Source of the DNA: an uncultured Clostridia bacterium
GTDB lineage: Bacteria > Bacillota > Clostridia > TANB77 > CAG-508
Length of the DNA stretch: 64,000 nucleotides
Assembly: GCA_944391835.1 (NCBI GenBank)
Contig: CALXVA010000001.1
Coordinates: 3,897 to 67,896, forward strand
Direction of reading: 5' to 3'
The translations under genes were made by a program, and so were the position numbers. The notes under the pieces are model-generated. The model was not told where the DNA came from and did not search any database. It saw only the letters and a program-made list of their open reading frames with translations. This document shows positions 1-64,000 of this stretch, piece after piece; position 1 is the stretch's first letter; the number at the start of each line of letters is the position of its first letter.

Positions 1-797
1 GCACGTGGAACTTTATGTTCTGCAATTTGACTTAAATAGTCCCCATCTGTTTGTGCAACCTGACTTAAAAATGATTCTGGAAGTCCAGATACACCACCAG
101 AGATACCATCAATGTTCATGTCTCTTATTTCGTCTATACTACTATATCCTTTGTATTTTTGATAGATTCTTTGTACTACGATGTTGATTTTATCATCTAA
201 TGTTAATACAAAATTTTCTTTTTCATATATATCGCTTACTTCTTGTTCTGTTATTACATAACAAGGTTTTGTCTCTCCATCTAAGTATTTTAATTGTGCT
301 AAGTCATATTTTTTTATTATCTCTGACAAAGCCTCATATCCAAATTCTTGTTTATACATATATAGTATTATATCGAATTTATCTTGTGCTGTTAAAAGTG
401 ATGGTATATCAAAAGGAATTGCCTTTGAAACATTAGTCTCATTTACTCCATATTCTTTATATAATAAATCGTAAATTAACTCTTTTACATATTTCTTATC
501 ATTGACATCTCCATAAGTACAACCTTTTAAAGCTTTTTTCAATTCGTATTTTTTATTTTTCCTTCTTTTTAATTCTTCCTCAGAAAGACCTATATCATAA
601 AGGTTTATTTTTGTTATTTCATCAAGTCTTTTCTTAACAAAAGCTATCATCATGTCCAAAGTATATGTTTTATCGTCAACTTCTAATACATCTTCTTTTT
701 GCTCATTCTTTCTTTTTTTTATGAAATTAATTAGTAACGCAAATGCAATGACGACAACGACTGCTATTAATAATAAGTTTACCATATTTTTTCTCCT
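1..797 (-). CDS. partial CDS running off the window start; N-terminal TM helix; possible Tad/CpaF-type secretion ATPase N-terminal region
   Basis: own translation of minus strand from ATG at 797-795 preceded by AAGGAG: MVNLLLIAVVVVIAFALLINFIKKRKNEQ...; open to position 1 so absent from the ORF track; locus context with the CpaB-like and TadZ-like genes upstream. Confidence 0.3.
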
Positions 798-806
798 TTC
801 TAAGGA

Positions 807-1643
807 TTATATTTTCATCTGTAATTCTTGTAATTTATAAATTATCGCATCATCTGCTCTATTTGCTTCATTAACAAATATGCGATTTCTATCTCCTTCC
901 TCAAGATTTTTTAATCTTAAGAAAAATTCAATAGCTTTTCCCTCTGAGCAAGCTTCAAAATACAATGTGTTATATGGTATTGCTAATATTTGCTTTTTCT
1001 CCTTCATATATCTGGTTACATTTTTTACATTGTATTTTGAATGTGCATCATATCTGCCCATTATTAGTAATATATTTTTTCCTTTATAAAAGTCATTATT
1101 TTCTCTAAGTTCCATGAAGTCATTTATTGTTTTTAGTCTTTGTGTTAGATTTACTACAATTACATCAGATATATTTATAATGTCATCTCTTTCTTTATCC
1201 TGCATTCTGCTACTTAAATCTACGAAAATTAAATCATAATATCGATCTGCTATTCTTAAAATTTCTGGGTACTCATTGCAAATTTTGGTGTATTCACTAT
1301 AATCCTCTGTTCTTGGTGATAATAGAACATCAAGTCTTTCTCTTAAAACTGTTTTAGAATAGTTTCTTACTATATCATTACTTGTTTTATTACTTACTAA
1401 TACTTTTATTAACCCCTCTATTCCAGAGTCAACGCCAATGCTTGCTTTATTATCTGTAACTACTGGTTTGTTAAGTCTTTCAAGTTCCCAATAACAATTC
1501 TCTAAGGTTTGATCTTTAAAGTTAGTTGATACTACTAATATTTTATAGCTATGCTCAATAGCCATCTGTGTTGCAACTGCTATAAGTGATAAAGTTTGTC
1601 CAGTTTCTTTTTGTTCATTACTTTTAAAGGTTATTATTGCCAT
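807..1643 (-). CDS. ParA/MinD-fold ATPase-like protein with degenerate Walker A (TadZ/CpaE-like)
   Basis: 278-aa ORF; MinD-like layout (ILVVSTNFKD, YDLIFVDLSS) but the Walker A position reads SNEQKETGQT; neighbours a CpaB-like gene. Confidence 0.4.
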   Translation of the reverse strand: MAIITFKSNEQKETGQTLSLIAVATQMAIEHSYKILVVSTNFKDQTLENCYWELERLNKPVVTDNKASIGVDSGIEGLIKVLVSNKTSNDIVRNYSKTVLRERLDVLLSPRTEDYSEYTKICNEYPEILRIADRYYDLIFVDLSSRMQDKERDDIINISDVIVVNLTQRLKTINDFMELRENNDFYKGKNILLIMGRYDAHSKYNVKNVTRYMKEKKQILAIPYNTLYFEACSEGKAIEFFLRLKNLEEGDRNRIFVNEANRADDAIIYKLQELQMKI

Positions 1644-1645
1644 TA

Positions 1646-2344
1646 TTAAACTCCTCTTTCTAATTGTTTAAATATTCTTTTCATCTTAGCATATTCATTT
1701 TGGTCGAGTATTTGTTCTACTATATAAATTAGTGCTTCTTTATATTGTGCACTTAATTTTTTAAACTTTATTTTTGCTACTCTTTGATTTTCTGCTATAA
1801 CACTTTGATCGCCTACTTCAAATGGAAAATATATTATTTCTTCACTCCACTGAATTTTATAACCCAGTGCCAAATAATTTAAATAATCATCGTCTTCTTT
1901 TGTTGCTGTTTTTGAAAAACACACTTTAGTCAAGTTTAGTATCTCTGTAATTCCACTTAATATTTCTAATCCTCTTTTTAATGTATATAAATCAAATCCT
2001 GTTACAAAATAGTTTCTTTCCGAATTATCAATTCCAAAATTCACAATACAATCATAAGAATCTATATCTATAAGCGCAATATCATAAGGCAGTTCTGCAT
2101 GAATTGGCATTCCTAAATATTCTTTAATTTCGTTTAAATCGTTAAAGCCTACAGCAACATCTATATCTTCGAAATCAGTCACATAAGCTTTAGTAGGCTT
2201 TATAACTGGTACTATATATTTAGCCTTTTGATTAACAGTTGAATCTATTACTAAAACTTTTTTATCCGTTGCTACCAATATTTTTGCTATGTATAATATT
2301 AAGTCTATTTTGTCATAACATCCTATAAAGCTTATCTTTCTCAT
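1646..2344 (-). CDS. hypothetical protein, second ParA/receiver-like module of Tad-like locus
   Basis: 232-aa ORF 2 nt from the next gene (operonic); N-terminal VLVIDSTVNQ motif is ParA-like but lacks a P-loop. Confidence 0.3.
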   Translation of the reverse strand: MRKISFIGCYDKIDLILYIAKILVATDKKVLVIDSTVNQKAKYIVPVIKPTKAYVTDFEDIDVAVGFNDLNEIKEYLGMPIHAELPYDIALIDIDSYDCIVNFGIDNSERNYFVTGFDLYTLKRGLEILSGITEILNLTKVCFSKTATKEDDDYLNYLALGYKIQWSEEIIYFPFEVGDQSVIAENQRVAKIKFKKLSAQYKEALIYIVEQILDQNEYAKMKRIFKQLERGV

Positions 2345-2359
2345 AATTCCTCCTAATTA

Positions 2360-3298
2360 TTATCCTCCGATAGAATCTATATATGCTTCTCTTTCATCTT
2401 GTAAACTTGTTATCTCATCTTCTGTTTTTTCTACTACATTGTCTGCTGCATCTTCATGATTTACTGCACTTTCTACTCCTGGTCTTACTAAATCGCTATT
2501 TGAATTTAATGTTGTTAATAATGCATTTTTAGCTTCTTGTACAATATTTGGATCTCTTTCGATTAATGCTCTTACTTCATCATTTGGAACATAAGTAACT
2601 GTAGCTGCCTCTTGTATTCCAGCTTCTACATATTTGGTAGTATATAACATAGAACCATTCATTTGGTATGATTCAACGATTGCACAACTTATCATTAAAA
2701 TTTCTTCTTCTGTTAAATCTAGCCAAATGCAATTAGTTGAATCAACACCTGCAAGCTGTGGTATTGTAACTTCTTTATGTGATGTAACTATTAAACTTCT
2801 ACCATCTGGGGTTCTTAATCTTATATCTATATAATCACCTGTTTGTAACTGGCTATTTATTGTTATAACATTATATTCTACACTTCTTAAATCATCTCTT
2901 ACTGTTTCATCCTCATATGTAACATCTGCTGTTAAAACAGTTCCTGGATTCAAATTAACTTTTGCTCTAAGGCCTACTGGAAAAAGTGCCCCCGTTGGAT
3001 CTGCTACTGTATTTCCGTCTGCATCTGTTGTTTGAGAACTATATAGTCCTGATGTATCTGTTGCAATATTTAATTCTACACCTTGAACTTTATCAGATGT
3101 TATTTCTGTTCCAGATTGAACTGGACTAGTAATAACATAGCCATATACTATATGTGATGCTTTTTCTTCTATTTCGCTATTTAATCTAGATATTTGCAGT
3201 ATTAAAAAAGCTATTATTAAACCTGTAATTAATAATGTTACTAAAATTCCTAATAAAAATGAATTGTTTGCCTTTCTTTGCATTGGATTTACTGCCAT
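2360..3298 (-). CDS. CpaB/RcpC-like (SAF-domain) pilus assembly protein with N-terminal TM anchor
   Basis: 312 aa; N-terminal TM (LLGILVTLLITGLIIAFLIL) followed by a beta-rich SAF-like region; position upstream of TadZ-like ATPases. Confidence 0.4.
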   Translation of the reverse strand: MAVNPMQRKANNSFLLGILVTLLITGLIIAFLILQISRLNSEIEEKASHIVYGYVITSPVQSGTEITSDKVQGVELNIATDTSGLYSSQTTDADGNTVADPTGALFPVGLRAKVNLNPGTVLTADVTYEDETVRDDLRSVEYNVITINSQLQTGDYIDIRLRTPDGRSLIVTSHKEVTIPQLAGVDSTNCIWLDLTEEEILMISCAIVESYQMNGSMLYTTKYVEAGIQEAATVTYVPNDEVRALIERDPNIVQEAKNALLTTLNSNSDLVRPGVESAVNHEDAADNVVEKTEDEITSLQDEREAYIDSIGG

Positions 3299-3428
3299 AT
3301 TGAATTCCTCCTTGATTTTGACAAAATACTTTTACATATTTTATTTTACAACATTATTCAAAAAAAAACAATAATATTAGCTTTTTTGTAACAAAAAATT
3401 AATATTATTGTAATATTTTTGTAACATT

Positions 3429-3899
3429 CTATCTTCTTCTACAACAGCAACAGTTTTGCCTTCCTGATGTGGTATTTCTATTTCCTAAAAATAAAACAGG
3501 ATTTGCTTGATTGGTAGTTACTGTGAATTGTGCTCTTGGTAAACTTGAACTGGTTGCCACGTTGTTTGTTGTACTATTATTATTACTATTATTTGTACAA
3601 TTGCAAACACTAGTACAACAATTATTATTTTCTCCTTCTCTATAATTCGAGCACCTATTTATTCTTTCAATTATTTTACATATTATTTTAGTAATAACCG
3701 CCGTAATGTATGAGAGTATAGTATATAGAATAGCCAATATCAAGAAATCTGAACCAAATATTGCATATGTTAAAATTAAGTATATGGCAAAAAATGTTGC
3801 TGCCACCAAAGCAGGACATTTTAATATTTTTAATAAAACTATTGATAATATTATTGTAGCAATTGGTAGTGCTAAAAAAAGTAATAATAATGTATTCAT
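3429..3899 (-). CDS. small polytopic membrane protein with Asn/Cys-rich low-complexity C-terminal tail
   Basis: 156-aa ORF; three predicted TM segments then ...NNNCCTSVCNCTNNSNNNSTTNN...QNCCCC; the tail composition resembles the Cys-rich micropeptides at 26718-26998. Confidence 0.4.
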   Translation of the reverse strand: MNTLLLLFLALPIATIILSIVLLKILKCPALVAATFFAIYLILTYAIFGSDFLILAILYTILSYITAVITKIICKIIERINRCSNYREGENNNCCTSVCNCTNNSNNNSTTNNVATSSSLPRAQFTVTTNQANPVLFLGNRNTTSGRQNCCCCRRR

Positions 3900-3973
3900 A
3901 AGACCTCCATTTGAGCAGTTAAATGCTCTAATACGTTTTATATATCTTATGTAATTGCATTATTATTTGTTAC

Positions 3974-4217
3974 TAGAACATAAATTTTGTTAATTTCTTA
4001 TTACAAATTTAGCCGAGTAGGTATGTGTATTTTTTTATTTATATTTCCGTCCCCCAACTGCGTACAAACTGTATAAACAAAAACTAAAGTTTTGTTTAAC
4101 AGTTTGTAAACTTGTCGGTCCCCACCTTAAGACTTCAATATAAATAAAAAAATACACATACCTACTCGGTTTAAATATAAAGAAACTAAAGAAATTAACA
4201 AAATTTATGTTCTAGTC
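3974..4217. repeat. ~245-bp palindromic MITE-like element: ~75-bp inverted-repeat arms (3974-4048 vs 4139-4217) around a central imperfect palindrome
   Basis: left arm actagaacataaattttgttaatttctt...ccgagtaggtatgtgtatttttttatttatat is the reverse complement of the right arm atataaataaaaaaatacacatacctactcgg...aacaaaatttatgttctagt; the centre also has its own dyad caaactgtataaacaaaaac/gttttgtttaacagtttg. Confidence 0.75.
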
Positions 4218-4296
4218 ATAATCTACATGTAATAGCATAAGACCGTGTGGTGGAAGTGTTTTTCCTGCTTTTTTTCTATCTTTGCTTTCTATTATG

Positions 4297-4972
4297 CTAG
4301 GAATTTCTTCTGGTTTTATTTTTCCGTAATCCCACATCTAGTAAGGTTCCGGCTATTATTCTTACCATATTATATAAGAATCCATTTCCCGTTAAGTCTA
4401 TTGCTATATTATCTCCTTCTGTTACTATATTAGCAGAATATATAGTTCTTACACTAGTTTTGCTACTTGTTCCACTAGATTTAAATGCCTTAAAATCATG
4501 TTCTCCTTCAAAATATTTTATTGCTTTTTTCATAGCTTCTACATCTAATTTTATTGGAAAATGATACACTAAGTTTCTATAAATTGCTGTTCCATATTTA
4601 GAATTATCTATAACATATCTATATGTCTTTTTTTTGCAATTAAATCTACTATGAAAGTTTTCGTCTACTTCTTCTGCGGATTTTATTCTTATAGAATTTT
4701 TTACTTGCGAATTTATTGCTATTGGTATTTTTCCTATATCTATATTAGAATTAGTTTTAAAATTAGCTACTTGTCCGAAGCGCGTGCACTCCCGCATCAG
4801 TTCTTCCAGAAGCAATAAGCTCAACTTTTTCATGAGTTATTGCTTCTATAGCTCTTTCTATTTCTCCTTGAATGTTTAATTTGTTTGGCTGTTTTTGCCA
4901 ACCATTAAAATCTTTTCCATCATATTCTATAACAAGTTTAATATTTCTCATTATTTCATCTATTCCTTGCAT
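4297..4972 (-). pseudogene. truA: tRNA pseudouridine(38-40) synthase TruA, split by a +1 frameshift
   Basis: ORF 4763-4972 carries the TruA N-terminus (IEYDGKDFNGWQKQPN...GRTDAGVHA) and ORF 4297-4833 the remainder (GQVANFKT...RTYRY...GEHDFKAFK...NGFLYNMVR) in another frame; junction reads gcg ctt Cgg aca where gcg ctt gga caa (AL GQ) is expected. Confidence 0.75.
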
Positions 4973-4978
4973 TTATTT

Positions 4979-5914
4979 TTATTTGCTTTCTTTCTTTTCG
5001 CTATCTAATTTTTCTTCTTTCTTTTTATCCTTTTTTAACTTTTGCCTATGCTTATTCTCACTTTCTTCATTTCCAAATTTCTTTGTAACTAAATTTTTTA
5101 TTAGAATATTTTTTAAAGCTTCTTCTTTTAAATCTACTATTAAATTACCATCCTTTGCAATAGAGATTTTACTTGTTTCCTCTGATACAACAATAGCTAT
5201 TGCATCAGTTTCTCTTGAAATTCCAATTGCAGCTCTATGTCTTGTTCCTAAGCCTTTTGATATGTTTTTGTCATCAGATAGTGGTAAAATACATGCTGCT
5301 GCAGCTATTTTATTTTTGCTTATCACTACTGCTCCGTCGTGTAATGGTGTGTTAGGTACAAATAAATTAACTAATAGCTGAGGTGATACTTCAGCATCTA
5401 TTTTTACACCAGTATCCATTATGTCGTCTAGTTGTATATCCCTTTCTATTACAATTAGCCCACCTACCTTATTGTTTGATAATTCTTTTGCAGCAATTAC
5501 AACTTTATATATATCTTCCTTTGTTTTTGTTTCTAAACTTTTTTCTAAGCCTATTCCTAAAAATTTAGTAAACTTATTTGTTCCTAATTGTTCTAGTACT
5601 CTTCTTAATTCTGGTTGAAATATTACAATCAATGCAATTACACCATAAGTAGTAAAAATTGTTAAAAACCAATTTAATATTCTAAGTTCAAATATTCCAC
5701 TTAGTATTGTGATTAAAACTATTAATACAATACCTTTTAGTAATTGCCAAACTCTTGAACTTCTTGCTGACTTTATGAATTTATATGCTATATATCCTAC
5801 AATTAGTATATCTAATATAAAAATTATTAGTTTAAATGGATTGTTTGAAATATCTGTTACATATTCTGCTATGCTTTCTCCAAGTCTATTTATATTGGCC
5901 GAAAATACATTCAT
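4979..5914 (-). CDS. cdaA: diadenylate cyclase CdaA (membrane-anchored DAC domain) with Lys/Glu-rich C-terminal tail
   Basis: N-terminal TM region LIIFILDILIVGYIAYKFI...QLLKGIVLIVL resembles B. subtilis CdaA; DAC motifs DGAVVI, LGTRHRAAIGIS; ATG at 5914 with RBS AGAGGA. Confidence 0.8.
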   Translation of the reverse strand: MNVFSANINRLGESIAEYVTDISNNPFKLIIFILDILIVGYIAYKFIKSARSSRVWQLLKGIVLIVLITILSGIFELRILNWFLTIFTTYGVIALIVIFQPELRRVLEQLGTNKFTKFLGIGLEKSLETKTKEDIYKVVIAAKELSNNKVGGLIVIERDIQLDDIMDTGVKIDAEVSPQLLVNLFVPNTPLHDGAVVISKNKIAAAACILPLSDDKNISKGLGTRHRAAIGISRETDAIAIVVSEETSKISIAKDGNLIVDLKEEALKNILIKNLVTKKFGNEESENKHRQKLKKDKKKEEKLDSEKKESK

Positions 5915-5931
5915 ATAATTTCCTCTTTTTT

Positions 5932-6078
5932 CTACATATTTATTAAATAATATACTAGTGTTCCTGCTACTGCAAGTATCATTAACAATGCTAGGATTGC
6001 AGCCATTACTTTGGTTGCAATCTTACCTATATCTCTTTTACTTTTTTGATTTTTTTCTTTTTTATTTGTTTTATCCAT
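5932..6078 (-). CDS. 48-aa small membrane protein (hypothetical)
   Basis: own translation: MDKTNKKEKNQKSKRDIGKIATKVMAAILALLMILAVAGTLVYYLINM; weak RBS; lies between the PPIase gene and cdaA. Confidence 0.3.
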   Translation of the reverse strand: MDKTNKKEKNQKSKRDIGKIATKVMAAILALLMILAVAGTLVYYLINM

Positions 6079-6138
6079 TTTACCTGCCTCAACAATAATT
6101 TATTTAGGTTTTTATTTTAATTGGTTACCTATAAACCA

Positions 6139-7119
6139 TTAATAGTTATAAAGTCCTGAGAATATTGTCGATATATCAAAAGGTACTATTGTTTCTGGTG
6201 CACCATAATCAATTCCATATGTTTCTACTCTTATGCTCGTTATAACAGGCTCTTCTTTTGGTGTATCAGATGCTATTGTTTCACCATCTTCATCCTCTGG
6301 TGCTTCAAAATCCTCATCTACTTCGGTATCTCTATAGTACACCTCCACATTTGCTACTTTTTCTACTACATCCATACCCTCTATTACTTTTCCAAATGGT
6401 GCATATAGTCCATCTAAATCTGTATTATCTGCTGACATTATAAAGAATTGGCACCCTGCTGAATTATATCCTTCTGCTGCATATCCATATGTGCTATAGT
6501 CACTTCTTGCCATAGATATAACTCCTTCTTCATGTTTTATATTATTGTCATTATCTCCATTAGCTATAAATTCTCCTACAATGTTATATTCAGTATTTAG
6601 AAAATCGTCAAACTCTGAATTTACACTTGCATTTTCTTCGTTTTCGTGCTCTTTTTCAAATTCCTTTTTATATTTTTGGAAATCAGAATAAGAATTTATA
6701 GTTGTATTATCGTTTGTAGTATATTCTCCATCATAAAACTCATTCAAAATTTTCTCAAATAATTCCTTATTATTTAAAACTTCGTCTAAATCATATATAT
6801 CGCTAAGTTTAGGAGATGCTGTAGTATCTCCATCTTTTGCCCCTCCCTGTATAACAAAGTCTGGCATTGTTCTATGGAAAGTAGATCCATCATAAAATTC
6901 TCTGTTTGCTAATCTAATAAAATTAGCTACTGTATTTGGTGCTTTATCAGGATATAATTCTACTTTAATTGTTCCATAATCTTCTATTTCTATAGTAGCT
7001 ACTGGATTTGGTATATTCATTGTATATTTTTTATATACTCCGTAACTAGCAAATGCTATACCTACTATAACTAAAATAATTCCTAATATTAATAAAATTC
7101 TAACTAATGTTTTATTCAT
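6139..7119 (-). CDS. cyclophilin-type peptidyl-prolyl cis-trans isomerase with N-terminal TM anchor and acidic insert
   Basis: motifs FHRTMPDFVIQGG and GYAAEGYNSAGCQFFI are typical of cyclophilin PPIases; N-terminal TM helix. Confidence 0.7.
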   Translation of the reverse strand: MNKTLVRILLILGIILVIVGIAFASYGVYKKYTMNIPNPVATIEIEDYGTIKVELYPDKAPNTVANFIRLANREFYDGSTFHRTMPDFVIQGGAKDGDTTASPKLSDIYDLDEVLNNKELFEKILNEFYDGEYTTNDNTTINSYSDFQKYKKEFEKEHENEENASVNSEFDDFLNTEYNIVGEFIANGDNDNNIKHEEGVISMARSDYSTYGYAAEGYNSAGCQFFIMSADNTDLDGLYAPFGKVIEGMDVVEKVANVEVYYRDTEVDEDFEAPEDEDGETIASDTPKEEPVITSIRVETYGIDYGAPETIVPFDISTIFSGLYNY

Positions 7120-7135
7120 CTTTCTATTCCTCTCT

Positions 7136-8200
7136 TTACATTATTAAATTATCAAATACAAATTGTTCTTGCATTCTTTTTAAGGATTGCTTAATAGTCC
7201 TTGCTCTAATTTCTCCTATTCCATCTACTTCATCAAGTTTTGGAATATCTGCAACCAATATGTGTTGGAATGATTTAAAAGTTTTTACTAAGTTTTCCAC
7301 TATAGTGCTTGGCATTCTTGGTATTTTATTTAATATTCTATAACCTCTGGTGTATACACCAACTTCATCATAATTGTCAAAATCCTCATAACCTAATAAA
7401 TTAGCTATTTTATCTGGTTTTATAAGATTCTCATACACAATGTTTTTAAGTTCTAATAGAATTTTTTCTGCATTTCTTTTCTTACCAGGTGCAATATAGT
7501 CTTTAATAATCAAAAGTTCCTCTTTTTCTAAGTCTCCAACAGTTTCATCTAGTTGCATTTCTAATAATCTGCCCTCTTCGCCTAATTCATCTATCGCTCG
7601 TTCAACCTCAGTTGCAATTTTCATTACTAATTCAGCCCTTTGTATTACTGTAATTACATTTTCTAATGTTACAATATCATTAAATTCATATTCATTAAGT
7701 ATATTTATTTTATTATCAAATACTTTCTTATATTTTTCTACAATTTGTAAAGCTTGATTAGCTTTTGAAATAACATCTGCAGAATTTCTTAGCACATATC
7801 TTTCATTTCCTCTAAATAAAGTTATTATACCTCTTCTTTGCGATATACTTATTACTAGAGACCCCGTTTGTTTTGCTGTACGCTCTGCAGTTCTATGTCT
7901 CGTACCAGTTTCTGTTGTATAAATTTCAGGCGATGGTATTAATTGAGTATTCGCATACAAAATTTTCTTAAAATCAGAACTTAATATAATAGCCCCATCC
8001 ATTTTAGCGAGCTCATACAACTTAGCTGGGCTAAAATCTACGTCCAATTTAAAACCACCATCTACCAGCTTTAGAACTTCCTCATTATCTGCTATTGCTA
8101 TCAAAGCCCCTGTTTTGGCATTTAGAATATTCTCTAGTCCATTTCTAATTGGAGTACCAGGTGCTATTAGCTTTAAAACCTCTTCAATTCCTTCTGCCAC
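7136..8200 (-). CDS. disA: DNA integrity scanning protein DisA (DAC domain plus C-terminal HhH)
   Basis: IAPGTPIRNGLENIL...DGAIILSSDFKKILYANTQLIP...TGTRHRTAERTAKQTG is collinear with B. subtilis DisA; ORF-track start 8257 is a GTG reading through a REP element, and the likely true start is the GTG at 8200 after AAAGGAG. Confidence 0.85.
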   Translation of the reverse strand: MAEGIEEVLKLIAPGTPIRNGLENILNAKTGALIAIADNEEVLKLVDGGFKLDVDFSPAKLYELAKMDGAIILSSDFKKILYANTQLIPSPEIYTTETGTRHRTAERTAKQTGSLVISISQRRGIITLFRGNERYVLRNSADVISKANQALQIVEKYKKVFDNKINILNEYEFNDIVTLENVITVIQRAELVMKIATEVERAIDELGEEGRLLEMQLDETVGDLEKEELLIIKDYIAPGKKRNAEKILLELKNIVYENLIKPDKIANLLGYEDFDNYDEVGVYTRGYRILNKIPRMPSTIVENLVKTFKSFQHILVADIPKLDEVDGIGEIRARTIKQSLKRMQEQFVFDNLIM

Positions 8201-8227
8201 TGTAAATTTCACTCCTTTTGTCACCTT

Positions 8228-8270
8228 AGTGCCTGTCACAAAAGTGCCATTTGGCACTTTCAGGGACAGG
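8228..8270. repeat. REP-like element family 1 (nested hairpin CCTGTCAC / GTGCCATTTGGCAC / GGGACAGG)
   Basis: palindrome GTGCCATTTGGCAC flanked by CCTGTCAC and GGACAGG; same architecture at 9653, 10696 and 42004. Confidence 0.8.
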
Positions 8271-8271
8271 T

Positions 8272-9645
8272 TTACCTTAACTGCAATCCCTTTATTGCCT
8301 CATTTATATTTCTGACACCTATTATATCTAATTTATAATTTTCTTTCAAGAGTTTTTTGTTACTTTCTGGTATAATACATTTTTTAAATCCTAATTTTTC
8401 TGATTCCTTTATTCTTTTTTCTATCATATTTACTGCACGAACTTCTCCTGTTAGACCAACTTCACCTATTGCTACAACATCTTGTGGTATGCTAATATTC
8501 CTAAAGCTAGATGTACATGCTAATATAATGCCCAAGTCTACAGCAGGCTCTGCTAATTTTATTCCACTTACAACATTTAAATATACATCTTGTCCTCCTA
8601 AGTTTATGCCTGCCCTTTTTTCTACAACAGCAATTAGAACAGCTAATCTGTTAAAATCTATTCCATTTGCAGTTCTTTTTGGTATTCCAAATACACTTGG
8701 TGTAGTTAATGCCTGTAGTTCAACCAAAAGTGGTCTTGTTCCCTCCATACTAGCTACAATTACCGAGCCAGCAGGATTGTCGTTTCGCTCTGAAATAAGA
8801 ATTGATGATGGATTTGTAATTTCTACCATACCTTCATTTTTCATTTCAAACATTCCTACTTCATTTGTTGAGCCAAATCTATTTTTTACACTTCTTAATA
8901 TTCTGTATGAAAAATATCTTTCTCCCTCTAAGTATAGAACTGTATCTACCATGTGCTCCAATACTCTAGGTCCTGCTATATTTCCATCCTTTGTAACATG
9001 ACCGATTATTATTGTAGTAATTCCATTATCCTTGCACATTCTCATAATTCTTGAAGTAATTTCTCTAACCTGGCTAACAGTACCTGCAGCTGAAGTAATC
9101 TCTTCTGAATACATTGTTTGAATAGAATCTATAATAACAAGTTTCGGATTTACAGACATTATTGTTTCTTGAATATTATCAATATTTGTTTCACCTAAAA
9201 ATAATAAATCATCATTATTAATGTTCAGTCTATCAGCTCTAATCTTTACCTGTTCTGCCGATTCCTCTCCAGAAACGTATAAAACTTTTCCATCGCCTTT
9301 GACCTTATCGCAAAGTTGTAAAATTAAAGTAGACTTACCAATTCCAGGCTCTCCTCCTACTAGCACAAGTGAACCTTTAACCAAGCCTCCTCCCAAGACT
9401 CTATCTAACTCACCTATACCAGTGCTTGTCCTTGCCATTTCTATTCCTTCTACCTCTTTTAACTTACGAGGCATACTTCTCTCTTTGTTTGCACTACTCT
9501 TTCCCCCAGATGTACTTGAGGTATTTGCAACCTTTTCCTCATAAAAACTATTCCACTCATTACATGCTGGACACTTTCCTAGCCATTTTGCAGATTCATA
9601 TCCACAATTACTACACACAAAAATCGTTTTTGCTTTTGCCATCAT
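8272..9645 (-). CDS. radA: DNA repair protein RadA (Sms)
   Basis: zinc finger CSNCGYESAKWLGKCPAC, Walker A GGEPGIGKST, KNRFG motif, Lon-like C-terminus; true start probably MMAKAK after AAGGAGG (track start 9660 is a GTG). Confidence 0.9.
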   Translation of the reverse strand: MMAKAKTIFVCSNCGYESAKWLGKCPACNEWNSFYEEKVANTSSTSGGKSSANKERSMPRKLKEVEGIEMARTSTGIGELDRVLGGGLVKGSLVLVGGEPGIGKSTLILQLCDKVKGDGKVLYVSGEESAEQVKIRADRLNINNDDLLFLGETNIDNIQETIMSVNPKLVIIDSIQTMYSEEITSAAGTVSQVREITSRIMRMCKDNGITTIIIGHVTKDGNIAGPRVLEHMVDTVLYLEGERYFSYRILRSVKNRFGSTNEVGMFEMKNEGMVEITNPSSILISERNDNPAGSVIVASMEGTRPLLVELQALTTPSVFGIPKRTANGIDFNRLAVLIAVVEKRAGINLGGQDVYLNVVSGIKLAEPAVDLGIILACTSSFRNISIPQDVVAIGEVGLTGEVRAVNMIEKRIKESEKLGFKKCIIPESNKKLLKENYKLDIIGVRNINEAIKGLQLR

Positions 9646-9652
9646 TTCCTCC

Positions 9653-9706
9653 TTTGGCACTTAAGTGCCTGTCACCGAAGTGCCATTTGGCACTTTTGGG
9701 GACAGG
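9653..9706. repeat. REP-like element family 1 (with extra GGCAC-TTAA-GTGCC hairpin)
   Basis: tttGGCACttaaGTGCCTGTCACCgaaGTGCCATTTGGCACttttGGGGACAGG. Confidence 0.8.
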
Positions 9707-9712
9707 TTCACT

Positions 9713-10507
9713 TTATTTTTTATTGTTTTCTATTATCCTCATAATTGTTCTTTTACTAATTCCTAATAGCCTAACTATCTGCTCTGTCTGAATTCCTTCA
9801 ATTTGAGTTATTTTATAAATATATTTATTTCTAGTCTCTTTACTATATAATAAAATCTCTAGCAGATTCTCCACTCCGATAACTGTTTTTATATATTGTA
9901 TTGCATCTTCGTCACTCAATTCTCCCTCAGTTTCTAATTCTATTTTCAAGTATTCTTTATTATCAATCTCAGCATTATATTTTATAAACTGTTTTAATGC
10001 TTCTTCCTTAACGTCTCCAAATAGGCTAAGTATAAAATCCGTATCTGTTATGCCAAAATCTTTTTGTCCGATGTATTCTTGGTAACTACTCCATTCATAT
10101 ACATCTATGCTACTCATTTTTGCCTTACATGGATTATTATGTATATATCTTATTAAATTAAATAAGTATTTATCATCATTTACACTAATACTTCTATATC
10201 TATCTTGAAATAAATGTCCGACTCTATTATATTCCTTATTAAAATACTTAGCATATGAAGAACATAATTTATGCATTATTTTAGACATTCTATCATTTTC
10301 ATCATATATTACAAAGTGTACGTGATTAGTCATTAAAACAAAAAGATACACCCTAAAACTGTATTCTTCTTTTGTTTTCTTCAATAGATTTATAAATTTT
10401 TTTCTATCATTTTCGCATGTAAATATATCTTGCTTATTATTTCCTCTAATAATTATATGATATGTTTTAGTAATAGTTTTTAAATTTTCTCGTGCTATAC
10501 GGGGCAT
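9713..10507 (-). mobile_element. IS200/IS605-like Y1 (HuH) transposase with C-terminal DnaA-like HTH; RayT-like REP-associated tyrosine transposase candidate
   Basis: HuH motif LMTNHVHFVI and downstream conserved Tyr region (RYIHNNP); C-terminal HTH (LLGISKRTIMRIIENN); start MPRIAREN at 10507 after AAAGGAG; REP-like elements within ~200 bp on both sides. Confidence 0.7.
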
Positions 10508-10695
10508 TATTTTTTCTCCTTTCATTGTTTTTTATTAGTTTATTTTAGAATATTAAAATCACATTTAACCCCTATATCATATTTTTATTTGAACATAAGC
10601 CACATTAAAAATATAGCACATTTTTTATAAATATGCTATATTTTTCACTAAATATTTACAATTTATTATGTTATCTATACTGTCTAATTGCTCAA

Positions 10696-10746
10696 CCTGT
10701 CCCTAAAGGTGCCAAATGGCACTTTGGTGACAGGCACTAAAGTGCC
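10696..10746. repeat. REP-like element family 1 (inverted orientation relative to 9653 copy)
   Basis: CCTGTCCCtaaagGTGCCAAATGGCACtttgGTGACAGGCACtaaaGTGCC. Confidence 0.8.
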
Positions 10747-12674
10747 AAAATGAACATTGCGTGTGACCATGCAAGACCTATTACCCAATTTGGTTGCATT
10801 GTGTGGTTGTCTATTTGTTCTCCTAAAAATCCATGCTTATTACTGCTATTTATTATAAAATCTATACATTCTTGTGCTTTTTTCTTTTCACCTATTTCTT
10901 TGTAGTACATTGCCATCCATAATGTTGAAATTGCCCAAGGGCTATTTCCTCCTCTATAGTGGTCTCCTTCAAATCTTAGATAGCCTCCTGTGTATGTTCT
11001 AAGTCTCATGTTTATTTTTTCTATTGTGTTGGTTATTTTCTTTTCGTTTGGTTTGTACATTTTAAATGGTACTACTGTTCCTAATACGCTTATGTCTGTT
11101 ACTTCGTCGTTTGTGTTTCTTTTTAATGTTTTTGTGTTTTCGTTATACATATTCGCTTTTATGTATTTGTCCATTTCTTTTTTATAAAAGTCTATCTTTT
11201 TACTTAATTTATTTATGCTTTCTAGTTTTAATCTATTTTTTTCTTCGTATTCTGGTTTTAGAATTTCATACATTTCTAGAATTGCATTAAATGCTGAGTA
11301 GATGCTTGCAAGTGAATATAAATGTACTCCTTCATGCATCTCCCACAAATCATAGCTTACTGGTAGCTTGTTTCTTTCTTCTGTGTGATATGTTTTTTCT
11401 ATTTCATTTTTTACTATATCGCTATCATCATGTAATCCTAAAATGTTGTCCATATATATGCACAAGAATTTTACTGCGCTCTCACACATTTTTAGCATAT
11501 CTTTTAAGAATTTTTTGTCCTTTGTAACTTTATAATGTTCATATGCACCATATACTACTCCTGCTGTTTCGTCTATTTGATATCCCCAGCAAGGTGCTAA
11601 ACGTCCGTCTGTGTAGAATCTTTGTTCCCACATTCCATTTCTGCTTTGTGTGTTTTTGCAAAATACTTTGTAGAATCTTTCTGTTTCTTTATTCATTTTT
11701 AACTTATCGAATGCTCTTGTTATAAATACTGCATCACGTGGCCAACAATATCCATATCTACCACATTGGGTTAGATTTTCATCTACTTCTACTGCTGCTG
11801 CAACTCCTCCTGTTTCTTTGTTTGTTAGCAGTGGAAATAGCAATATGCTCCTTTTATATACCTTATTAAATTTTTTATTATACTCACTATTTTCTTCTTT
11901 TAGTTCTATATTGATATGTTCTTTTACATATTTTTTCCAATATTTTTGTACTGAACTTTGTTCTGCTTCTACGTCTTGCTTTCTAATATTTTCTATGTTC
12001 TTCCACATTTCCTCTGCATTAACTTTATCGTTTTCTAGAATGTATAAATATATAACAAGTTCTTTAGTTTCACCTGGTTTGATAACTCCAAGTTCATAAT
12101 TTATGCTAGAGTCTGAACTCATACCTATATAGTCTTTATCATGTATTACACCACTTTCTATGTTATTGTCTGTATCGTTTAACTGATGTGCATTTATATT
12201 CTTTTTAGAAAACATACACAATGTGTTATTATGACTATATTGCATTAACACATTGTTTTCTATTTTCGAGCCTACCATATTGTTTGGATTTGATAATAGT
12301 TTTGAGTGTACTAAAAAGTTTACATTCAAATCTATTGAGTTGTTATTTTTGAATATATATCTTTTTATCAAAACACTATTTTTCATAGATACAAAATCTA
12401 TTTGCTTAATTTGCAAATTAAAATATGTGTTTTCTATTTCGGTGTTTAATATATTTGTATCTTCTGTATAATACTGATTGTATCTATTGTTTTGGTCTTG
12501 ATGTAAATAAATTATGCAAGAGTCATTTATTTTGACTCCTGTATGAAAAAAATCTAAAAATTGTTTAAAGTCTGGTGTATTGTACATTAACCTTAGCATT
12601 TCACCATGATATGTGAAGCTTGCAGTTATATCTTTTCCTCCAATTATTGCATCATTAAAATACTTGTTTTTCAT
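10737..12674 (-). CDS. glycoside hydrolase family 15 (glucoamylase/glucodextranase-like) protein
   Basis: GH15 hallmarks GYCWPRDAVFITRAF and catalytic-region SYDLWEMHEG; likely start MKNKYF at 12674 after AGGAGAG; the last codons (ILAL*) are read from the REP element. Confidence 0.65.
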   Translation of the reverse strand: MKNKYFNDAIIGGKDITASFTYHGEMLRLMYNTPDFKQFLDFFHTGVKINDSCIIYLHQDQNNRYNQYYTEDTNILNTEIENTYFNLQIKQIDFVSMKNSVLIKRYIFKNNNSIDLNVNFLVHSKLLSNPNNMVGSKIENNVLMQYSHNNTLCMFSKKNINAHQLNDTDNNIESGVIHDKDYIGMSSDSSINYELGVIKPGETKELVIYLYILENDKVNAEEMWKNIENIRKQDVEAEQSSVQKYWKKYVKEHINIELKEENSEYNKKFNKVYKRSILLFPLLTNKETGGVAAAVEVDENLTQCGRYGYCWPRDAVFITRAFDKLKMNKETERFYKVFCKNTQSRNGMWEQRFYTDGRLAPCWGYQIDETAGVVYGAYEHYKVTKDKKFLKDMLKMCESAVKFLCIYMDNILGLHDDSDIVKNEIEKTYHTEERNKLPVSYDLWEMHEGVHLYSLASIYSAFNAILEMYEILKPEYEEKNRLKLESINKLSKKIDFYKKEMDKYIKANMYNENTKTLKRNTNDEVTDISVLGTVVPFKMYKPNEKKITNTIEKINMRLRTYTGGYLRFEGDHYRGGNSPWAISTLWMAMYYKEIGEKKKAQECIDFIINSSNKHGFLGEQIDNHTMQPNWVIGLAWSHAMFILAL

Positions 12675-12755
12675 CTGTTTATCTCTCCTCATTTTATTTT
12701 TGCTATAACATTTTCTTGTCAATCATTAAAATTCTGATTTTTTCTAAAAGGCTTT

Positions 12756-14405
12756 TTAAGCATTTTCTACTATTTTTACTATTTGCGCTTCTAATTCTTT
12801 TAGTCTTTCCTTTATTCTAATTATATCTGCATCTGCATTATCTTTTTCTAGATATTCTTCTTTAACAATAGTAGACATATCTTCCAATTCTTCTTTCAAA
12901 GTGTTCATTCTTTCTAGCACTTCTAATCTTAGGTATCTTTCTCTTGCTTTATTTTCTGTCTTGCCTATCATTGCAATCTCTTCGCCTATTCCATAAGTTT
13001 CTCCATAGTCTGGAATTGTTATTGGAATATTTGTATTTTCCTCTAACTTTTGTTTTAATACTATTTGTCCTTCTGGTTCTCCATGGACTAAAAAGATGTG
13101 CTTTGGTGGAGTGGTAAATGAATATACAAAATTCATAAGCCATTCTTGGTCAGCATGTCCAGAATATCCTTCTATATATTCAATTCTAGCATTTACAGCT
13201 ATTTCTTCTCCAAATATTTTTACCTTTTTTTCTCCATCTACTAATTTTCTACCAAGTGTTCCTGGTGCTTGATATCCTACAAATAGAATTGTACTATTTG
13301 GCTCCCATAAATGATGTTTTAAATGATGTTTTATTCTTCCAACCTCGCACATGCCACTTGCTGATATTATTATTGAAGATTCTTCGCTTGCATTAAGTGC
13401 TTTTGATTCGTCTGCAGTTCTAGTAAATTTTAGTCCATTAAATTCTAGTGGATTATCTCCATCATTTATTATAGCTTGAGTTTCTTCGTTAAATAAATTC
13501 ATATTTTCTTTAAACACTTCTGTTGCAGAGATTGCAAGTGGGCTATCCACATACACTGGGACACTCATCAGTTTTTGGTATTTTTTAGAAAATTCCTCGT
13601 CATCTTTTTTGTCTTTGATTCTATTTAGTTCATACAAAATTTCTTGAGTTCTACCCACTGCAAATGATGGTATAACTACTGTTCCACCTTTTTCTAAAGT
13701 CTCGTATACTACATTCAAAAAGATTTCTGCTTTGTCATCATTTCTCATATGAAGTCTATTTCCATAAGTAGATTCCATTATCAAATAATCTGCATCACTT
13801 ATCATTGTTGGTGGTGATAAAAGAGGAATATCATTATTTCCTAAGTCCCCTGTAAATACAATTTTTTTAGTTTCTCCATTTTCTGTAATCCACACTTCTA
13901 TAATGCTTGACCCTAGCATGTGTCCTGCATCATTAAATCTTGCTTTTATATTTTCGTCTATATCTACTATCTCGTTATATTGCACTGGTCTGAATATTTC
14001 TAAAGATTTTGCTGCATCTTCTGCCGTATATATTGGTGGAATTGTTTTTTCTCCTTTTCTTTCTCTTTTTTTATTCTTCCACTCTGCTTCCATTTCTTGA
14101 ATATGTCCACTATCAGGAAGCATTATTGAGCATAAGTCACATGTTGCTTTTGTTGCAATAACCTCATTTCTATATCCCTCATTATATAGCTTAGGTATTC
14201 TTCCAGAGTGATCTATATGTGCATGTGTAAGTAACATAAAATCTATTTCATCCACATTAAATAAAAATGGTGCTTCATTTTCAAATTCGTCTGCAGCAGA
14301 CCCTTGGTACATTCCACAATCTACTAAGAATTTTTTTCCTGCTCCCTCTACTAAAAAGTTAGAACCTGTTACCGTTTTTGTAGCTCCTAAAAAAGTTACT
14401 TTCAT
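12756..14405 (-). CDS. MBL-fold beta-CASP ribonuclease (CPSF/TTHA0252-like) with C-terminal coiled-coil extension
   Basis: N-terminus MKVTFLGATKTVTGSNFLVEGAGKKFLVDCGMYQG, HAHIDHSG zinc motif, beta-CASP region; ~70-aa Lys/Glu-rich tail. Confidence 0.7.
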   Translation of the reverse strand: MKVTFLGATKTVTGSNFLVEGAGKKFLVDCGMYQGSAADEFENEAPFLFNVDEIDFMLLTHAHIDHSGRIPKLYNEGYRNEVIATKATCDLCSIMLPDSGHIQEMEAEWKNKKRERKGEKTIPPIYTAEDAAKSLEIFRPVQYNEIVDIDENIKARFNDAGHMLGSSIIEVWITENGETKKIVFTGDLGNNDIPLLSPPTMISDADYLIMESTYGNRLHMRNDDKAEIFLNVVYETLEKGGTVVIPSFAVGRTQEILYELNRIKDKKDDEEFSKKYQKLMSVPVYVDSPLAISATEVFKENMNLFNEETQAIINDGDNPLEFNGLKFTRTADESKALNASEESSIIISASGMCEVGRIKHHLKHHLWEPNSTILFVGYQAPGTLGRKLVDGEKKVKIFGEEIAVNARIEYIEGYSGHADQEWLMNFVYSFTTPPKHIFLVHGEPEGQIVLKQKLEENTNIPITIPDYGETYGIGEEIAMIGKTENKARERYLRLEVLERMNTLKEELEDMSTIVKEEYLEKDNADADIIRIKERLKELEAQIVKIVENA

Positions 14406-14481
14406 TCAATTTCTCCTTTCAAACACAAATTTGCTTTTCTTATGTTACTAGAAAAAGTCCATTTTTTTGATACTTTAGTAT

Positions 14482-15972
14482 TTAAATAAACAACTTTATC
14501 TTCTTTTTTATTTTTACATTATCTATATCTATTTTTTTTGTAATTTCTATAATAGTGTCATCATAATATTCAACAGTTAAAACCTTATTTTGATACGAAC
14601 ATTGTATGTTTAAGTTTTGCAAACTAATCATCTTAGTATCAAATATTTCTCTTAAAATTGTATATGTTAAAACCTTATCCTCTGAAAAATTATCCCAGAT
14701 TTTAAGTTCTTGTGCTTTTTTTATTATAAGCTTAATAATTTCTTCAAATTTTGGATTTAAAGCCTCCATGTCTTTCATATATAGATTTTCATTTATTGGT
14801 ATATATCTATAACATCTTATTTTATATATCCAACTAATTAACTTTTCTTTATGCTCTTCATTTATTTTTAGTATTATACTTTTTGCTTGTTCTAAAAATT
14901 CAGTAGCTAGTTCTATCAAAGCTGTATCTTTATTAGTATCTATAATATCATTTAAGAACTTTACTTCTTCTTCTAATTTGCTTTTTTGCTCTACAAATTC
15001 TTTTGGTAAAATTATTTTATTGCATTCTTCTATTTTTTGTATTAAGTCAGCTCTTTCTTTGTCTAATATTCCTGCCAAATAGCTCACACTAAATATTTTC
15101 TGCTTATTAGGTAGTTTTTCGTTTCTAGCATAGTATTCCTTTCTTAGTAGTTCGTTATTATTTAGTAATTTATCTATTCTTTCTATTTCTTTTGAGTAGT
15201 CCTTTTTTTCTTGAGAAATTTGATTTATAAACTCTCTTTTGTTATCAAATAATTTTAGTCTCTCTTGTTTTTGTTTTCTCAAGTTTTCAAAGTTTTCATT
15301 ATATTCCAAATCATTTGCTTCACTTAAATATTTTTTTATAGCCATCTTAGAAATTATATTAAACAATTTTTTTTGATTTTTATTGTTTATACCTTTTCTA
15401 CCATTAACCAATAACATAGTTTGATAAATGTAATTATATTCTATGTCTTTTATTTTACTTCTATCTATATCCCATGACCAACCATTAAAATCTCGTATTA
15501 CCTGAGCCTCCGAATCTACTTTTCCAATTTTTAATAATAAAAATATTGGGGTCTCCATATATTCATAAGGCATTTCAAGCCAAGTCTGCGTTGCATCCAA
15601 AGTTAATATTGCAGTTAATATTACAAGTTCGTTTTGAAAGCACACTATTTCTCCATTTTTTCTGTCTACTTTATATAATAGATTGTTTTTTTCTAAATTT
15701 TCTGCCTCTGGAGTTCCAGATTTTACTAAAAATATTTTTAAACATTTTTCTTTTATTATGTTAAATAAATTTTCTATATATTCTCTTTTAGATGGAACTT
15801 CTACATCTACTACTTCATAATCTTTATATGCATTTTCAATTTTATATAACATACTTAGCAACAAATTTTTCACATCATATGAAAATAATTTGTTTTCTAA
15901 AATCTTCTCTAATTCGTTATTATAATCTTTTATGTCAATGTTTAATTTCGATAGAATTTTACTTTTCTCCAT
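14482..15972 (-). CDS. hypothetical 496-aa Lys/Glu-rich coiled-coil protein
   Basis: long ORF with no motif I can assign; likely co-transcribed with the beta-CASP RNase (77-bp spacer). Confidence 0.4.
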   Translation of the reverse strand: MEKSKILSKLNIDIKDYNNELEKILENKLFSYDVKNLLLSMLYKIENAYKDYEVVDVEVPSKREYIENLFNIIKEKCLKIFLVKSGTPEAENLEKNNLLYKVDRKNGEIVCFQNELVILTAILTLDATQTWLEMPYEYMETPIFLLLKIGKVDSEAQVIRDFNGWSWDIDRSKIKDIEYNYIYQTMLLVNGRKGINNKNQKKLFNIISKMAIKKYLSEANDLEYNENFENLRKQKQERLKLFDNKREFINQISQEKKDYSKEIERIDKLLNNNELLRKEYYARNEKLPNKQKIFSVSYLAGILDKERADLIQKIEECNKIILPKEFVEQKSKLEEEVKFLNDIIDTNKDTALIELATEFLEQAKSIILKINEEHKEKLISWIYKIRCYRYIPINENLYMKDMEALNPKFEEIIKLIIKKAQELKIWDNFSEDKVLTYTILREIFDTKMISLQNLNIQCSYQNKVLTVEYYDDTIIEITKKIDIDNVKIKKKIKLFI

Positions 15973-15995
15973 AAAATTATAATTCCTTCCTACTG

Positions 15996-18398
15996 TTATT
16001 CATTACTGCTCATCTTAAGTTCTTCCCATCTTTCCTTAGTCATAAGCACTTCACGAGGCTTACTTCCTTGGAAACCTGATATTATTCCTCTCTCTTCCAT
16101 TTGATCTATAATTCTTCCCGCTCTAGCATAGCCAACCTTAAAACGTCTTTGAATAAATGATGTAGATGCTTGTCCTGTTTCAACAACAACATCTATGGCA
16201 TCCATAAGCAATGGATCAGTATTATCATCCTCATCTTGGCTATCTATTTCTTTATCTGTACTATTTGAGTTTTCAATTTGTTGTAAAATATCATCATTGT
16301 ATGTAGCTTCGCCATTATTTTTAATAAAGTCAACTATTTTTTCTACTTCTTTATCAGAAATAAATGCCCCTTGTATTCTAGTTGGTTTTGGAGCTCCTGC
16401 TGGATAGAATAACATATCTCCTTTACCTAGTAATTTTTCTGCACCTGCCATATCTAAAATTGTTCTAGAGTCTACTTGAGAAGATACAGAAAATGCAATT
16501 CTTGATGGTATGTTTGCTTTAATTATACCAGTAATTACATCTACAGATGGTCTTTGAGTAGCTATTACCAAGTGCATACCTGCAGCTCTTGCCATTTGTG
16601 CTAGTCTACAAATAGAATCTTCTACGTCTTTTGGTGAAACCATCATTAAGTCTGATAACTCATCAATAATTATTACAATTTGTGGTAATTTTTGTCCTTC
16701 GCCTTCTTCTTCTAAAGCTGCATTATACCCCTTAATGTCTCTTACATTCTTACTTGCAAATAAACTATATCTATTTACCATTTCTTGTACTGCCCACGCA
16801 AGCGCTCCTGCTGCCTTTTTAGGATCTGTAACTACAGGAATAAGCAAATGTGGAATTCCGTTATACACAGAAAGTTCAACCACTTTTGGGTCTACCATTA
16901 CAAGTTTTACTTCACTTGGTTTTGCTTTATAAATTATACTAGCTATCAATGTATTTATACATACAGATTTACCTGAACCTGTAGCTCCTGCAATAAGTAC
17001 GTGAGGCATTTTTGCGATATCTGCAACAACTTCTTCTCCTGCTACATCTTTTCCTAATGCAAATGCTAATTTCGATTTGTGATTTTTAAAACTATCGCTA
17101 TCTATTATATCTCTTAATGGCACAATTTCATTTTCTTTGTTTGGCACTTCAATTCCTACTGCTTGTTTACCAGGTATTGGTGCTTCAATTCTAATAGTTT
17201 CTGCTGCTAAGCTAAGTGCTATATCATCTGCTAGGTTTGCTATTTTGCTTACTCTAACACCTTCTGCAGGTTTTAATTCGTACCTTGTAATAGCAGGTCC
17301 GACTGATACATTTTCAACTTTAGCCGATACTCCAAAGCTATATAATGTTTTTTGTAATCTTGTAGCTGTATCTGCAACAGCTTTTTTGCCACCTTTTATA
17401 GCTTTTTTATCACCTTCTGCTAATAACTGTATTGGTGGAAATTCATAGTGCTCATCTTCTACAGTTAATGTATGTTCTAGTTGTAATACTTGTTTTACTT
17501 TTTCTTCTTTCGTTTCCTGCTCTTCTTTAAACAGATTTGCTTCTATTTCATCTGGATTTGATTTTTCTTTTTCCTCTTTTTTGTCTTTTACTCTACCATT
17601 TATATTAAATGGTATTAGGTCATCATTAGTATGATCATACTTTTTAAGTTTTTTATCTTTTCTTTTTCCGTCATTATCAGAATCATCATTTAAATTTATA
17701 GTTAATTGCTCTGCTAATTGTTCTGCTTCTCTTTTTTGCTCTTCTTTTTCTCTTAATCTACGCTCTTTTTTAGTTTCTTTTCTTTCTTCTACATCTTCTT
17801 GAATTCTAGCAAGCTTAGCTTCTTCTCTCTCTGCTCTTCTTTCTTCTTTTTCTTCTCTTTTTGTATCAATAAAATCTGCAATCATCTCAGCAGGCTTTAT
17901 TCCAAATATAAATACTAGTAATATTGCTCCAATTCCTATACACAAGATTACAGTTCCAATTTCTCCAAGTAACCCTATAAGTCCAAAAGCCATTGCAGTT
18001 CCTATTGCTCCACCACCACTATTAGTTTCTCCTAATTCATATCCTCTTTCTACAACTGATGAAAAATCTCCAGTTTCATCTAAGTTACCGTTTGAAAATT
18101 GAAATACACTAAGTACAGTAGCTATACAAAGTAAAAAAATTCCATACTGTATTAGTTTTGATATTAAATATTCTTTTTCCTCTGAAGTCATATATATAGC
18201 TATTAAAAATGTTCCTATTGGAATTATATATTTTATAGCTCCCATTATTCCACCTAAAATAGGGCTTAAATGTTCTCCTATATAACCTGATTTTGTATAT
18301 ATAAGTATTGCTAGTAAAATACTTATTAAAATCATAACTACTACTGCTACATTTATATCTAATCCCTTTTTTTTGCTTCTTTTTCCTCGTTTTGCCAA
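15996..18398 (-). CDS. ftsK: DNA translocase FtsK/SpoIIIE family
   Basis: N-terminal TM helices, acidic linker, motor domain (GATGSGKS Walker A, ATQRPS), C-terminal gamma domain. Confidence 0.9.
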
Positions 18399-18534
18399 AG
18401 TATTTTCCTCCTTCGAAAATATCTTTTTTTGGTATATCCCTTGGTATTATATCACAAGGTTATATAAAAGCAAACAGAATTTTAAAATTGTAATAAAAAT
18501 GTAACATTTTGTTACTTTTCACAGTTGTTTTAGT

Positions 18535-18737
18535 TATATAGTTCCTAGGCAGTATGTATATTTATCAAATTTTTTTGTTCCTTGGTGTCGCAACCATTTT
18601 ATAATAAAAAGAAAATAAATTTTTCTTTTTATTATAAAATGGTTGCTCCAAATCGCACTCGCTTCAGAGAAGCTCGTTTGGTCGCTTACGCGTCACTACA
18701 AAAATTCTCTAAATATACATACTACCTAGGATAAAAG
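18535..18737. repeat. compound palindromic element: outer 24-bp inverted repeats (TCCTAGGcAGTATGTATATTTA) enclosing a perfect 26-bp-arm AT hairpin (18590-18646) and a GC-rich block
   Basis: 18590-18646 gcaaccattttataataaaaagaaaa-taaat-ttttctttttattataaaatggttgc; outer IR 18542-18565 vs 18710-18733. Confidence 0.7.
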
Positions 18738-18743
18738 TAAAAA

Positions 18744-18776
18744 CGTGGACAAAAAGGAGTGTCCCCTTTGTCCACG
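18744..18776. repeat. REP-like element family 2 (GTGGACAAA..GGAGTGTCCCC..TTTGTCCAC hairpin)
   Basis: cGTGGACAAAAAGGAGTGTCCCCTTTGTCCACg; other copies at 27328, 32119, 32194, 35998, 36076. Confidence 0.8.
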
Positions 18777-18784
18777 TCTGCTAT

Positions 18785-19222
18785 CTACTTTAACTCTTTT
18801 CTATTATTTTGTATTATTTTTAGGGCATCTTCTAGTGCCACTTCAATTCCTGCTAAAATGCCATCTGCATATTCCTCGGTTCCACTTTTTATTTCTCTTG
18901 ACATCTCATTTGCTGTCTCTATTATTTCTACTTTCTTCTCATAAGCTTTTTTAGTAATCTCATGTTCATCTATCATAGATATAATTCTATTTTCTGCTTC
19001 TTTAATTATTTCATCAGCTTCACTCTGAGCTTCAACTAATATTCTTTGTCTTTCTTCTTTTATCCATTTTGCTTGTTTTAGTTCATCAGGTAATTTTAAC
19101 CTTACTTCTTTTATTATATCTAAAATATCATCTTTATTTACTATGCATTTACTTGAGAATGGTACTTTTCTACTTTTATCCAGCATATCTTCTAATGTTT
19201 CCAATAAAGTAAATATTTCCAT
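18785..19222 (-). CDS. hypothetical coiled-coil protein (145 aa)
   Basis: ORF downstream of rsmD; helical Glu/Lys-rich; no confident family assignment. Confidence 0.4.
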   Translation of the reverse strand: MEIFTLLETLEDMLDKSRKVPFSSKCIVNKDDILDIIKEVRLKLPDELKQAKWIKEERQRILVEAQSEADEIIKEAENRIISMIDEHEITKKAYEKKVEIIETANEMSREIKSGTEEYADGILAGIEVALEDALKIIQNNRKELK

Positions 19223-19226
19223 AATT

Positions 19227-19787
19227 TTACTCCTTTCGACTTAAGAATATTAGATAAACTCTGCCATATTTTCTTAAATCATATACTTCTACTTGTAACT
19301 CTTCTAATCCTTTTAACTCTCTTTCTTTTTCATCTGTTTCTATTATTATAATTCCATTTTTTCTTAATAAATCCAAAGAAATAATTTGGTCTACTGCTTT
19401 TAAAGCCAAATCATCCTTATATGGTGGGTCTATAAACACAACATCTATTTTAACATTTTCTTTTTGAAGTTCTTTTAAACACTTTTTATAGTCTTCTTCA
19501 TATACTTTAGATTTATCTAAAAATTTAGTTTTTTCAAGATTTTTATATATCATTTGAGTTGCTTCGTGAGATTTTTCACAAAAAAATACTTTTTTTGCAC
19601 CTCTACTTAAAAATTCTATTCCTATTGCTCCACTACCAGCAAATAAGTCCAGAGCTATACAACTTTCAATTTTTTCCCTAATTATATTAAATAAAGATTC
19701 TTTAACTCTATCTAAAGTTGGTCTTGTTGCAAGACTATCGATTGAATATAACTTTGTTCCTCTTGCTATACCACTAATGACTCTCAT
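19227..19787 (-). CDS. rsmD: 16S rRNA (guanine966-N2)-methyltransferase RsmD
   Basis: motifs LDLFAGSGAIGIE and VFIDPPY. Confidence 0.8.
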   Translation of the reverse strand: MRVISGIARGTKLYSIDSLATRPTLDRVKESLFNIIREKIESCIALDLFAGSGAIGIEFLSRGAKKVFFCEKSHEATQMIYKNLEKTKFLDKSKVYEEDYKKCLKELQKENVKIDVVFIDPPYKDDLALKAVDQIISLDLLRKNGIIIIETDEKERELKGLEELQVEVYDLRKYGRVYLIFLSRKE

Positions 19788-20010
19788 AACTACCTCTACT
19801 GATATATCATATATATATTTTATATTTTATTTTTTATATGTCAATATTTTTTACACAAATGTAATATTTATTTAACAGTTTTGTAATACTGTTATATTTC
19901 TGTAATATTACGCATAATACTTCGTATGTATTATATAATAAACTTTCAAGATTGTAAAGTTATTTATATACTATAAAAAGCTAGGTATATACCTAGCTTT
20001 TGTAAATCTA

Positions 20011-20463
20011 TTAATCATCTTTATTTACATCTTTTATTAACTCTAATTGAGATATTAATAGTGATTCCATTTTTGCTTTATATACATCAAATTGTTTCTT
20101 TAGGTCATCTAATTCTCTTGTTCTAATTGATATTTGTTGTTCTAGTTCCATTAATTGATTCTTTGCTGTTCCTTGTGCATCTCTTACTATTTGCTCTGCC
20201 TCTTGTTTTGCTACTTTTTTTATTTCATCAGCAGTACTCTGAGCCATTACTAAAGTATTTTGCAATGTTGATTCGATATTTTTATATTTTACAAGACTAG
20301 CTTCTAATTCTGATATTTTACCCTTATTTTCGTTTGATTCTTTATATAGCTTTTCATAGTCTACTGTTAATTCATCTAAAAAGTTATCTACCTCTTCTAC
20401 ACTATATCCGTTCATCATTTGTTTTGCAAATTTTTTATTCTCAATATCCAATGGTGTGTACAT
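20011..20463 (-). CDS. divIVA: cell-division protein DivIVA
   Basis: N-terminus YTPLDIENKKFAKQMMNGYSVEEVDNFLDEL matches the DivIVA lipid-binding domain, followed by coiled coil. Confidence 0.8.
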   Translation of the reverse strand: MYTPLDIENKKFAKQMMNGYSVEEVDNFLDELTVDYEKLYKESNENKGKISELEASLVKYKNIESTLQNTLVMAQSTADEIKKVAKQEAEQIVRDAQGTAKNQLMELEQQISIRTRELDDLKKQFDVYKAKMESLLISQLELIKDVNKDD

Positions 20464-20495
20464 ATTGTCCCCCCTAAGCTCTTTATATAACTATA

Positions 20496-20978
20496 TTAAT
20501 TATTTGAATTATTTCTTAGCCATGAAACAGATAATTTATTTTTTATCTCTTCTCTTGCCATTTCATTTGTTATATCATAATTATATGGTGCTACTAAGAA
20601 TATAGAATTTGATACCTTTTGTAAATTTCCATCTAATGCATGAACCGCACCACTAACAACGTCAACTATTCTTCTAGCCACATCTTTATTTACATACTCT
20701 AGATTTACAATAATTGACTTTTTTTCCTTTAATAAATTACATATACTTTCTGATTGCTCAAAAGTAGTTGGTTGACAAATAACCATTTTTACTTGTTGTG
20801 TTTGTGGCAAATTAACTACCTTATTGTTTCTTCTGCCCCAAATTTTTCTATCTTCTTCCTCTTCTTCTTGGTTTTCTATATCTTCATTTTTATCATAATC
20901 TAATTCTTCTGTTTCTTCTTCTTCTTTCTCTGGTAATCCTAACATTCCCCATACTTTTTCCATAATAGCTCCTGACAT
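20496..20978 (-). CDS. sepF: cell-division protein SepF
   Basis: C-terminal SepF domain KKSIIVNLEYVNKDVARRIVDVVSGAVHALDGNLQKVSNSIFLVAP; acidic N-terminal linker. Confidence 0.8.
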   Translation of the reverse strand: MSGAIMEKVWGMLGLPEKEEEETEELDYDKNEDIENQEEEEEDRKIWGRRNNKVVNLPQTQQVKMVICQPTTFEQSESICNLLKEKKSIIVNLEYVNKDVARRIVDVVSGAVHALDGNLQKVSNSIFLVAPYNYDITNEMAREEIKNKLSVSWLRNNSNN

Positions 20979-21125
20979 TCAAATAACCTCCTTAAAATTC
21001 GTCCTTGGTTTCTACTTGTTATAGTATCTATCATTTTTTTAATATTGTCAATAGTTTTTTTATTTTTGTAACATTTTTTTAATATATTTGTAATATATTT
21101 GTAATATTGTTTTGTAACTTATTGA

Positions 21126-22409
21126 TTAGTTAATTAATATTTCGTCATAAATTGCTATATTCGGCATATTTCTTATTTCTGTCGCAGAATATCCTAATTC
21201 AGTTAGTTCATCACTAGTATAATTTGTAACAATTGAATATTTTTCATTTGTTTTTAAAACTTTTACTAGTATTTTATCTTCATATCCAATTCTTGTTCTA
21301 GTTACATATGCAATTTCATTTCCGTTCCTTTCTTCTGTTGATATTGCATTATTTGGTATTCTTAACCCAGAACTGCTCCACCAAATAATACTAAATGAAA
21401 TCTTTCTATATGTAGTTAATTCTTCTACTCCCTCATCTATTTTTAAAGTTAGAATATATTCTTTATCTTCTGTGGTTTTATATTCTATACTCGCCTTTAC
21501 TTCTTTTCCACTAGGTAACCTTATAGTTACTCTATCTCCTACTTCTGCATCTCTTGCATAATCTGAGTCTAGAACACAAACAATATAACATTCGTAATTA
21601 TCTACAATTTTTCCGGCCTCACTACTCATAGGTATAATCTGACCAGTTTTTAGATTTAGCTCTTCTAAAAATTTCTTTGTATATTTTCCAAAGTCGTCTG
21701 TTGTCAAAATATCCTCATATCCATCTACTCTATACGATACTATTCCACTTTTAGTTGCCTCTATGTATTCTTCTCCAGAACTTAATTCATTTTCATATTC
21801 ACTTCTCTGTTCTATCAATTTCTTTAAATATGAACCTGCTGGGCTTTGTTCTCCTGCTATTTTTGATTTTTTACTCATGCTACTAATAATTTCGTCTTTA
21901 TTATTTTGTATTACTGTTAAATCACTTTCTCCATATAAATCATAAATTTTAGAGTCTATCTGATCTTCAAGTGCTTTTGAATCTGATGTAGGAGCCTTTT
22001 CGGTTTCTGCCATGGCTTCATCTATTTTTTCATCTAGATCTTTTATTTTTTCCACTAAATTTTCTTCGTTATTTGAATAATATCTAAAAATTGACTCTCC
22101 TTTTGCAACTTTCTCACCCTCTGTTTTTATTTGCTCAATACCATTTTTATAATTTTCTCCTCTTATAACTTCTTCGTCTCTTATCAAATAACCTACTGCA
22201 ATTTCTTCTTCTCTTACCTGTCCCATTTCAACATATACTGTATCGGTTGGTTTCTGTATTAGTTTAATTACCATATATATTACATATATTAAAATGCATG
22301 CTAATAAAAGCAATAGTATTTTTTTTCTATGCTTTTTTAAAACACTTATTAACTTATTTCTATTTTTTATGTTCTTTTCATTACTTTCTACATTAGTTGT
22401 TTTTTTCAC
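21126..22409 (-). CDS. HlyD-family membrane-fusion-like protein (N-terminal TM, coiled coil, beta-barrel region)
   Basis: TM helix, long coiled coil, C-terminal VGDRVTIRLPSGKEVKASIEY beta-hairpin typical of HlyD/biotin-lipoyl-like folds. Confidence 0.45.
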   Translation of the reverse strand: MKKTTNVESNEKNIKNRNKLISVLKKHRKKILLLLLACILIYVIYMVIKLIQKPTDTVYVEMGQVREEEIAVGYLIRDEEVIRGENYKNGIEQIKTEGEKVAKGESIFRYYSNNEENLVEKIKDLDEKIDEAMAETEKAPTSDSKALEDQIDSKIYDLYGESDLTVIQNNKDEIISSMSKKSKIAGEQSPAGSYLKKLIEQRSEYENELSSGEEYIEATKSGIVSYRVDGYEDILTTDDFGKYTKKFLEELNLKTGQIIPMSSEAGKIVDNYECYIVCVLDSDYARDAEVGDRVTIRLPSGKEVKASIEYKTTEDKEYILTLKIDEGVEELTTYRKISFSIIWWSSSGLRIPNNAISTEERNGNEIAYVTRTRIGYEDKILVKVLKTNEKYSIVTNYTSDELTELGYSATEIRNMPNIAIYDEILIN

Positions 22410-23325
22410 TATATTCCTCCAAAATAATATTTATATTATTTTGTAAATCACCTAATCCATCAAGCCAAATTAAATTATCATATTTTCTGAACCATGTCAA
22501 CTGTCTTTTGGCATATCTTCTTGTTTCTTGTTTTATTTTTTCTATCATTTCTTCTTTAGAAATCTTACCATCTAAATATTCTACAACTTCTTTATAGCCA
22601 AGTCCTTGTAATGCAGTTGGTAATTCTTTGTATTTTGCACATAAATTTTTAACTTCTTCTACTAATCCAGCTTTTATCATAAGATCCACACGCATATTAA
22701 TTCTTTCGTATAATTTTTCTCTTTCCATTGCTATGCCAAATAATAAATAATCGTACTCTGGTTTATTTTTTCTAGACTCTATTTCCAATTGAGTTTTCGT
22801 TTTTCCTGTTGATTTATATATTTCCAAAATTCTAAAGATTCTTTTTTTATCATTATGGCTAATTTTCTTTATAGCTTCTGGGTCAATTAACTCTGCTTTT
22901 TTATAAAGACTTTCTAGTCCCTCTTCTTTTTCAATTTTTTCTAATTCTTCTCTATATTTTAAGTCCACTTCTATTTCGTTATACTCAATATTGTATATAA
23001 GCGATTCTAAATAAAGTCCTGTGCCTCCTACAATTATTGGGATCTTTCCTTTTGAAAATATTTCTTTTATTGCAAAAATTGCATCTTTTTTATAGTCTGC
23101 CACACTATACCTTGTTTTTGGAGAAACACAATCTATTAAATAGTGTTTTATTCCTTGCATCTCCTCTTCTGTTGGCTTTGCAGTTCCAATAGTCATATCT
23201 TTATATATTTGCATAGAGTCACAAGATACAATCTCTCCATTTATTTTCTTAGCTAGTTCTATAGATAATTTTGTTTTTCCAGAAGCTGTTGGACCACAAA
23301 TAACTATAACCTTACATTTACACAT
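22393..23325 (-). CDS. miaA: tRNA dimethylallyltransferase MiaA
   Basis: VIVICGPTASGKT P-loop, DSMQIYKDMTIGTAKPT. Confidence 0.9.
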   Translation of the reverse strand: MCKCKVIVICGPTASGKTKLSIELAKKINGEIVSCDSMQIYKDMTIGTAKPTEEEMQGIKHYLIDCVSPKTRYSVADYKKDAIFAIKEIFSKGKIPIIVGGTGLYLESLIYNIEYNEIEVDLKYREELEKIEKEEGLESLYKKAELIDPEAIKKISHNDKKRIFRILEIYKSTGKTKTQLEIESRKNKPEYDYLLFGIAMEREKLYERINMRVDLMIKAGLVEEVKNLCAKYKELPTALQGLGYKEVVEYLDGKISKEEMIEKIKQETRRYAKRQLTWFRKYDNLIWLDGLGDLQNNINIILEEYSEKNN

Positions 23326-23344
23326 AACTTTCTCCCAAATTTTC

Positions 23345-23965
23345 TTATTCTACTACATTACTTGGTACAGCTTCCACTACATTGTCTGTTTCTGTATTAG
23401 CTTGTTCTGCGTTTTCGTTTGTATATGTATCATTTACTACGTTTGTAGTTTCTACTTCAATTTGATTTGTTGTGCCTGCATTATTTACTATTTCATTTGA
23501 TTGCTCTGTAGATAATTCATTTGTGGTTTCTTGCTGGACTTGATTACTTCTATCTGTAATCATTTTTACAACTTGATTTTGTATATTTTCAAAATATGAA
23601 CATTCAACAATAAGTAAAATTAATAAGATTATTCCCAGTACAATTCCCCTATTTTTTAAGATTGTTCCACTAATTCCTCCATCTTTAAATTTACAATATG
23701 TTCTTGCAAATAGCGGAAGAACAATTATTCCATTAATTGGAACAAATAAGAAAATTATCAAATCTTTTCCCAAGTCTGAAACCTCTGTCATTTCTATATT
23801 TCTTGTACTAATCCAATATACAACTGATGTAAGAATATACATTAATGCGATTCCCATTGCTATAAATATAAGCTTTTCCTTTGAATTTCTATTATTAAGT
23901 GAACGATACATAAGAAGTATTGAAACAACATTTAGAATTAGTATAAATAAAATAATAATCAACAT
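23345..23965 (-). CDS. hypothetical membrane protein with Asn/Thr/Glu-rich tail
   Basis: 206-aa ORF with about four TM segments and a low-complexity C-terminus. Confidence 0.4.
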   Translation of the reverse strand: MLIIILFILILNVVSILLMYRSLNNRNSKEKLIFIAMGIALMYILTSVVYWISTRNIEMTEVSDLGKDLIIFLFVPINGIIVLPLFARTYCKFKDGGISGTILKNRGIVLGIILLILLIVECSYFENIQNQVVKMITDRSNQVQQETTNELSTEQSNEIVNNAGTTNQIEVETTNVVNDTYTNENAEQANTETDNVVEAVPSNVVE

Positions 23966-23978
23966 AATTTATCTCCTT

Positions 23979-26483
23979 TTATCTTCTAGAAAATTTCTTT
24001 TCAATATCTGCCTTAGTCATTCTTATAGCAGTTGGTCTTCCGTGTGGACATGTAAATGGATTTGGAAGAGTTAATAACTTTTTCATTAAACTATCTACTT
24101 CTTCTTTAGTTAATGCCATATTTGCTTTAACTGCTGCTTTGCATGCTACTGTAGCAATAAACTTTTCTTCAATTTCTTGTTTTGCTGTTCTAGCTACAGT
24201 ATTTATCTCGTCCAAAGTTTCCAAAAATAGTTCCTTTGTATCTAAGTCTAAGCATACAGTTGGCACTCCACTTAATTTTATGGTATTCTCTCCAAATTCT
24301 TCTAAATCAAATCCTGCTTTTTCAAAAATATCCATGTTATCTTTTGCTATTTGCATATCTTTGTGGCTTAAAGTAATAATGTCTGGAAGTAGCATTAACT
24401 GTGAATCTTTATTTGTATCGCTATAATAATTTGCTTTTATTTTTTCATACATTATTCTTTCATGTGCTGCATGTTGATCTATTATATAAAGCTCACTATT
24501 CATTTCAATAATTATGTACGTAGAAAAAGCTATACCTATAAATTTGTAATCTGGCACATTGTTTTGAGGTAACTTTTCAAATATTGAAATATTTTCTGCT
24601 GTTTTCAAATCTGCTTCCTCAACTTTATATTCTGTATTTTCTTCTTCTACTTTCTTCTCTTCTTTTTTTGGTTTACCAAAAGTTAATGCATACATTTCAT
24701 CAAAATTTTTATAGTCTGGGTCTAGTTTTAGCTCATCTAACTTATGCATTTTTTCATTTATTTCGTTTATATCTATTGTTTTTGTAGCATCTGCAGTTTT
24801 AGATAAGCTTTCATTAGTTTGATTTGTTCCTTCTATACCATTTGCACTATTGCTATTTGTTTCTATAACATTTGTGCTGTCAATATTTAGCATATTATTT
24901 TCTAATGCTGGTTTTGATATTTCTGCGTTTTCTGCTACTAGATTAGAAGTAGTGCTATTACTACTTTCTTTAGAGGTATCTACTGTATTACTGTTATTTT
25001 CATAACTATTTATTCCGTTTTTATTGTTATAAATTTGAGCAATAAAATTTTGTGTCTCATCTACCTCTTTATTTTTTTCTATTTCTTGTTCTTTTTTTCT
25101 TCCAAATAAACCAAACAGCCCTCCTCTTTTATGCTCTTTTTTCTCTTCTTCGTCTTCTTGAAAAAATATATCTAAATTACTTATTCTAGATGTTTCATCT
25201 AACATTTCGGTTTTAGCATCTTCCTGTTTAATTGTTTTAGTTTCTACTTGAGACTCTGTTTTATTTTCAAATTGATTTACTTTATTTATAACTTCTGTAT
25301 CAATTGAATTTTGCTCTTCTACATTTTTTAAATTGCCAAATTGATTTAGACTAGTTTCTAACGTGTTTTTTACACCAAAACTATTACTGCTACTTGTATT
25401 TGTAAAAGAGTTAAATGTATTTGTTCCTAGTTTCCATGCATCTTTTGATTGTATCTGCTTATCTAATTCGATCTTGGTTTTATCTGGTACTAAGTCCTCT
25501 TTTAATAAACTATCCTTTATAGCATGGTAAATTGCCTTAAACACTTGATTTTCATCTTCGAATCTAACCTCTAATTTTGCAGGATGTACATTAACATCTA
25601 CCTTTTTAGGGTTCATTTCCATATTTAACACTAAAAATCCGTATTTTCCTATTGTAAGTAATCCTTTATAGCTCTGCTCTGCCGCACTAGTTAAAATTTT
25701 ATCTTTTATATATCTTTTATTTACGAAGAAAAGCTGGTTAGACCTATTTGAACGTGCTATAGCTGGCTTTCCCACTACACCTGTTATATTTATATCTTCA
25801 TATGTATAATTTACATCTATAACATTTTCAGCAACATCTTTACCATAAATACTATAAATAACAGATTTCATGTCTCCATTTCCAGAAGTTTGTATTATTA
25901 CTTTCCCTGAATTTACAAGTTTTATAGATATTTCTGGATGAACAAGTGCGATTCTTGTAACTACATCTTCTATGTAACCTGCCTCGGTAAAATCTTTCTT
26001 TAAAAATTTATATCTTACAGGAGTATTATAGAATAGGTCTGTTATAGTAATAGTACTTCCTTGAGGGCAACCTGCATCCTCTACATTTATAATCTCTCCA
26101 CCTTTAACTTCTACCCTTTTACCAATTTCATTATTTGCTGTTTTTGAAATTAATTCTACATGACTAATAGCTGCAATACTTGCTAATGCCTCACCTCTAA
26201 ACCCCATAGAAGTTACAGTTTCTAAGTCTGATGCTTCCCTTATTTTACTTGTTGCATGTCTTTCAAATGCCATTTCCATATCGTCTGGTAAAAAGCCTTT
26301 GCCATTATCTGTAATTCGTATATATGTTATTCCACCATTTTTGGTTTCTATATTTATTTTATTTGCTCCTGCATCTATTGAGTTTTCTACTAGCTCCTTT
26401 ACTACTGAAGCAGGTCTTTCTATAACTTCACCCGCTGCTATTTTATTTATTGTTAAGTCATCTAATAAAACTATATTACCCAT
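23979..26483 (-). CDS. mutL: DNA mismatch repair protein MutL (long linker)
   Basis: GHKL ATPase N-terminus LDDLTINKIAAGEVIERPASVVKELVENSIDAGA; C-terminal dimerisation domain with FTCPHGRPT; no mutS adjacent. Confidence 0.9.
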   Translation of the reverse strand: MGNIVLLDDLTINKIAAGEVIERPASVVKELVENSIDAGANKINIETKNGGITYIRITDNGKGFLPDDMEMAFERHATSKIREASDLETVTSMGFRGEALASIAAISHVELISKTANNEIGKRVEVKGGEIINVEDAGCPQGSTITITDLFYNTPVRYKFLKKDFTEAGYIEDVVTRIALVHPEISIKLVNSGKVIIQTSGNGDMKSVIYSIYGKDVAENVIDVNYTYEDINITGVVGKPAIARSNRSNQLFFVNKRYIKDKILTSAAEQSYKGLLTIGKYGFLVLNMEMNPKKVDVNVHPAKLEVRFEDENQVFKAIYHAIKDSLLKEDLVPDKTKIELDKQIQSKDAWKLGTNTFNSFTNTSSSNSFGVKNTLETSLNQFGNLKNVEEQNSIDTEVINKVNQFENKTESQVETKTIKQEDAKTEMLDETSRISNLDIFFQEDEEEKKEHKRGGLFGLFGRKKEQEIEKNKEVDETQNFIAQIYNNKNGINSYENNSNTVDTSKESSNSTTSNLVAENAEISKPALENNMLNIDSTNVIETNSNSANGIEGTNQTNESLSKTADATKTIDINEINEKMHKLDELKLDPDYKNFDEMYALTFGKPKKEEKKVEEENTEYKVEEADLKTAENISIFEKLPQNNVPDYKFIGIAFSTYIIIEMNSELYIIDQHAAHERIMYEKIKANYYSDTNKDSQLMLLPDIITLSHKDMQIAKDNMDIFEKAGFDLEEFGENTIKLSGVPTVCLDLDTKELFLETLDEINTVARTAKQEIEEKFIATVACKAAVKANMALTKEEVDSLMKKLLTLPNPFTCPHGRPTAIRMTKADIEKKFSRR

Positions 26484-26717
26484 TTTATTCCTCCATTTGA
26501 GCTAATTTTAGTTTAACAAAATTTTATTAATAGTCTTCCTTTTTGTTTATTCCATAGAATTATATCATTAAACTACGCTTTTTGTATAGTTTTTTACAAA
26601 ATTTTCACAAAATATATTTCTAATTACTTTGTAACCCTTTTTTTAGTTTTGAATAATATATACCATACGAAAGAACTTCATAAATACATTTAAAAAGTTT
26701 TATAAGGAGGTAAAGAA

Positions 26718-26840
26718 ATGGGAAATTGTTGTTGTAATAATAGCGAACTTTTATGGTTCATAATCCTATTCTTGCTACTCTTCTGTTGTGGAGGTAACAA
26801 CTGTTGTAGTAACTCATGTAACAATTCTTGTGGTTGTTAA
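26718..26840 (+). CDS. 40-aa Cys/Asn-rich micropeptide with central hydrophobic helix (YjcZ-like tiny TM protein candidate)
   Basis: RBS AAGGAGG 8 nt before ATG; MGNCCCNNSELLWFIILFLLLFCCGGNNCCSNSCNNSCGC. Confidence 0.6.
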   Translation: MGNCCCNNSELLWFIILFLLLFCCGGNNCCSNSCNNSCGC

Positions 26841-26878
26841 TTACATTAAAGTTTTAAATTTGAAAGGAGGGGAATTTT

Positions 26879-26998
26879 ATGCCAGAAAATAGAGGATGTG
26901 GATGCGGTTTTGGATTTGGTGATGATTGCTGCTGGATAATAATCGTATTAATATTATTATGTTGTTGCTGTGGTGGTAACAGAGGTGGATGTTGCTAA
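26879..26998 (+). CDS. 39-aa Cys/Gly-rich micropeptide with central hydrophobic helix (paralogue of 26718 gene)
   Basis: RBS AAAGGAGGGG; MPENRGCGCGFGFGDDCCWIIIVLILLCCCCGGNRGGCC; followed by terminator. Confidence 0.6.
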   Translation: MPENRGCGCGFGFGDDCCWIIIVLILLCCCCGGNRGGCC

Positions 26999-27020
26999 TT
27001 AATTAACAATAAGACAAAAT

Positions 27021-27060
27021 AAAATCGTAGAGTGAAGTTTCTCTACGATTTTATTTTGTT
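27021..27060 (+). terminator. rho-independent terminator after the micropeptide pair
   Basis: aaaaTCGTAGAGtgaagtttCTCTACGAttttattttgtt. Confidence 0.7.
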
Positions 27061-27246
27061 TATCTTCTTTTATTATCTTCTTTTCTTCTATTTTCTTTTC
27101 TTCTGTCATGTTCTACTTCTACTTGTTTTTTTCTTCTATCTGTTTTACTTTTCCTTCTGTCTTCAAACATTTTTCCTTCTTTATCTACTATCATAAGTGC
27201 CTCTCCTTTATTTATATTTTTTATTTTATATTTCTACTGTCAAACA

Positions 27247-27321
27247 AAAGTGGCTGGGGTACTGTGATTCGAACACAGGAATGTCGGAGTCAGAGTCCGA
27301 TGCCTTACCGCTTGGCGATAC
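27247..27321 (-). tRNA. tRNA-Gln (anticodon CUG)
   Basis: reverse complement folds as cloverleaf: acceptor TGGGGTA/TACCCCA, anticodon stem TCGGA/TCCGA, loop CTCTGAC, T-arm CTGTG-TTCGAAT-CACAG, discriminator G, encoded CCA. Confidence 0.85.
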
Positions 27322-27327
27322 CCCAAT

Positions 27328-27358
27328 GTGTGTGGACAAAAGGGTCACTCCAATTTGT
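27328..27358. repeat. REP-like element family 2 abutting the tRNA 5' end
   Basis: GTGGACAAAAGGGTCACTCCAATTTGTCCAC. Confidence 0.75.
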
Positions 27359-27420
27359 CCACAAAATTTTTTTTAAATGATTTCTAAAGTCTGTGCATAT
27401 TCGAAGACGAAATGCCTTTC

Positions 27421-28975
<1,555 letters not shown>

Positions 28976-28980
<5 letters not shown>

Positions 28981-29782
28981 TGTGTTTTAAAATCTGACTC
29001 CTTACACTATTCCTCTGCTCTTCAATTTGCTCCACATAAGTTTTTGGTTTACTTGATTTGTCATCTTTGGCTTTTAGCAAATTTTTAAGTTTTTTCTTTT
29101 CTTTTATTTTATATGTATAGTGCTGTTCAGCAAAATTATTTTTAGCTTGCCTTTCTATCTTCTGCATTTCTGTTTCAGGAATGTACTCCTGTTCTTTTCT
29201 TTCCCTATTATAGTCAACTATTTTTTTAACTGGATTTTTATATATTGCTTCTGAATATTTTTCTATGTCCGGTCTAAAATATATGGTCTCATTTACATAG
29301 TTTCTTATAAGCTTTCTCTCCTTACGTGTAAATGCCTCGTCTGGTAATCCTAAGTTGTTATATTTCCATATAATATGCCTATCCATATTAGAATATTTTT
29401 TATAATTAATTTTTTCGTAATTATATTCTATTTCAAATTTTAAACCTTCTATTCTTACTGTTACACTTGTCCATAATCTATGCTTCTCTTTTTTAAATAT
29501 TTCCCATATTTTTTTTATTTGAGTATATAATTTTCCTACTAGTTTTATGTATTCTTCTTCATTTAAGCTAAATTTATTTGGTATTTCATAAACATTTACA
29601 GGATTCTTTTTTAAGATTCCTCGTGGAAAATAATAAAAGAATAATTCTCCTGTTTCTATTCCCTCCATTTTCTCTTCTACAGAAGCATATAAGTATATTC
29701 TATCCCATTTTTCTGGTATTAGATAAAATAATTGTTTCTGTAATTCAGAGTATACCTTTCTTATCTCTGAATTTTGTATCAT
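28976..29782 (-). CDS. DUF600 (YezG/EsaG-type) immunity-protein homologue with ~110-aa C-terminal extension, inserted between gpmI and eno
   Basis: collinear with staphylococcal DUF600 proteins: IPEKWDRIYLYASV, FFYYFPRG, VYEIPNKF, LYTQIKKIWEIFKKEKHRLWTSVTVRIEGLKFEIEYNY, WKYNNLGLPDE. Confidence 0.7.
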
Positions 29783-29804
29783 ATATTCCTCCAGTCTTTT
29801 CTAT

Positions 29805-31334
29805 TTATTTTACTATAATACTCTCTCCTGTCATCTCCTCTGGTTTTTCTAATCCCATTAGTTCTAACATTGTTGGAGCTAAATCTGCAAGTTTTCCTTC
29901 TTTTAATTTTGCGTCATCTTTTCCTACTAGTATAAGTGGTACTGGGTTAGTAGTATGTGCTGTATGTGGCTCTCCTGTTTTATAATCTAACATTTGCTCG
30001 CAATTACCATGATCAGCTGTAATTAACATTACACCATCATTTTTTCTTATTGCTTCTACCACTTTTCCCACACATTCATCTATTGTTTCTACTGCCTTAA
30101 CTGCAGCTTCTAAGTTTCCTGTATGTCCTACCATATCTGGGTTAGCATAATTTAGAATTATGCAATCATATTTTTTTGAGTTAATTGCTTCTAATACTTT
30201 GTCTGTTACTTCGTATGCACTCATTTCTGGCTTTAGGTCATATGTTTCAACTTTTGGTGATGGAACTAATATTCTATCTTCTCCTGGATATTGCTTTTCT
30301 TCTCCTCCATTAAAGAAAAATGTAACATGTGCATATTTCTCTGTTTCTGCTATTCTTAGTTGTGTTAAACCTTTTTGGCTTATATATTCTCCAAAAGTAT
30401 TTTTTAATGTTTCTGGTTTGAATGCTATTTTTACATTTGGCATTGTTTCGTCATATTGTGTGAAACATACATAATCCAAATCCATTTTTTTAGTTTCGAA
30501 TTCATTAAAGTCTTTATCTACTATTGCTCTTGTTAATTCTCTTGCTCTGTCTGGTCTAAAGTTAAAGAATATTACAGAATCATTTTCTTCTATTTTTGCT
30601 ATTGGCTCGTTGTTTTGGCATATTACAGTTGGCTCAACAAATTCATCAAATACCTCTTTTTGATATGAACTTTCTATAGCTGTTATTGCTGATGTAGCTT
30701 TAATGCCTTCTCCATTTACTATTGCATCATATGCTTTTTGAACTCTATTCCATCTTTTATCTCTATCCATTGCATAGAATCTACCAGAGATACTTGCAAT
30801 TTTTCCTACACCTTTTTCTTTCATTTTTTCTTCAAGATTCATTATATAGCTTTCTCCTGAAGTAGGTGGTGTATCTCTTCCATCCATAAAACAATGTACA
30901 TATACATTTTCAAAATCTTTTCTCTTAGCAAGTTCCAATATTGCATATAAATGACGATTATGACTATGTACTCCACCATCTGATAATAATCCTAAAATGT
31001 GTAATTTAGAATTATGTTTTTTACAATTTTCTATTGCTTCTACTAATTCTGGATTACTAAAAAAATCTCCATCTTCTATAGATTTTGTTATTCTTGTTAG
31101 TTCTTGATATACAATTCTTCCTGCTCCAATATTAGTATGTCCAACTTCAGAATTTCCCATTTGTCCATCTGGCAAACCAACATTTAATCCACTAGTATAC
31201 ATTTTTGTAGTTGGGCATGTTTTCATTAGTTTATCTATATTAGGTGTATTTGCAATTGCTACAGCATTTGCCTGTGTGTTTTCGTTTATTCCAAATCCAT
31301 CTAATATCATTAACATTGTAACTTTTTTGTCCAT
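29805..31334 (-). CDS. gpmI: 2,3-bisphosphoglycerate-independent phosphoglycerate mutase
   Basis: N-terminus VTMLMILDGFGINENT; SDGGVHSH; HGNCEQM. Confidence 0.95.
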   Translation of the reverse strand: MDKKVTMLMILDGFGINENTQANAVAIANTPNIDKLMKTCPTTKMYTSGLNVGLPDGQMGNSEVGHTNIGAGRIVYQELTRITKSIEDGDFFSNPELVEAIENCKKHNSKLHILGLLSDGGVHSHNRHLYAILELAKRKDFENVYVHCFMDGRDTPPTSGESYIMNLEEKMKEKGVGKIASISGRFYAMDRDKRWNRVQKAYDAIVNGEGIKATSAITAIESSYQKEVFDEFVEPTVICQNNEPIAKIEENDSVIFFNFRPDRARELTRAIVDKDFNEFETKKMDLDYVCFTQYDETMPNVKIAFKPETLKNTFGEYISQKGLTQLRIAETEKYAHVTFFFNGGEEKQYPGEDRILVPSPKVETYDLKPEMSAYEVTDKVLEAINSKKYDCIILNYANPDMVGHTGNLEAAVKAVETIDECVGKVVEAIRKNDGVMLITADHGNCEQMLDYKTGEPHTAHTTNPVPLILVGKDDAKLKEGKLADLAPTMLELMGLEKPEEMTGESIIVK

Positions 31335-31348
31335 TTTCCTATTCCTTT

Positions 31349-32098
31349 CTAATTATAATTTACAATCTTCGCAAATTCTTCTGATTTTAAACTTGCTCCT
31401 CCTACTAGTCCTCCGTCTATGTCGGACATAGTAAATAGTTCTTTGGCATTTGAAGCTTTTACACTTCCGCCATATTGTATTATAACTCTTTTTGCTACCA
31501 TTTGTCCATACATATTTGATATTTTATTTCTTATTGACTTTATAGCATTGTTTGCATCTTCTGATGTGGCTGTTTTTCCTGTTCCTATTGCCCAAATTGG
31601 TTCATACGCAATTATAGTATCAGCTACTTGTTCATCTGTTAATCCCTCAAGCGCTTTTTCAGTTTGAGAAGTTATAATTTCTTCCGCTTTCCCAGCTTCT
31701 CTTTCTTCTAGTGTTTCGCCCACACATACAATAGGCTTTAATCCATATTTGAATGCTGCCTTCAATTTTTTGTTTACAGTCTCATCTGTTTCTGCAAAAT
31801 ACTGTCTTCTTTCAGAATGCCCTATTATTACATATTCTACTCCTATAGCTTTTAGCATTTGTCCAGAAACTTCTCCCGTATACGCACCACTTTCTTCCCA
31901 GTGCATATTTTGTGCACCTATTTTGATATTTGTGTTTTGTGCTGTAAGTAACGCATAAAACAAATCTGTATAAGGCACACATAGTATTACTTCGCTTTCT
32001 GTGTCTTTTACAAGAGGTGTTAATTCATCTATAAATCTTATAGCAGCATCAGGTAGCATATTCATTTTCCAGTTTCCTGCAATCACTTTTTTTCTCAT
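31349..32098 (-). CDS. tpiA: triosephosphate isomerase
   Basis: MRKKVIAGNWKMN, IIGHSERR, AYEPIWAIGTG; true start ATG 32098 after AGGAGAG; the track ORF (to 32164) reads through an upstream REP-2 copy. Confidence 0.95.
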   Translation of the reverse strand: MRKKVIAGNWKMNMLPDAAIRFIDELTPLVKDTESEVILCVPYTDLFYALLTAQNTNIKIGAQNMHWEESGAYTGEVSGQMLKAIGVEYVIIGHSERRQYFAETDETVNKKLKAAFKYGLKPIVCVGETLEEREAGKAEEIITSQTEKALEGLTDEQVADTIIAYEPIWAIGTGKTATSEDANNAIKSIRNKISNMYGQMVAKRVIIQYGGSVKASNAKELFTMSDIDGGLVGGASLKSEEFAKIVNYN

Positions 32099-32118
32099 AA
32101 AATTCTCTCCTAACAAAA

Positions 32119-32225
32119 CGTGGACAAAGGGGACTACTGCCTTTTGTCCACGCTTTAATACCATTATATTATTTATATAAATTTTCTATCTTTGTGGACA
32201 AATAGGAGTGTCCCCTTTGTCCACG
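32119..32225. repeat. pair of REP-like family 2 hairpins (32119-32152 and 32194-32225) in the tpiA-pgk junction
   Basis: cGTGGACAAAGGGGACTACTGCCTTTTGTCCACg and GTGGACAAATAGGAGTGTCCCCTTTGTCCACg, opposite loop orientations, separated by an AT-rich ~40 bp. Confidence 0.8.
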
Positions 32226-33502
32226 TCCATAGCTTTACCTTCTTTTTTTTCTTTTTCTGGTTTATCAGTTAAGCATGAAATTCCTGGTAATACTTTACCC
32301 TCTAATAGTTCAAGTGAAGCTCCTCCACCTGTTGAAATATGAGAAAAGTTATCCTCTAAATGTAACTTTTTAATTGCTGCTACAGAGTCTCCTCCACCTA
32401 CTATAGATATAGATTTTGTAGCTGCTATTGCCTCTGCAACTTTTTCTGTTCCTATACTAAACTTTTCTACTTCGCATATTCCAAGTGGTCCATTCCAAAG
32501 AATAGTCTTTTTGTCTTGTAATTCGTTTGCAAATGTTCTAGCTGTTTTTGGTCCAATATCGCATCCTTGCCATCCAGCTGGAATTTCGTTTGAATTTACA
32601 ACTTTATCTGGAGCTGTTTCTAAGAAGCTTATAAATGCTTTTTGTTTTGCTTTTTTGTCTAATTCTTCTTCTGGCTCTGGTTGTTTTGGTGCTACAACAG
32701 TATCTTCTGGAAGAACTATTTTTACACCTGCAAGTTTTGCCTTATTCATTATTTTTTTAGCTTCTTCTATTTTATCTTCTTCGCATAATGAATCTCCAAT
32801 TTCATGTCCTTGTGCTTTTAAGAATGTATATGCCATTCCTCCACCAATTAAGATTTCGTCTACTTTATCAAGTAAGTTTTCTATAACTCCTATTTTATCA
32901 GATACTTTTGCTCCACCTAGTATTGCTACAAATGGTTTTTCTGGATCCTCTAGAGTTCCATTTAAGAACTTAACTTCTTTTTCCATTAAAAATCCTTCTA
33001 CTGCTTCATCTACATGATGAGCTACACCCTCTGTAGAGCTATGTGCTCTATGTGCTGCTCCAAAAGCATCATTTACATAGATTCCATCTGAAAGATTTGC
33101 AAGTTCCATCGCCATTGTATCATCATTTTGTTCTTCTCTTGGGTCAAATCTAACGTTTTCTAATAGGGCAACATCACCATCAGTTAGGCTATTGGTAACA
33201 CTTTTTGCACTTTCTCCTGTAACATCACTTGCAAATTTAACATCTGTATCTAGTAAATCTTTTAATTCTTCTGCTACTGGTTTTAAAGAATATTCTTCTT
33301 TAACTTCTCCCTTTGGTCTTCCTAAGTGTGAGCATAGTATAACTTTTGCTCCATTATCTCTTAAATATTCTATTGTTGGAAGTGCAGCTGTTATTCTTGT
33401 GTTATCTGTTATTTTTCCATCTTTTAAAGGTACATTAAAATCACATCTTACTAGCACTTTTTTTCCTTTAACATCAACATCTCTTACTGTTTTCTTATTC
33501 AT
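32186..33502 (-). CDS. pgk: phosphoglycerate kinase (C-terminus extended ~40 aa by read-through into a REP-2 copy)
   Basis: N-terminus VRDVDVKGKKVLVRCDFNVPL; the usual end ...LEGKVLPGISCLTDK is followed by PEKEKKEGKAMDVDKGDTPICPQR, whose MDVDKGDTPICP is the translation of GTGGACAAAGGGGACACTCCTATTTGTCCAC. Confidence 0.9.
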   Translation of the reverse strand: MNKKTVRDVDVKGKKVLVRCDFNVPLKDGKITDNTRITAALPTIEYLRDNGAKVILCSHLGRPKGEVKEEYSLKPVAEELKDLLDTDVKFASDVTGESAKSVTNSLTDGDVALLENVRFDPREEQNDDTMAMELANLSDGIYVNDAFGAAHRAHSSTEGVAHHVDEAVEGFLMEKEVKFLNGTLEDPEKPFVAILGGAKVSDKIGVIENLLDKVDEILIGGGMAYTFLKAQGHEIGDSLCEEDKIEEAKKIMNKAKLAGVKIVLPEDTVVAPKQPEPEEELDKKAKQKAFISFLETAPDKVVNSNEIPAGWQGCDIGPKTARTFANELQDKKTILWNGPLGICEVEKFSIGTEKVAEAIAATKSISIVGGGDSVAAIKKLHLEDNFSHISTGGGASLELLEGKVLPGISCLTDKPEKEKKEGKAMDVDKGDTPICPQR

Positions 33503-33528
33503 TAATAATCATCCTTTCTATATTTATA

Positions 33529-33716
33529 GAGGCTAGGATAATATTTAAAATATTCGAGAATATGGAATGGAATGTGATTTGAACATACTAATTCTTAAGA
33601 AATTTTTGTAGGGAATCTCGAATTTTTTGAGGGCGCTGCAAAAATTTCGTTAGAATTAGTGTAAAAATCAGCTTGACCGACATATTCGAAAATATTTTTA
33701 ATATTATTCTAGCCTC
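33529..33716. repeat. MITE-like element with ~35-bp terminal inverted repeats between pgk and gap
   Basis: left gaggctaggataatatttaaaatattcgagaatat vs right atattcgaaaatatttttaatattattctagcctc; internal ctcgaattttttgagggcgctgcaaaaatttcg hairpin resembles the family 3 core. Confidence 0.7.
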
Positions 33717-33747
33717 TACTTTATTCCAAACAAAATTACTACAATCT

Positions 33748-34791
<1,044 letters not shown>

Positions 34792-34925
34792 TTAGTATTA
34801 CCTAAACACTCTCATTTTATATCAATTTTTCATAATTTTCAAGTGTTTATTTATTATTTTACATTTATTTTACAATCAAAATGTAAAGAAGCACAAGTAA
34901 GTTTACGACTTATTGTGCTTCTTTA

Positions 34926-35183
34926 TTATAATTCAATATTATCTGTAATTTTAATTTCTTTAAATAAAAAGTTTTTTACCTTTTCTCCAGTTATTTCATA
35001 GAATAAGAAATCATGAACTTTTTCTCCTGTAATTTCTTGTGTCCAAAAGTCATGTACTTCTTGAAAAACTTTTTCTTGCTTTGGTGTTAATTCAAGAGCT
35101 ATATCTTGGCATAAGAAATTTCTTATTTTAGTCCATACACTTACTTCTGTTGGTAAATTGTTTGAATTTACACGATTATCCAT
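34926..35183 (-). CDS. hypothetical 85-aa protein with tandem 14-aa repeat (EITGEKVHDFLFY/EITGEKVKNFLFK)
   Basis: strong RBS AAGGAGGA; occupies the position upstream of gap where cggR usually lies. Confidence 0.45.
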   Translation of the reverse strand: MDNRVNSNNLPTEVSVWTKIRNFLCQDIALELTPKQEKVFQEVHDFWTQEITGEKVHDFLFYEITGEKVKNFLFKEIKITDNIEL

Positions 35184-35367
35184 ATTTAACTTCCTCCTTC
35201 GTGGTCTAAATAATAATTATTACCATATTTATACTACATTTCTTTTTATAAATCAAGTAAAAAGTTTGAATATTATTATTTTAATTCTCTGTAATACTTT
35301 ATTTTTAAGCTTCTTCAAAATTTTTTACAATTTTATTACATGTTTGTTACAAAAATATTACATATAA

Positions 35368-35922
35368 TTATATTTCCATTTGTCTGCCTAAAAAAGTAGC
35401 TGCTGACTGTACAACTTTTTGCTCCACTTCAGACATTTTTGTGCTTTTGTCCTTTGCCAAAAGAATTACGGTTCCTATTGTATCTCCATCTGATATTATT
35501 GGGTATACTACTTGTGAATTGAATTTTCTTTCTCTATTATCATTTTTCGTAATTGGTACTGATATATCATTATTTTCTTTGCTAGTATATTTTTCTTTAT
35601 CTTCCATTATTTTTTCTAATTCTTCACTTATACCTTGCTCTAAAAATTCTTTTTTAGGTCCACCAGATACTGCTATTACTGTGTCTCTATCTGTTATACA
35701 AGCAATATGCCCGGTAGTTTTAGCAAGTGTCTCTGCATATTCTGTTGCAAATTCTGAAAGTTCACCTATAGGTGAATATTTTTTTAGTATAACTTCTCCC
35801 TCTTTGTCAGTAAATATTTCTAAAGGATCTCCTTCTTTTATTCTTAAGGTTTTACGTATTTCTTTTGGTATAACTACTCTACCTAAATCATCTATTCTTC
35901 TTACAACACCTGTTGCTTTCAT
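35368..35922 (-). CDS. spoVT: stage V sporulation protein T (AbrB-type N-terminal domain plus GAF)
   Basis: MKATGVVRRIDDLGRVVIPKEIRKTLRIKEGDPLEIF is near-identical to the Bacillus/Clostridium SpoVT N-terminus. Confidence 0.9.
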   Translation of the reverse strand: MKATGVVRRIDDLGRVVIPKEIRKTLRIKEGDPLEIFTDKEGEVILKKYSPIGELSEFATEYAETLAKTTGHIACITDRDTVIAVSGGPKKEFLEQGISEELEKIMEDKEKYTSKENNDISVPITKNDNRERKFNSQVVYPIISDGDTIGTVILLAKDKSTKMSEVEQKVVQSAATFLGRQMEI

Positions 35923-35997
35923 AATTTTCCTCCTTTTAAATTTTATGTCTATTCTTATTATTACAAAAGAGGAAAATTTTATTCAAGTTTTTTTAAT

Positions 35998-36107
35998 TGT
36001 GGACAAGAGGGACACTCCTTTTTATCCACACTTTAAATTTTTACATGATTTACTATTTATGATAGTGTAGTGACTGTGGGCAAGAAGGAGTGTCCCTCTT
36101 GTCCACG
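35998..36107. repeat. pair of REP-like family 2 hairpins (35998-36030 and 36076-36107)
   Basis: GTGGACAAGAGGGACACTCCTTTTTATCCAC and GTGGGCAAGAAGGAGTGTCCCTCTTGTCCAC with complementary loops. Confidence 0.75.
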
Positions 36108-36112
36108 ATTCA

Positions 36113-38101
36113 TTACTCAGTAATTTCAGCTTGTTCTACTTGGCTTCCTTGTTCTACTTTGTATTCTTTTATTACATTTCCAAGCTCATCAGCAAAATCT
36201 TGAAGTATAACTAATTTTATTGTTGGTTGTTTTCCATCTATATAATCATCCATTACTTGTTTTAATTTTTTCAAATTTGGTAATTCATCTTGCAACTTTT
36301 CCCCAAATCTTTTTGCTCTATCCATAAGTTTTTCTTTTATAGTTACTATATCTTCGTTACTAGCACATGAGATTCTTTGGAACATTTGAAATACATCGTA
36401 ATATCTAAATATTGGAACCTGCATGCATTCCTTATCAAATTTGTCATAGAATTGTTCCATTTTCATTGGTATATATTTAAATATTTCTTCTGCCTTTTCT
36501 TTGTACATTTTGTCTTCAAGCTGTGCATTAATATTATTAAAGTGGTTTAAAATTTCTTCCATATCTTCCGATTTATCTTCTTCTATCGCTAAACTTGCAA
36601 GTTCCTCTTCTACGTTAGGGCAATAGCTTGAAGTTAATGAAGATATATTCATTCCATTTAAGAAAACGCTTTTTATTGTTCTCATATCATAATCTATAAG
36701 ACTTTTTCTTACAAAGTGAGCAAAATATGCAAATAGTTTTACTACGTTTATAAGCTCTATGCGTCCATTTTTTACGTCATCCAACACTTCAGTTACTACT
36801 CCACTAAATTGATCATCAGATATTTTCCAATACTCTTCTGTAAGAAGTCTCTTATAACCTGGTAATTTATCCGTGTCAACAGTATTTATTATGGCCTCCA
36901 TATCTCTTTTAAATACTTTCATGTCAAATATACGTGTACGCACATATAGTTCTATAAATTTGAAGAATCTATATTCAGCTTTAAAGTTATAGTAGTAGTT
37001 ATTATCAAATTCTTTAATATAGAATTGCCTGTTATCCATAAATACTCTTGAAGAAACAAGTATAGCTTTGTATTCTTCGTTGTCATTAATATTTACAAAT
37101 TTGTCTTTTGTAATTTTACCTGCCTTAATTTCAAAAGATATAGCAATTGTAAATATTAGCATTGTTTGCAATACTCTATGATTTGTATTTGGATATGATT
37201 TATTAACTTCATCAAAAATTTTCTTAAAATTAGTTAATGAATGTTTTAGAATTCTTAAATTTCTAGTTCCACTCTTATTAAATGTAGAAATAATAAGGTT
37301 GGTATTTTCTCTTAAGAATCTAATTAAGTCTGGACAATTTTCATATCTCATTAAAAGTCCGTTTATTATATACGTAAATTCTGGTGCATACTCAAAGGTT
37401 TCACCAATTAACTTTTCTTTAATTCTTTCATAGTCGTTTGCTTTATCAAAAACATATTCAATAGTATCACGAATTCTCTCAACCATTGGCTTGTCTGTTT
37501 TTATATTAAGCTTATTTTCCTTGTCTAAAAGATATGTTGCTATAAATGTTTTCATTTCTAGGTTACTATTTTTTAGTTTTGTAGATAGTTCTTTTTCATT
37601 ACATATAATTATTGTTTTTATGTGGTCATGTTCAACAAAATTATTAATATAACCTAAAATATCAATAACATCCACATTTGCTCTTTCCAAATCATCAAAG
37701 CATAAAACTTTATCGTCTGTAGAAAAGAATTGACCATAATCTATTCTATCTCCATTTTGTGTAACACCAAAAAAGTTTGCCATATCAAGACCTGTTTTAG
37801 CATATTCTGGTATGTTTTTTACTCCACTTGCGTCCATAAACTTTTTTAAGTTTTTATCCATAAGTTGAGTTGTCTCAATAAATATTTTTTTACTTATTTC
37901 TTCTAGGTTTGATATACCATATAATGACATATATATTGCAGTATATCTTTTTCCATTTAATTGCATTGATTCTATTTTTGGCCTTATTTTATTATTCCAA
38001 AAATAGGTTTTTCCACTTCCCCATTCACCATTTATCATTATGGCATAATCTGTATAGTCTGATCTTATATAGTCTAAAATACTCTCAACTAAATCTTCCA
38101 T
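36113..38101 (-). CDS. KAP-family P-loop NTPase
   Basis: N-terminal Walker A INGEWGSGKTYFW and Walker B-like LCFDDLERANVD in KAP arrangement, then long helical region; flanked by REP-2 pairs. Confidence 0.65.
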   Translation of the reverse strand: MEDLVESILDYIRSDYTDYAIMINGEWGSGKTYFWNNKIRPKIESMQLNGKRYTAIYMSLYGISNLEEISKKIFIETTQLMDKNLKKFMDASGVKNIPEYAKTGLDMANFFGVTQNGDRIDYGQFFSTDDKVLCFDDLERANVDVIDILGYINNFVEHDHIKTIIICNEKELSTKLKNSNLEMKTFIATYLLDKENKLNIKTDKPMVERIRDTIEYVFDKANDYERIKEKLIGETFEYAPEFTYIINGLLMRYENCPDLIRFLRENTNLIISTFNKSGTRNLRILKHSLTNFKKIFDEVNKSYPNTNHRVLQTMLIFTIAISFEIKAGKITKDKFVNINDNEEYKAILVSSRVFMDNRQFYIKEFDNNYYYNFKAEYRFFKFIELYVRTRIFDMKVFKRDMEAIINTVDTDKLPGYKRLLTEEYWKISDDQFSGVVTEVLDDVKNGRIELINVVKLFAYFAHFVRKSLIDYDMRTIKSVFLNGMNISSLTSSYCPNVEEELASLAIEEDKSEDMEEILNHFNNINAQLEDKMYKEKAEEIFKYIPMKMEQFYDKFDKECMQVPIFRYYDVFQMFQRISCASNEDIVTIKEKLMDRAKRFGEKLQDELPNLKKLKQVMDDYIDGKQPTIKLVILQDFADELGNVIKEYKVEQGSQVEQAEITE

Positions 38102-38178
38102 TCGTTTCTCCTTTCTTACAATTTGGATTAATCATCCTCATTTTATTTCTTTAGTATTTTCTCACTGGACCCTACTAT

Positions 38179-38856
38179 TTAGTCCTTTGCCAATGTCAAT
38201 ATTCCAAGTTGTTTTATATCTGCCTTTAATATTTCTTTTTTACACGCTTCTATAGTAGCTCCAGTTGTATATATATCGTCAAAAATTAAAATCTTTTTAC
38301 TGTATATTTTTTCTTTGTTTACTAAATCATATACATCTTTCACATTATTTTTTCTTTCTTCCTTGTTTAGGCTACTTTGAACTCTATTATTCTTTGTTTT
38401 AACAAGAACATCTGTAAACATTTTTATTTTTGCTTTTTTAGCTAGTTCTTTTGCAATCAATTCACTTTGATTATATCCTCTTAAAGCTCTTTTTTTATTA
38501 TGCATCGGAACTGGAATTATTATATCATAACTTTTTATAAAATCAAAAGCTTTTTTATTTTTTACAATAAATTCACAAAAAGTTTTGTATAAATACGATT
38601 TATTGTTAAATTTGTATTGGATAATAAGCTTTCGTATTAGTTCTTTGTATTGAAATATATGTAGTCTATCTATATTGTCTTTTATGTAAATTTCGTTTTT
38701 GCTCTTTTCCTTAAATTGTAGATATGCCTTAGAACAAATTGCATATTTATTTAGCTCTTTTCCACATTTTTTGCACAAATATCCTTCTCCTAATTTACCA
38801 CAAACTCCACAACTTGGTAAAAAAATATATTCGAGAGTCTTTTCTAAAAGATTCAT
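38179..38856 (-). CDS. comFC: ComF family protein (double zinc ribbon plus phosphoribosyltransferase domain)
   Basis: CGVCGK...CKKCGK zinc ribbon; PRTase motif ILIFDDIYTTGATI. Confidence 0.75.
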   Translation of the reverse strand: MNLLEKTLEYIFLPSCGVCGKLGEGYLCKKCGKELNKYAICSKAYLQFKEKSKNEIYIKDNIDRLHIFQYKELIRKLIIQYKFNNKSYLYKTFCEFIVKNKKAFDFIKSYDIIIPVPMHNKKRALRGYNQSELIAKELAKKAKIKMFTDVLVKTKNNRVQSSLNKEERKNNVKDVYDLVNKEKIYSKKILIFDDIYTTGATIEACKKEILKADIKQLGILTLAKD

Positions 38857-38924
38857 TATTCCTCCTAAAATATTCCCCCGAATATCTATTATTTTCTTTT
38901 ATATCACTCCAATTACGTTTTTAA

Positions 38925-41413
38925 TTACATATTCATCATCTTAAATGCTAATCCTGTATTTCTTTTTTTGTTATCATTATTATTTATCATAAAGTCTATT
39001 ATGTTTTTACTGCCTATAATAATTAGTAATTTCTTTGCTCTAGTCATACCAGTATAAAGTAAATTTCTTGTAAGTAGCATTGGTGCAGTTTGTGAAATAG
39101 GCATTATTACTACATCAAATTCACTTCCGTTGTGCTTTATGAACAGTAATAGCGTATGCATGCTCTATTTGTTCTAACTCACTATATTGATACCATACCT
39201 GTTTATCATCATCAAATTTAATTTTAACTTGCTTATTAAAGTCATCTATTTTTTCTATCGTTCCAAATTCACCGTTGAACACGCCACTTCCACTTTCAAA
39301 AAGCGGTTCTTTACGCTCCCAATATATATCGTAATTGTTTTTAACTTGCATTATTCTATCGCCTTCTCTAAAAAGGCTATCTCCAAATTTTTTCTCTTTT
39401 TTAGATTCTGATAGCGGATTTACAGTACCTTGTAATAATTTATTTAATTCTTTTGTTCCTAAATCGCCTTTTTTAGTTGGAGTTATAATTTGTATATTCT
39501 TAAAGAAATCATAATCGCCATAGTTTTTTAGCCTTTCTCCACTTAAAGATAAAACATTATATAAAATTTTGTCTTTTTGAGTTTCATTTACAAAAAAGAA
39601 ATCTTCAAGAAATAAATTATTCTTTATATTTTCACTATCTTCTTGTCTCTTTTTACTTGTGCTTTCTGTATTTTTTAGGTTATTTACAGTAATACTTTTA
39701 TCAATAATTTCTGGTAATGTATTATCTAAATTTTCTTCATTATTACTATTTTCTATCTCTTCTTTTGTTATAAATCCTTTTCCCTCATTTACTCTATGTG
39801 CGTTTACTATAATTTTGCTTTTAGCAGCTTGTCTAAATATTTTGTTTAACCTAATTGTAGTTATCTTTTCAGATTCAATAATATCTTTTAGAACATTCCC
39901 TGGACCAACTGATGGTAGCTGATCAATATCACCTACTAAAACTAGTTTAGTTCCTTTGTATAAAGCTTTACACAAATAATTCATCAAAAACAAATCTACC
40001 ATCGACATTTCATCTACAATTACTATGTCTCCATCAATAGGTGCAACTGAAATATCTGAATTTATTCCCTGTGTTTCATCCGAAATCTTTCCTATTTCTA
40101 GCAATCTATGTAAAGTACTTGCCTCGTTTCCAGTTGCTTCTGTCATCTTCTTAGCAGCTCTTCCCGTTGGAGCACAAAGTACAGGCTTCATTTCACTATG
40201 CTTAAATATATCTATTATAGTTTTTATTATTGTAGTTTTACCAGTACCAGGTCCGTCCAGTTATAACACAAACATTATTATCATTTATTGCACTTATCGC
40301 TTCTATTTGTTTTTCAGATAGTTCTATGCTAGACTTTTTTTCGAATAATTCTAGTTCTTTATCAAATCTGTCTATTTTTTTTATATTTTTATATTTATCT
40401 AATTCAATTAAACGTCTTGCTACATTTGCTTCTGCCTCATAGTATTGATATAAATATACCCATTCCTCTCCATCTCTTTCTTCAAGTACAATGTCTTCTT
40501 TTGCTTTTAAATTGATAATAGAATCCTCTATATCATTCTCGCTAACCCCAAGTAACTTTTTAACAAATTCAACTAACCCTTCATATCTAGTACAACAATG
40601 ACCATTATATGTCATAAGAATTAAAGCATGTTTAATCCCACTTCTAATTCTTTTTTCATTATTATATTCGAACCCTAAATTAAGAGCCATCTTATCAATT
40701 TGCTCAAAATTAACTTTATTTACCAAATCAACTAAAATATATGGATTACTTTCTATCTCTTCCATTGCATTTACTCCAAGTGCCTTATAAATCTTCTCTG
40801 CATTTTGTGGTCCTATTCCAAACTTGTCTAAAAAACCGACAAGTTGCCAAACTTCCCAGTTTTCTATAAATGTATTTGCTATTTCTATTGCTCTATCTTT
40901 TGTTATCCCCTTAATTTGTGCTAACTTAGCTGGCTCAAACTTAAACACATTTAAAGTATCCTCTCCAAAAGTTTCAACAATATTTCTTGCAGTTGCAGGT
41001 CCAATACCTTTAATTCCACAATTTGCTAGGTAACGTTCTAGCGCCTTTGTAGTTTGAGGCATCATTTTCTCAAAAGTATCTACCTTAAATTGTAGACCAT
41101 ACTCTTGGTGTTCTACAAATTTTCCCATAGCTTTAAGAGTATCTCCAATATTTACAAATGGTAGATACCCTACTATAGTCATTTCTTCGTCCAGATCATC
41201 TATTTCATTAAACTCTTCAGTAATTCCAATTTGATCAGCCATTTCTTTTTTATTTTTTTTAATTATATCTTTATCTAATTTTAGAACAGCTATACAGTAG
41301 CTATTCAAATCATTTTTGTAAATTATTTCAATAACTTCACCTTGTAATTCCAATGTGTATACCTTCTTTTTTGTCATGTTTGGGGACAGGCTCTTTTGCG
41401 ACAAGCTTGTCAT
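38925..41413 (-). pseudogene. recD2: RecD2-like ATP-dependent DNA helicase interrupted by two +1 frameshifts (three ORF pieces)
   Basis: pieces 40238-41413 (HhH N-domain, ends VITGRTWYW*), 39121-40191 (KPVLCAPTGRAAKKM ... AYAITVHKAQRK*) and 38925-39161 (GSEFDVVIMP ... YTGMTRAKK); the shifted frame restores GPGTGKTT and HKAQGSEFD; both lesions are an extra C before GGA. Confidence 0.75.
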
Positions 41414-41426
41414 GTTTGGGGACAGG
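41385..41426. repeat. degenerate REP-like family 1 remnant (duplicated CATGTTTGGGGACAGG)
   Basis: catgtttggggacaggctcttttgcgacaagcttgtcatgtttggggacagg. Confidence 0.5.
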
Positions 41427-41494
41427 TCTGTATTTCTAGCCTGAGCCTATCATTCTGTACGAATTATATCATAATATAAAATCATTTACAATGT

Positions 41495-41851
41495 TTAATT
41501 GGCCTCTTTTATGTTATCAATTACTTCCTTGCATTCTTTCCAATTTACAACTTTTATCTCATCATAGTCTTTACTAAGTTTGTTTAAAATTTTCATAGTA
41601 TCATCAGTAGAATCCAAGTCTGTTACAATCACATCTTTCACACAATCTTCTTTGCCATACATTATCCTAAAGAGTATTGTACGCAAAAATCCTTCTATTT
41701 TATTTTCCTGATTTTTAGCAGCTATTATTATATAGATACCATCTGATTTTAAATTTGTATATGTACAAATATATATAATATTTTTAATAATTTCGAAAAG
41801 GCCATAAAGTGCAAGTGTCCATAATATCCCATTTAATATAAAATCAAGCAT
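41495..41851 (-). CDS. 118-aa ORF resembling the N-terminal fragment of a family-2 glycosyltransferase (possible remnant)
   Basis: TM helix then YIIIAAKNQENKIEGFL ... VIVTDLDSTDDTMKIL, like a GT2 Rossmann N-terminus; REP-1 elements on both sides. Confidence 0.3.
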   Translation of the reverse strand: MLDFILNGILWTLALYGLFEIIKNIIYICTYTNLKSDGIYIIIAAKNQENKIEGFLRTILFRIMYGKEDCVKDVIVTDLDSTDDTMKILNKLSKDYDEIKVVNWKECKEVIDNIKEAN

Positions 41852-42003
41852 TATATTACCTCCAACTTATATTTGTTATATGATTTATTTAATTTACTAC
41901 AATCAAATGATTATTGGTTATAATATAATATGTATTACTGTTAATTTTAGTTAATCGTATATTAAATACTTTCCTCTCGAAAAGCAACACTATTTTCCTT
42001 AGA

Positions 42004-42054
42004 CCTGTCACCAGAAGTGCCAAATGGCACTTTTGTGACAGGCACCTGAGTGCC
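42004..42054. repeat. REP-like element family 1
   Basis: CCTGTCACCagaaGTGCCAAATGGCACttttGTGACAGGCACctgaGTGCC. Confidence 0.8.
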
Positions 42055-42109
42055 AAAAAAAGAAGCAACGTAATTGTTGCCCCCTAAATTTCATTCATCT
42101 TTTTTTATT

Positions 42110-42634
42110 TTAAACTAATTGTAATATAACTACTTCTGCTGCGTCTCCTCTTCTTTGTCCAAGTTTTAGGATTCTTGTGTATCCTCCAACTCTTCCTTCA
42201 TATTTTGGTGCTATTTCGTTGAATAGTTTTGCAGTTAAGTCTATATTCTTTCCATCTTCATCTTTTACTTTGTTTAATGTTTTCATCATTTTTCTTCTTG
42301 CATTTAATCTTGATGGCATATCTTTTTGTCTTTTTTCAGTAGTTTCTTCTCTAACTACTCTTAGATATTCTTTACCGTTCTTGCTTTTTACAAGCTCTGT
42401 TACTTTATTTCCCTTAGCATCTAATTTTGCTTTTGAAACTTTTACATCAACTGTTTCAAAATTATCTTTTTCTTTCATTGCTAATGAAATTAAGCTATCA
42501 GCTATTGCTTTTACTTCTTTAGCTCTAGCTTCTGTTGTTTCTATTTTTCCGTGTAGAATTAAATCAGTAGTTAGAGTTTTAAGCATAGCTAATCTAATGT
42601 CAGTTGTTTTACCTAATTTTCTATTAGTTGCCAC
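42110..42634 (-). CDS. rplQ: 50S ribosomal protein L17 with ~55-aa internal insertion
   Basis: N-terminus [36 protein letters not shown] and C-terminus [18 protein letters not shown] match L17, separated by an extra Lys/Glu-rich segment; total 174 aa where ~120 is typical. Confidence 0.85.
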
Positions 42635-42666
42635 TTTATTTCCCTCCTCTTTATTGTGTTATTGCT

Positions 42667-43614
42667 TTATTCTTCATCTCTTCTAAAATCTAATCCTAAA
42701 GCATGAAGTTTATTAGTTACTTCATCTAAAGATTTCTTTCCTAGGTTTCTAACTTTCATCATATCTGCTTCAGATTTGTTTGTTAAATCTTCAACAGTTG
42801 ATATTCCTGCTCTTTTTAAACAGTTAAATGATCTTACAGATAATTCAAGATCTTCTATTGACATTTCTAATACTCTTTCTTTTTTGTTTTCTTCTTTTTC
42901 AACCATTACTTGAGTATTTTTTGCCGTCTCTGATAAATCTATAAATAATTCTAGATGTCCTGTCATAACCTTTGCAGCTAAACTTAATGCTTCATAAGGT
43001 TTTAAACTTCCATCTGTCCATACTTCTATTGTTAATTTATCATAATCTACTCTTTGTCCAACTCTTGTGTTTTCAACAGAGTAATTTACTTTTTTAACTG
43101 GTGTATAGATTGAGTCTATTGGTAGAACGCCTATTGGTTGATCTGGTTTTTTGTTCTTCTCAGCGTTATTATATCCTCTACCCATATCAGCTGTTAGTTC
43201 CATCTTTAGTGTTCCACCCTCTGAAACTGTTGCTATATGTAAATCTGGATTTAATATTTCTACTGTTCCATCTGTAATGATGTCTCCTGCCTTTACTTCT
43301 CCAGGCTCTCTAACATCTATTCTTAATGTTTTTTCTTCATTTTTGTCTAATTTTAATCTAACGTTTTTTAGATTAATAACTATTTCTGGAACATCTTCTA
43401 CAACATTTGGTATTGTAGAAAACTCATGTAAAACACCTTCTATCTTTACACTTGTAATAGCACTTCCAGGAAGTGAAGATAGTAATATTCTTCTTAGCGA
43501 ATTTCCTATTGTTATGCCATATCCTCTTTCTAATGGTTCACATACAAATTTTGCATAGTTACTATCATTATCAATTTCTAAGCATTTGATATTTGGTCTT
43601 TCAAATTCTATCAT
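42667..43614 (-). CDS. rpoA: DNA-directed RNA polymerase subunit alpha
   Basis: [15 protein letters not shown]-terminal domain [15 protein letters not shown]. Confidence 0.95.
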
Positions 43615-43747
43615 TTTTACCTCCTAATTTTTAGAAGTTAGAGGTTGGTAGTTAAAAAAATTTAACTTTTACCCTACTTCATCATTTATTTAATTTTAGA
43701 AATTCTGCCTTTTTAATTTCTAAATTTTTTCATCTAACTTCTAGCTA

Positions 43748-44374
43748 TTATTTAGAGTAAAGCTCAACTATTAAGTGTTCTTCTACTGGTAAATCAACTT
43801 CTTCTCTTTCTGCTAATCTAACAACTTTTCCACTTAATTTTTCAGCATCTTTTTCAAGCCAAGCTGGAACTGGTCTTGCTATATTTTCTTCCACATTAAC
43901 TTTTATAGCTCCATTGTCTTTTCTTATTTCTCTTACAGAAATTACATCTCCTGCTTTTACTAAATATGATGGTATATCAACTTTATGTCCATTTACTTCA
44001 AAAGCTCCATGTGTTACAAGCATTCTTGCTTGTGCTCTTGAACTTCCGAAACCTAATCTATATACTACATTATCTAATCTACTTTCTAATATTTGAAGTA
44101 ATACTTCACCTGTAATACCTTTTTCTGTTAAAGCCATTTCAAAGTATTTTCTAAATTGTTTTTCACTTACTCCATAGTAAGCTTTAGTTTTTTGTTTTTC
44201 TCTTAATTGAGTACCATATTCAGAAAGTTTTTTCTTCTTTTGACCATTTTGTCCTGGTGCATAATTTCTTCTTGATATGCTACATTTGTCAGTATAACAT
44301 CTTGAACCTTTTAAAAACAATTTTTGTCCTTCTCTACGGCAAATACGGCATTGTTCATCTTTATATCTTGCCAT
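43748..44374 (-). CDS. rpsD: 30S ribosomal protein S4
   Basis: [23 protein letters not shown] zinc finger N-terminus. Confidence 0.95.
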
Positions 44375-44405
44375 TTTTAATTTTCACCTTCCTATATATT
44401 TTTTA

Positions 44406-44801
44406 TTAAACTCTACGTCTTTTTGGTGGTCTACAACCATTATGTGGTATTGGAGTTACGTCCTTAATACTACTAATTTCTAATCCTGCTGATTGTAATG
44501 ACCTAATTGCTGCTTCACGTCCAGAACCTGGTCCTTTAACATAAACTTCTACTGTTTTTAGTCCATGTTCCATTGCTGCCTTAGCTGCTGTTTCAGCTGC
44601 TTCTCCAGCTGCAAATGGTGTACTTTTTCTTGAACCTTTAAATCCAAGTTCTCCGGCACTTGCCCAAGATAATACATTACCTTGAGTATCGCTTATTGTA
44701 ACTATTGTATTGTTAAAACTAGAATGAATATGAGCCATACCTTTTTCGATATTTTTTCTATCTTTTCTTCTAGTTACTTTTTTTGTTACATTTTTAGCCA
44801 T
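44406..44801 (-). CDS. rpsK: 30S ribosomal protein S11
   Basis: [26 protein letters not shown]. Confidence 0.95.
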
Positions 44802-44929
44802 TTTAGTTTTTCCTCCTTTTTAGAATTATTACTATTATGTAAAACTTTTTATTTTTTTATTTTAGAAAACTAATTTTCTTTTTATTCTTTGGTTACAAAA
44901 CAAATCAAAAGCTATTTTATTCTTTCATT

Positions 44930-45180
44930 TGCTTTCATAATTCGAATTAGAAGCGCATCGCTTATAATCAGAATTTCAAAACAAATCAAAAACTATTTTA
45001 TTCTTTCATTTGCTTTCATAATTCGAATTAGAAGCGCATCGCTATAATCAGAATTTCAAAACAAATCAAAAGCAAGTAGTGCTAGGAAAGCTAGCTAAAA
45101 TTTTTGAGATTATACGTATTGTATATCGAAAAAATTTTATGCGACGCTTGACAACGCAATACGAAGCTTTTCATTTGTTT
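44930..45180. repeat. MITE-like family 3 copy (45068-45180) preceded by a tandem duplication of a ~63-bp unit carrying empty TIR pairs (44936-45066)
   Basis: caaaacaaatcaaaagcaagtagtgctaggaaagctagct...ttgacaacgcaatacgaagcttttcatttgttttg with TIR caaaacaaat[c/g]aaaag; upstream ttcgaattagaagcgcatcgct(t)ataatcagaatttcaaaacaaatcaaaaactattttattctttcatttgctttcataa twice. Confidence 0.8.
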
Positions 45181-45182
45181 TG

Positions 45183-45551
45183 CTAGTCTTTTTTGCTCTT
45201 ACTAACCAACTTCCTAGGACCTTTTCTTGTACGAGCATTAGTTTTTGTTCTTTGTCCTCTAACAGGTAAGCCTTTTCTATGTCTTAGACCTCTATAGCAT
45301 CCTATTTCTGTAAGTCTTTTAATATTTAAAGCAACTTCTCTACGTAAGTCTCCCTCTACTTTATAACCTTCCATAGCTTTTCTTATTGCTGCTACTTGGT
45401 CATCTGTTAAATCTTTAACTCTTGTATCTGGATTTACATTTGCTGCTTTTAATATTTTTTGTGAGCTTGTTAAACCTATACCATATATGTATGTTAATCC
45501 AATCTCAACTCTTTTTTCTCTAGGTAAATCAATTCCTGCTAAACGAGCCAT
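45183..45551 (-). CDS. rpsM: 30S ribosomal protein S13
   Basis: [26 protein letters not shown]. Confidence 0.95.
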
Positions 45552-45773
45552 AATTTTTTTAGCACCTCCACTTTGTTTTCTTTTTTTCTTAATTTAAATT
45601 TGTTTTGTTTGGACTTTATTAAAGGTGAAATGCACCGGCCTGCTACCACGCCAGTCTTTAATATGTTTTCAAACAATATATTAAACACAAATTCGATATA
45701 TAACTGTTAGATTATTTTTCTAACAGTTACAGCCGCAATCTAATTTGTGTTATTAACATTTTAATAAATTTTT

Positions 45774-45887
45774 CTATCCTTGTCTTTGTTTGTGTTTAGG
45801 GTTTTCGCAAATAACTCTAATTACACCTTTTCTTTTAATTACTTTACATTTTTCGCATATTGGTTTTACTGATGGTCTTACTTTCAT
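45774..45887 (-). CDS. rpmJ: 50S ribosomal protein L36 (37 aa; not in ORF track)
   Basis: own translation [37 protein letters not shown]. Confidence 0.9.
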
Positions 45888-45941
45888 TTTTTACACCTCA
45901 CTATTTTAGAATTATTTATATATGTTTGGGTTAATCTTAAT

Positions 45942-46160
45942 TTATTTAGCTCTCCAAGTAATTCTTCCACGGTTTAAATCATAAGGAGATAATTCTACTT
46001 TAACTTTATCACCTGGTAGGATTTTAATATAATTCATTCTTAATTTTCCTGAAATATGAGCTAATATTTGATGTCCATTTTCAAGTTCTACTTTAAATGT
46101 AGTATTAGGCAATGTTTCAACAACAGTTCCTTCAACTTCTATAACATCCTCTTTTGACAT
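45942..46160 (-). CDS. infA: translation initiation factor IF-1
   Basis: [19 protein letters not shown]...; track ORF extends 10 codons further upstream. Confidence 0.9.
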
Positions 46161-46233
46161 GATTGTCCTCCATTTTTTATTTTTAGTCAATTATACTATT
46201 TTACATTAAATACCCATATAGTATATAACAAAA

Positions 46234-47004
46234 TTAAACTAATGTCAAGACTTCTGGCTCTTTTTCTGTTATTAAAATAGTATTTTCATAGTGTGCAGAT
46301 AAGCTTCCATCTTGTGTAAGTATTGTCCATCCATCATAGTCTTGATATATATCTCTAGCTCCAGCTATAACCATTGGTTCTATGGCTAATGTCATTCCTG
46401 GTTCTAATCTTACTCCTCTGCCTGCTTTTCCATAGTTTGGTATGCCTGGATCTTCATGCATTTCCCTGCCAATTCCATGGCCTTGAAATTCTCTTACTAC
46501 ATTATATCCATTTTTTTCTACAAATTCGCCAATTGCATGTGATATATCTCCTATTCTGTTTCCTTTTACTGCATATTTAATTCCTTCGAAGAATGCTTTT
46601 TGAGTTATCTCTACCAATCTTTTTGCTTCTTCAGAAGCATTTCCCACTATGAATGTTCTAGCTGCATCTCCATTAAAGCCATCTTTGTATACTACTAAGT
46701 CTATACTTACCACATCCCCATCTCTTATTATTTTTTTATGAGATGGTATTCCATGAATTACCTCATCATTTATTGATATGCATAAGTTTGCAGGAAATGG
46801 AGGTACACCTTTCATACCACTTGGATATCCCTTTTGGGCAGATATTCCTCCATTTTCTTTGATTATCTTTTCGGCAAACTTATCTAATTCCATGGTAGTC
46901 ATGCCAGGTCTAATAACCTTTTCTATTTCTTTGTATACTAATCCTGTAACTCTACAAGCTTCCCTCATCAATTTAATTTCTTTTTCTGATTTTATAGTAA
47001 CCAC
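46234..47004 (-). CDS. map: type I methionine aminopeptidase
   Basis: IKSEKEIKLMREA, metal ligands in DGDVVSIDL / GHGIG / LAIEPM context. Confidence 0.9.
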   Translation of the reverse strand: MVTIKSEKEIKLMREACRVTGLVYKEIEKVIRPGMTTMELDKFAEKIIKENGGISAQKGYPSGMKGVPPFPANLCISINDEVIHGIPSHKKIIRDGDVVSIDLVVYKDGFNGDAARTFIVGNASEEAKRLVEITQKAFFEGIKYAVKGNRIGDISHAIGEFVEKNGYNVVREFQGHGIGREMHEDPGIPNYGKAGRGVRLEPGMTLAIEPMVIAGARDIYQDYDGWTILTQDGSLSAHYENTILITEKEPEVLTLV

Positions 47005-47199
47005 TCTTAACCTCCATTGAATTAGTTAATTTTTTTTACATTTTATTTATAACTAATTGCATCTTCTATTTTATAAGAAAAATTGACTCTTTGCTTAATA
47101 ATTTTGTATTCATAGCAATTTTTCCTATAAAACAAGGTTAGGCTTCCTTGGGCCGTCCGAGTGAAACGAGTGACATATATTTCGCCGTTGCTCCAGAGC

Positions 47200-47874
47200 C
47201 TATCCCTGCGAAATGCCTTTCTTATATTCCTCTAAAAATTTTTTTATATCTTTTACTGCAACATCAACATCTTTTGGATAAATTGTATAAAGTGCATTAT
47301 TTTTTCTATAAAAGTCTACTAAATCTTTAGAATTTTGACGATATATTGCTAGTCTTTTTGTAACTGTTTCTCTATTATCGTCATCCCTCTTTTTAAGCTC
47401 TCCACCACAAATGTCGCATATGCCTTCCTTTTTAGGTGGTTTTGTTTCTTTATTATATATTGCTCCACAAGATTTATTTGAACAGATAAGTCTATTCACA
47501 ACTCTTCTTATAATTTCATCATCTGGAACATCTAATTCTATAGCTACTCTTTTTGCATTAGGCTTATTTTCTTTTAAGAAATTCTTTAATGCTTCTGCCT
47601 GCATAGCTGTTCTAGGAAATCCATCAAGAATTGCTCCATTTTCAACATCTTTTTCCAATAATCTTGTTTTAACTGTTTCTATAACTACATCATCTGGAAC
47701 TAATGCTCCACTTTCCATGTAACTTTTAATTTTTTTCCCAAGTTCTGTTTCTCTACTTATTTGGTCTCTAAATATATCTCCTGTCGAAATATGTGTTAAG
47801 TCCAAATCTTGTGATAATATTTTTCCTATTGTTCCTTTTCCAGTACCTGGAGCTCCTAGCATTACTATGTACAT
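47200..47874 (-). CDS. adk: adenylate kinase (with zinc-binding lid CxxC...CxxC)
   Basis: MYIVMLGAPGTGKGT P-loop (start 47874 after AGGAG), LID CSNKSCGAIY...CDICGG. Confidence 0.9.
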   Translation of the reverse strand: MYIVMLGAPGTGKGTIGKILSQDLDLTHISTGDIFRDQISRETELGKKIKSYMESGALVPDDVVIETVKTRLLEKDVENGAILDGFPRTAMQAEALKNFLKENKPNAKRVAIELDVPDDEIIRRVVNRLICSNKSCGAIYNKETKPPKKEGICDICGGELKKRDDDNRETVTKRLAIYRQNSKDLVDFYRKNNALYTIYPKDVDVAVKDIKKFLEEYKKGISQG

Positions 47875-48042
47875 TGTAATCACAACTCCTAATCTCATTA
47901 ACTTAATTTTGTTATATATTTTAATTTCTATAGACAAATAAATTCGTTCCATTTTTCTACATGTTGTACATTTTTATATTAAATTATTTTTATATATTCA
48001 AATGTACAACATGTAATGGAACTAGTAAAATGTCTTTATATA

Positions 48043-49386
48043 TTATTCTAAGAATCCCTTATAATGTCTCATTACTAATTGAGATTCTAATTGTTGTATT
48101 GTTTCTAATGCAACACCTACAACGATTAATATTGAAGTTCCTCCAAATGCTATATTTATATTTGGTATAAATCTTATAAGCATTGGAAGTATCGCGATTA
48201 TTGCTAGGTATAAACCTCCAAACCAAGTTAATTTACTTATTATTGATGATAAGTAATCCGTTGTTGGTTTTCCTGCTCTTATTCCTGGTATGAATCCACC
48301 ATTTTTCTTTATATTATTTGATACTTCTGCTGGATTAAATGTTGCATAAGTATAGAAAAATGTAAATCCTACTATTAGTAATAAGTATACAATCGCATTT
48401 GCTATTGTGTATCCCCAACCAACTGATGAAGTTGATGAAGCAATAGAGAAATTATATATTACACTCCAAAAACCAGTTTGGCTTGCTATGTCTGGTATAA
48501 ACATTTGTATAATCATTGCTGGAAATGTTAGGAATGATGAAGCAAAGATTATTGGCATTACACCTGCCATAACTAATTTTAATGGTATATGCGTATTTTG
48601 AGCTCCAACCATTTTTCTTCCAACTACTCTTTTCGAGTATTGTACAGGAACTCTTCTTTCAGCTTGTTGTACAAATATAACTGCTGCTATTAATATAATA
48701 GCTCCTATTATAATTCCTAAAGCTATCAATAAACCTGTTGTAGAGAACGATCTTGTTATTGGGTCTGAAGATACTATTGGCATTATCAAATCCCAAATTG
48801 ATGTTACTGCACCAGGTAGTCCAGCTATTATACCTACAAATATAATAATTGAAATTCCATTTCCGATTCCTTTATTGGTAATTTCGTCACCTAACCACAT
48901 AAGTAGAGCAGTACCAGCCATCAATGATATAACAACTGTTGCTCCTGTTATGAAGTTTGTTTCTAAGAATATTCCAGATGAACTATATGATAAGTATAAT
49001 CCTAAACCTTCAATTAAAGCTAAGAATACAGTAAGAATTTTGGTATATTTATTTATTTTCTTTCTGCCTTCTTCTCCTCCCTCTTTAGTTAATCTTTCTA
49101 AAGCTGGGATTACCATGCTAAGTAATTGAATTACTATTGATGCTGTAATGTATGGGCTTATAGACATTGCAAAGATAGAAAATCTTGAGAAAGCTCCACC
49201 TGAAATTAAGTCTATAAGAGCCGCCATACCATTTGTTTCTCCAAAAGCTTCACTTAATGCAAAAGTATCAACTCCTGGAACTGTTATGTAACATCCTAAT
49301 CTAAATATTACAATTAACAATAATGTATATAATAATTTTTTTCTAACATCAGGTGTTTTTAGTGCATTTTTAATGGTTTTAAACAA
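48043..49386 (-). CDS. secY: preprotein translocase subunit SecY
   Basis: 10-TM profile, N-terminus MFKTIKNALKTPDVRKKLLYTLLLIVIFRLG. Confidence 0.95.
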   Translation of the reverse strand: MFKTIKNALKTPDVRKKLLYTLLLIVIFRLGCYITVPGVDTFALSEAFGETNGMAALIDLISGGAFSRFSIFAMSISPYITASIVIQLLSMVIPALERLTKEGGEEGRKKINKYTKILTVFLALIEGLGLYLSYSSSGIFLETNFITGATVVISLMAGTALLMWLGDEITNKGIGNGISIIIFVGIIAGLPGAVTSIWDLIMPIVSSDPITRSFSTTGLLIALGIIIGAIILIAAVIFVQQAERRVPVQYSKRVVGRKMVGAQNTHIPLKLVMAGVMPIIFASSFLTFPAMIIQMFIPDIASQTGFWSVIYNFSIASSTSSVGWGYTIANAIVYLLLIVGFTFFYTYATFNPAEVSNNIKKNGGFIPGIRAGKPTTDYLSSIISKLTWFGGLYLAIIAILPMLIRFIPNINIAFGGTSILIVVGVALETIQQLESQLVMRHYKGFLE

Positions 49387-49821
49387 CTAAATCACCTCAG
49401 CCTTTCCTCCTAAAGCTTCTATTTTTTCAATAGCTGCTTTAGTAAATCTTACAGCTTTAACTGTTAATTTCTTATCTAATTTGCCAGTTGCAAGTATAAC
49501 TATTCCGTCATTTGCTTTGCTAATTATTCCATCTTTAATTAGGCTTTCAGCTGTAACTTCATTTGTTGTTGCTTTATTAAGCATTGTTAAAGTCACTTCA
49601 GTATAGTTATTAGCATGGATATTTGTGAATCCTCTTTTTGGTAATCTTCTATATAATGGTGTCTGACCACCTTCAAAGCCTCTTCTTACTCCACCACCAG
49701 ATCTTGCTTTTTGACCTTTATGACCTCTTCCTGAAGTTTTTCCTAAACCAGAACCAACTCCACGTCCAACTCTAGTTCTAGTTCTATTTTTTTGTGCTGG
49801 CTTTAATTCGTCTAATTTCAT
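49387..49821 (-). CDS. rplO: 50S ribosomal protein L15
   Basis: [37 protein letters not shown]. Confidence 0.95.
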
Positions 49822-49856
49822 CTTGCTACTACACCTCCTATTTTTCTTGATTTATC

Positions 49857-50381
49857 CTATAAAATATCTTCTACTTTTTTTCCTCTTTTTTTAGCTACTG
49901 TTTCAACAGTTTGCATAGATTTTAAACCTTCTATTGTAGCATAAACAACATTTCTTGGATTATTTGTTCCAATTATTTTTGTTCTTATATTTCTATATCC
50001 TGCTAGTTCTAGTACAGGTCTAACACTACCACCTGCGATAATTCCAGTACCTTCTTCAGCTGGTTTTAATAGTACATTAGCACTTCCAAATTTTCCAACA
50101 TATTCGTGTGGTATAGTTGTTCCTACTACTGGAACTGTTACTAAGTTCTTTTTAGCATCTTCAATAGCCTTTTTGATAGCGTCTGGAACTTCGGCTGCTT
50201 TTCCATTACCTACACCAACGTGTCCATTTTCGTCACCAACAACAACTACTGCACTAAATCTAAAAGTTCTACCACCTTTAACAACCTTTGCAACTCTGTT
50301 AATAGCTACAACTTTTTCTTTTAATTCAGATGTATTTTCTGATTGCACTTTTCTTTCCTCCTTTTCTTTTTTAGAATTCAA
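49857..50381 (-). CDS. rpsE: 30S ribosomal protein S5 (only 35 bp to rplO: no rpmD/L30 gene)
   Basis: [27 protein letters not shown]. Confidence 0.95.
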
Positions 50382-50730
50382 GTCCGCCTTCTCTTGCAGC
50401 GTCTGCTAATTCCTTAATAACTCCGTGGTATACATATCCACCTCTATCAAAAACTACTGTTTTGATATTTTTTTCTAATGCTCTTTTAGCAATTAGACTT
50501 CCAACTTCTTTAGCTGCTTCTTTATTAGCATGTTTTGTTTTTACTTCTTTATCAATAGTAGAAGCTTGAGTTAAAGTAACTCCTTTAACATCATCTATTA
50601 CTTGTACATATAAATTGCTGTTACTTCTAAATACACATAGTCTTGGACATTCAGCTGTTCCAGAAATTTTTCTACGTACTCTAGCATGTCTTCTTTGTCT
50701 TTCAGCTTTTCTATCTATTTTTGTAATCAT
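50371..50730 (-). CDS. rplR: 50S ribosomal protein L18
   Basis: [24 protein letters not shown]. Confidence 0.95.
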
Positions 50731-50785
50731 TTTAAAATCTCCTTTCTAACTAAAAGATTTTGCTCTTAGTTTATTTTAGATTATA

Positions 50786-50906
50786 TGTTTAAGTCAAAAG
50801 CGAGTATTGCTAGGCGAACGAATAAAAATTTTTGAGATTGTACGGGGTGTACATCGAAAAAATTTTTATGAAGTTCAACAACGCAAGACGAAGCTTTTCA
50901 TTTAAA
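50786..50906. repeat. MITE-like family 3 copy (rplR-rplF spacer)
   Basis: gtcaaaagcgagtattgctaggcgaacgaataaaaatttttgagattgtacggggtgtacatcgaaaaaatttttatgaagttcaacaacgcaagacgaagcttttcattt. Confidence 0.85.
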
Positions 50907-50909
50907 CAA

Positions 50910-51449
50910 TTATTTTTTACCTGCTTTACCTTCCTTACGTCTAATATGCTCTTCAGCATACTTAATACCTTTTCCTCTATATACTTCTGGTGGTCTTTTT
51001 GTTCTTACAACTGCTGCTGTTTGGCCAACTAGTTCTTTGTCTATTCCTCTTACTGTAATATGGTTAGCATCTGGAACATCAAAAGTAATTCCTGCTGGTG
51101 GATCCATCTCAACTGTGTGAGAATATCCTAAGTTCATTACTAATTTATTTCCTTTCTTTTGAGCTCTGTAACCTACACCATTGATTTCTAAATCTCTTTT
51201 ATATTCATGAACAACACCTTCAATCATGTTGTTTATTAATGTTCTTGTTAAACCATGTAAACTTCTATTAGCTGGTTCATCATCACATCTTGTTATTGTT
51301 AAGACTTTATCATTTAAAGTAACTGTCATATTTTTATGTAAGTCTTTTTCTAATGTTCCTTTTGGTCCTTTTACAGTTATGTGATGTCCATCTATTTTAA
51401 CTTCTACACCTTCTGGTACATTGATAGGTTTGTTTCCTATTCTTGACAT
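50910..51449 (-). CDS. rplF: 50S ribosomal protein L6
   Basis: MSRIGNKPINVPEGVEVKIDGHHITVKGPKG. Confidence 0.95.
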   Translation of the reverse strand: MSRIGNKPINVPEGVEVKIDGHHITVKGPKGTLEKDLHKNMTVTLNDKVLTITRCDDEPANRSLHGLTRTLINNMIEGVVHEYKRDLEINGVGYRAQKKGNKLVMNLGYSHTVEMDPPAGITFDVPDANHITVRGIDKELVGQTAAVVRTKRPPEVYRGKGIKYAEEHIRRKEGKAGKK

Positions 51450-51477
51450 CTTCTTATTTCCCTCCTTCTTTTTTCCA

Positions 51478-51597
51478 GAATTAATGAAAACCTGCGTATT
51501 GCTATGTCAATCTTCGCTTCAAAATTTTCGATGTACATATGTACTATCTCAAATTTTTAGCTTGATTTCCTTGCACTACTTGGTTTTGATTAATTCT
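51478..51597. repeat. MITE-like family 3 copy, inverted orientation (rplF-rpsH spacer), 14-bp TIR gaattaat[g/c]aaaac
   Basis: gaattaatgaaaacctgcgtattgctatgtcaatcttcgcttcaaaattttcgatgtacatatgtactatctcaaatttttagc...gttttgattaattc. Confidence 0.85.
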
Positions 51598-51631
51598 TAA
51601 TTAATCAAATTACATTTTATCAACTTATCTT

Positions 51632-52030
51632 CTACCAAACGTAAGCTAGGACTTCTCCTCCTAGTCCTTCATTTCTTGCTTCTTTATCTGTTTTTATTCC
51701 TTTTGAAGTAGATATAAGAGCTATACCTAAACCATTTAATACTTTAGGTAATTCATCTTTAGATGCATATACTCTTAAACCTGGTTTACTTATTCTTTTT
51801 ATTCCATCAATAACTCTTTTACCTTTTTCATCATATTTTAGAGTTATTCTTAATATTCCTTGACGAGAATCATCTATTTCTTCAAAAGAAGCTATATATC
51901 CTTCTTTAAATAGGATATCTGCAATAGCTCTTTTCATATTTGATGCTGGAACATCAACTGTTTTATGTTTAGAACTATTAGCATTTCTTATTCTTGTTAA
52001 CATATCTGCTATTGGATCTGTTGTATTCAA
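51632..52030 (-). CDS. rpsH: 30S ribosomal protein S8
   Basis: [15 protein letters not shown]. Confidence 0.95.
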
Positions 52031-52094
52031 TTTATTTTCCCTCCTTCTTTTAAAATTGGATTTTGCACATTAAATATTGATTTTCAAGCGAATT

Positions 52095-52280
52095 TTACCA
52101 GCTAGCCTTCTTAACACCTGGTATCTCACCTTTATGAGCTAACTCTCTAAAGCATACACGGCAAATTCCAAATTTTCTGATATATGCGTGTGGTCTTCCA
52201 CAAATTTTGCATCTATTATATTCTCTTGTTTTGAATTTTTGTGGTCTTTGTTGTTTTACTTTTAAAGATTTCTTTGCCAT
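52095..52280 (-). CDS. rpsN: 30S ribosomal protein S14 type Z (zinc-binding, 61 aa)
   Basis: [48 protein letters not shown]. Confidence 0.95.
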
Positions 52281-52351
52281 TTTATTCTCCTTTCCCCAAT
52301 TTTTATATAAAATATTATTTCATTTTTATTTATTTTCTATTGATTGTAAAA

Positions 52352-52472
52352 TTAATCAAAAGCGAGTATTGCTAGGAAAGCTAGCAAAAAAGTTTGAAAT
52401 AATACTTTGTGTATATTGAGAACTTTTTTGCGACGCTTAGGCACGCTAAGTACGAAACTTTTCATTAATTTT
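52352..52472. repeat. MITE-like family 3 copy (rpsN-rplE spacer) with gctag-gaaa-gctagc sub-hairpin
   Basis: aattaatcaaaagcgagtattgctaggaaagctagcaaaaaagtttgaaataatactttgtgtatattgagaacttttttgcgacgcttaggcacgctaagtacgaaacttttcattaatt. Confidence 0.85.
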
Positions 52473-52475
52473 ACT

Positions 52476-53015
52476 CTAGTTTTTAAATGGCATTCCTAAA
52501 AGAGTTAAAAGTTCTCTAGCTTCTTCGTCTGTTTTAGCTGTTGTAACGAAAATTATATCCATTCCTCTAATTTTGTCTATTTTATCATATTCGATTTCTG
52601 GGAATATTAATTGTTCTTTAATTCCCATAGAATAATTTCCTCTACCATCAAATGAATTGCTTGAAACTCCTCTAAAGTCTCTAACTCTTGGAAGTGCTAC
52701 ATTGAATAGTTTATATGCAAAATCATACATTTTTCCTTTTCTTAATGTAACTTTACATCCCATATTTATTCCTTCTCTTATTTTGAAGGCTGCTATAGCT
52801 TTCTTAGCTTTTGTTATAATTGGTTTTTGACCAGTTATAATTGTAAGATCGTTTATAGCATTTTCTAATGATTTAGGATTATCTTTTGTATCACCTAAAC
52901 CTATATTTATAACTATTTTATCTAACTTTGGAACTTCCATAACTGATTTATAGTTAAATTTCTTCATCATTGCTGGTATAATTTCTTTTTCATATTGCTC
53001 TCTTAAAATTTCCAT
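52476..53015 (-). CDS. rplE: 50S ribosomal protein L5
   Basis: ORF 52476-53015, 179 aa, at the L5 position (after L24, before S14) in the conserved spc-operon order; family assigned from position and length, not from a motif read in the sequence. Confidence 0.95.
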
Positions 53016-53042
53016 AAGTTTAAATAGTCCTCCTCTCTTTCA

Positions 53043-53351
53043 TTATTTTAATTTTGCTCCACATTTTTGGCAAACACGTACTTTTTCATTTTTTTCTATT
53101 TTATATTGAACTCTTGTAGCCTTTCCGCATTTTGGACATACTACATTTACTTTACTGCTATGAATAGCACACTCAACTGGAATAATTCCACTTTCTTCTC
53201 CTTGCTTTCTAGCTTTTACGTGTTTTTTTCTTATATTAACACCTTTTACTATTACTTTTTCTGTTTTTGGTATTACTTCTAAAACTTCACCAGTTTTTCC
53301 TTTATCGTTTCCTGATAAAACTTTAACTGTATCACCTTTCTTTATTCTCAT
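53043..53351 (-). CDS. rplX: 50S ribosomal protein L24
   Basis: MRIKKGDTVKVLSGNDKGKTGEVLEV; KOW motif. Confidence 0.95.
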   Translation of the reverse strand: MRIKKGDTVKVLSGNDKGKTGEVLEVIPKTEKVIVKGVNIRKKHVKARKQGEESGIIPVECAIHSSKVNVVCPKCGKATRVQYKIEKNEKVRVCQKCGAKLK

Positions 53352-53435
53352 TTATTTTTCACCTCTTCTTTCAAGTGAGATTTATATTTTATCTTGTATA
53401 CTTTCTGTCTTAAAAAGAAACAAGTATTACTAATT

Positions 53436-53702
53436 TTTTACTCTTGTCTTAAAACGAATTTAGAACGAGTAATGCTAGGCAATTAAAATTTAAAATACCG
53501 GAGGCGTACTTTTTTCCACGCCAAAGAATTTTTAAATTTTAATAACAATTCTTTATTACTGTTATAAATCATTTTATTTAGTAGTCTTTCAAAGAAACAA
53601 GTAGTGCTAGGAAAAATTAATTTCAAAACCGGAGGTGTGCTTTTTGCTACACACGAGGATTTTGGGATTAATTTTGACAACGCAAGACGCCGTTTATTTT
53701 TA
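53436..53702. repeat. two tandem divergent family 3-related elements (about 53440-53560 and 53578-53700) filling a 354-bp rplX-rplN spacer
   Basis: both carry agta(a/g)tgctagg and ccggagg(c/t)gt...loops; the second ends in ttgacaacgcaagacgccgttt like canonical copies; the spurious ORF 53483-53725 lies across them. Confidence 0.7.
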
Positions 53703-53705
53703 AGA

Positions 53706-54074
53706 CTATAATACTTCTGGGGCAAGAGAAAGTATCTTCATATAATCCTTTTCTCTTAATTCTCTTGCAACAGGTCCAAATATACGAGTTCCTCTTGGTG
53801 TTCCATCTTCTCTTATTATAACTGCTGCATTCTCATCAAATCTTACATAAGATCCATCGGCTCTTCTTGTAGGCTTTTTAGTTCTTACTACAACAGCTTT
53901 AACAACGTCACCTTTTTTTACAACTCCACCTGGAATAGCTGTTTTTACAGAAGCTACTATTATGTCACCAATTCTAGCATATTTTCTATATGATCCGCCT
54001 AGACATCTGATACACATAATTTCTTTTGCGCCTGTATTATCTGCTACTTTTAATATAGATTGTTGTTGTACCAT
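53706..54074 (-). CDS. rplN: 50S ribosomal protein L14
   Basis: [23 protein letters not shown]. Confidence 0.95.
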
Positions 54075-54092
54075 CTTATTTTTTCCTCCTTA

Positions 54093-54356
54093 CTATTTAA
54101 TTACTGCCTTCTCTAATATTTCAACTACTCTCCATCTTTTATCTTTTGATAGAGGTCTAGTTTCCATTACTCTTACTTTATCTCCAACTTGGCATTCATT
54201 TTTTTCATCATGAGCTTTTAATTTATATGTTCTTTTTTGAACTTTACCATATGTTTTATGTTTTTCGTTCATTTGAACAGATACAACTACTGTTTTGTCC
54301 ATCTTGTCTGATGAAACGATACCAACCATTTCTTTACGAAGATTTCTTTCTTCCAT
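54093..54356 (-). CDS. rpsQ: 30S ribosomal protein S17
   Basis: [21 protein letters not shown]. Confidence 0.95.
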
Positions 54357-54375
54357 GTTAAATCTCCTTTCTTAA

Positions 54376-54576
54376 TTATTTATTTTCTGCTAATTTTCTT
54401 TCAGTTAAAACTGTTTTTATTCTTGCTATGTCTTTCTTAACTTCTTTTATTTTCATAGGATTATCTAATCCATGAGTTGCTAAGCTAAATCTTAGTTTAA
54501 ATAACTCTGATTTTAATTCTCCTAATTCTTTTTCTAAGTCAGGTGAAGACATTTCTTTTATTTTATTTATCTTCAT
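54376..54576 (-). CDS. rpmC: 50S ribosomal protein L29
   Basis: [38 protein letters not shown]. Confidence 0.9.
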
Positions 54577-55006
54577 CTATTTCACCACCTATTTCAGTTT
54601 CCTTTTGTACAAATTTGCACTTTACAGATAGTTTGTTTGCAGCAAGTCTTAAAGCTTCTTTTGCAACGTCTTCTGTAACGTCTGCAAGTTCAAACAATAT
54701 TCTACCTGGTTTTACATTTGCTACCCAAAATTCAACAGCACCTTTACCTTTACCCATACGAGTACCAATAGGTTTTCTTGTAATTGGTTTGTCTGGGAAT
54801 ATTTTTATCCAAACTTTACCACCTCTTTTAATGTAACGTGTCATTGCAACACGGGCAGCTTCTATTTGGTTTGATGTGATTTGACCAGCTTCTAAAGCTT
54901 GTAATCCATATAATCCATCTGTTACTCTATTTCCTCTTGTAGCTTTTCCTCTATTTCTACCTTTTTGTTGTTTTCTATATTTTGTTCTTTTTGGTATTAA
55001 TGGCAT
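54563..55006 (-). CDS. rplP: 50S ribosomal protein L16
   Basis: [25 protein letters not shown]. Confidence 0.95.
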
Positions 55007-55668
55007 TATTTGTCTCCTCCTTCCACTACTTTCTTTTTAGTAGGAAGAACTTCTCCTTTATATATCCAAACTTTTACACCGATTTTTCCATAAGTTGTAT
55101 CTGCTTCTGCAAATCCATAATCTATATCAGCTCTTAAAGTTTGAAGTGGAATAGTTCCTTCTTTATAGAATTCAGTTCTAGCCATATCCGCTCCACCTAA
55201 TCTACCAGATACTGCAGTTTTTATTCCTAAAGCACCTGCTTTCATAGTTTTTTGCATACATTGTTTCATAGCTCTTCTGAAAGATATTCTTCTTTCTAGT
55301 TGTCCTGCTATATTTTCTGCAACTAATTGAGCATCTAAGTCTATATTTTTAACCTCAACTATATTTAAGTTTACTTCCTTCTTAATCATTTTTTCAAGCT
55401 CTGCTTTTAAGCTTTCAGCTAAGTTTCCACCTTTTCCTATTATAATTCCTGGTTTAGCTGCATAAACATTCACTCTAACAAATTTAGCTGTTCTTTCAAT
55501 CTCTATTTTAGAAATTCCAGCTGCATATAATTTTTTCTTAACATACACACGGATTTTATGATCTTCTACTAGGTAATCTCCAAAATCTTTCTTGTCTGCA
55601 TACCATTTAGAATTCCAGTCTTTTATAACACCAACTCTTAATCCATGTGGATCCATTTTTTGTCCCAT
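55006..55668 (-). CDS. rpsC: 30S ribosomal protein S3
   Basis: [24 protein letters not shown]; KH domain. Confidence 0.95.
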
Positions 55669-55695
55669 TTTGTAAATGTCCTCCTTTCCTTTCTA

Positions 55696-56055
55696 CTAAT
55701 CTCTCTCTTTTAATATTATTGTTACATGGCTTGTTCTTTTTCTAATTCTAACTGCTGAACCTTTTGCTGCAGGTCTTATTCTTTTTAATGTTGGACCTTG
55801 GTTTGCAAATATATCAGCAACATATAATTTTTCATGAGCCATGTGATGGTTATTTTCAGCATTTGCTATAGCTGATTTTAATAATTTTTCTAACATTTCT
55901 GATGAAGCTTTTGGTGTGTATTTTAAAATTGCTAAAGCTTCATTTATATCTTTACCTTTAATTAAATCTGCTACAATTTTAACTTTTCTTGAAGAAATTC
56001 TAGCATATTTAAGAGTAGCTTCTGCTTGTGGTATTATTTCTTGCTTTGCTTCCAC
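55696..56055 (-). CDS. rplV: 50S ribosomal protein L22
   Basis: AEATLKYARISSRKVKIVADLIKG. Confidence 0.95.
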   Translation of the reverse strand: MEAKQEIIPQAEATLKYARISSRKVKIVADLIKGKDINEALAILKYTPKASSEMLEKLLKSAIANAENNHHMAHEKLYVADIFANQGPTLKRIRPAAKGSAVRIRKRTSHVTIILKERD

Positions 56056-56088
56056 TTCTCATTCCCTCCTTAATTTATTATCTCTATC

Positions 56089-56370
56089 TTACTTTGTTGT
56101 TGTAGTTGTTTTCTCTCCTGAATGTCCTTTAAATGTTCTTGTTGGTGCAAACTCACCTAATTTATGTCCTATCATTTCTTCTGAAATATATACTGGTACA
56201 TGTTTTCTTCCATCATGTACAGCTATTGTATGTCCAACCATTTGTGGATATATTGTAGAAGCTCTAGACCATGTCTTTATTACTTCTTTTTTTCCACTTT
56301 CATTCATTGCTTCAATTCTTTTTAAAAGTTCTGGTGCAACAAATGGAGCTTTTTTGCTTGATCTTGACAT
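56089..56370 (-). CDS. rpsS: 30S ribosomal protein S19
   Basis: [20 protein letters not shown]...[16 protein letters not shown]. Confidence 0.95.
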
Positions 56371-56395
56371 TTAACTATTCCTCCTTTATAAGATT

Positions 56396-57223
56396 TTATT
56401 TTCTTCTCTTAACCATGAATTTATCTGTTCTATTATTTTTCTTTCTTGTCTTATATCCAAGTGCTGGTTTACCCCAAGGTGTCATTGGTCCTGCGTGTCC
56501 AACTGGAGCTCTACCTTCACCACCACCATGTGGGTGATCTACTGGGTTCATAACAGAACCTCTAACTGTTGGTCTCCATCCCATGTGTCTTTTTCTACCA
56601 GCTTTACCAAGTTTAACATTTTCATGTTCTTGGTTTCCAACTGTACCCACTGTAGCTTTACATACAGACATTACAAGTCTCATTTCTCCTGATGGTAATC
56701 TTACGTGAGCATATTTTCCTTCCTTAGCCATTAATTGTGCTTCTTGTCCGGCAGCTCTAACTAATTTTCCACCTTGACCCGGATTTAATTCTATGTTGTG
56801 AATCATAGTACCAACTGGTATATTCTCGATTCTCATACAATTTCCTGGTTTAATATCTGCTTTATCTCCAGATATTACTGTTGCACCATCTGTTAATCCT
56901 ACTGGTGCTAATATATATGCCTTTTCTCCATCTTCATATTGAATTAGAGCTATATTTGCGCTTCTATTTGGATCATATTCTATACCAATAACTGTTGCTG
57001 GCATATCTACTTTATTTCTTTTAAAATCAATTATTCTATATTTTTGTCTATTTCCTCCACCTTGATGTCTAACTGTGATTTTACCTTGTGCATTTCTTCC
57101 TGCTTTTTCTTTCTTTGTTGTAATTAAAGATTTTTCAGGAGTTTTTTTAGTAATTTCACTATAATCTAAAACTGTCATGTTTCTTCTTGATGGTGTATAG
57201 GCTTTGAAATGTTTCATTCCCAT
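56396..57223 (-). CDS. rplB: 50S ribosomal protein L2
   Basis: [21 protein letters not shown]...[10 protein letters not shown]. Confidence 0.95.
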
Positions 57224-57237
57224 TTTTTTCTCCTCTC

Positions 57238-57624
57238 TCGAATTTATGAAAAACTTCGTCTTACGTTGTCAATCTTCGCAAATGTTTCCTCGATATACAC
57301 TCGTATTATCTCGTCAACATTATACTCGATTTCCTAGTAATACTCGTTTTTGCTAAATTCTCTACTCTACTTTCTTAATAAATTTACGGATTTTTTCCTG
57401 CTCCGTATTGCAGATAAAATTTATTTTCCGGGTTATTTCCCGATAGTTTTTTACAATTATAAAACGGATTTAAATCACGCCGTCTTTTAACTCCACTTTC
57501 CTAAGACAAATCAAAAATGGTAGATTGCTAGGAAAACAAGTAAAAATTTTTGAGATAGTACTTTGTGTACATCGAAAAAATTTTTATGAAGTTTGACAAC
57601 GCAAGATGCCGTTTTTCATTTGTC
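57238..57624. repeat. 400-bp rplW-rplB spacer holding two family 3 elements in opposite orientation (57238-57353 inverted; 57505-57624 direct) around a further hairpin segment
   Basis: 57238 tcgaatttatgaaaaacttcgtcttacgttgtcaatcttcgc...tcctagtaatactcgtttttg is the reverse complement of the family consensus; 57505 ctaagacaaatcaaaaatggtagattgctaggaaaacaagtaaaaatttttgagatagtactttgtgtacatcgaaaaaatttttatgaagtttgacaacgcaagatgccgtttttcatttgtcttaag with 17-bp TIR. Confidence 0.85.
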
Positions 57625-57972
57625 TTAAGCTCCCATAAATTCATCAATAGAATCTTTATACTTCTTACTTAATTTAACTTCTTTTCCACCTTTAGCAAGG
57701 TAAGATTTTTCTGAAGCATTTGTATCTATTGTAACGATTGCTTTTTTCCAGTCAGATGTTTTTCCAACATTTCTTCCAACTCTTTTTTCTTTTCCTTTAA
57801 CCATTACTGTATTAACATTTAATACCTTAACTTCAAATAATTTTTCTACAGCATTTTTTATGTCTATTTTTGTAGCTTTTTTATTTACTTTAAAAGTGTA
57901 CTTTCCTTCTTGTATTCCATCGCTACTTTTTTCAGTAACAACTGGAGCTATTATTATATCTTCTGCCACCAT
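57625..57972 (-). CDS. rplW: 50S ribosomal protein L23 (with ~20-aa C-terminal extension)
   Basis: [24 protein letters not shown]; 115 aa against the usual ~95. Confidence 0.9.
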
Positions 57973-58595
57973 TATGCGTACACCTCCTCTAATTTTTTAA
58001 CAGTATCTAATGTAATAACAAGATTTTTGTATTTTAATAAATCATATACATTTATTGTATTTACTAGAGTTGTTTTTACTCCTTCAATATTTCTTGCTGA
58101 TTTTTGTACTGTTTCATTCTTTTCTGGTAATAGGATTAATGTTTTTCCTTCTACCTTTAGGTTGTCTAAAGCTTTAACCATTTCTTTAGTTTTAATTTCT
58201 TTTAATGGTAAGCTATCTACAACTACTAATTCTTTTTCTAATACTTTTGAGCTTAAGCAAGATTTAATTGCTAATCTCTTTTCTTTCTTATTTACAGTAT
58301 ATTTGTATGAACGAGGTTTTGGACCTAAAGCTATACCACCTTTAATCCATTGTGGAGCTCTAATGCTTCCTTGTCTTGCTCTACCTGTTCCTTTTTGTCT
58401 CCAAGGTTTTCTACCACCACCACTAACTTCTGCTCTTGTTTTAGTGCTTTGTGTACCTTGTCTTTGATTAGCTAAAAAGTTAACTAAAACGCTATGTACA
58501 ACAGCTTCATTTGGTTCAATACCAAATATTTCGTCTTTTAAGTCAACTGTGCTAACTTTTTTACCTTGTATATCATATACATCTATTTTAGGCAT
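57972..58595 (-). CDS. rplD: 50S ribosomal protein L4
   Basis: [34 protein letters not shown]. Confidence 0.95.
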
Positions 58596-58613
58596 TTCGT
58601 TTCTCCTCCTTCT

Positions 58614-59246
58614 CTATTTTGATTTTACACTTGATTTTAATTTTAGTATTGCACCTTTTGCTCCTGGCACACTACCTTTAACTAATATTACGTTTTTGTC
58701 TAAATCTACTCTTACAACTTCTAGGTTTAATATTGATATTGTTTGAGCTCCCATGTGTCCTGGTAATCTCTTACCTTTGAAAACTCTACCTGGTGTTGAT
58801 GTTGGTCCCATTGAACCTGGTCTTCTATGATACATAGAACCATGTCCCATTGGTCCTCTAGATTGTCCATGACGTTTAATAACACCTTGGAAACCTTTTC
58901 CTTTTGAAGTTCCTTGAATATCTATTTTATCTCCAGCTGTGAATATGTCAGCTTTTAATTCTTGACCAACTGTTAAACCTTCTACTGAATTTAATCTAAA
59001 TTCTCTTAAATGTTTTTTAGGTGTAACATTTACTTTTGTAAAATGTCCTTTTGCAGGTTTTGTTAATTTCTTTTCTTTGATATCTCCAAATCCTAATTGA
59101 ACTGCTTGATATCCATCTGTTTCTACTGTTTTTACTTGTGCTACAACACAAGGTCCAGCTTCTATAACTGTTACTGGAATAACTTTTCCTGACTCATCAA
59201 ATATTTGAGTCATACCGATTTTCTTTCCGATTAATCCTTTATTCAT
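58614..59246 (-). CDS. rplC: 50S ribosomal protein L3
   Basis: [33 protein letters not shown]. Confidence 0.95.
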
Positions 59247-59322
59247 TTTTTCCTCCTAACTATTGGCTGATATATTGTATTGCATTTTAAAAATGTTATA
59301 CCAGCTTGGTTTTGATTAATTC

Positions 59323-59655
59323 TTATAACTTAATTTCTATATCTACACCTGCTGGTAAATCTATTTTCTTTAGATTGTCAACAGTTTTTTGTGTAGGATA
59401 AAGAATATCAATAACTCTTTTGTGTGTTCTCATTTCAAATTGTTCTCTTGAATCTTTGTGTTTGTGTGGAGAACGTAAAATTGTTATAACTTCTTTTTCT
59501 GTTGGTAATGGAATAGGACCAGATACTTTTGCTCCTGTTTTTTTAGCAGTATCTACTATTATTTGAGCAGACTGTTCTAAAACAACGTGATCATAAGCCT
59601 TTAATCTTATTCTAATTTTTTCGCTTGTTACAGCATTTTCCTTCTTTGTTGCCAT
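59323..59655 (-). CDS. rpsJ: 30S ribosomal protein S10
   Basis: [39 protein letters not shown]. Confidence 0.95.
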
Positions 59656-59891
59656 TTAAAAATTCCCTCCTTAATATAATTTATTAGTCGGTCGGAAGTT
59701 ATAAACGCACCCTGGTGTTTTGAATGTCACCAATATAAAAACCCAAGTTATGCATGATTTTCTTGGGATAAGTGCTTGATTTTATACTTACCGCCTTGGT
59801 CTTTGCCACGACATACTCCATAAGAGTTCCCTCCATCAACGCTTAGAACCCCAAGCATTGTGTAGCCACATCTTACTTCATCGCCAAATTC

Positions 59892-59920
59892 ATGCTTAAA
59901 TATTATATAATGAATAAAGC
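59892..59920 (-). promoter_or_regulatory. sigma-A-type promoter of the S10 operon (TTGACT-17-TATAAT) followed by a ~230-nt structured leader (59656-59884)
   Basis: minus-strand read: TTGACTtttggctttattcattaTATAAT; the leader is noticeably more GC-rich than surrounding spacers and has several stems (gcttgggg...cccaagaa). Confidence 0.6.
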
Positions 59921-59958
59921 CAAAAGTCAACACTTTTGGCTAATTTTTCTAAAATTAC

Positions 59959-59987
59959 CCCCTCCCTATTGAATTTTACTTCCATTT
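59959..59987 (+). promoter_or_regulatory. candidate sigma-A promoter for asnS (TTGAAT-17-TATAAT)
   Basis: ttgaattttacttccattttatgtataat ~45 nt upstream of the asnS ATG; leader too short for a T-box. Confidence 0.5.
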
Positions 59988-60035
59988 TATGTATAATAGT
60001 CCCATACATTTTAAATTAAGAAGGGATGATGTATT

Positions 60036-61427
60036 ATGGATACTACTTTAGTAAAAAACTTGTACAGAAACATTGATGAGTACGACCAAAAAGAAGTTAA
60101 GCTATCTGGTTGGGTACGTACATTAAGAGATTCTAAAAATTTTGGATTTATTGAATTAAATGATGGAAGCTTTTTTAAAAACGTTCAAATCGTTTTTGAT
60201 GATAAATTAAATAATTTTGAGGAAATTAGAAAATTGTCTATTAGTTCTTCTATAATAGTAGAAGGACAAGTTGTAAAAACAGAAAATGCGAAACAACCTT
60301 TTGAGATAAAAGCTAGCAAAATTGATGTAGTAAATCTAGCAGATTTAGATTACCCACTTCAAAAGAAAAAACATTCTTTTGAATACTTAAGAACTATTGC
60401 ACATTTGCGTCCAAGAACAAATACATTCAATGCAGTATTTAGAGTAAGGTCTGTACTTTCTTATGCAATACACAAATTCTTTCAAGAAAAAGGATTTGTA
60501 TATGTTCATACTCCAATAATTACAGGTAGTGACTGTGAGGGTGCCGGAGAAATGTTTAGAGTTACTTCATTAGATATGGACAACCTACCTAAAGCAGAAG
60601 ATGGAAGTGTAGATTTTTCTCAAGACTTTTTTGGAAAATCTTCTCATTTGACAGTTAGTGGACAACTTGATGTAGAAACTTTTGCACATGCATTTAGAAA
60701 TGTGTATACATTTGGGCCTACTTTTAGAGCCGAAAACTCAAACACTGTAAAGCATGCTGCAGAATTTTGGATGATAGAGCCAGAAATATGCTTTGCAGAT
60801 TTAAACGACGATATGGATTTAGCAGAAGAAATGATTAAGTACATTATTACTTATGTTAGAGAAAATGCTCCTGAAGAAATGGAATTCTTTAATAAGTTTA
60901 TTGATACAGGATTATTTGAGAAATTAGATAATGTAGTAAATTCTGATTTTGGAAGAATTACATATACTGATGCAATTAAAGAACTAGAAAAAGTAAACGA
61001 CAAATTCGAATTTCCTGTTCACTGGGGAACTGATATTCAAACAGAGCATGAAAGATATTTAAGTGAAGTTGTATTTAAACGTCCTGTATTTGTTACAGAT
61101 TACCCAACCGAAATTAAAGCCTTTTATATGAAGCAAAATTCTGATGGAAAAACAGTTGCCGCAGCTGATTTATTAGTTGCAGGAATCGGAGAAATAATTG
61201 GTGGTAGCCAAAGAGAAGATGATTTTGAAAAACTATCTAAGAGAATGAAAGAATTAAACCTTTCTGAAGAAGATTATTGGTGGTACCTAGACTTACGTAA
61301 ATATGGTAGTTGTCCACATTCAGGTTTCGGTTTGGGATTTGAAAGAATGATGATGTATTTAACAGGTATTCAAAATATTAGAGACGTGCTACCTTTCCCA
61401 AGGACACCAAAGAATTGCGAATTTTAA
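60036..61427 (+). CDS. asnS: asparagine--tRNA ligase
   Basis: N-terminal OB fold [25 protein letters not shown]; class II motifs [25 protein letters not shown]. Confidence 0.9.
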
Positions 61428-61460
61428 TGTTAAAAATTTGATATATATATAATTTATAGT

Positions 61461-61497
61461 ATGGGGCAGATATTTTCTGCTCCATTATTATTTTTGT
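61461..61497 (+). terminator. rho-independent terminator after asnS
   Basis: atGGGGCAGAtattttCTGCTCCattattatttttgttt. Confidence 0.6.
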
Positions 61498-61679
61498 TTA
61501 TGTCTGTTTTCTATCTATAAAGCCTTTTTTCATTCATTTACCAAAATTCACATCAAATAAAATTTTCTAAAAGCCCTGTAATTTGCCTTTTTCCCCTATT
61601 AGTAGTATAATATAAGTATGCTATATTTTTATAGTTGTATAGTGAACAGAAACACCAAATAAAGAAATGAGGTAACAAC

Positions 61680-62162
61680 ATGAGTGAAATCTACAAAATT
61701 GAGCTACCCTTGTATCGTGACGTTCCTCGGAGTTTTCGGAGTTTCATCTCCGAACTCTCCAAATCCGATGTAGAGCTCTGCAACTTGGCCAATTACATGG
61801 TCAAGTTTGAAACCACCACAAAAGGTGAAGAACGTTTGACGTTCTATCCGTTTCTCAGCACGGCTGACGAAAAGCTAAAAAAGGCATCAATACCTGTCAG
61901 AATGTTGTGTAACAACTTGAAACTTCCTACTGTTAGGGAGAGAAAGCAAATCAGCCTGTTCGCGACGAAATTCAACATGCTCTCATCAGTGGTGGGAGCT
62001 CGAAGAAGCCGGAAGTGCGTCTTCCGAATCGGAATTACCGAAATCACCCTCGAAAATGAGGGTAAGTACCCAAAGGCCAAAGCTATACTAACCGTCATTT
62101 TTGAGACAAAGGAATTGGCTTTGTCTATGGCTGTCGACAACCTATTTAAGGTCCTCAGCTGA
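61680..62162 (+). CDS. hypothetical 160-aa protein encoded by a compositionally foreign (much more GC-rich) segment
   Basis: RBS GAGGT; codon usage (CTC, TCC, GTC, CGG, GCC) unlike every other gene in the window; no family recognised. Confidence 0.55.
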   Translation: MSEIYKIELPLYRDVPRSFRSFISELSKSDVELCNLANYMVKFETTTKGEERLTFYPFLSTADEKLKKASIPVRMLCNNLKLPTVRERKQISLFATKFNMLSSVVGARRSRKCVFRIGITEITLENEGKYPKAKAILTVIFETKELALSMAVDNLFKVLS

Positions 62163-62202
62163 ATCTCTGTTCACCCAGGTAGCTTATTAGTTTAAGCGCC
62201 CG

Positions 62203-62245
62203 AAAAACCACCATACTTTCATAGTATGGTGGCTCTAATTTTTAT
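62203..62245. terminator. bidirectional rho-independent terminator shared by the foreign ORF (+) and spoVG (-)
   Basis: aaaaaCCACCATACTttcatAGTATGGTGGctctaattttta; T-run on + side, A-run on the other. Confidence 0.7.
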
Positions 62246-62250
62246 ATTTA

Positions 62251-62535
62251 TTATTCTGCTGAATTGTTTTCAGCTTCAGGAGCTTCATAAGCTTCTAATA
62301 TAGCTTTTTGAATTTTCTCTCTTGTCTCTGGATTTATTGGATGAGCTATATCTTTGAATTCTCCGTTTGGAGTTTTTCTGCTAGGCATAGCTATAAATAA
62401 TCCATCTTGACTCTCGATAACTTTTATGTCGTGTACAACGAACTCATTATCGAATGTTACAGAAGCAACAGCTTTCATTCTGTTCTCTGAATTTACTTTT
62501 CTTAAACGTACATCTGTTATTTGCATATTGCGCAC
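62251..62535 (-). CDS. spoVG: septation protein SpoVG
   Basis: [65 protein letters not shown]. Confidence 0.9.
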
Positions 62536-62769
62536 CTCTTTCTTAAAGTTTTAAAAATATTTGTACATTAGTTGTCATTTGTGACTATTTTCTATGTACT
62601 ACTATATTATTCTCCAAAAACATTTTTTTTCCTTCTATTTTTTATATTTTTCTACAAATTATTTATTTCACAAAATCCCACTTTTATCATATACTATATT
62701 GAAAATATTCAAAAAAAAGTATATAATAGGTATGATTTAGGCTTTATATAAGTATAGGGAGTGTTCAAA

Positions 62770-64000
62770 ATGATAGAAATTGAAGATTTAAAACCATATA
62801 AACACATACACCTTATAGGAATTGGTGGAGTAAGCATGAGCGGTATTGCAGAAATTTTACATGCTTGTGGCTTTATAGTTACAGGTTCTGATGCTTCTCA
62901 ATCAGAGAATACAGATAGACTTATAAAAAACCATATTCCTGTTAAAATAGGTCATGATTTAGAGAACTTGGAAAAAGCTAATTTAGTTGTTTATAGCGCT
63001 GCTATAAACAAAGACGATGTAGAATTAGTTAGAGCTAAAGAATTAAATATTCCTATGATAGAAAGAGGTACTTTTTTAGGAATACTAACAAAATCTTTTA
63101 AGAATACTATCTGTGTTTCAGGTACTCATGGAAAAACAACTACAACTTCTATGATTTCGTTATGTTTTTTGGAAGCTGGAAAAGATCCCTCTATCCAAGT
63201 AGGTGCTTATTTAAAACAATTAGATGCAAATTATAGAGTTGGAAAAAGTGACTACTTTATAATAGAAGCTTGTGAATATGTAGAAAGTTATTTAAAACTA
63301 TTTCCAAAAGTTGAAGTTATTTTAAACATAGACAATGATCATTTAGATTATTTTGGAAGCTTAGAAAATATTGTTACATCATTTAGTAATTACATAAAGC
63401 TTATACCCGATGATGGACTTTTAGTTATAAACTGGGACGATGATAATTGCAGAAAGATTGCCAAATATACTAATGCTAAAGTATTAACATATGGCATCAA
63501 AAATGAAAATGCAAATTTTGTTGCTAGAAATATTGTTTTTAATAATAACGGATTTCCTACTTTTGATGTATATTATAACAATACATTCTATAAAACAATA
63601 ACATTGTCTATTCCTGGAATGCATAATGTTATGAACGCACTTGCTTGTATTGCAGTATGTTATAATTACGGTTTGGAAAGGGAAGATATAAAAAATGCAT
63701 TATTAAAATATACAGGTGCACATAGAAGGTTTGAGTATAAAGGTAGTTTCAATGATGTAAATGTCTATGATGATTATGGCCATCATCCTACTGAAATTAT
63801 CGCTACTTCAAATGCTTTAAAGCAAAAAAAGTACAATAAATCTTGGGTAATTTTTCAACCTCATACATATAGTAGAACTAAAAATTTACTAAACGATTTT
63901 GCAAAAGCTCTAATAAATTTTGATAACATAATAGTTACAGATATTTATGCAGCTAGAGAAAGCAATACTTACAATATATCTTCTAAGGATTTAGTAGATA
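62770..64000 (+). CDS. murC: UDP-N-acetylmuramate--L-alanine ligase MurC (5' partial; runs past window end)
   Basis: own translation: IHLIGIGGVSMSGIAEIL, CVSGTHGKTTTTSMIS, HHPTEI; no stop before 64000. Confidence 0.85.
   Translation, partial: MIEIEDLKPYKHIHLIGIGGVSMSGIAEILHACGFIVTGSDASQSENTDRLIKNHIPVKIGHDLENLEKANLVVYSAAINKDDVELVRAKELNIPMIERGTFLGILTKSFKNTICVSGTHGKTTTTSMISLCFLEAGKDPSIQVGAYLKQLDANYRVGKSDYFIIEACEYVESYLKLFPKVEVILNIDNDHLDYFGSLENIVTSFSNYIKLIPDDGLLVINWDDDNCRKIAKYTNAKVLTYGIKNENANFVARNIVFNNNGFPTFDVYYNNTFYKTITLSIPGMHNVMNALACIAVCYNYGLEREDIKNALLKYTGAHRRFEYKGSFNDVNVYDDYGHHPTEIIATSNALKQKKYNKSWVIFQPHTYSRTKNLLNDFAKALINFDNIIVTDIYAARESNTYNISSKDLVD

Follow-up and report, generated by a model that had tools for sequence, protein, structure and literature searches.

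The window analysed here is a 64,000-nucleotide stretch of DNA in which the genes for ribosomal proteins L23 (rplW; 57625–57972, 115 aa) and L2 (rplB; 56396–57223, 275 aa) lie on the minus strand, separated by a spacer of 401 bp (57224–57624), as read from the ORF list and the sequence itself. Both assignments follow the ORF list, with Pfam matches to identical proteins in support: Ribosomal_L23, on metagenome contigs, for the first, and Ribosomal_L2_N/_C for the second. The spacer is built from three parts: a sense-oriented member of a repeat family directly after rplW (the ‘A’ copy), a clade-conserved motif of ~60 nt upstream of rplB, and a decaying, reverse-oriented member of the same family nearest to rplB (the ‘B’ copy). 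A preliminary description of the window had placed two opposed repeat copies here, and both nhmmer and a covariance model (R1) recover them where it had put them: the A copy at 57496–57635 on the minus strand (125.5 bits, E = 5e-27; nhmmer bounds 57506–57625(+)), and the B copy at 57230–57368 on the plus strand (105.6 bits, E = 3e-22; nhmmer bounds 57240–57358(-)). The nhmmer signs, like the terms ‘direct’ and ‘inverted’ applied to these copies, are relative to the plus strand and not to the transcript; in the latter, the A copy has the usual sense of the family and the B copy the rare reverse orientation, its own sense being that of the plus strand and antisense to the operon.

Working from rplW towards rplB, we see that the A copy forms an imperfect hairpin of ~130 nt, the outer stem of which pairs CUUAAGAC with GUCUUAGG and therefore takes in the last two nucleotides of an Ala codon along with the whole of the rplW stop codon (TAA, 57625–57627). 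Below this lies the rplB-upstream motif (57386–57446, minus strand; conserved in 6/6 species), consisting of two small hairpins: CGGG-AAAUAA-CCCG (57429–57442), followed by GGAAAAUAAA, and then ACGGAGCAGGAAAAAAUCCGU (57386–57406). Compensatory changes are found in these hairpins across the six species (CGGG/CCCG, CUAG/CUAG, CUGG/CCAG, CGAG/CUCG), and all 24 loci having an rplW–rplB spacer contain the pattern a single time, as against 0/109 other loci. The ‘third hairpin-rich segment’, previously taken as part of a composite structure, is thus a separate motif, with one occurrence ahead of rplB in each of the six species. The B copy sits between this motif and the rplB ribosome-binding site; the Shine-Dalgarno region, GAGAGAGGAG (57230–57239, minus strand, identified by sequence), overlaps the flank of the B-copy covariance-model match and directly adjoins the B copy proper, as bounded by nhmmer, at its 3′ end. 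It is unpaired in the predicted fold, as are the last ~20 nt of the MFE structure. A scan of positions 56300–58100 returned no terminator-like site, and a scan of the spacer for promoters returned no more promoter-like sites than are found in shuffled sequence. As a side observation, the reverse copy upstream of rplB carries a TTGACA that is conserved in the family, with CATAAA 18 nt further on; this pair failed the rules of the promoter scan.

Folded as a whole, the spacer reaches -121.8 kcal/mol, compared with -75.1 ± 5.5 in shuffles (z -8.6), with A pairing to B; the inverted-repeat arms are 55 nt long and 78% complementary. The single long stem-loop that the preliminary description envisaged is, to this extent, possible in silico and of high predicted stability; what we do not see is any sign of selection for A–B pairing. 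Either copy alone makes a complete hairpin (local folds of -36.8 kcal/mol, z -5.8, for A and -30.1 kcal/mol for B), and folding during transcription should therefore favour these local structures. The identity between A and B in the window is 70%, the ordinary level for paralogs (0.68), and thus nothing points to selection for pairing between the copies; across the three species in which both are present (the window, L097 and L123) it is 0.70, 0.65 and 0.54, at or below the paralog level. The two copies have also fared differently. The A copy is 96–99% identical to those occupying this site in L097 and L123—though L23 itself is only 75% identical in L123—and 92% of its pairs are Watson-Crick, compared with 81–84% for the B copy, which shows 52–68% identity between species; on these sequence comparisons, the B copy is decaying whilst the A copy is conserved. 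The long A–B stem is probably a by-product of two family members being neighbours, rather than a selected structure.

Comparison with relatives also bears on the suggestion that the spacer is a recombination hotspot. Spacers of related species are likewise long (209–544 bp) and contain the same repeats; the B copy is found in 18/18 strain contigs as well as in L097 and L123, and is missing from L100, L077 and L119. Amongst contigs with an identical L23 or L2, the spacer ranges from 260 to 465 bp with the A copy intact, half-replaced, deleted or absent. The site is therefore polymorphic, as had been supposed, but through allele replacement or deletion at the A copy and not through recombination between opposed arms.

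Membership of a wider repeat family, also part of the preliminary description, is real: the window holds eight full copies, seven of them in the ribosomal-protein cluster, plus two remnants. On the minus strand, copies follow rplN (L14; 53576–53716, 83.8 bits, with a divergent apical subfamily), rplE (L5; 52341–52481, 110.8 bits), rplF (L6; 50779–50917, 141.3 bits) and rpsM (S13; 45051–45190, 144.1 bits), whilst outside the cluster one follows a 268-aa ORF upstream of eno (28845–28985, minus strand, 114.5 bits, within a feature spanning 28800–28985). A second reverse-oriented copy lies between rpsH (S8) and rplF (51468–51604, plus strand, 116.2 bits) and ends just ahead of the L6 ribosome-binding site; orthologous B copies are found in L103 and L052. 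Fragments accompany several of these: a 5′-truncated second copy behind that of rplN (53452–53575, 21.7 bits), an apical remnant of another subfamily upstream of eno (28800–28844, 27 bits), and two 81-nt tandem units (44893–45043, detected as repeat D4 and in the sequence) that follow the rpsM copy and end in the family 3′ terminus. After rpsN (S14) there is a ~20-nt 5′-terminal footprint of a lost copy, AAUUCGCUUGAAAAUCA (52074–52094, minus strand), recognised by comparing the S14–S8 spacer in 18 genomes; a full copy is kept at this junction in 7/18. The same-species contig L043 lacks the truncated rplN copy, the rplE copy and the S8–L6 reverse copy.

The family as a whole is a palindromic repeat of ~125–140 nt, found in no fewer than 93 gut MAGs named Clostridia or Clostridium (CAG:508-like); it is chromosomal and confined to one clade of low-GC, uncultured Clostridia of the gut (CAG:508, CAG:567, CAG:273 and similar). 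The covariance model, of 138 positions, finds the repeat specifically and gives 158 matches (E<1e-6) in the window and 99 further loci, the latter being 8-kb stretches of draft MAGs drawn from 93 genomes. Standard pairs fill 93.0% of pair cells (72.4 ± 0.3 in shuffles; 0/500), both-side changes are seen in 41/42 pairs and are almost only Watson-Crick, and the covariation score is 0.514 as against 0.155 when shuffled and ≤0.10 with slid partners. Across 64 edges joining orthologous copies we count 176 compensatory double changes and 83 single-sided ones, with wobble pairs making up <1% of pair cells. The consensus ends, AAAUGAAAAGC ... GCUUUUGAUUU, pair with each other, and conservation spans the whole 125 nt with no repeated short unit. 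Scored on the opposite strand, these loci give just 18–37 bits, so the repeat is asymmetric; asymmetric internal loops (GUUGUC opposite UCCUA; apical GAUGUAC/GUACUAUC) are conserved, and conservation is as high at unpaired as at paired positions. Between species, cores are 0.71–0.80 identical whilst the downstream flank is at baseline (0.60–0.62 vs 0.57).

Database searches gave no prior identity for the family. With Rfam 15, including its curated ribosomal-protein leaders, nothing in the window but a tRNA reaches gathering score, and at a permissive E-value positions 57100–57750 give only matches of E 4–9, far below gathering scores; there is no exact-pattern match in viral contigs, no blastn match in plasmid and phage collections, and no description of the family that we could find in the literature on stop-codon-linked palindromic repeats and on TANB77 repeats. 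A small ORF, AUGAAAAGC..., starting in the 5′ arm was considered and rejected: its AUG is present in only ~55% of copies, and frames differ.

Copies are placed with some precision. An ORF of at least 60 codons precedes 123/152 unique copies, and between co-directional genes 110/117 share one orientation. With the stem base located by anchored stem extension—whole-region MFE folds spuriously paired A-rich coding ends with U-rich flanks—the first paired nucleotide falls within the stop codon in 60/119 copies; in 22 it lies at 0 to +2, and in 27 it reaches up to 9 nt inside the coding sequence. Between convergent genes, the copy always lies against the gene whose sense it shares (7/7). The upstream genes are chiefly those for L6 (13), L10 (11), S7 (10), S12 (10), GrpE (7) and NusG (7), with L5, S13, L23, L14, RpoB, Pta and others also represented; about two thirds of copies follow ribosomal-protein, NusG, GrpE or RpoB genes. 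Three copies begin immediately behind the U-tract of a T-box leader terminator, which shows that a stop codon is not an absolute requirement; beyond TAA/TAG no conserved target oligomer was seen at the left end. Downstream of the repeat, the next gene keeps its original 11–51-nt spacer and its ribosome-binding site. By local purine skew, 119/123 copies follow genes inferred to be on the leading strand, the 4/123 discordant cases being probably mis-assigned; orientation to transcription is consequently inseparable from orientation to replication.

Occupancy of any given junction is patchy (5/13, 6/17, 7/18 and, after rplF, 12/17 genomes), and no single junction can therefore need the repeat. 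Filled spacers are 136–176 nt longer than empty ones, footprints of loss are seen, and one junction can be occupied by different subfamilies. Over 7 kb compared within one species (98.5% identity), copies differ in presence or absence at four places, with replacement of whole spacers. Target-site duplication is absent from the filled/empty pairs compared (L012 vs the window; the window vs L043 at L5–S14 and S8–L6), where the alleles differ over the whole spacer, which weakens the comparison, and so are not fresh insertions. A full copy beside the stop codon with an older, 5′-truncated copy downstream is found in the window between ORF268 and eno, between L14 and L24 and between S13 and S11, as well as in a type-B allele and in L097; partial nhmmer matches are unusable as a census of such truncated copies, remnants of other subfamilies being too divergent. 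Similarity within genomes equals that between them (0.68 vs 0.69), and the nearest neighbour of a copy lies at another site of the same genome in only 3/123 cases; 22 pairs of cores at least 95% identical occur at different sites in different genomes, again with no within-genome excess, and there is thus no sign of recent intragenomic transposition. The ORFs lying between opposed copies are only those of L6, S8 and L1, no long element bounded by repeat termini is seen in the 8-kb draft-MAG stretches, and a tblastn search of ~0.95 Mb with an approximate IS200 TnpA query, a weak test, gave no match. Separately, and anecdotally, the 3′ outer-stem strand follows a synonymous difference in rplE (AAGAAUUAA/UUAAUUCUU vs AAAAAUUAA/UUAAUUUU).

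The reading that we consider best, and to which we would give an even chance, is that of a lineage-specific hairpin element at the ends of cistrons, similar in kind to REP, ERIC and MIRU sequences and presumed to act on mRNA, with the composite stem of the rplW–rplB spacer as an incidental product. The repeat would be co-transcribed and fold locally as a cistron-end hairpin, there shielding the upstream message from 3′ exonucleases and/or serving as a processing site for a double-strand-specific nuclease. A ribosome arriving at the stop codon would have to melt the base of the stem, and close translational coupling would give way to independent initiation of the next gene. Copies, for their part, may arise, vanish and pass between lineages mainly by recombination of whole spacers between conserved genes. 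Several features sit poorly with this reading. Orientation to transcription is confounded with orientation to replication, the patchy occupancy means that no one junction depends on the repeat, none of the proposed RNA functions needs a stem set flush on the stop codon, and near-exclusive Watson-Crick pairing is not as predicted for selection on a sense-strand RNA helix; it fits instead a constraint at the level of DNA (single-stranded hairpin, cruciform or templated ‘quasipalindrome correction’) or a structure in the antisense strand. Read in the mRNA sense, orthologous edges show fewer G-U than A-C events (4 vs 26, at 4 vs 9 distinct positions), and fourfold-degenerate sites show no transition bias; as a test of strand, this asymmetry is suggestive but not decisive.

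Possible, though in our view unlikely, is that the family is selfish or neutral mobile DNA: a non-autonomous palindrome moved as single-stranded DNA (an IS200/IS605-derived PATE, or REPIN-like), its hairpin serving a transposase and not the host. Insertion would be 3′ of a short A/T-rich target, stop codons included, with orientation set by the target and the replication fork. Such an origin would account for the strong orientation bias (confounded as this is with replication direction), the want of target-site duplication at the junctions examined, which is expected for this class of transposon, and the placing of full copies at the stop codon with 5′-truncated older ones downstream. The Watson-Crick-only pairing, the patchy occupancy with differing subfamilies at one junction, the near-identical cores at different sites in different species and the three copies starting after a T-box U-tract are also in its favour. 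An IS200/IS605-derived PATE would insert 3′ of a short specific target, without duplication and in an orientation tied to the lagging-strand template; our copies have a left end fixed at a stop codon or U-tract, no duplication and a strong orientation bias, but the bias is confounded with transcription, and neither a target oligomer beyond TAA/TAG nor, in the ~0.95 Mb searched, a TnpA was seen. Against it are the failure of the TnpA search (weak as that was), the presence of only ribosomal-protein genes between opposed copies, the missing within-genome similarity excess, and presence/absence differences within species that take the form of whole-spacer replacement, not clean insertion. Unpaired loops are also conserved in old orthologous copies, and the wobble asymmetry would favour the antisense strand, not the lagging-strand template.

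Doubtful, but worth setting out, is the idea that the family is something new: either a host-maintained cistron-end element, its base sequestering the stop and last codons and its loops read by a dedicated factor, or a mobile element homing to gene ends, where its 3′ terminus would pair with the final codons of a conserved gene. For the latter, the rplE match gives an anecdotal hint. Were the host-maintained version true, the clade would possess ‘punctuated’ ribosomal-protein operons, in which termination of a cistron is physically tied to processing or stability of the mRNA.

We regard a role at the level of DNA as improbable, whether through extrusion of a cruciform or hairpin in highly transcribed operons and its binding by topoisomerase, gyrase or a nucleoid protein—binding of the sort proposed for some REP/BIME elements—or through template-switch repair with no function at all. 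The almost exclusive use of Watson-Crick pairs and the enrichment of the family in the most highly expressed operons would suit it, and template switching, as known from quasipalindrome mutagenesis, can make double changes without selection and so would yield many of them here. A cruciform is nearly symmetric, however, yet 94% of copies are in one orientation and reverse copies decay; asymmetric loops stay unpaired and conserved, rather than being ‘perfected’; and the stop-flush position has no rationale in DNA terms.

Very improbable, too, is the model of the preliminary description, in which A and B pair as a ~120-bp composite stem-loop that acts as the functional unit for S10-operon mRNA stability or rplW–rplB cleavage. 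The whole-spacer MFE is ~28 kcal/mol better than the sum of three local folds, and the A+B arrangement occurs in three species lineages, but in all three A–B identity does not rise above the paralog level, B decays whilst A is kept, B is wanting in L100, L077 and L119 and A in the strain allele L012, each arm would probably fold on itself during transcription, and elsewhere the family works as single copies. The least credible proposal of all is that the repeats regulate the operon as ribosomal-protein binding sites or, with their A-tract, hairpin and U-rich 3′ arm, as intrinsic terminators or attenuators: the ends do resemble those of a bidirectional terminator, and copies occupy junctions that in E. 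coli have autoregulatory sites, but the scan finds no terminator in the spacer, the stem beside the U-rich stretch is weak and A/U-rich, not G+C-rich, copies sit between essential genes of one operon, no Rfam leader matches, and the same repeat is found behind GrpE, Pta and RpoB genes and behind a T-box leader as well.

A hairpin at the cistron end, as we prefer to read the family, has several parallels. REP/BIME sequences and REPINs, the latter being REP doublets forming hairpins of ~100 nt, are associated with RAYT transposases (PMC3116915, PMC2817692, 10.1101/2021.07.10.451892). Like our repeats, these are extragenic, multi-copy, hairpin-forming palindromes; they are co-transcribed at the 3′ ends of cistrons, as ours would be, and are long-lived and largely vertical in descent. 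Ours differ in showing no sequence similarity, in being a single 125–140-nt hairpin with conserved asymmetric loops rather than two 20–25-nt REPs with a GTAG head, in their 94% bias to one orientation, in a stem whose base is seated on the stop codon itself, in their strong preference for ribosomal-protein operons, and in their host, an uncultured clade of Clostridia where REPs belong to Proteobacteria; no RAYT was found in the ~0.95 Mb searched with the approximate TnpA query. Many E. coli REPs reportedly lie <15 nt from a stop codon and affect upstream translation through ribosome stalling, according to work by Liang, Rudd and Deutscher in 2015.

ERIC/IRU elements are imperfect palindromes of 127 bp in enterobacteria, and with the Correia elements of Neisseria and the BOX and RUP elements of pneumococci share with our family a similar size, whole-length hairpin potential and a location in transcribed intergenic regions within operons; effects on mRNA stability or on RNase III/RNase E processing have been reported for them. 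Those elements, however, are found in either orientation and have no tie to stop codons, and the TA duplications and IS-like terminal repeats of Correia and RUP are not seen here. MIRUs are intercistronic repeats of mycobacteria, set in one orientation to transcription with ends overlapping the flanking stop and start codons; the location within operons, the single orientation and the overlap with the stop codon are common to both families, but MIRUs are direct tandem units of 40–100 bp with small ORFs, not long hairpins. Between the early genes of phage T7, cleavage at RNase III signals gives the upstream message a 3′ hairpin that protects it. These signals, too, are related intercistronic hairpins of fixed orientation, with upper and lower stems split by a conserved asymmetric loop, although the analogy is one of function only, the T7 sites being shorter and not flush with a stop codon.

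Integron attC sites are imperfect palindromes of 57–141 bp lying directly after the stop codon of an ORF in fixed orientation, their structure being kept on the strand complementary to the mRNA, the direction in which our wobble asymmetry also points. In contrast, the ends found here (AAAUGAAAAGC/GCUUUUGAUUU) lack the RYYYAAC/GTTRRRY core sites, the neighbours are core ribosomal-protein genes and not cassettes, and we know of no integrase in this context. MITEs of the terminal-inverted-repeat type resemble the family in being <300 bp, multi-copy (8 in 64 kb here) and having ends that pair; they differ in that we find no target-site duplication and no indifference to orientation (110 vs 7).

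Palindromic intergenic repeats are common and the role of most is still debated; to these we add a family previously undescribed. Its clean rules of placement, together with natural filled and empty alleles within a species, make the question of ‘selfish DNA or cis-acting signal?’ directly testable. The covariance model is also of use in annotation, flagging as it does the conserved rplB-upstream motif. The hosts belong to an uncultured order (TANB77/CAG-508-like) that is of clinical interest (PMC11680825). The S10–spc–alpha cluster, ordinarily compact, is interrupted in this clade by hairpin-bearing spacers ~140–180 nt longer than the empty ones, a finding that bears on how ribosomal proteins are made in stoichiometric amounts without tight translational coupling.

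The S10-spc-alpha cluster of the window (GC 0.29–0.32) is encoded on the minus strand which, given the strongly negative GC and AT skew of the plus strand, is both the purine-rich coding strand and the leading strand. Between rplW (L23, 115 aa; 57625–57972, minus) and rplB (L2, 275 aa; 56396–57223, minus) lies a 401-bp spacer (57224–57624), in which repeat finding, an nhmmer profile and a covariance model agree on two members of the palindromic hairpin family, where the preliminary description had placed them: an rplW-proximal copy (57496–57635) with its sense on the minus strand (125.5 bits with the covariance model) and an rplB-proximal copy (57230–57368) with its sense on the plus strand (105.6 bits). 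In total, eight full copies (84–144 bits) lie in the window, along with two remnants and a footprint. The ribosomal-protein cluster has seven of the eight, in the sense orientation after S13, L6, L5, L14 and L23, and reversed before L6 and before L2; the remaining one follows a 268-aa ORF upstream of eno. The 381-bp S13–S11 spacer also contains two 81-nt tandem units (44893–45043; 97% identical), each ending in the family 3′ terminus (TTTTGATTTGTTTTG), which look like 5′-truncated or hybrid copies lined up after the complete one at 45051–45190. A search of the window and of the rplW–rplB spacer found no Rfam match for the repeat. A second, unrelated family of about 60 nt, more G+C-rich and made up of GTGCCAAATGGCAC-type palindromes in both orientations, occurs at 8213–8279, 9646–9715, 10694–10753 and 42000–42064; a 43-nt inverted repeat pair (18733–18775 and 35999–36041; 84% complementary, 17 kb apart) contains GTGGACAAAGGGGACACTCC-type hairpins and likewise bears no relation to the stop-codon hairpins. 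Bacterial L23 is typically roughly 95–100 aa long; that of the window has an insertion of ~15 residues before its C-terminal IDEFMGA, the 115-aa length being kept in all relatives seen.

Folded as RNA, the whole spacer does produce the proposed composite stem between opposed copies (−121.8 kcal/mol, z −8.6). Singly, the two copies fold as long imperfect hairpins (−36.8 kcal/mol for the rplW-proximal and −30.1 kcal/mol for the rplB-proximal copy), as do copies elsewhere in the window (−28 to −39 kcal/mol; z over copies −4.3 to −8.6); the composite stem is thus possible, but would compete with local hairpins formed earlier in transcription. The idea that it is itself the functional unit finds no support: the two copies are 70% identical, the level of any two paralogs, and the reverse copy has diverged with its pairing lost, from which we conclude that the composite structure is probably incidental. 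An opposed pair (gap 34 nt) also lies upstream of the L1 gene in two other genomes (L042, 4513–4792; L078, 2770–3049), so the layout is not unique to this spacer.

Among 18 metagenome contigs encoding L23 or L2 identical to those of the window, the spacer measures 260–465 bp, and the rplB-proximal copy and middle segment are present in every one; the rplW-proximal copy is either intact, replaced in its 5′ part (by a linker and a complete member of a different subfamily), largely deleted (contig L009) or absent (contig L012). The suggested ‘recombination hotspot’ therefore stands as allele turnover at this copy, but in no other sense. Other strain-variable, hairpin-forming insertions sit directly after stop codons of the operon and are unrelated to the family: 135 nt between L29 and S17 (contig L011, 5829–5965), and 98 nt between rplB and rpsS (L001, 4579–4676; also L005 and L006) where the remaining strains have 3 or 25 nt. 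Elsewhere in the clade, in species whose L2 is 84–96% identical, the spacer spans 209–544 bp, again with family copies; a sense copy follows rplW in five of six genomes (one per species), and the reverse copy is confined to the window species and those of L097 and L123. Across these three the sense copy is 96–99% identical, with the L23 of L123 only 75% identical, and the reverse copy only 52–68%; Watson–Crick pairs make up 81–84% of the reverse copy, 92% of the sense copy and 93% in the family mean.

The middle segment, previously taken as a third part of the repeat composite, is an rplB-specific upstream element outside the family. Its motif (57386–57446, minus; L097 ~4092–4170, L123 ~2345–2432, L100 ~2267–2345, L077 ~1952–2030, L119 ~1544–1590) is conserved in all six species, each showing compensatory changes; every one of the 24 loci with this spacer has it a single time, and the 109 others lack it. 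At the DNA level it reads TATC-stem-GGAWAATAAA followed by a second small hairpin; as RNA, a hairpin C-N-N-G/C-N-N-G leads into GGAWAAUAAA and a second hairpin around GGAGCAGGAAAA. It has no Rfam match, and may be a ribosomal-protein leader.

With the apical consensus as query, we scanned one genome per species (at least 115 stretches); among the matches listed, at least 93 genomes carry copies, nearly all gut MAGs (human, rabbit, chicken, goat, mouse) labelled Clostridia or Clostridium, among them Clostridium sp. CAG:508, CAG:567, CAG:575 and CAG:273. Matched by name, the hosts would correspond to GTDB family CAG-508 of TANB77, an uncultured, genome-reduced order (PMC11680825). Viral contigs, plasmids and phages gave no match.

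Among the same matches, 110 of 117 copies between co-directional genes share one orientation, and, of 152 unique copies, 123 have an ORF of 60 codons or more ending 3–16 nt ahead of the core TGAAAAGC, upstream genes being mostly L6, L10, S7, S12, L5, S13, L23, L14, NusG, GrpE, RpoB and Pta. Extending the anchored stem over 119 of these copies puts the first paired base within the stop codon in 60, at 0 to +2 in 22 and as far as 9 nt inside the coding sequence in 27. The sense-aligned copies that depart from this pattern are reverse copies, the second members of tandems, copies at contig edges, and three that begin directly past the U-tract of a T-box terminator (GGTGGTACCACGG ... GCTTTTTT; L053 ~7050–7243, L115 ~5480–5668, L032 ~1850–2031), the terminator being that of the T-box leader; a stop codon is therefore not the only feature that the element can adjoin. 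Occupied junctions are 136–176 nt longer than empty ones and keep the original 11–51-nt spacer downstream, so that the element sits at the stop-proximal end; a further 13 junctions in these operons are always empty. In copies whose core retains UGA (AAUGAAAA), this triplet shares the reading frame of the upstream stop codon, and thus forms a tandem stop, in 60 of 118 cases versus 39 expected, an excess that may be overstated given the non-independence of orthologous copies.

When 150 copies are aligned with the model as guide, 93.0% of pair cells hold standard pairs, versus 72.4% when shuffled (0/500), with both-sided change in 41 of 42 pairs and a covariation score of 0.514 (0.155 shuffled, ≤0.10 with slid partners); RNAalifold agrees. 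Along 64 edges joining orthologous copies, we see 176 compensatory double versus 83 single-sided changes, with equal conservation at unpaired and paired positions. Both the apical stem and the internal loop, in which GUUGUC faces UCCUA, are conserved yet asymmetric, and the reverse strand scores only 18–37 bits with the covariance model. Between species the core is 0.71–0.80 identical, and the 60 nt beside it are no more alike than unrelated sequence. Wobble pairs are rare, A-C outnumbers G-U in the mRNA sense (26 versus 4 events; 9 versus 4 distinct positions) and four-fold sites have no transition bias; these observations speak against selection acting solely on an RNA helix of the sense strand, and leave room for DNA-level constraint, or templated repair of the palindrome, as a possible source of the pairing.

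Copies cluster by site, not by genome: identity is 0.77 at the same site in other genomes, 0.68 at other sites in the same genome and 0.69 in the background, and, of 123 copies, 70 have their nearest neighbour at the matching site of a different genome and only three at another site of their own, arguing against recent intragenomic bursts. Occupancy is patchy, lost copies leave 5′ footprints, and 5′-truncated older copies often stand behind a full copy adjoining the stop codon. One junction can carry different subfamilies in otherwise close species, and 22 pairs of cores that differ in both site and genome reach 95% identity or more. Between the window and L043, a contig of the same species (98.5% identity over the operon), element content differs at four junctions, each a whole-spacer replacement that includes the last codons and stop codon. 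The rplF (L6) region (50740–51450) is 93–95% identical and the rest of the operon 98–100%, which suggests a tract imported by recombination with its flanking repeat copies. Spacers would appear to be exchanged by recombination anchored in the conserved flanking genes, a targeted insertion mechanism being a possible alternative.

The main rival to a role in the transcript is a selfish element that moves as single-strand DNA and takes its orientation from replication. With 119 of 123 copies following leading-strand genes, replication and transcription are inseparable here; in the stretches of draft genomes covered, neither a search for an IS200-like TnpA nor the ORFs between opposed copies yielded a transposase. 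Most likely, these repeats are structured intergenic elements with a fixed orientation, akin to REP, ERIC and MIRU but with rules of their own, and the family appears to be previously undescribed. A co-transcribed hairpin at the cistron end is the best-supported working model: its base would be opened by the terminating ribosome, the hairpin would shield the upstream message or serve as a processing site, and the next gene would initiate independently from its own intact ribosome-binding region.
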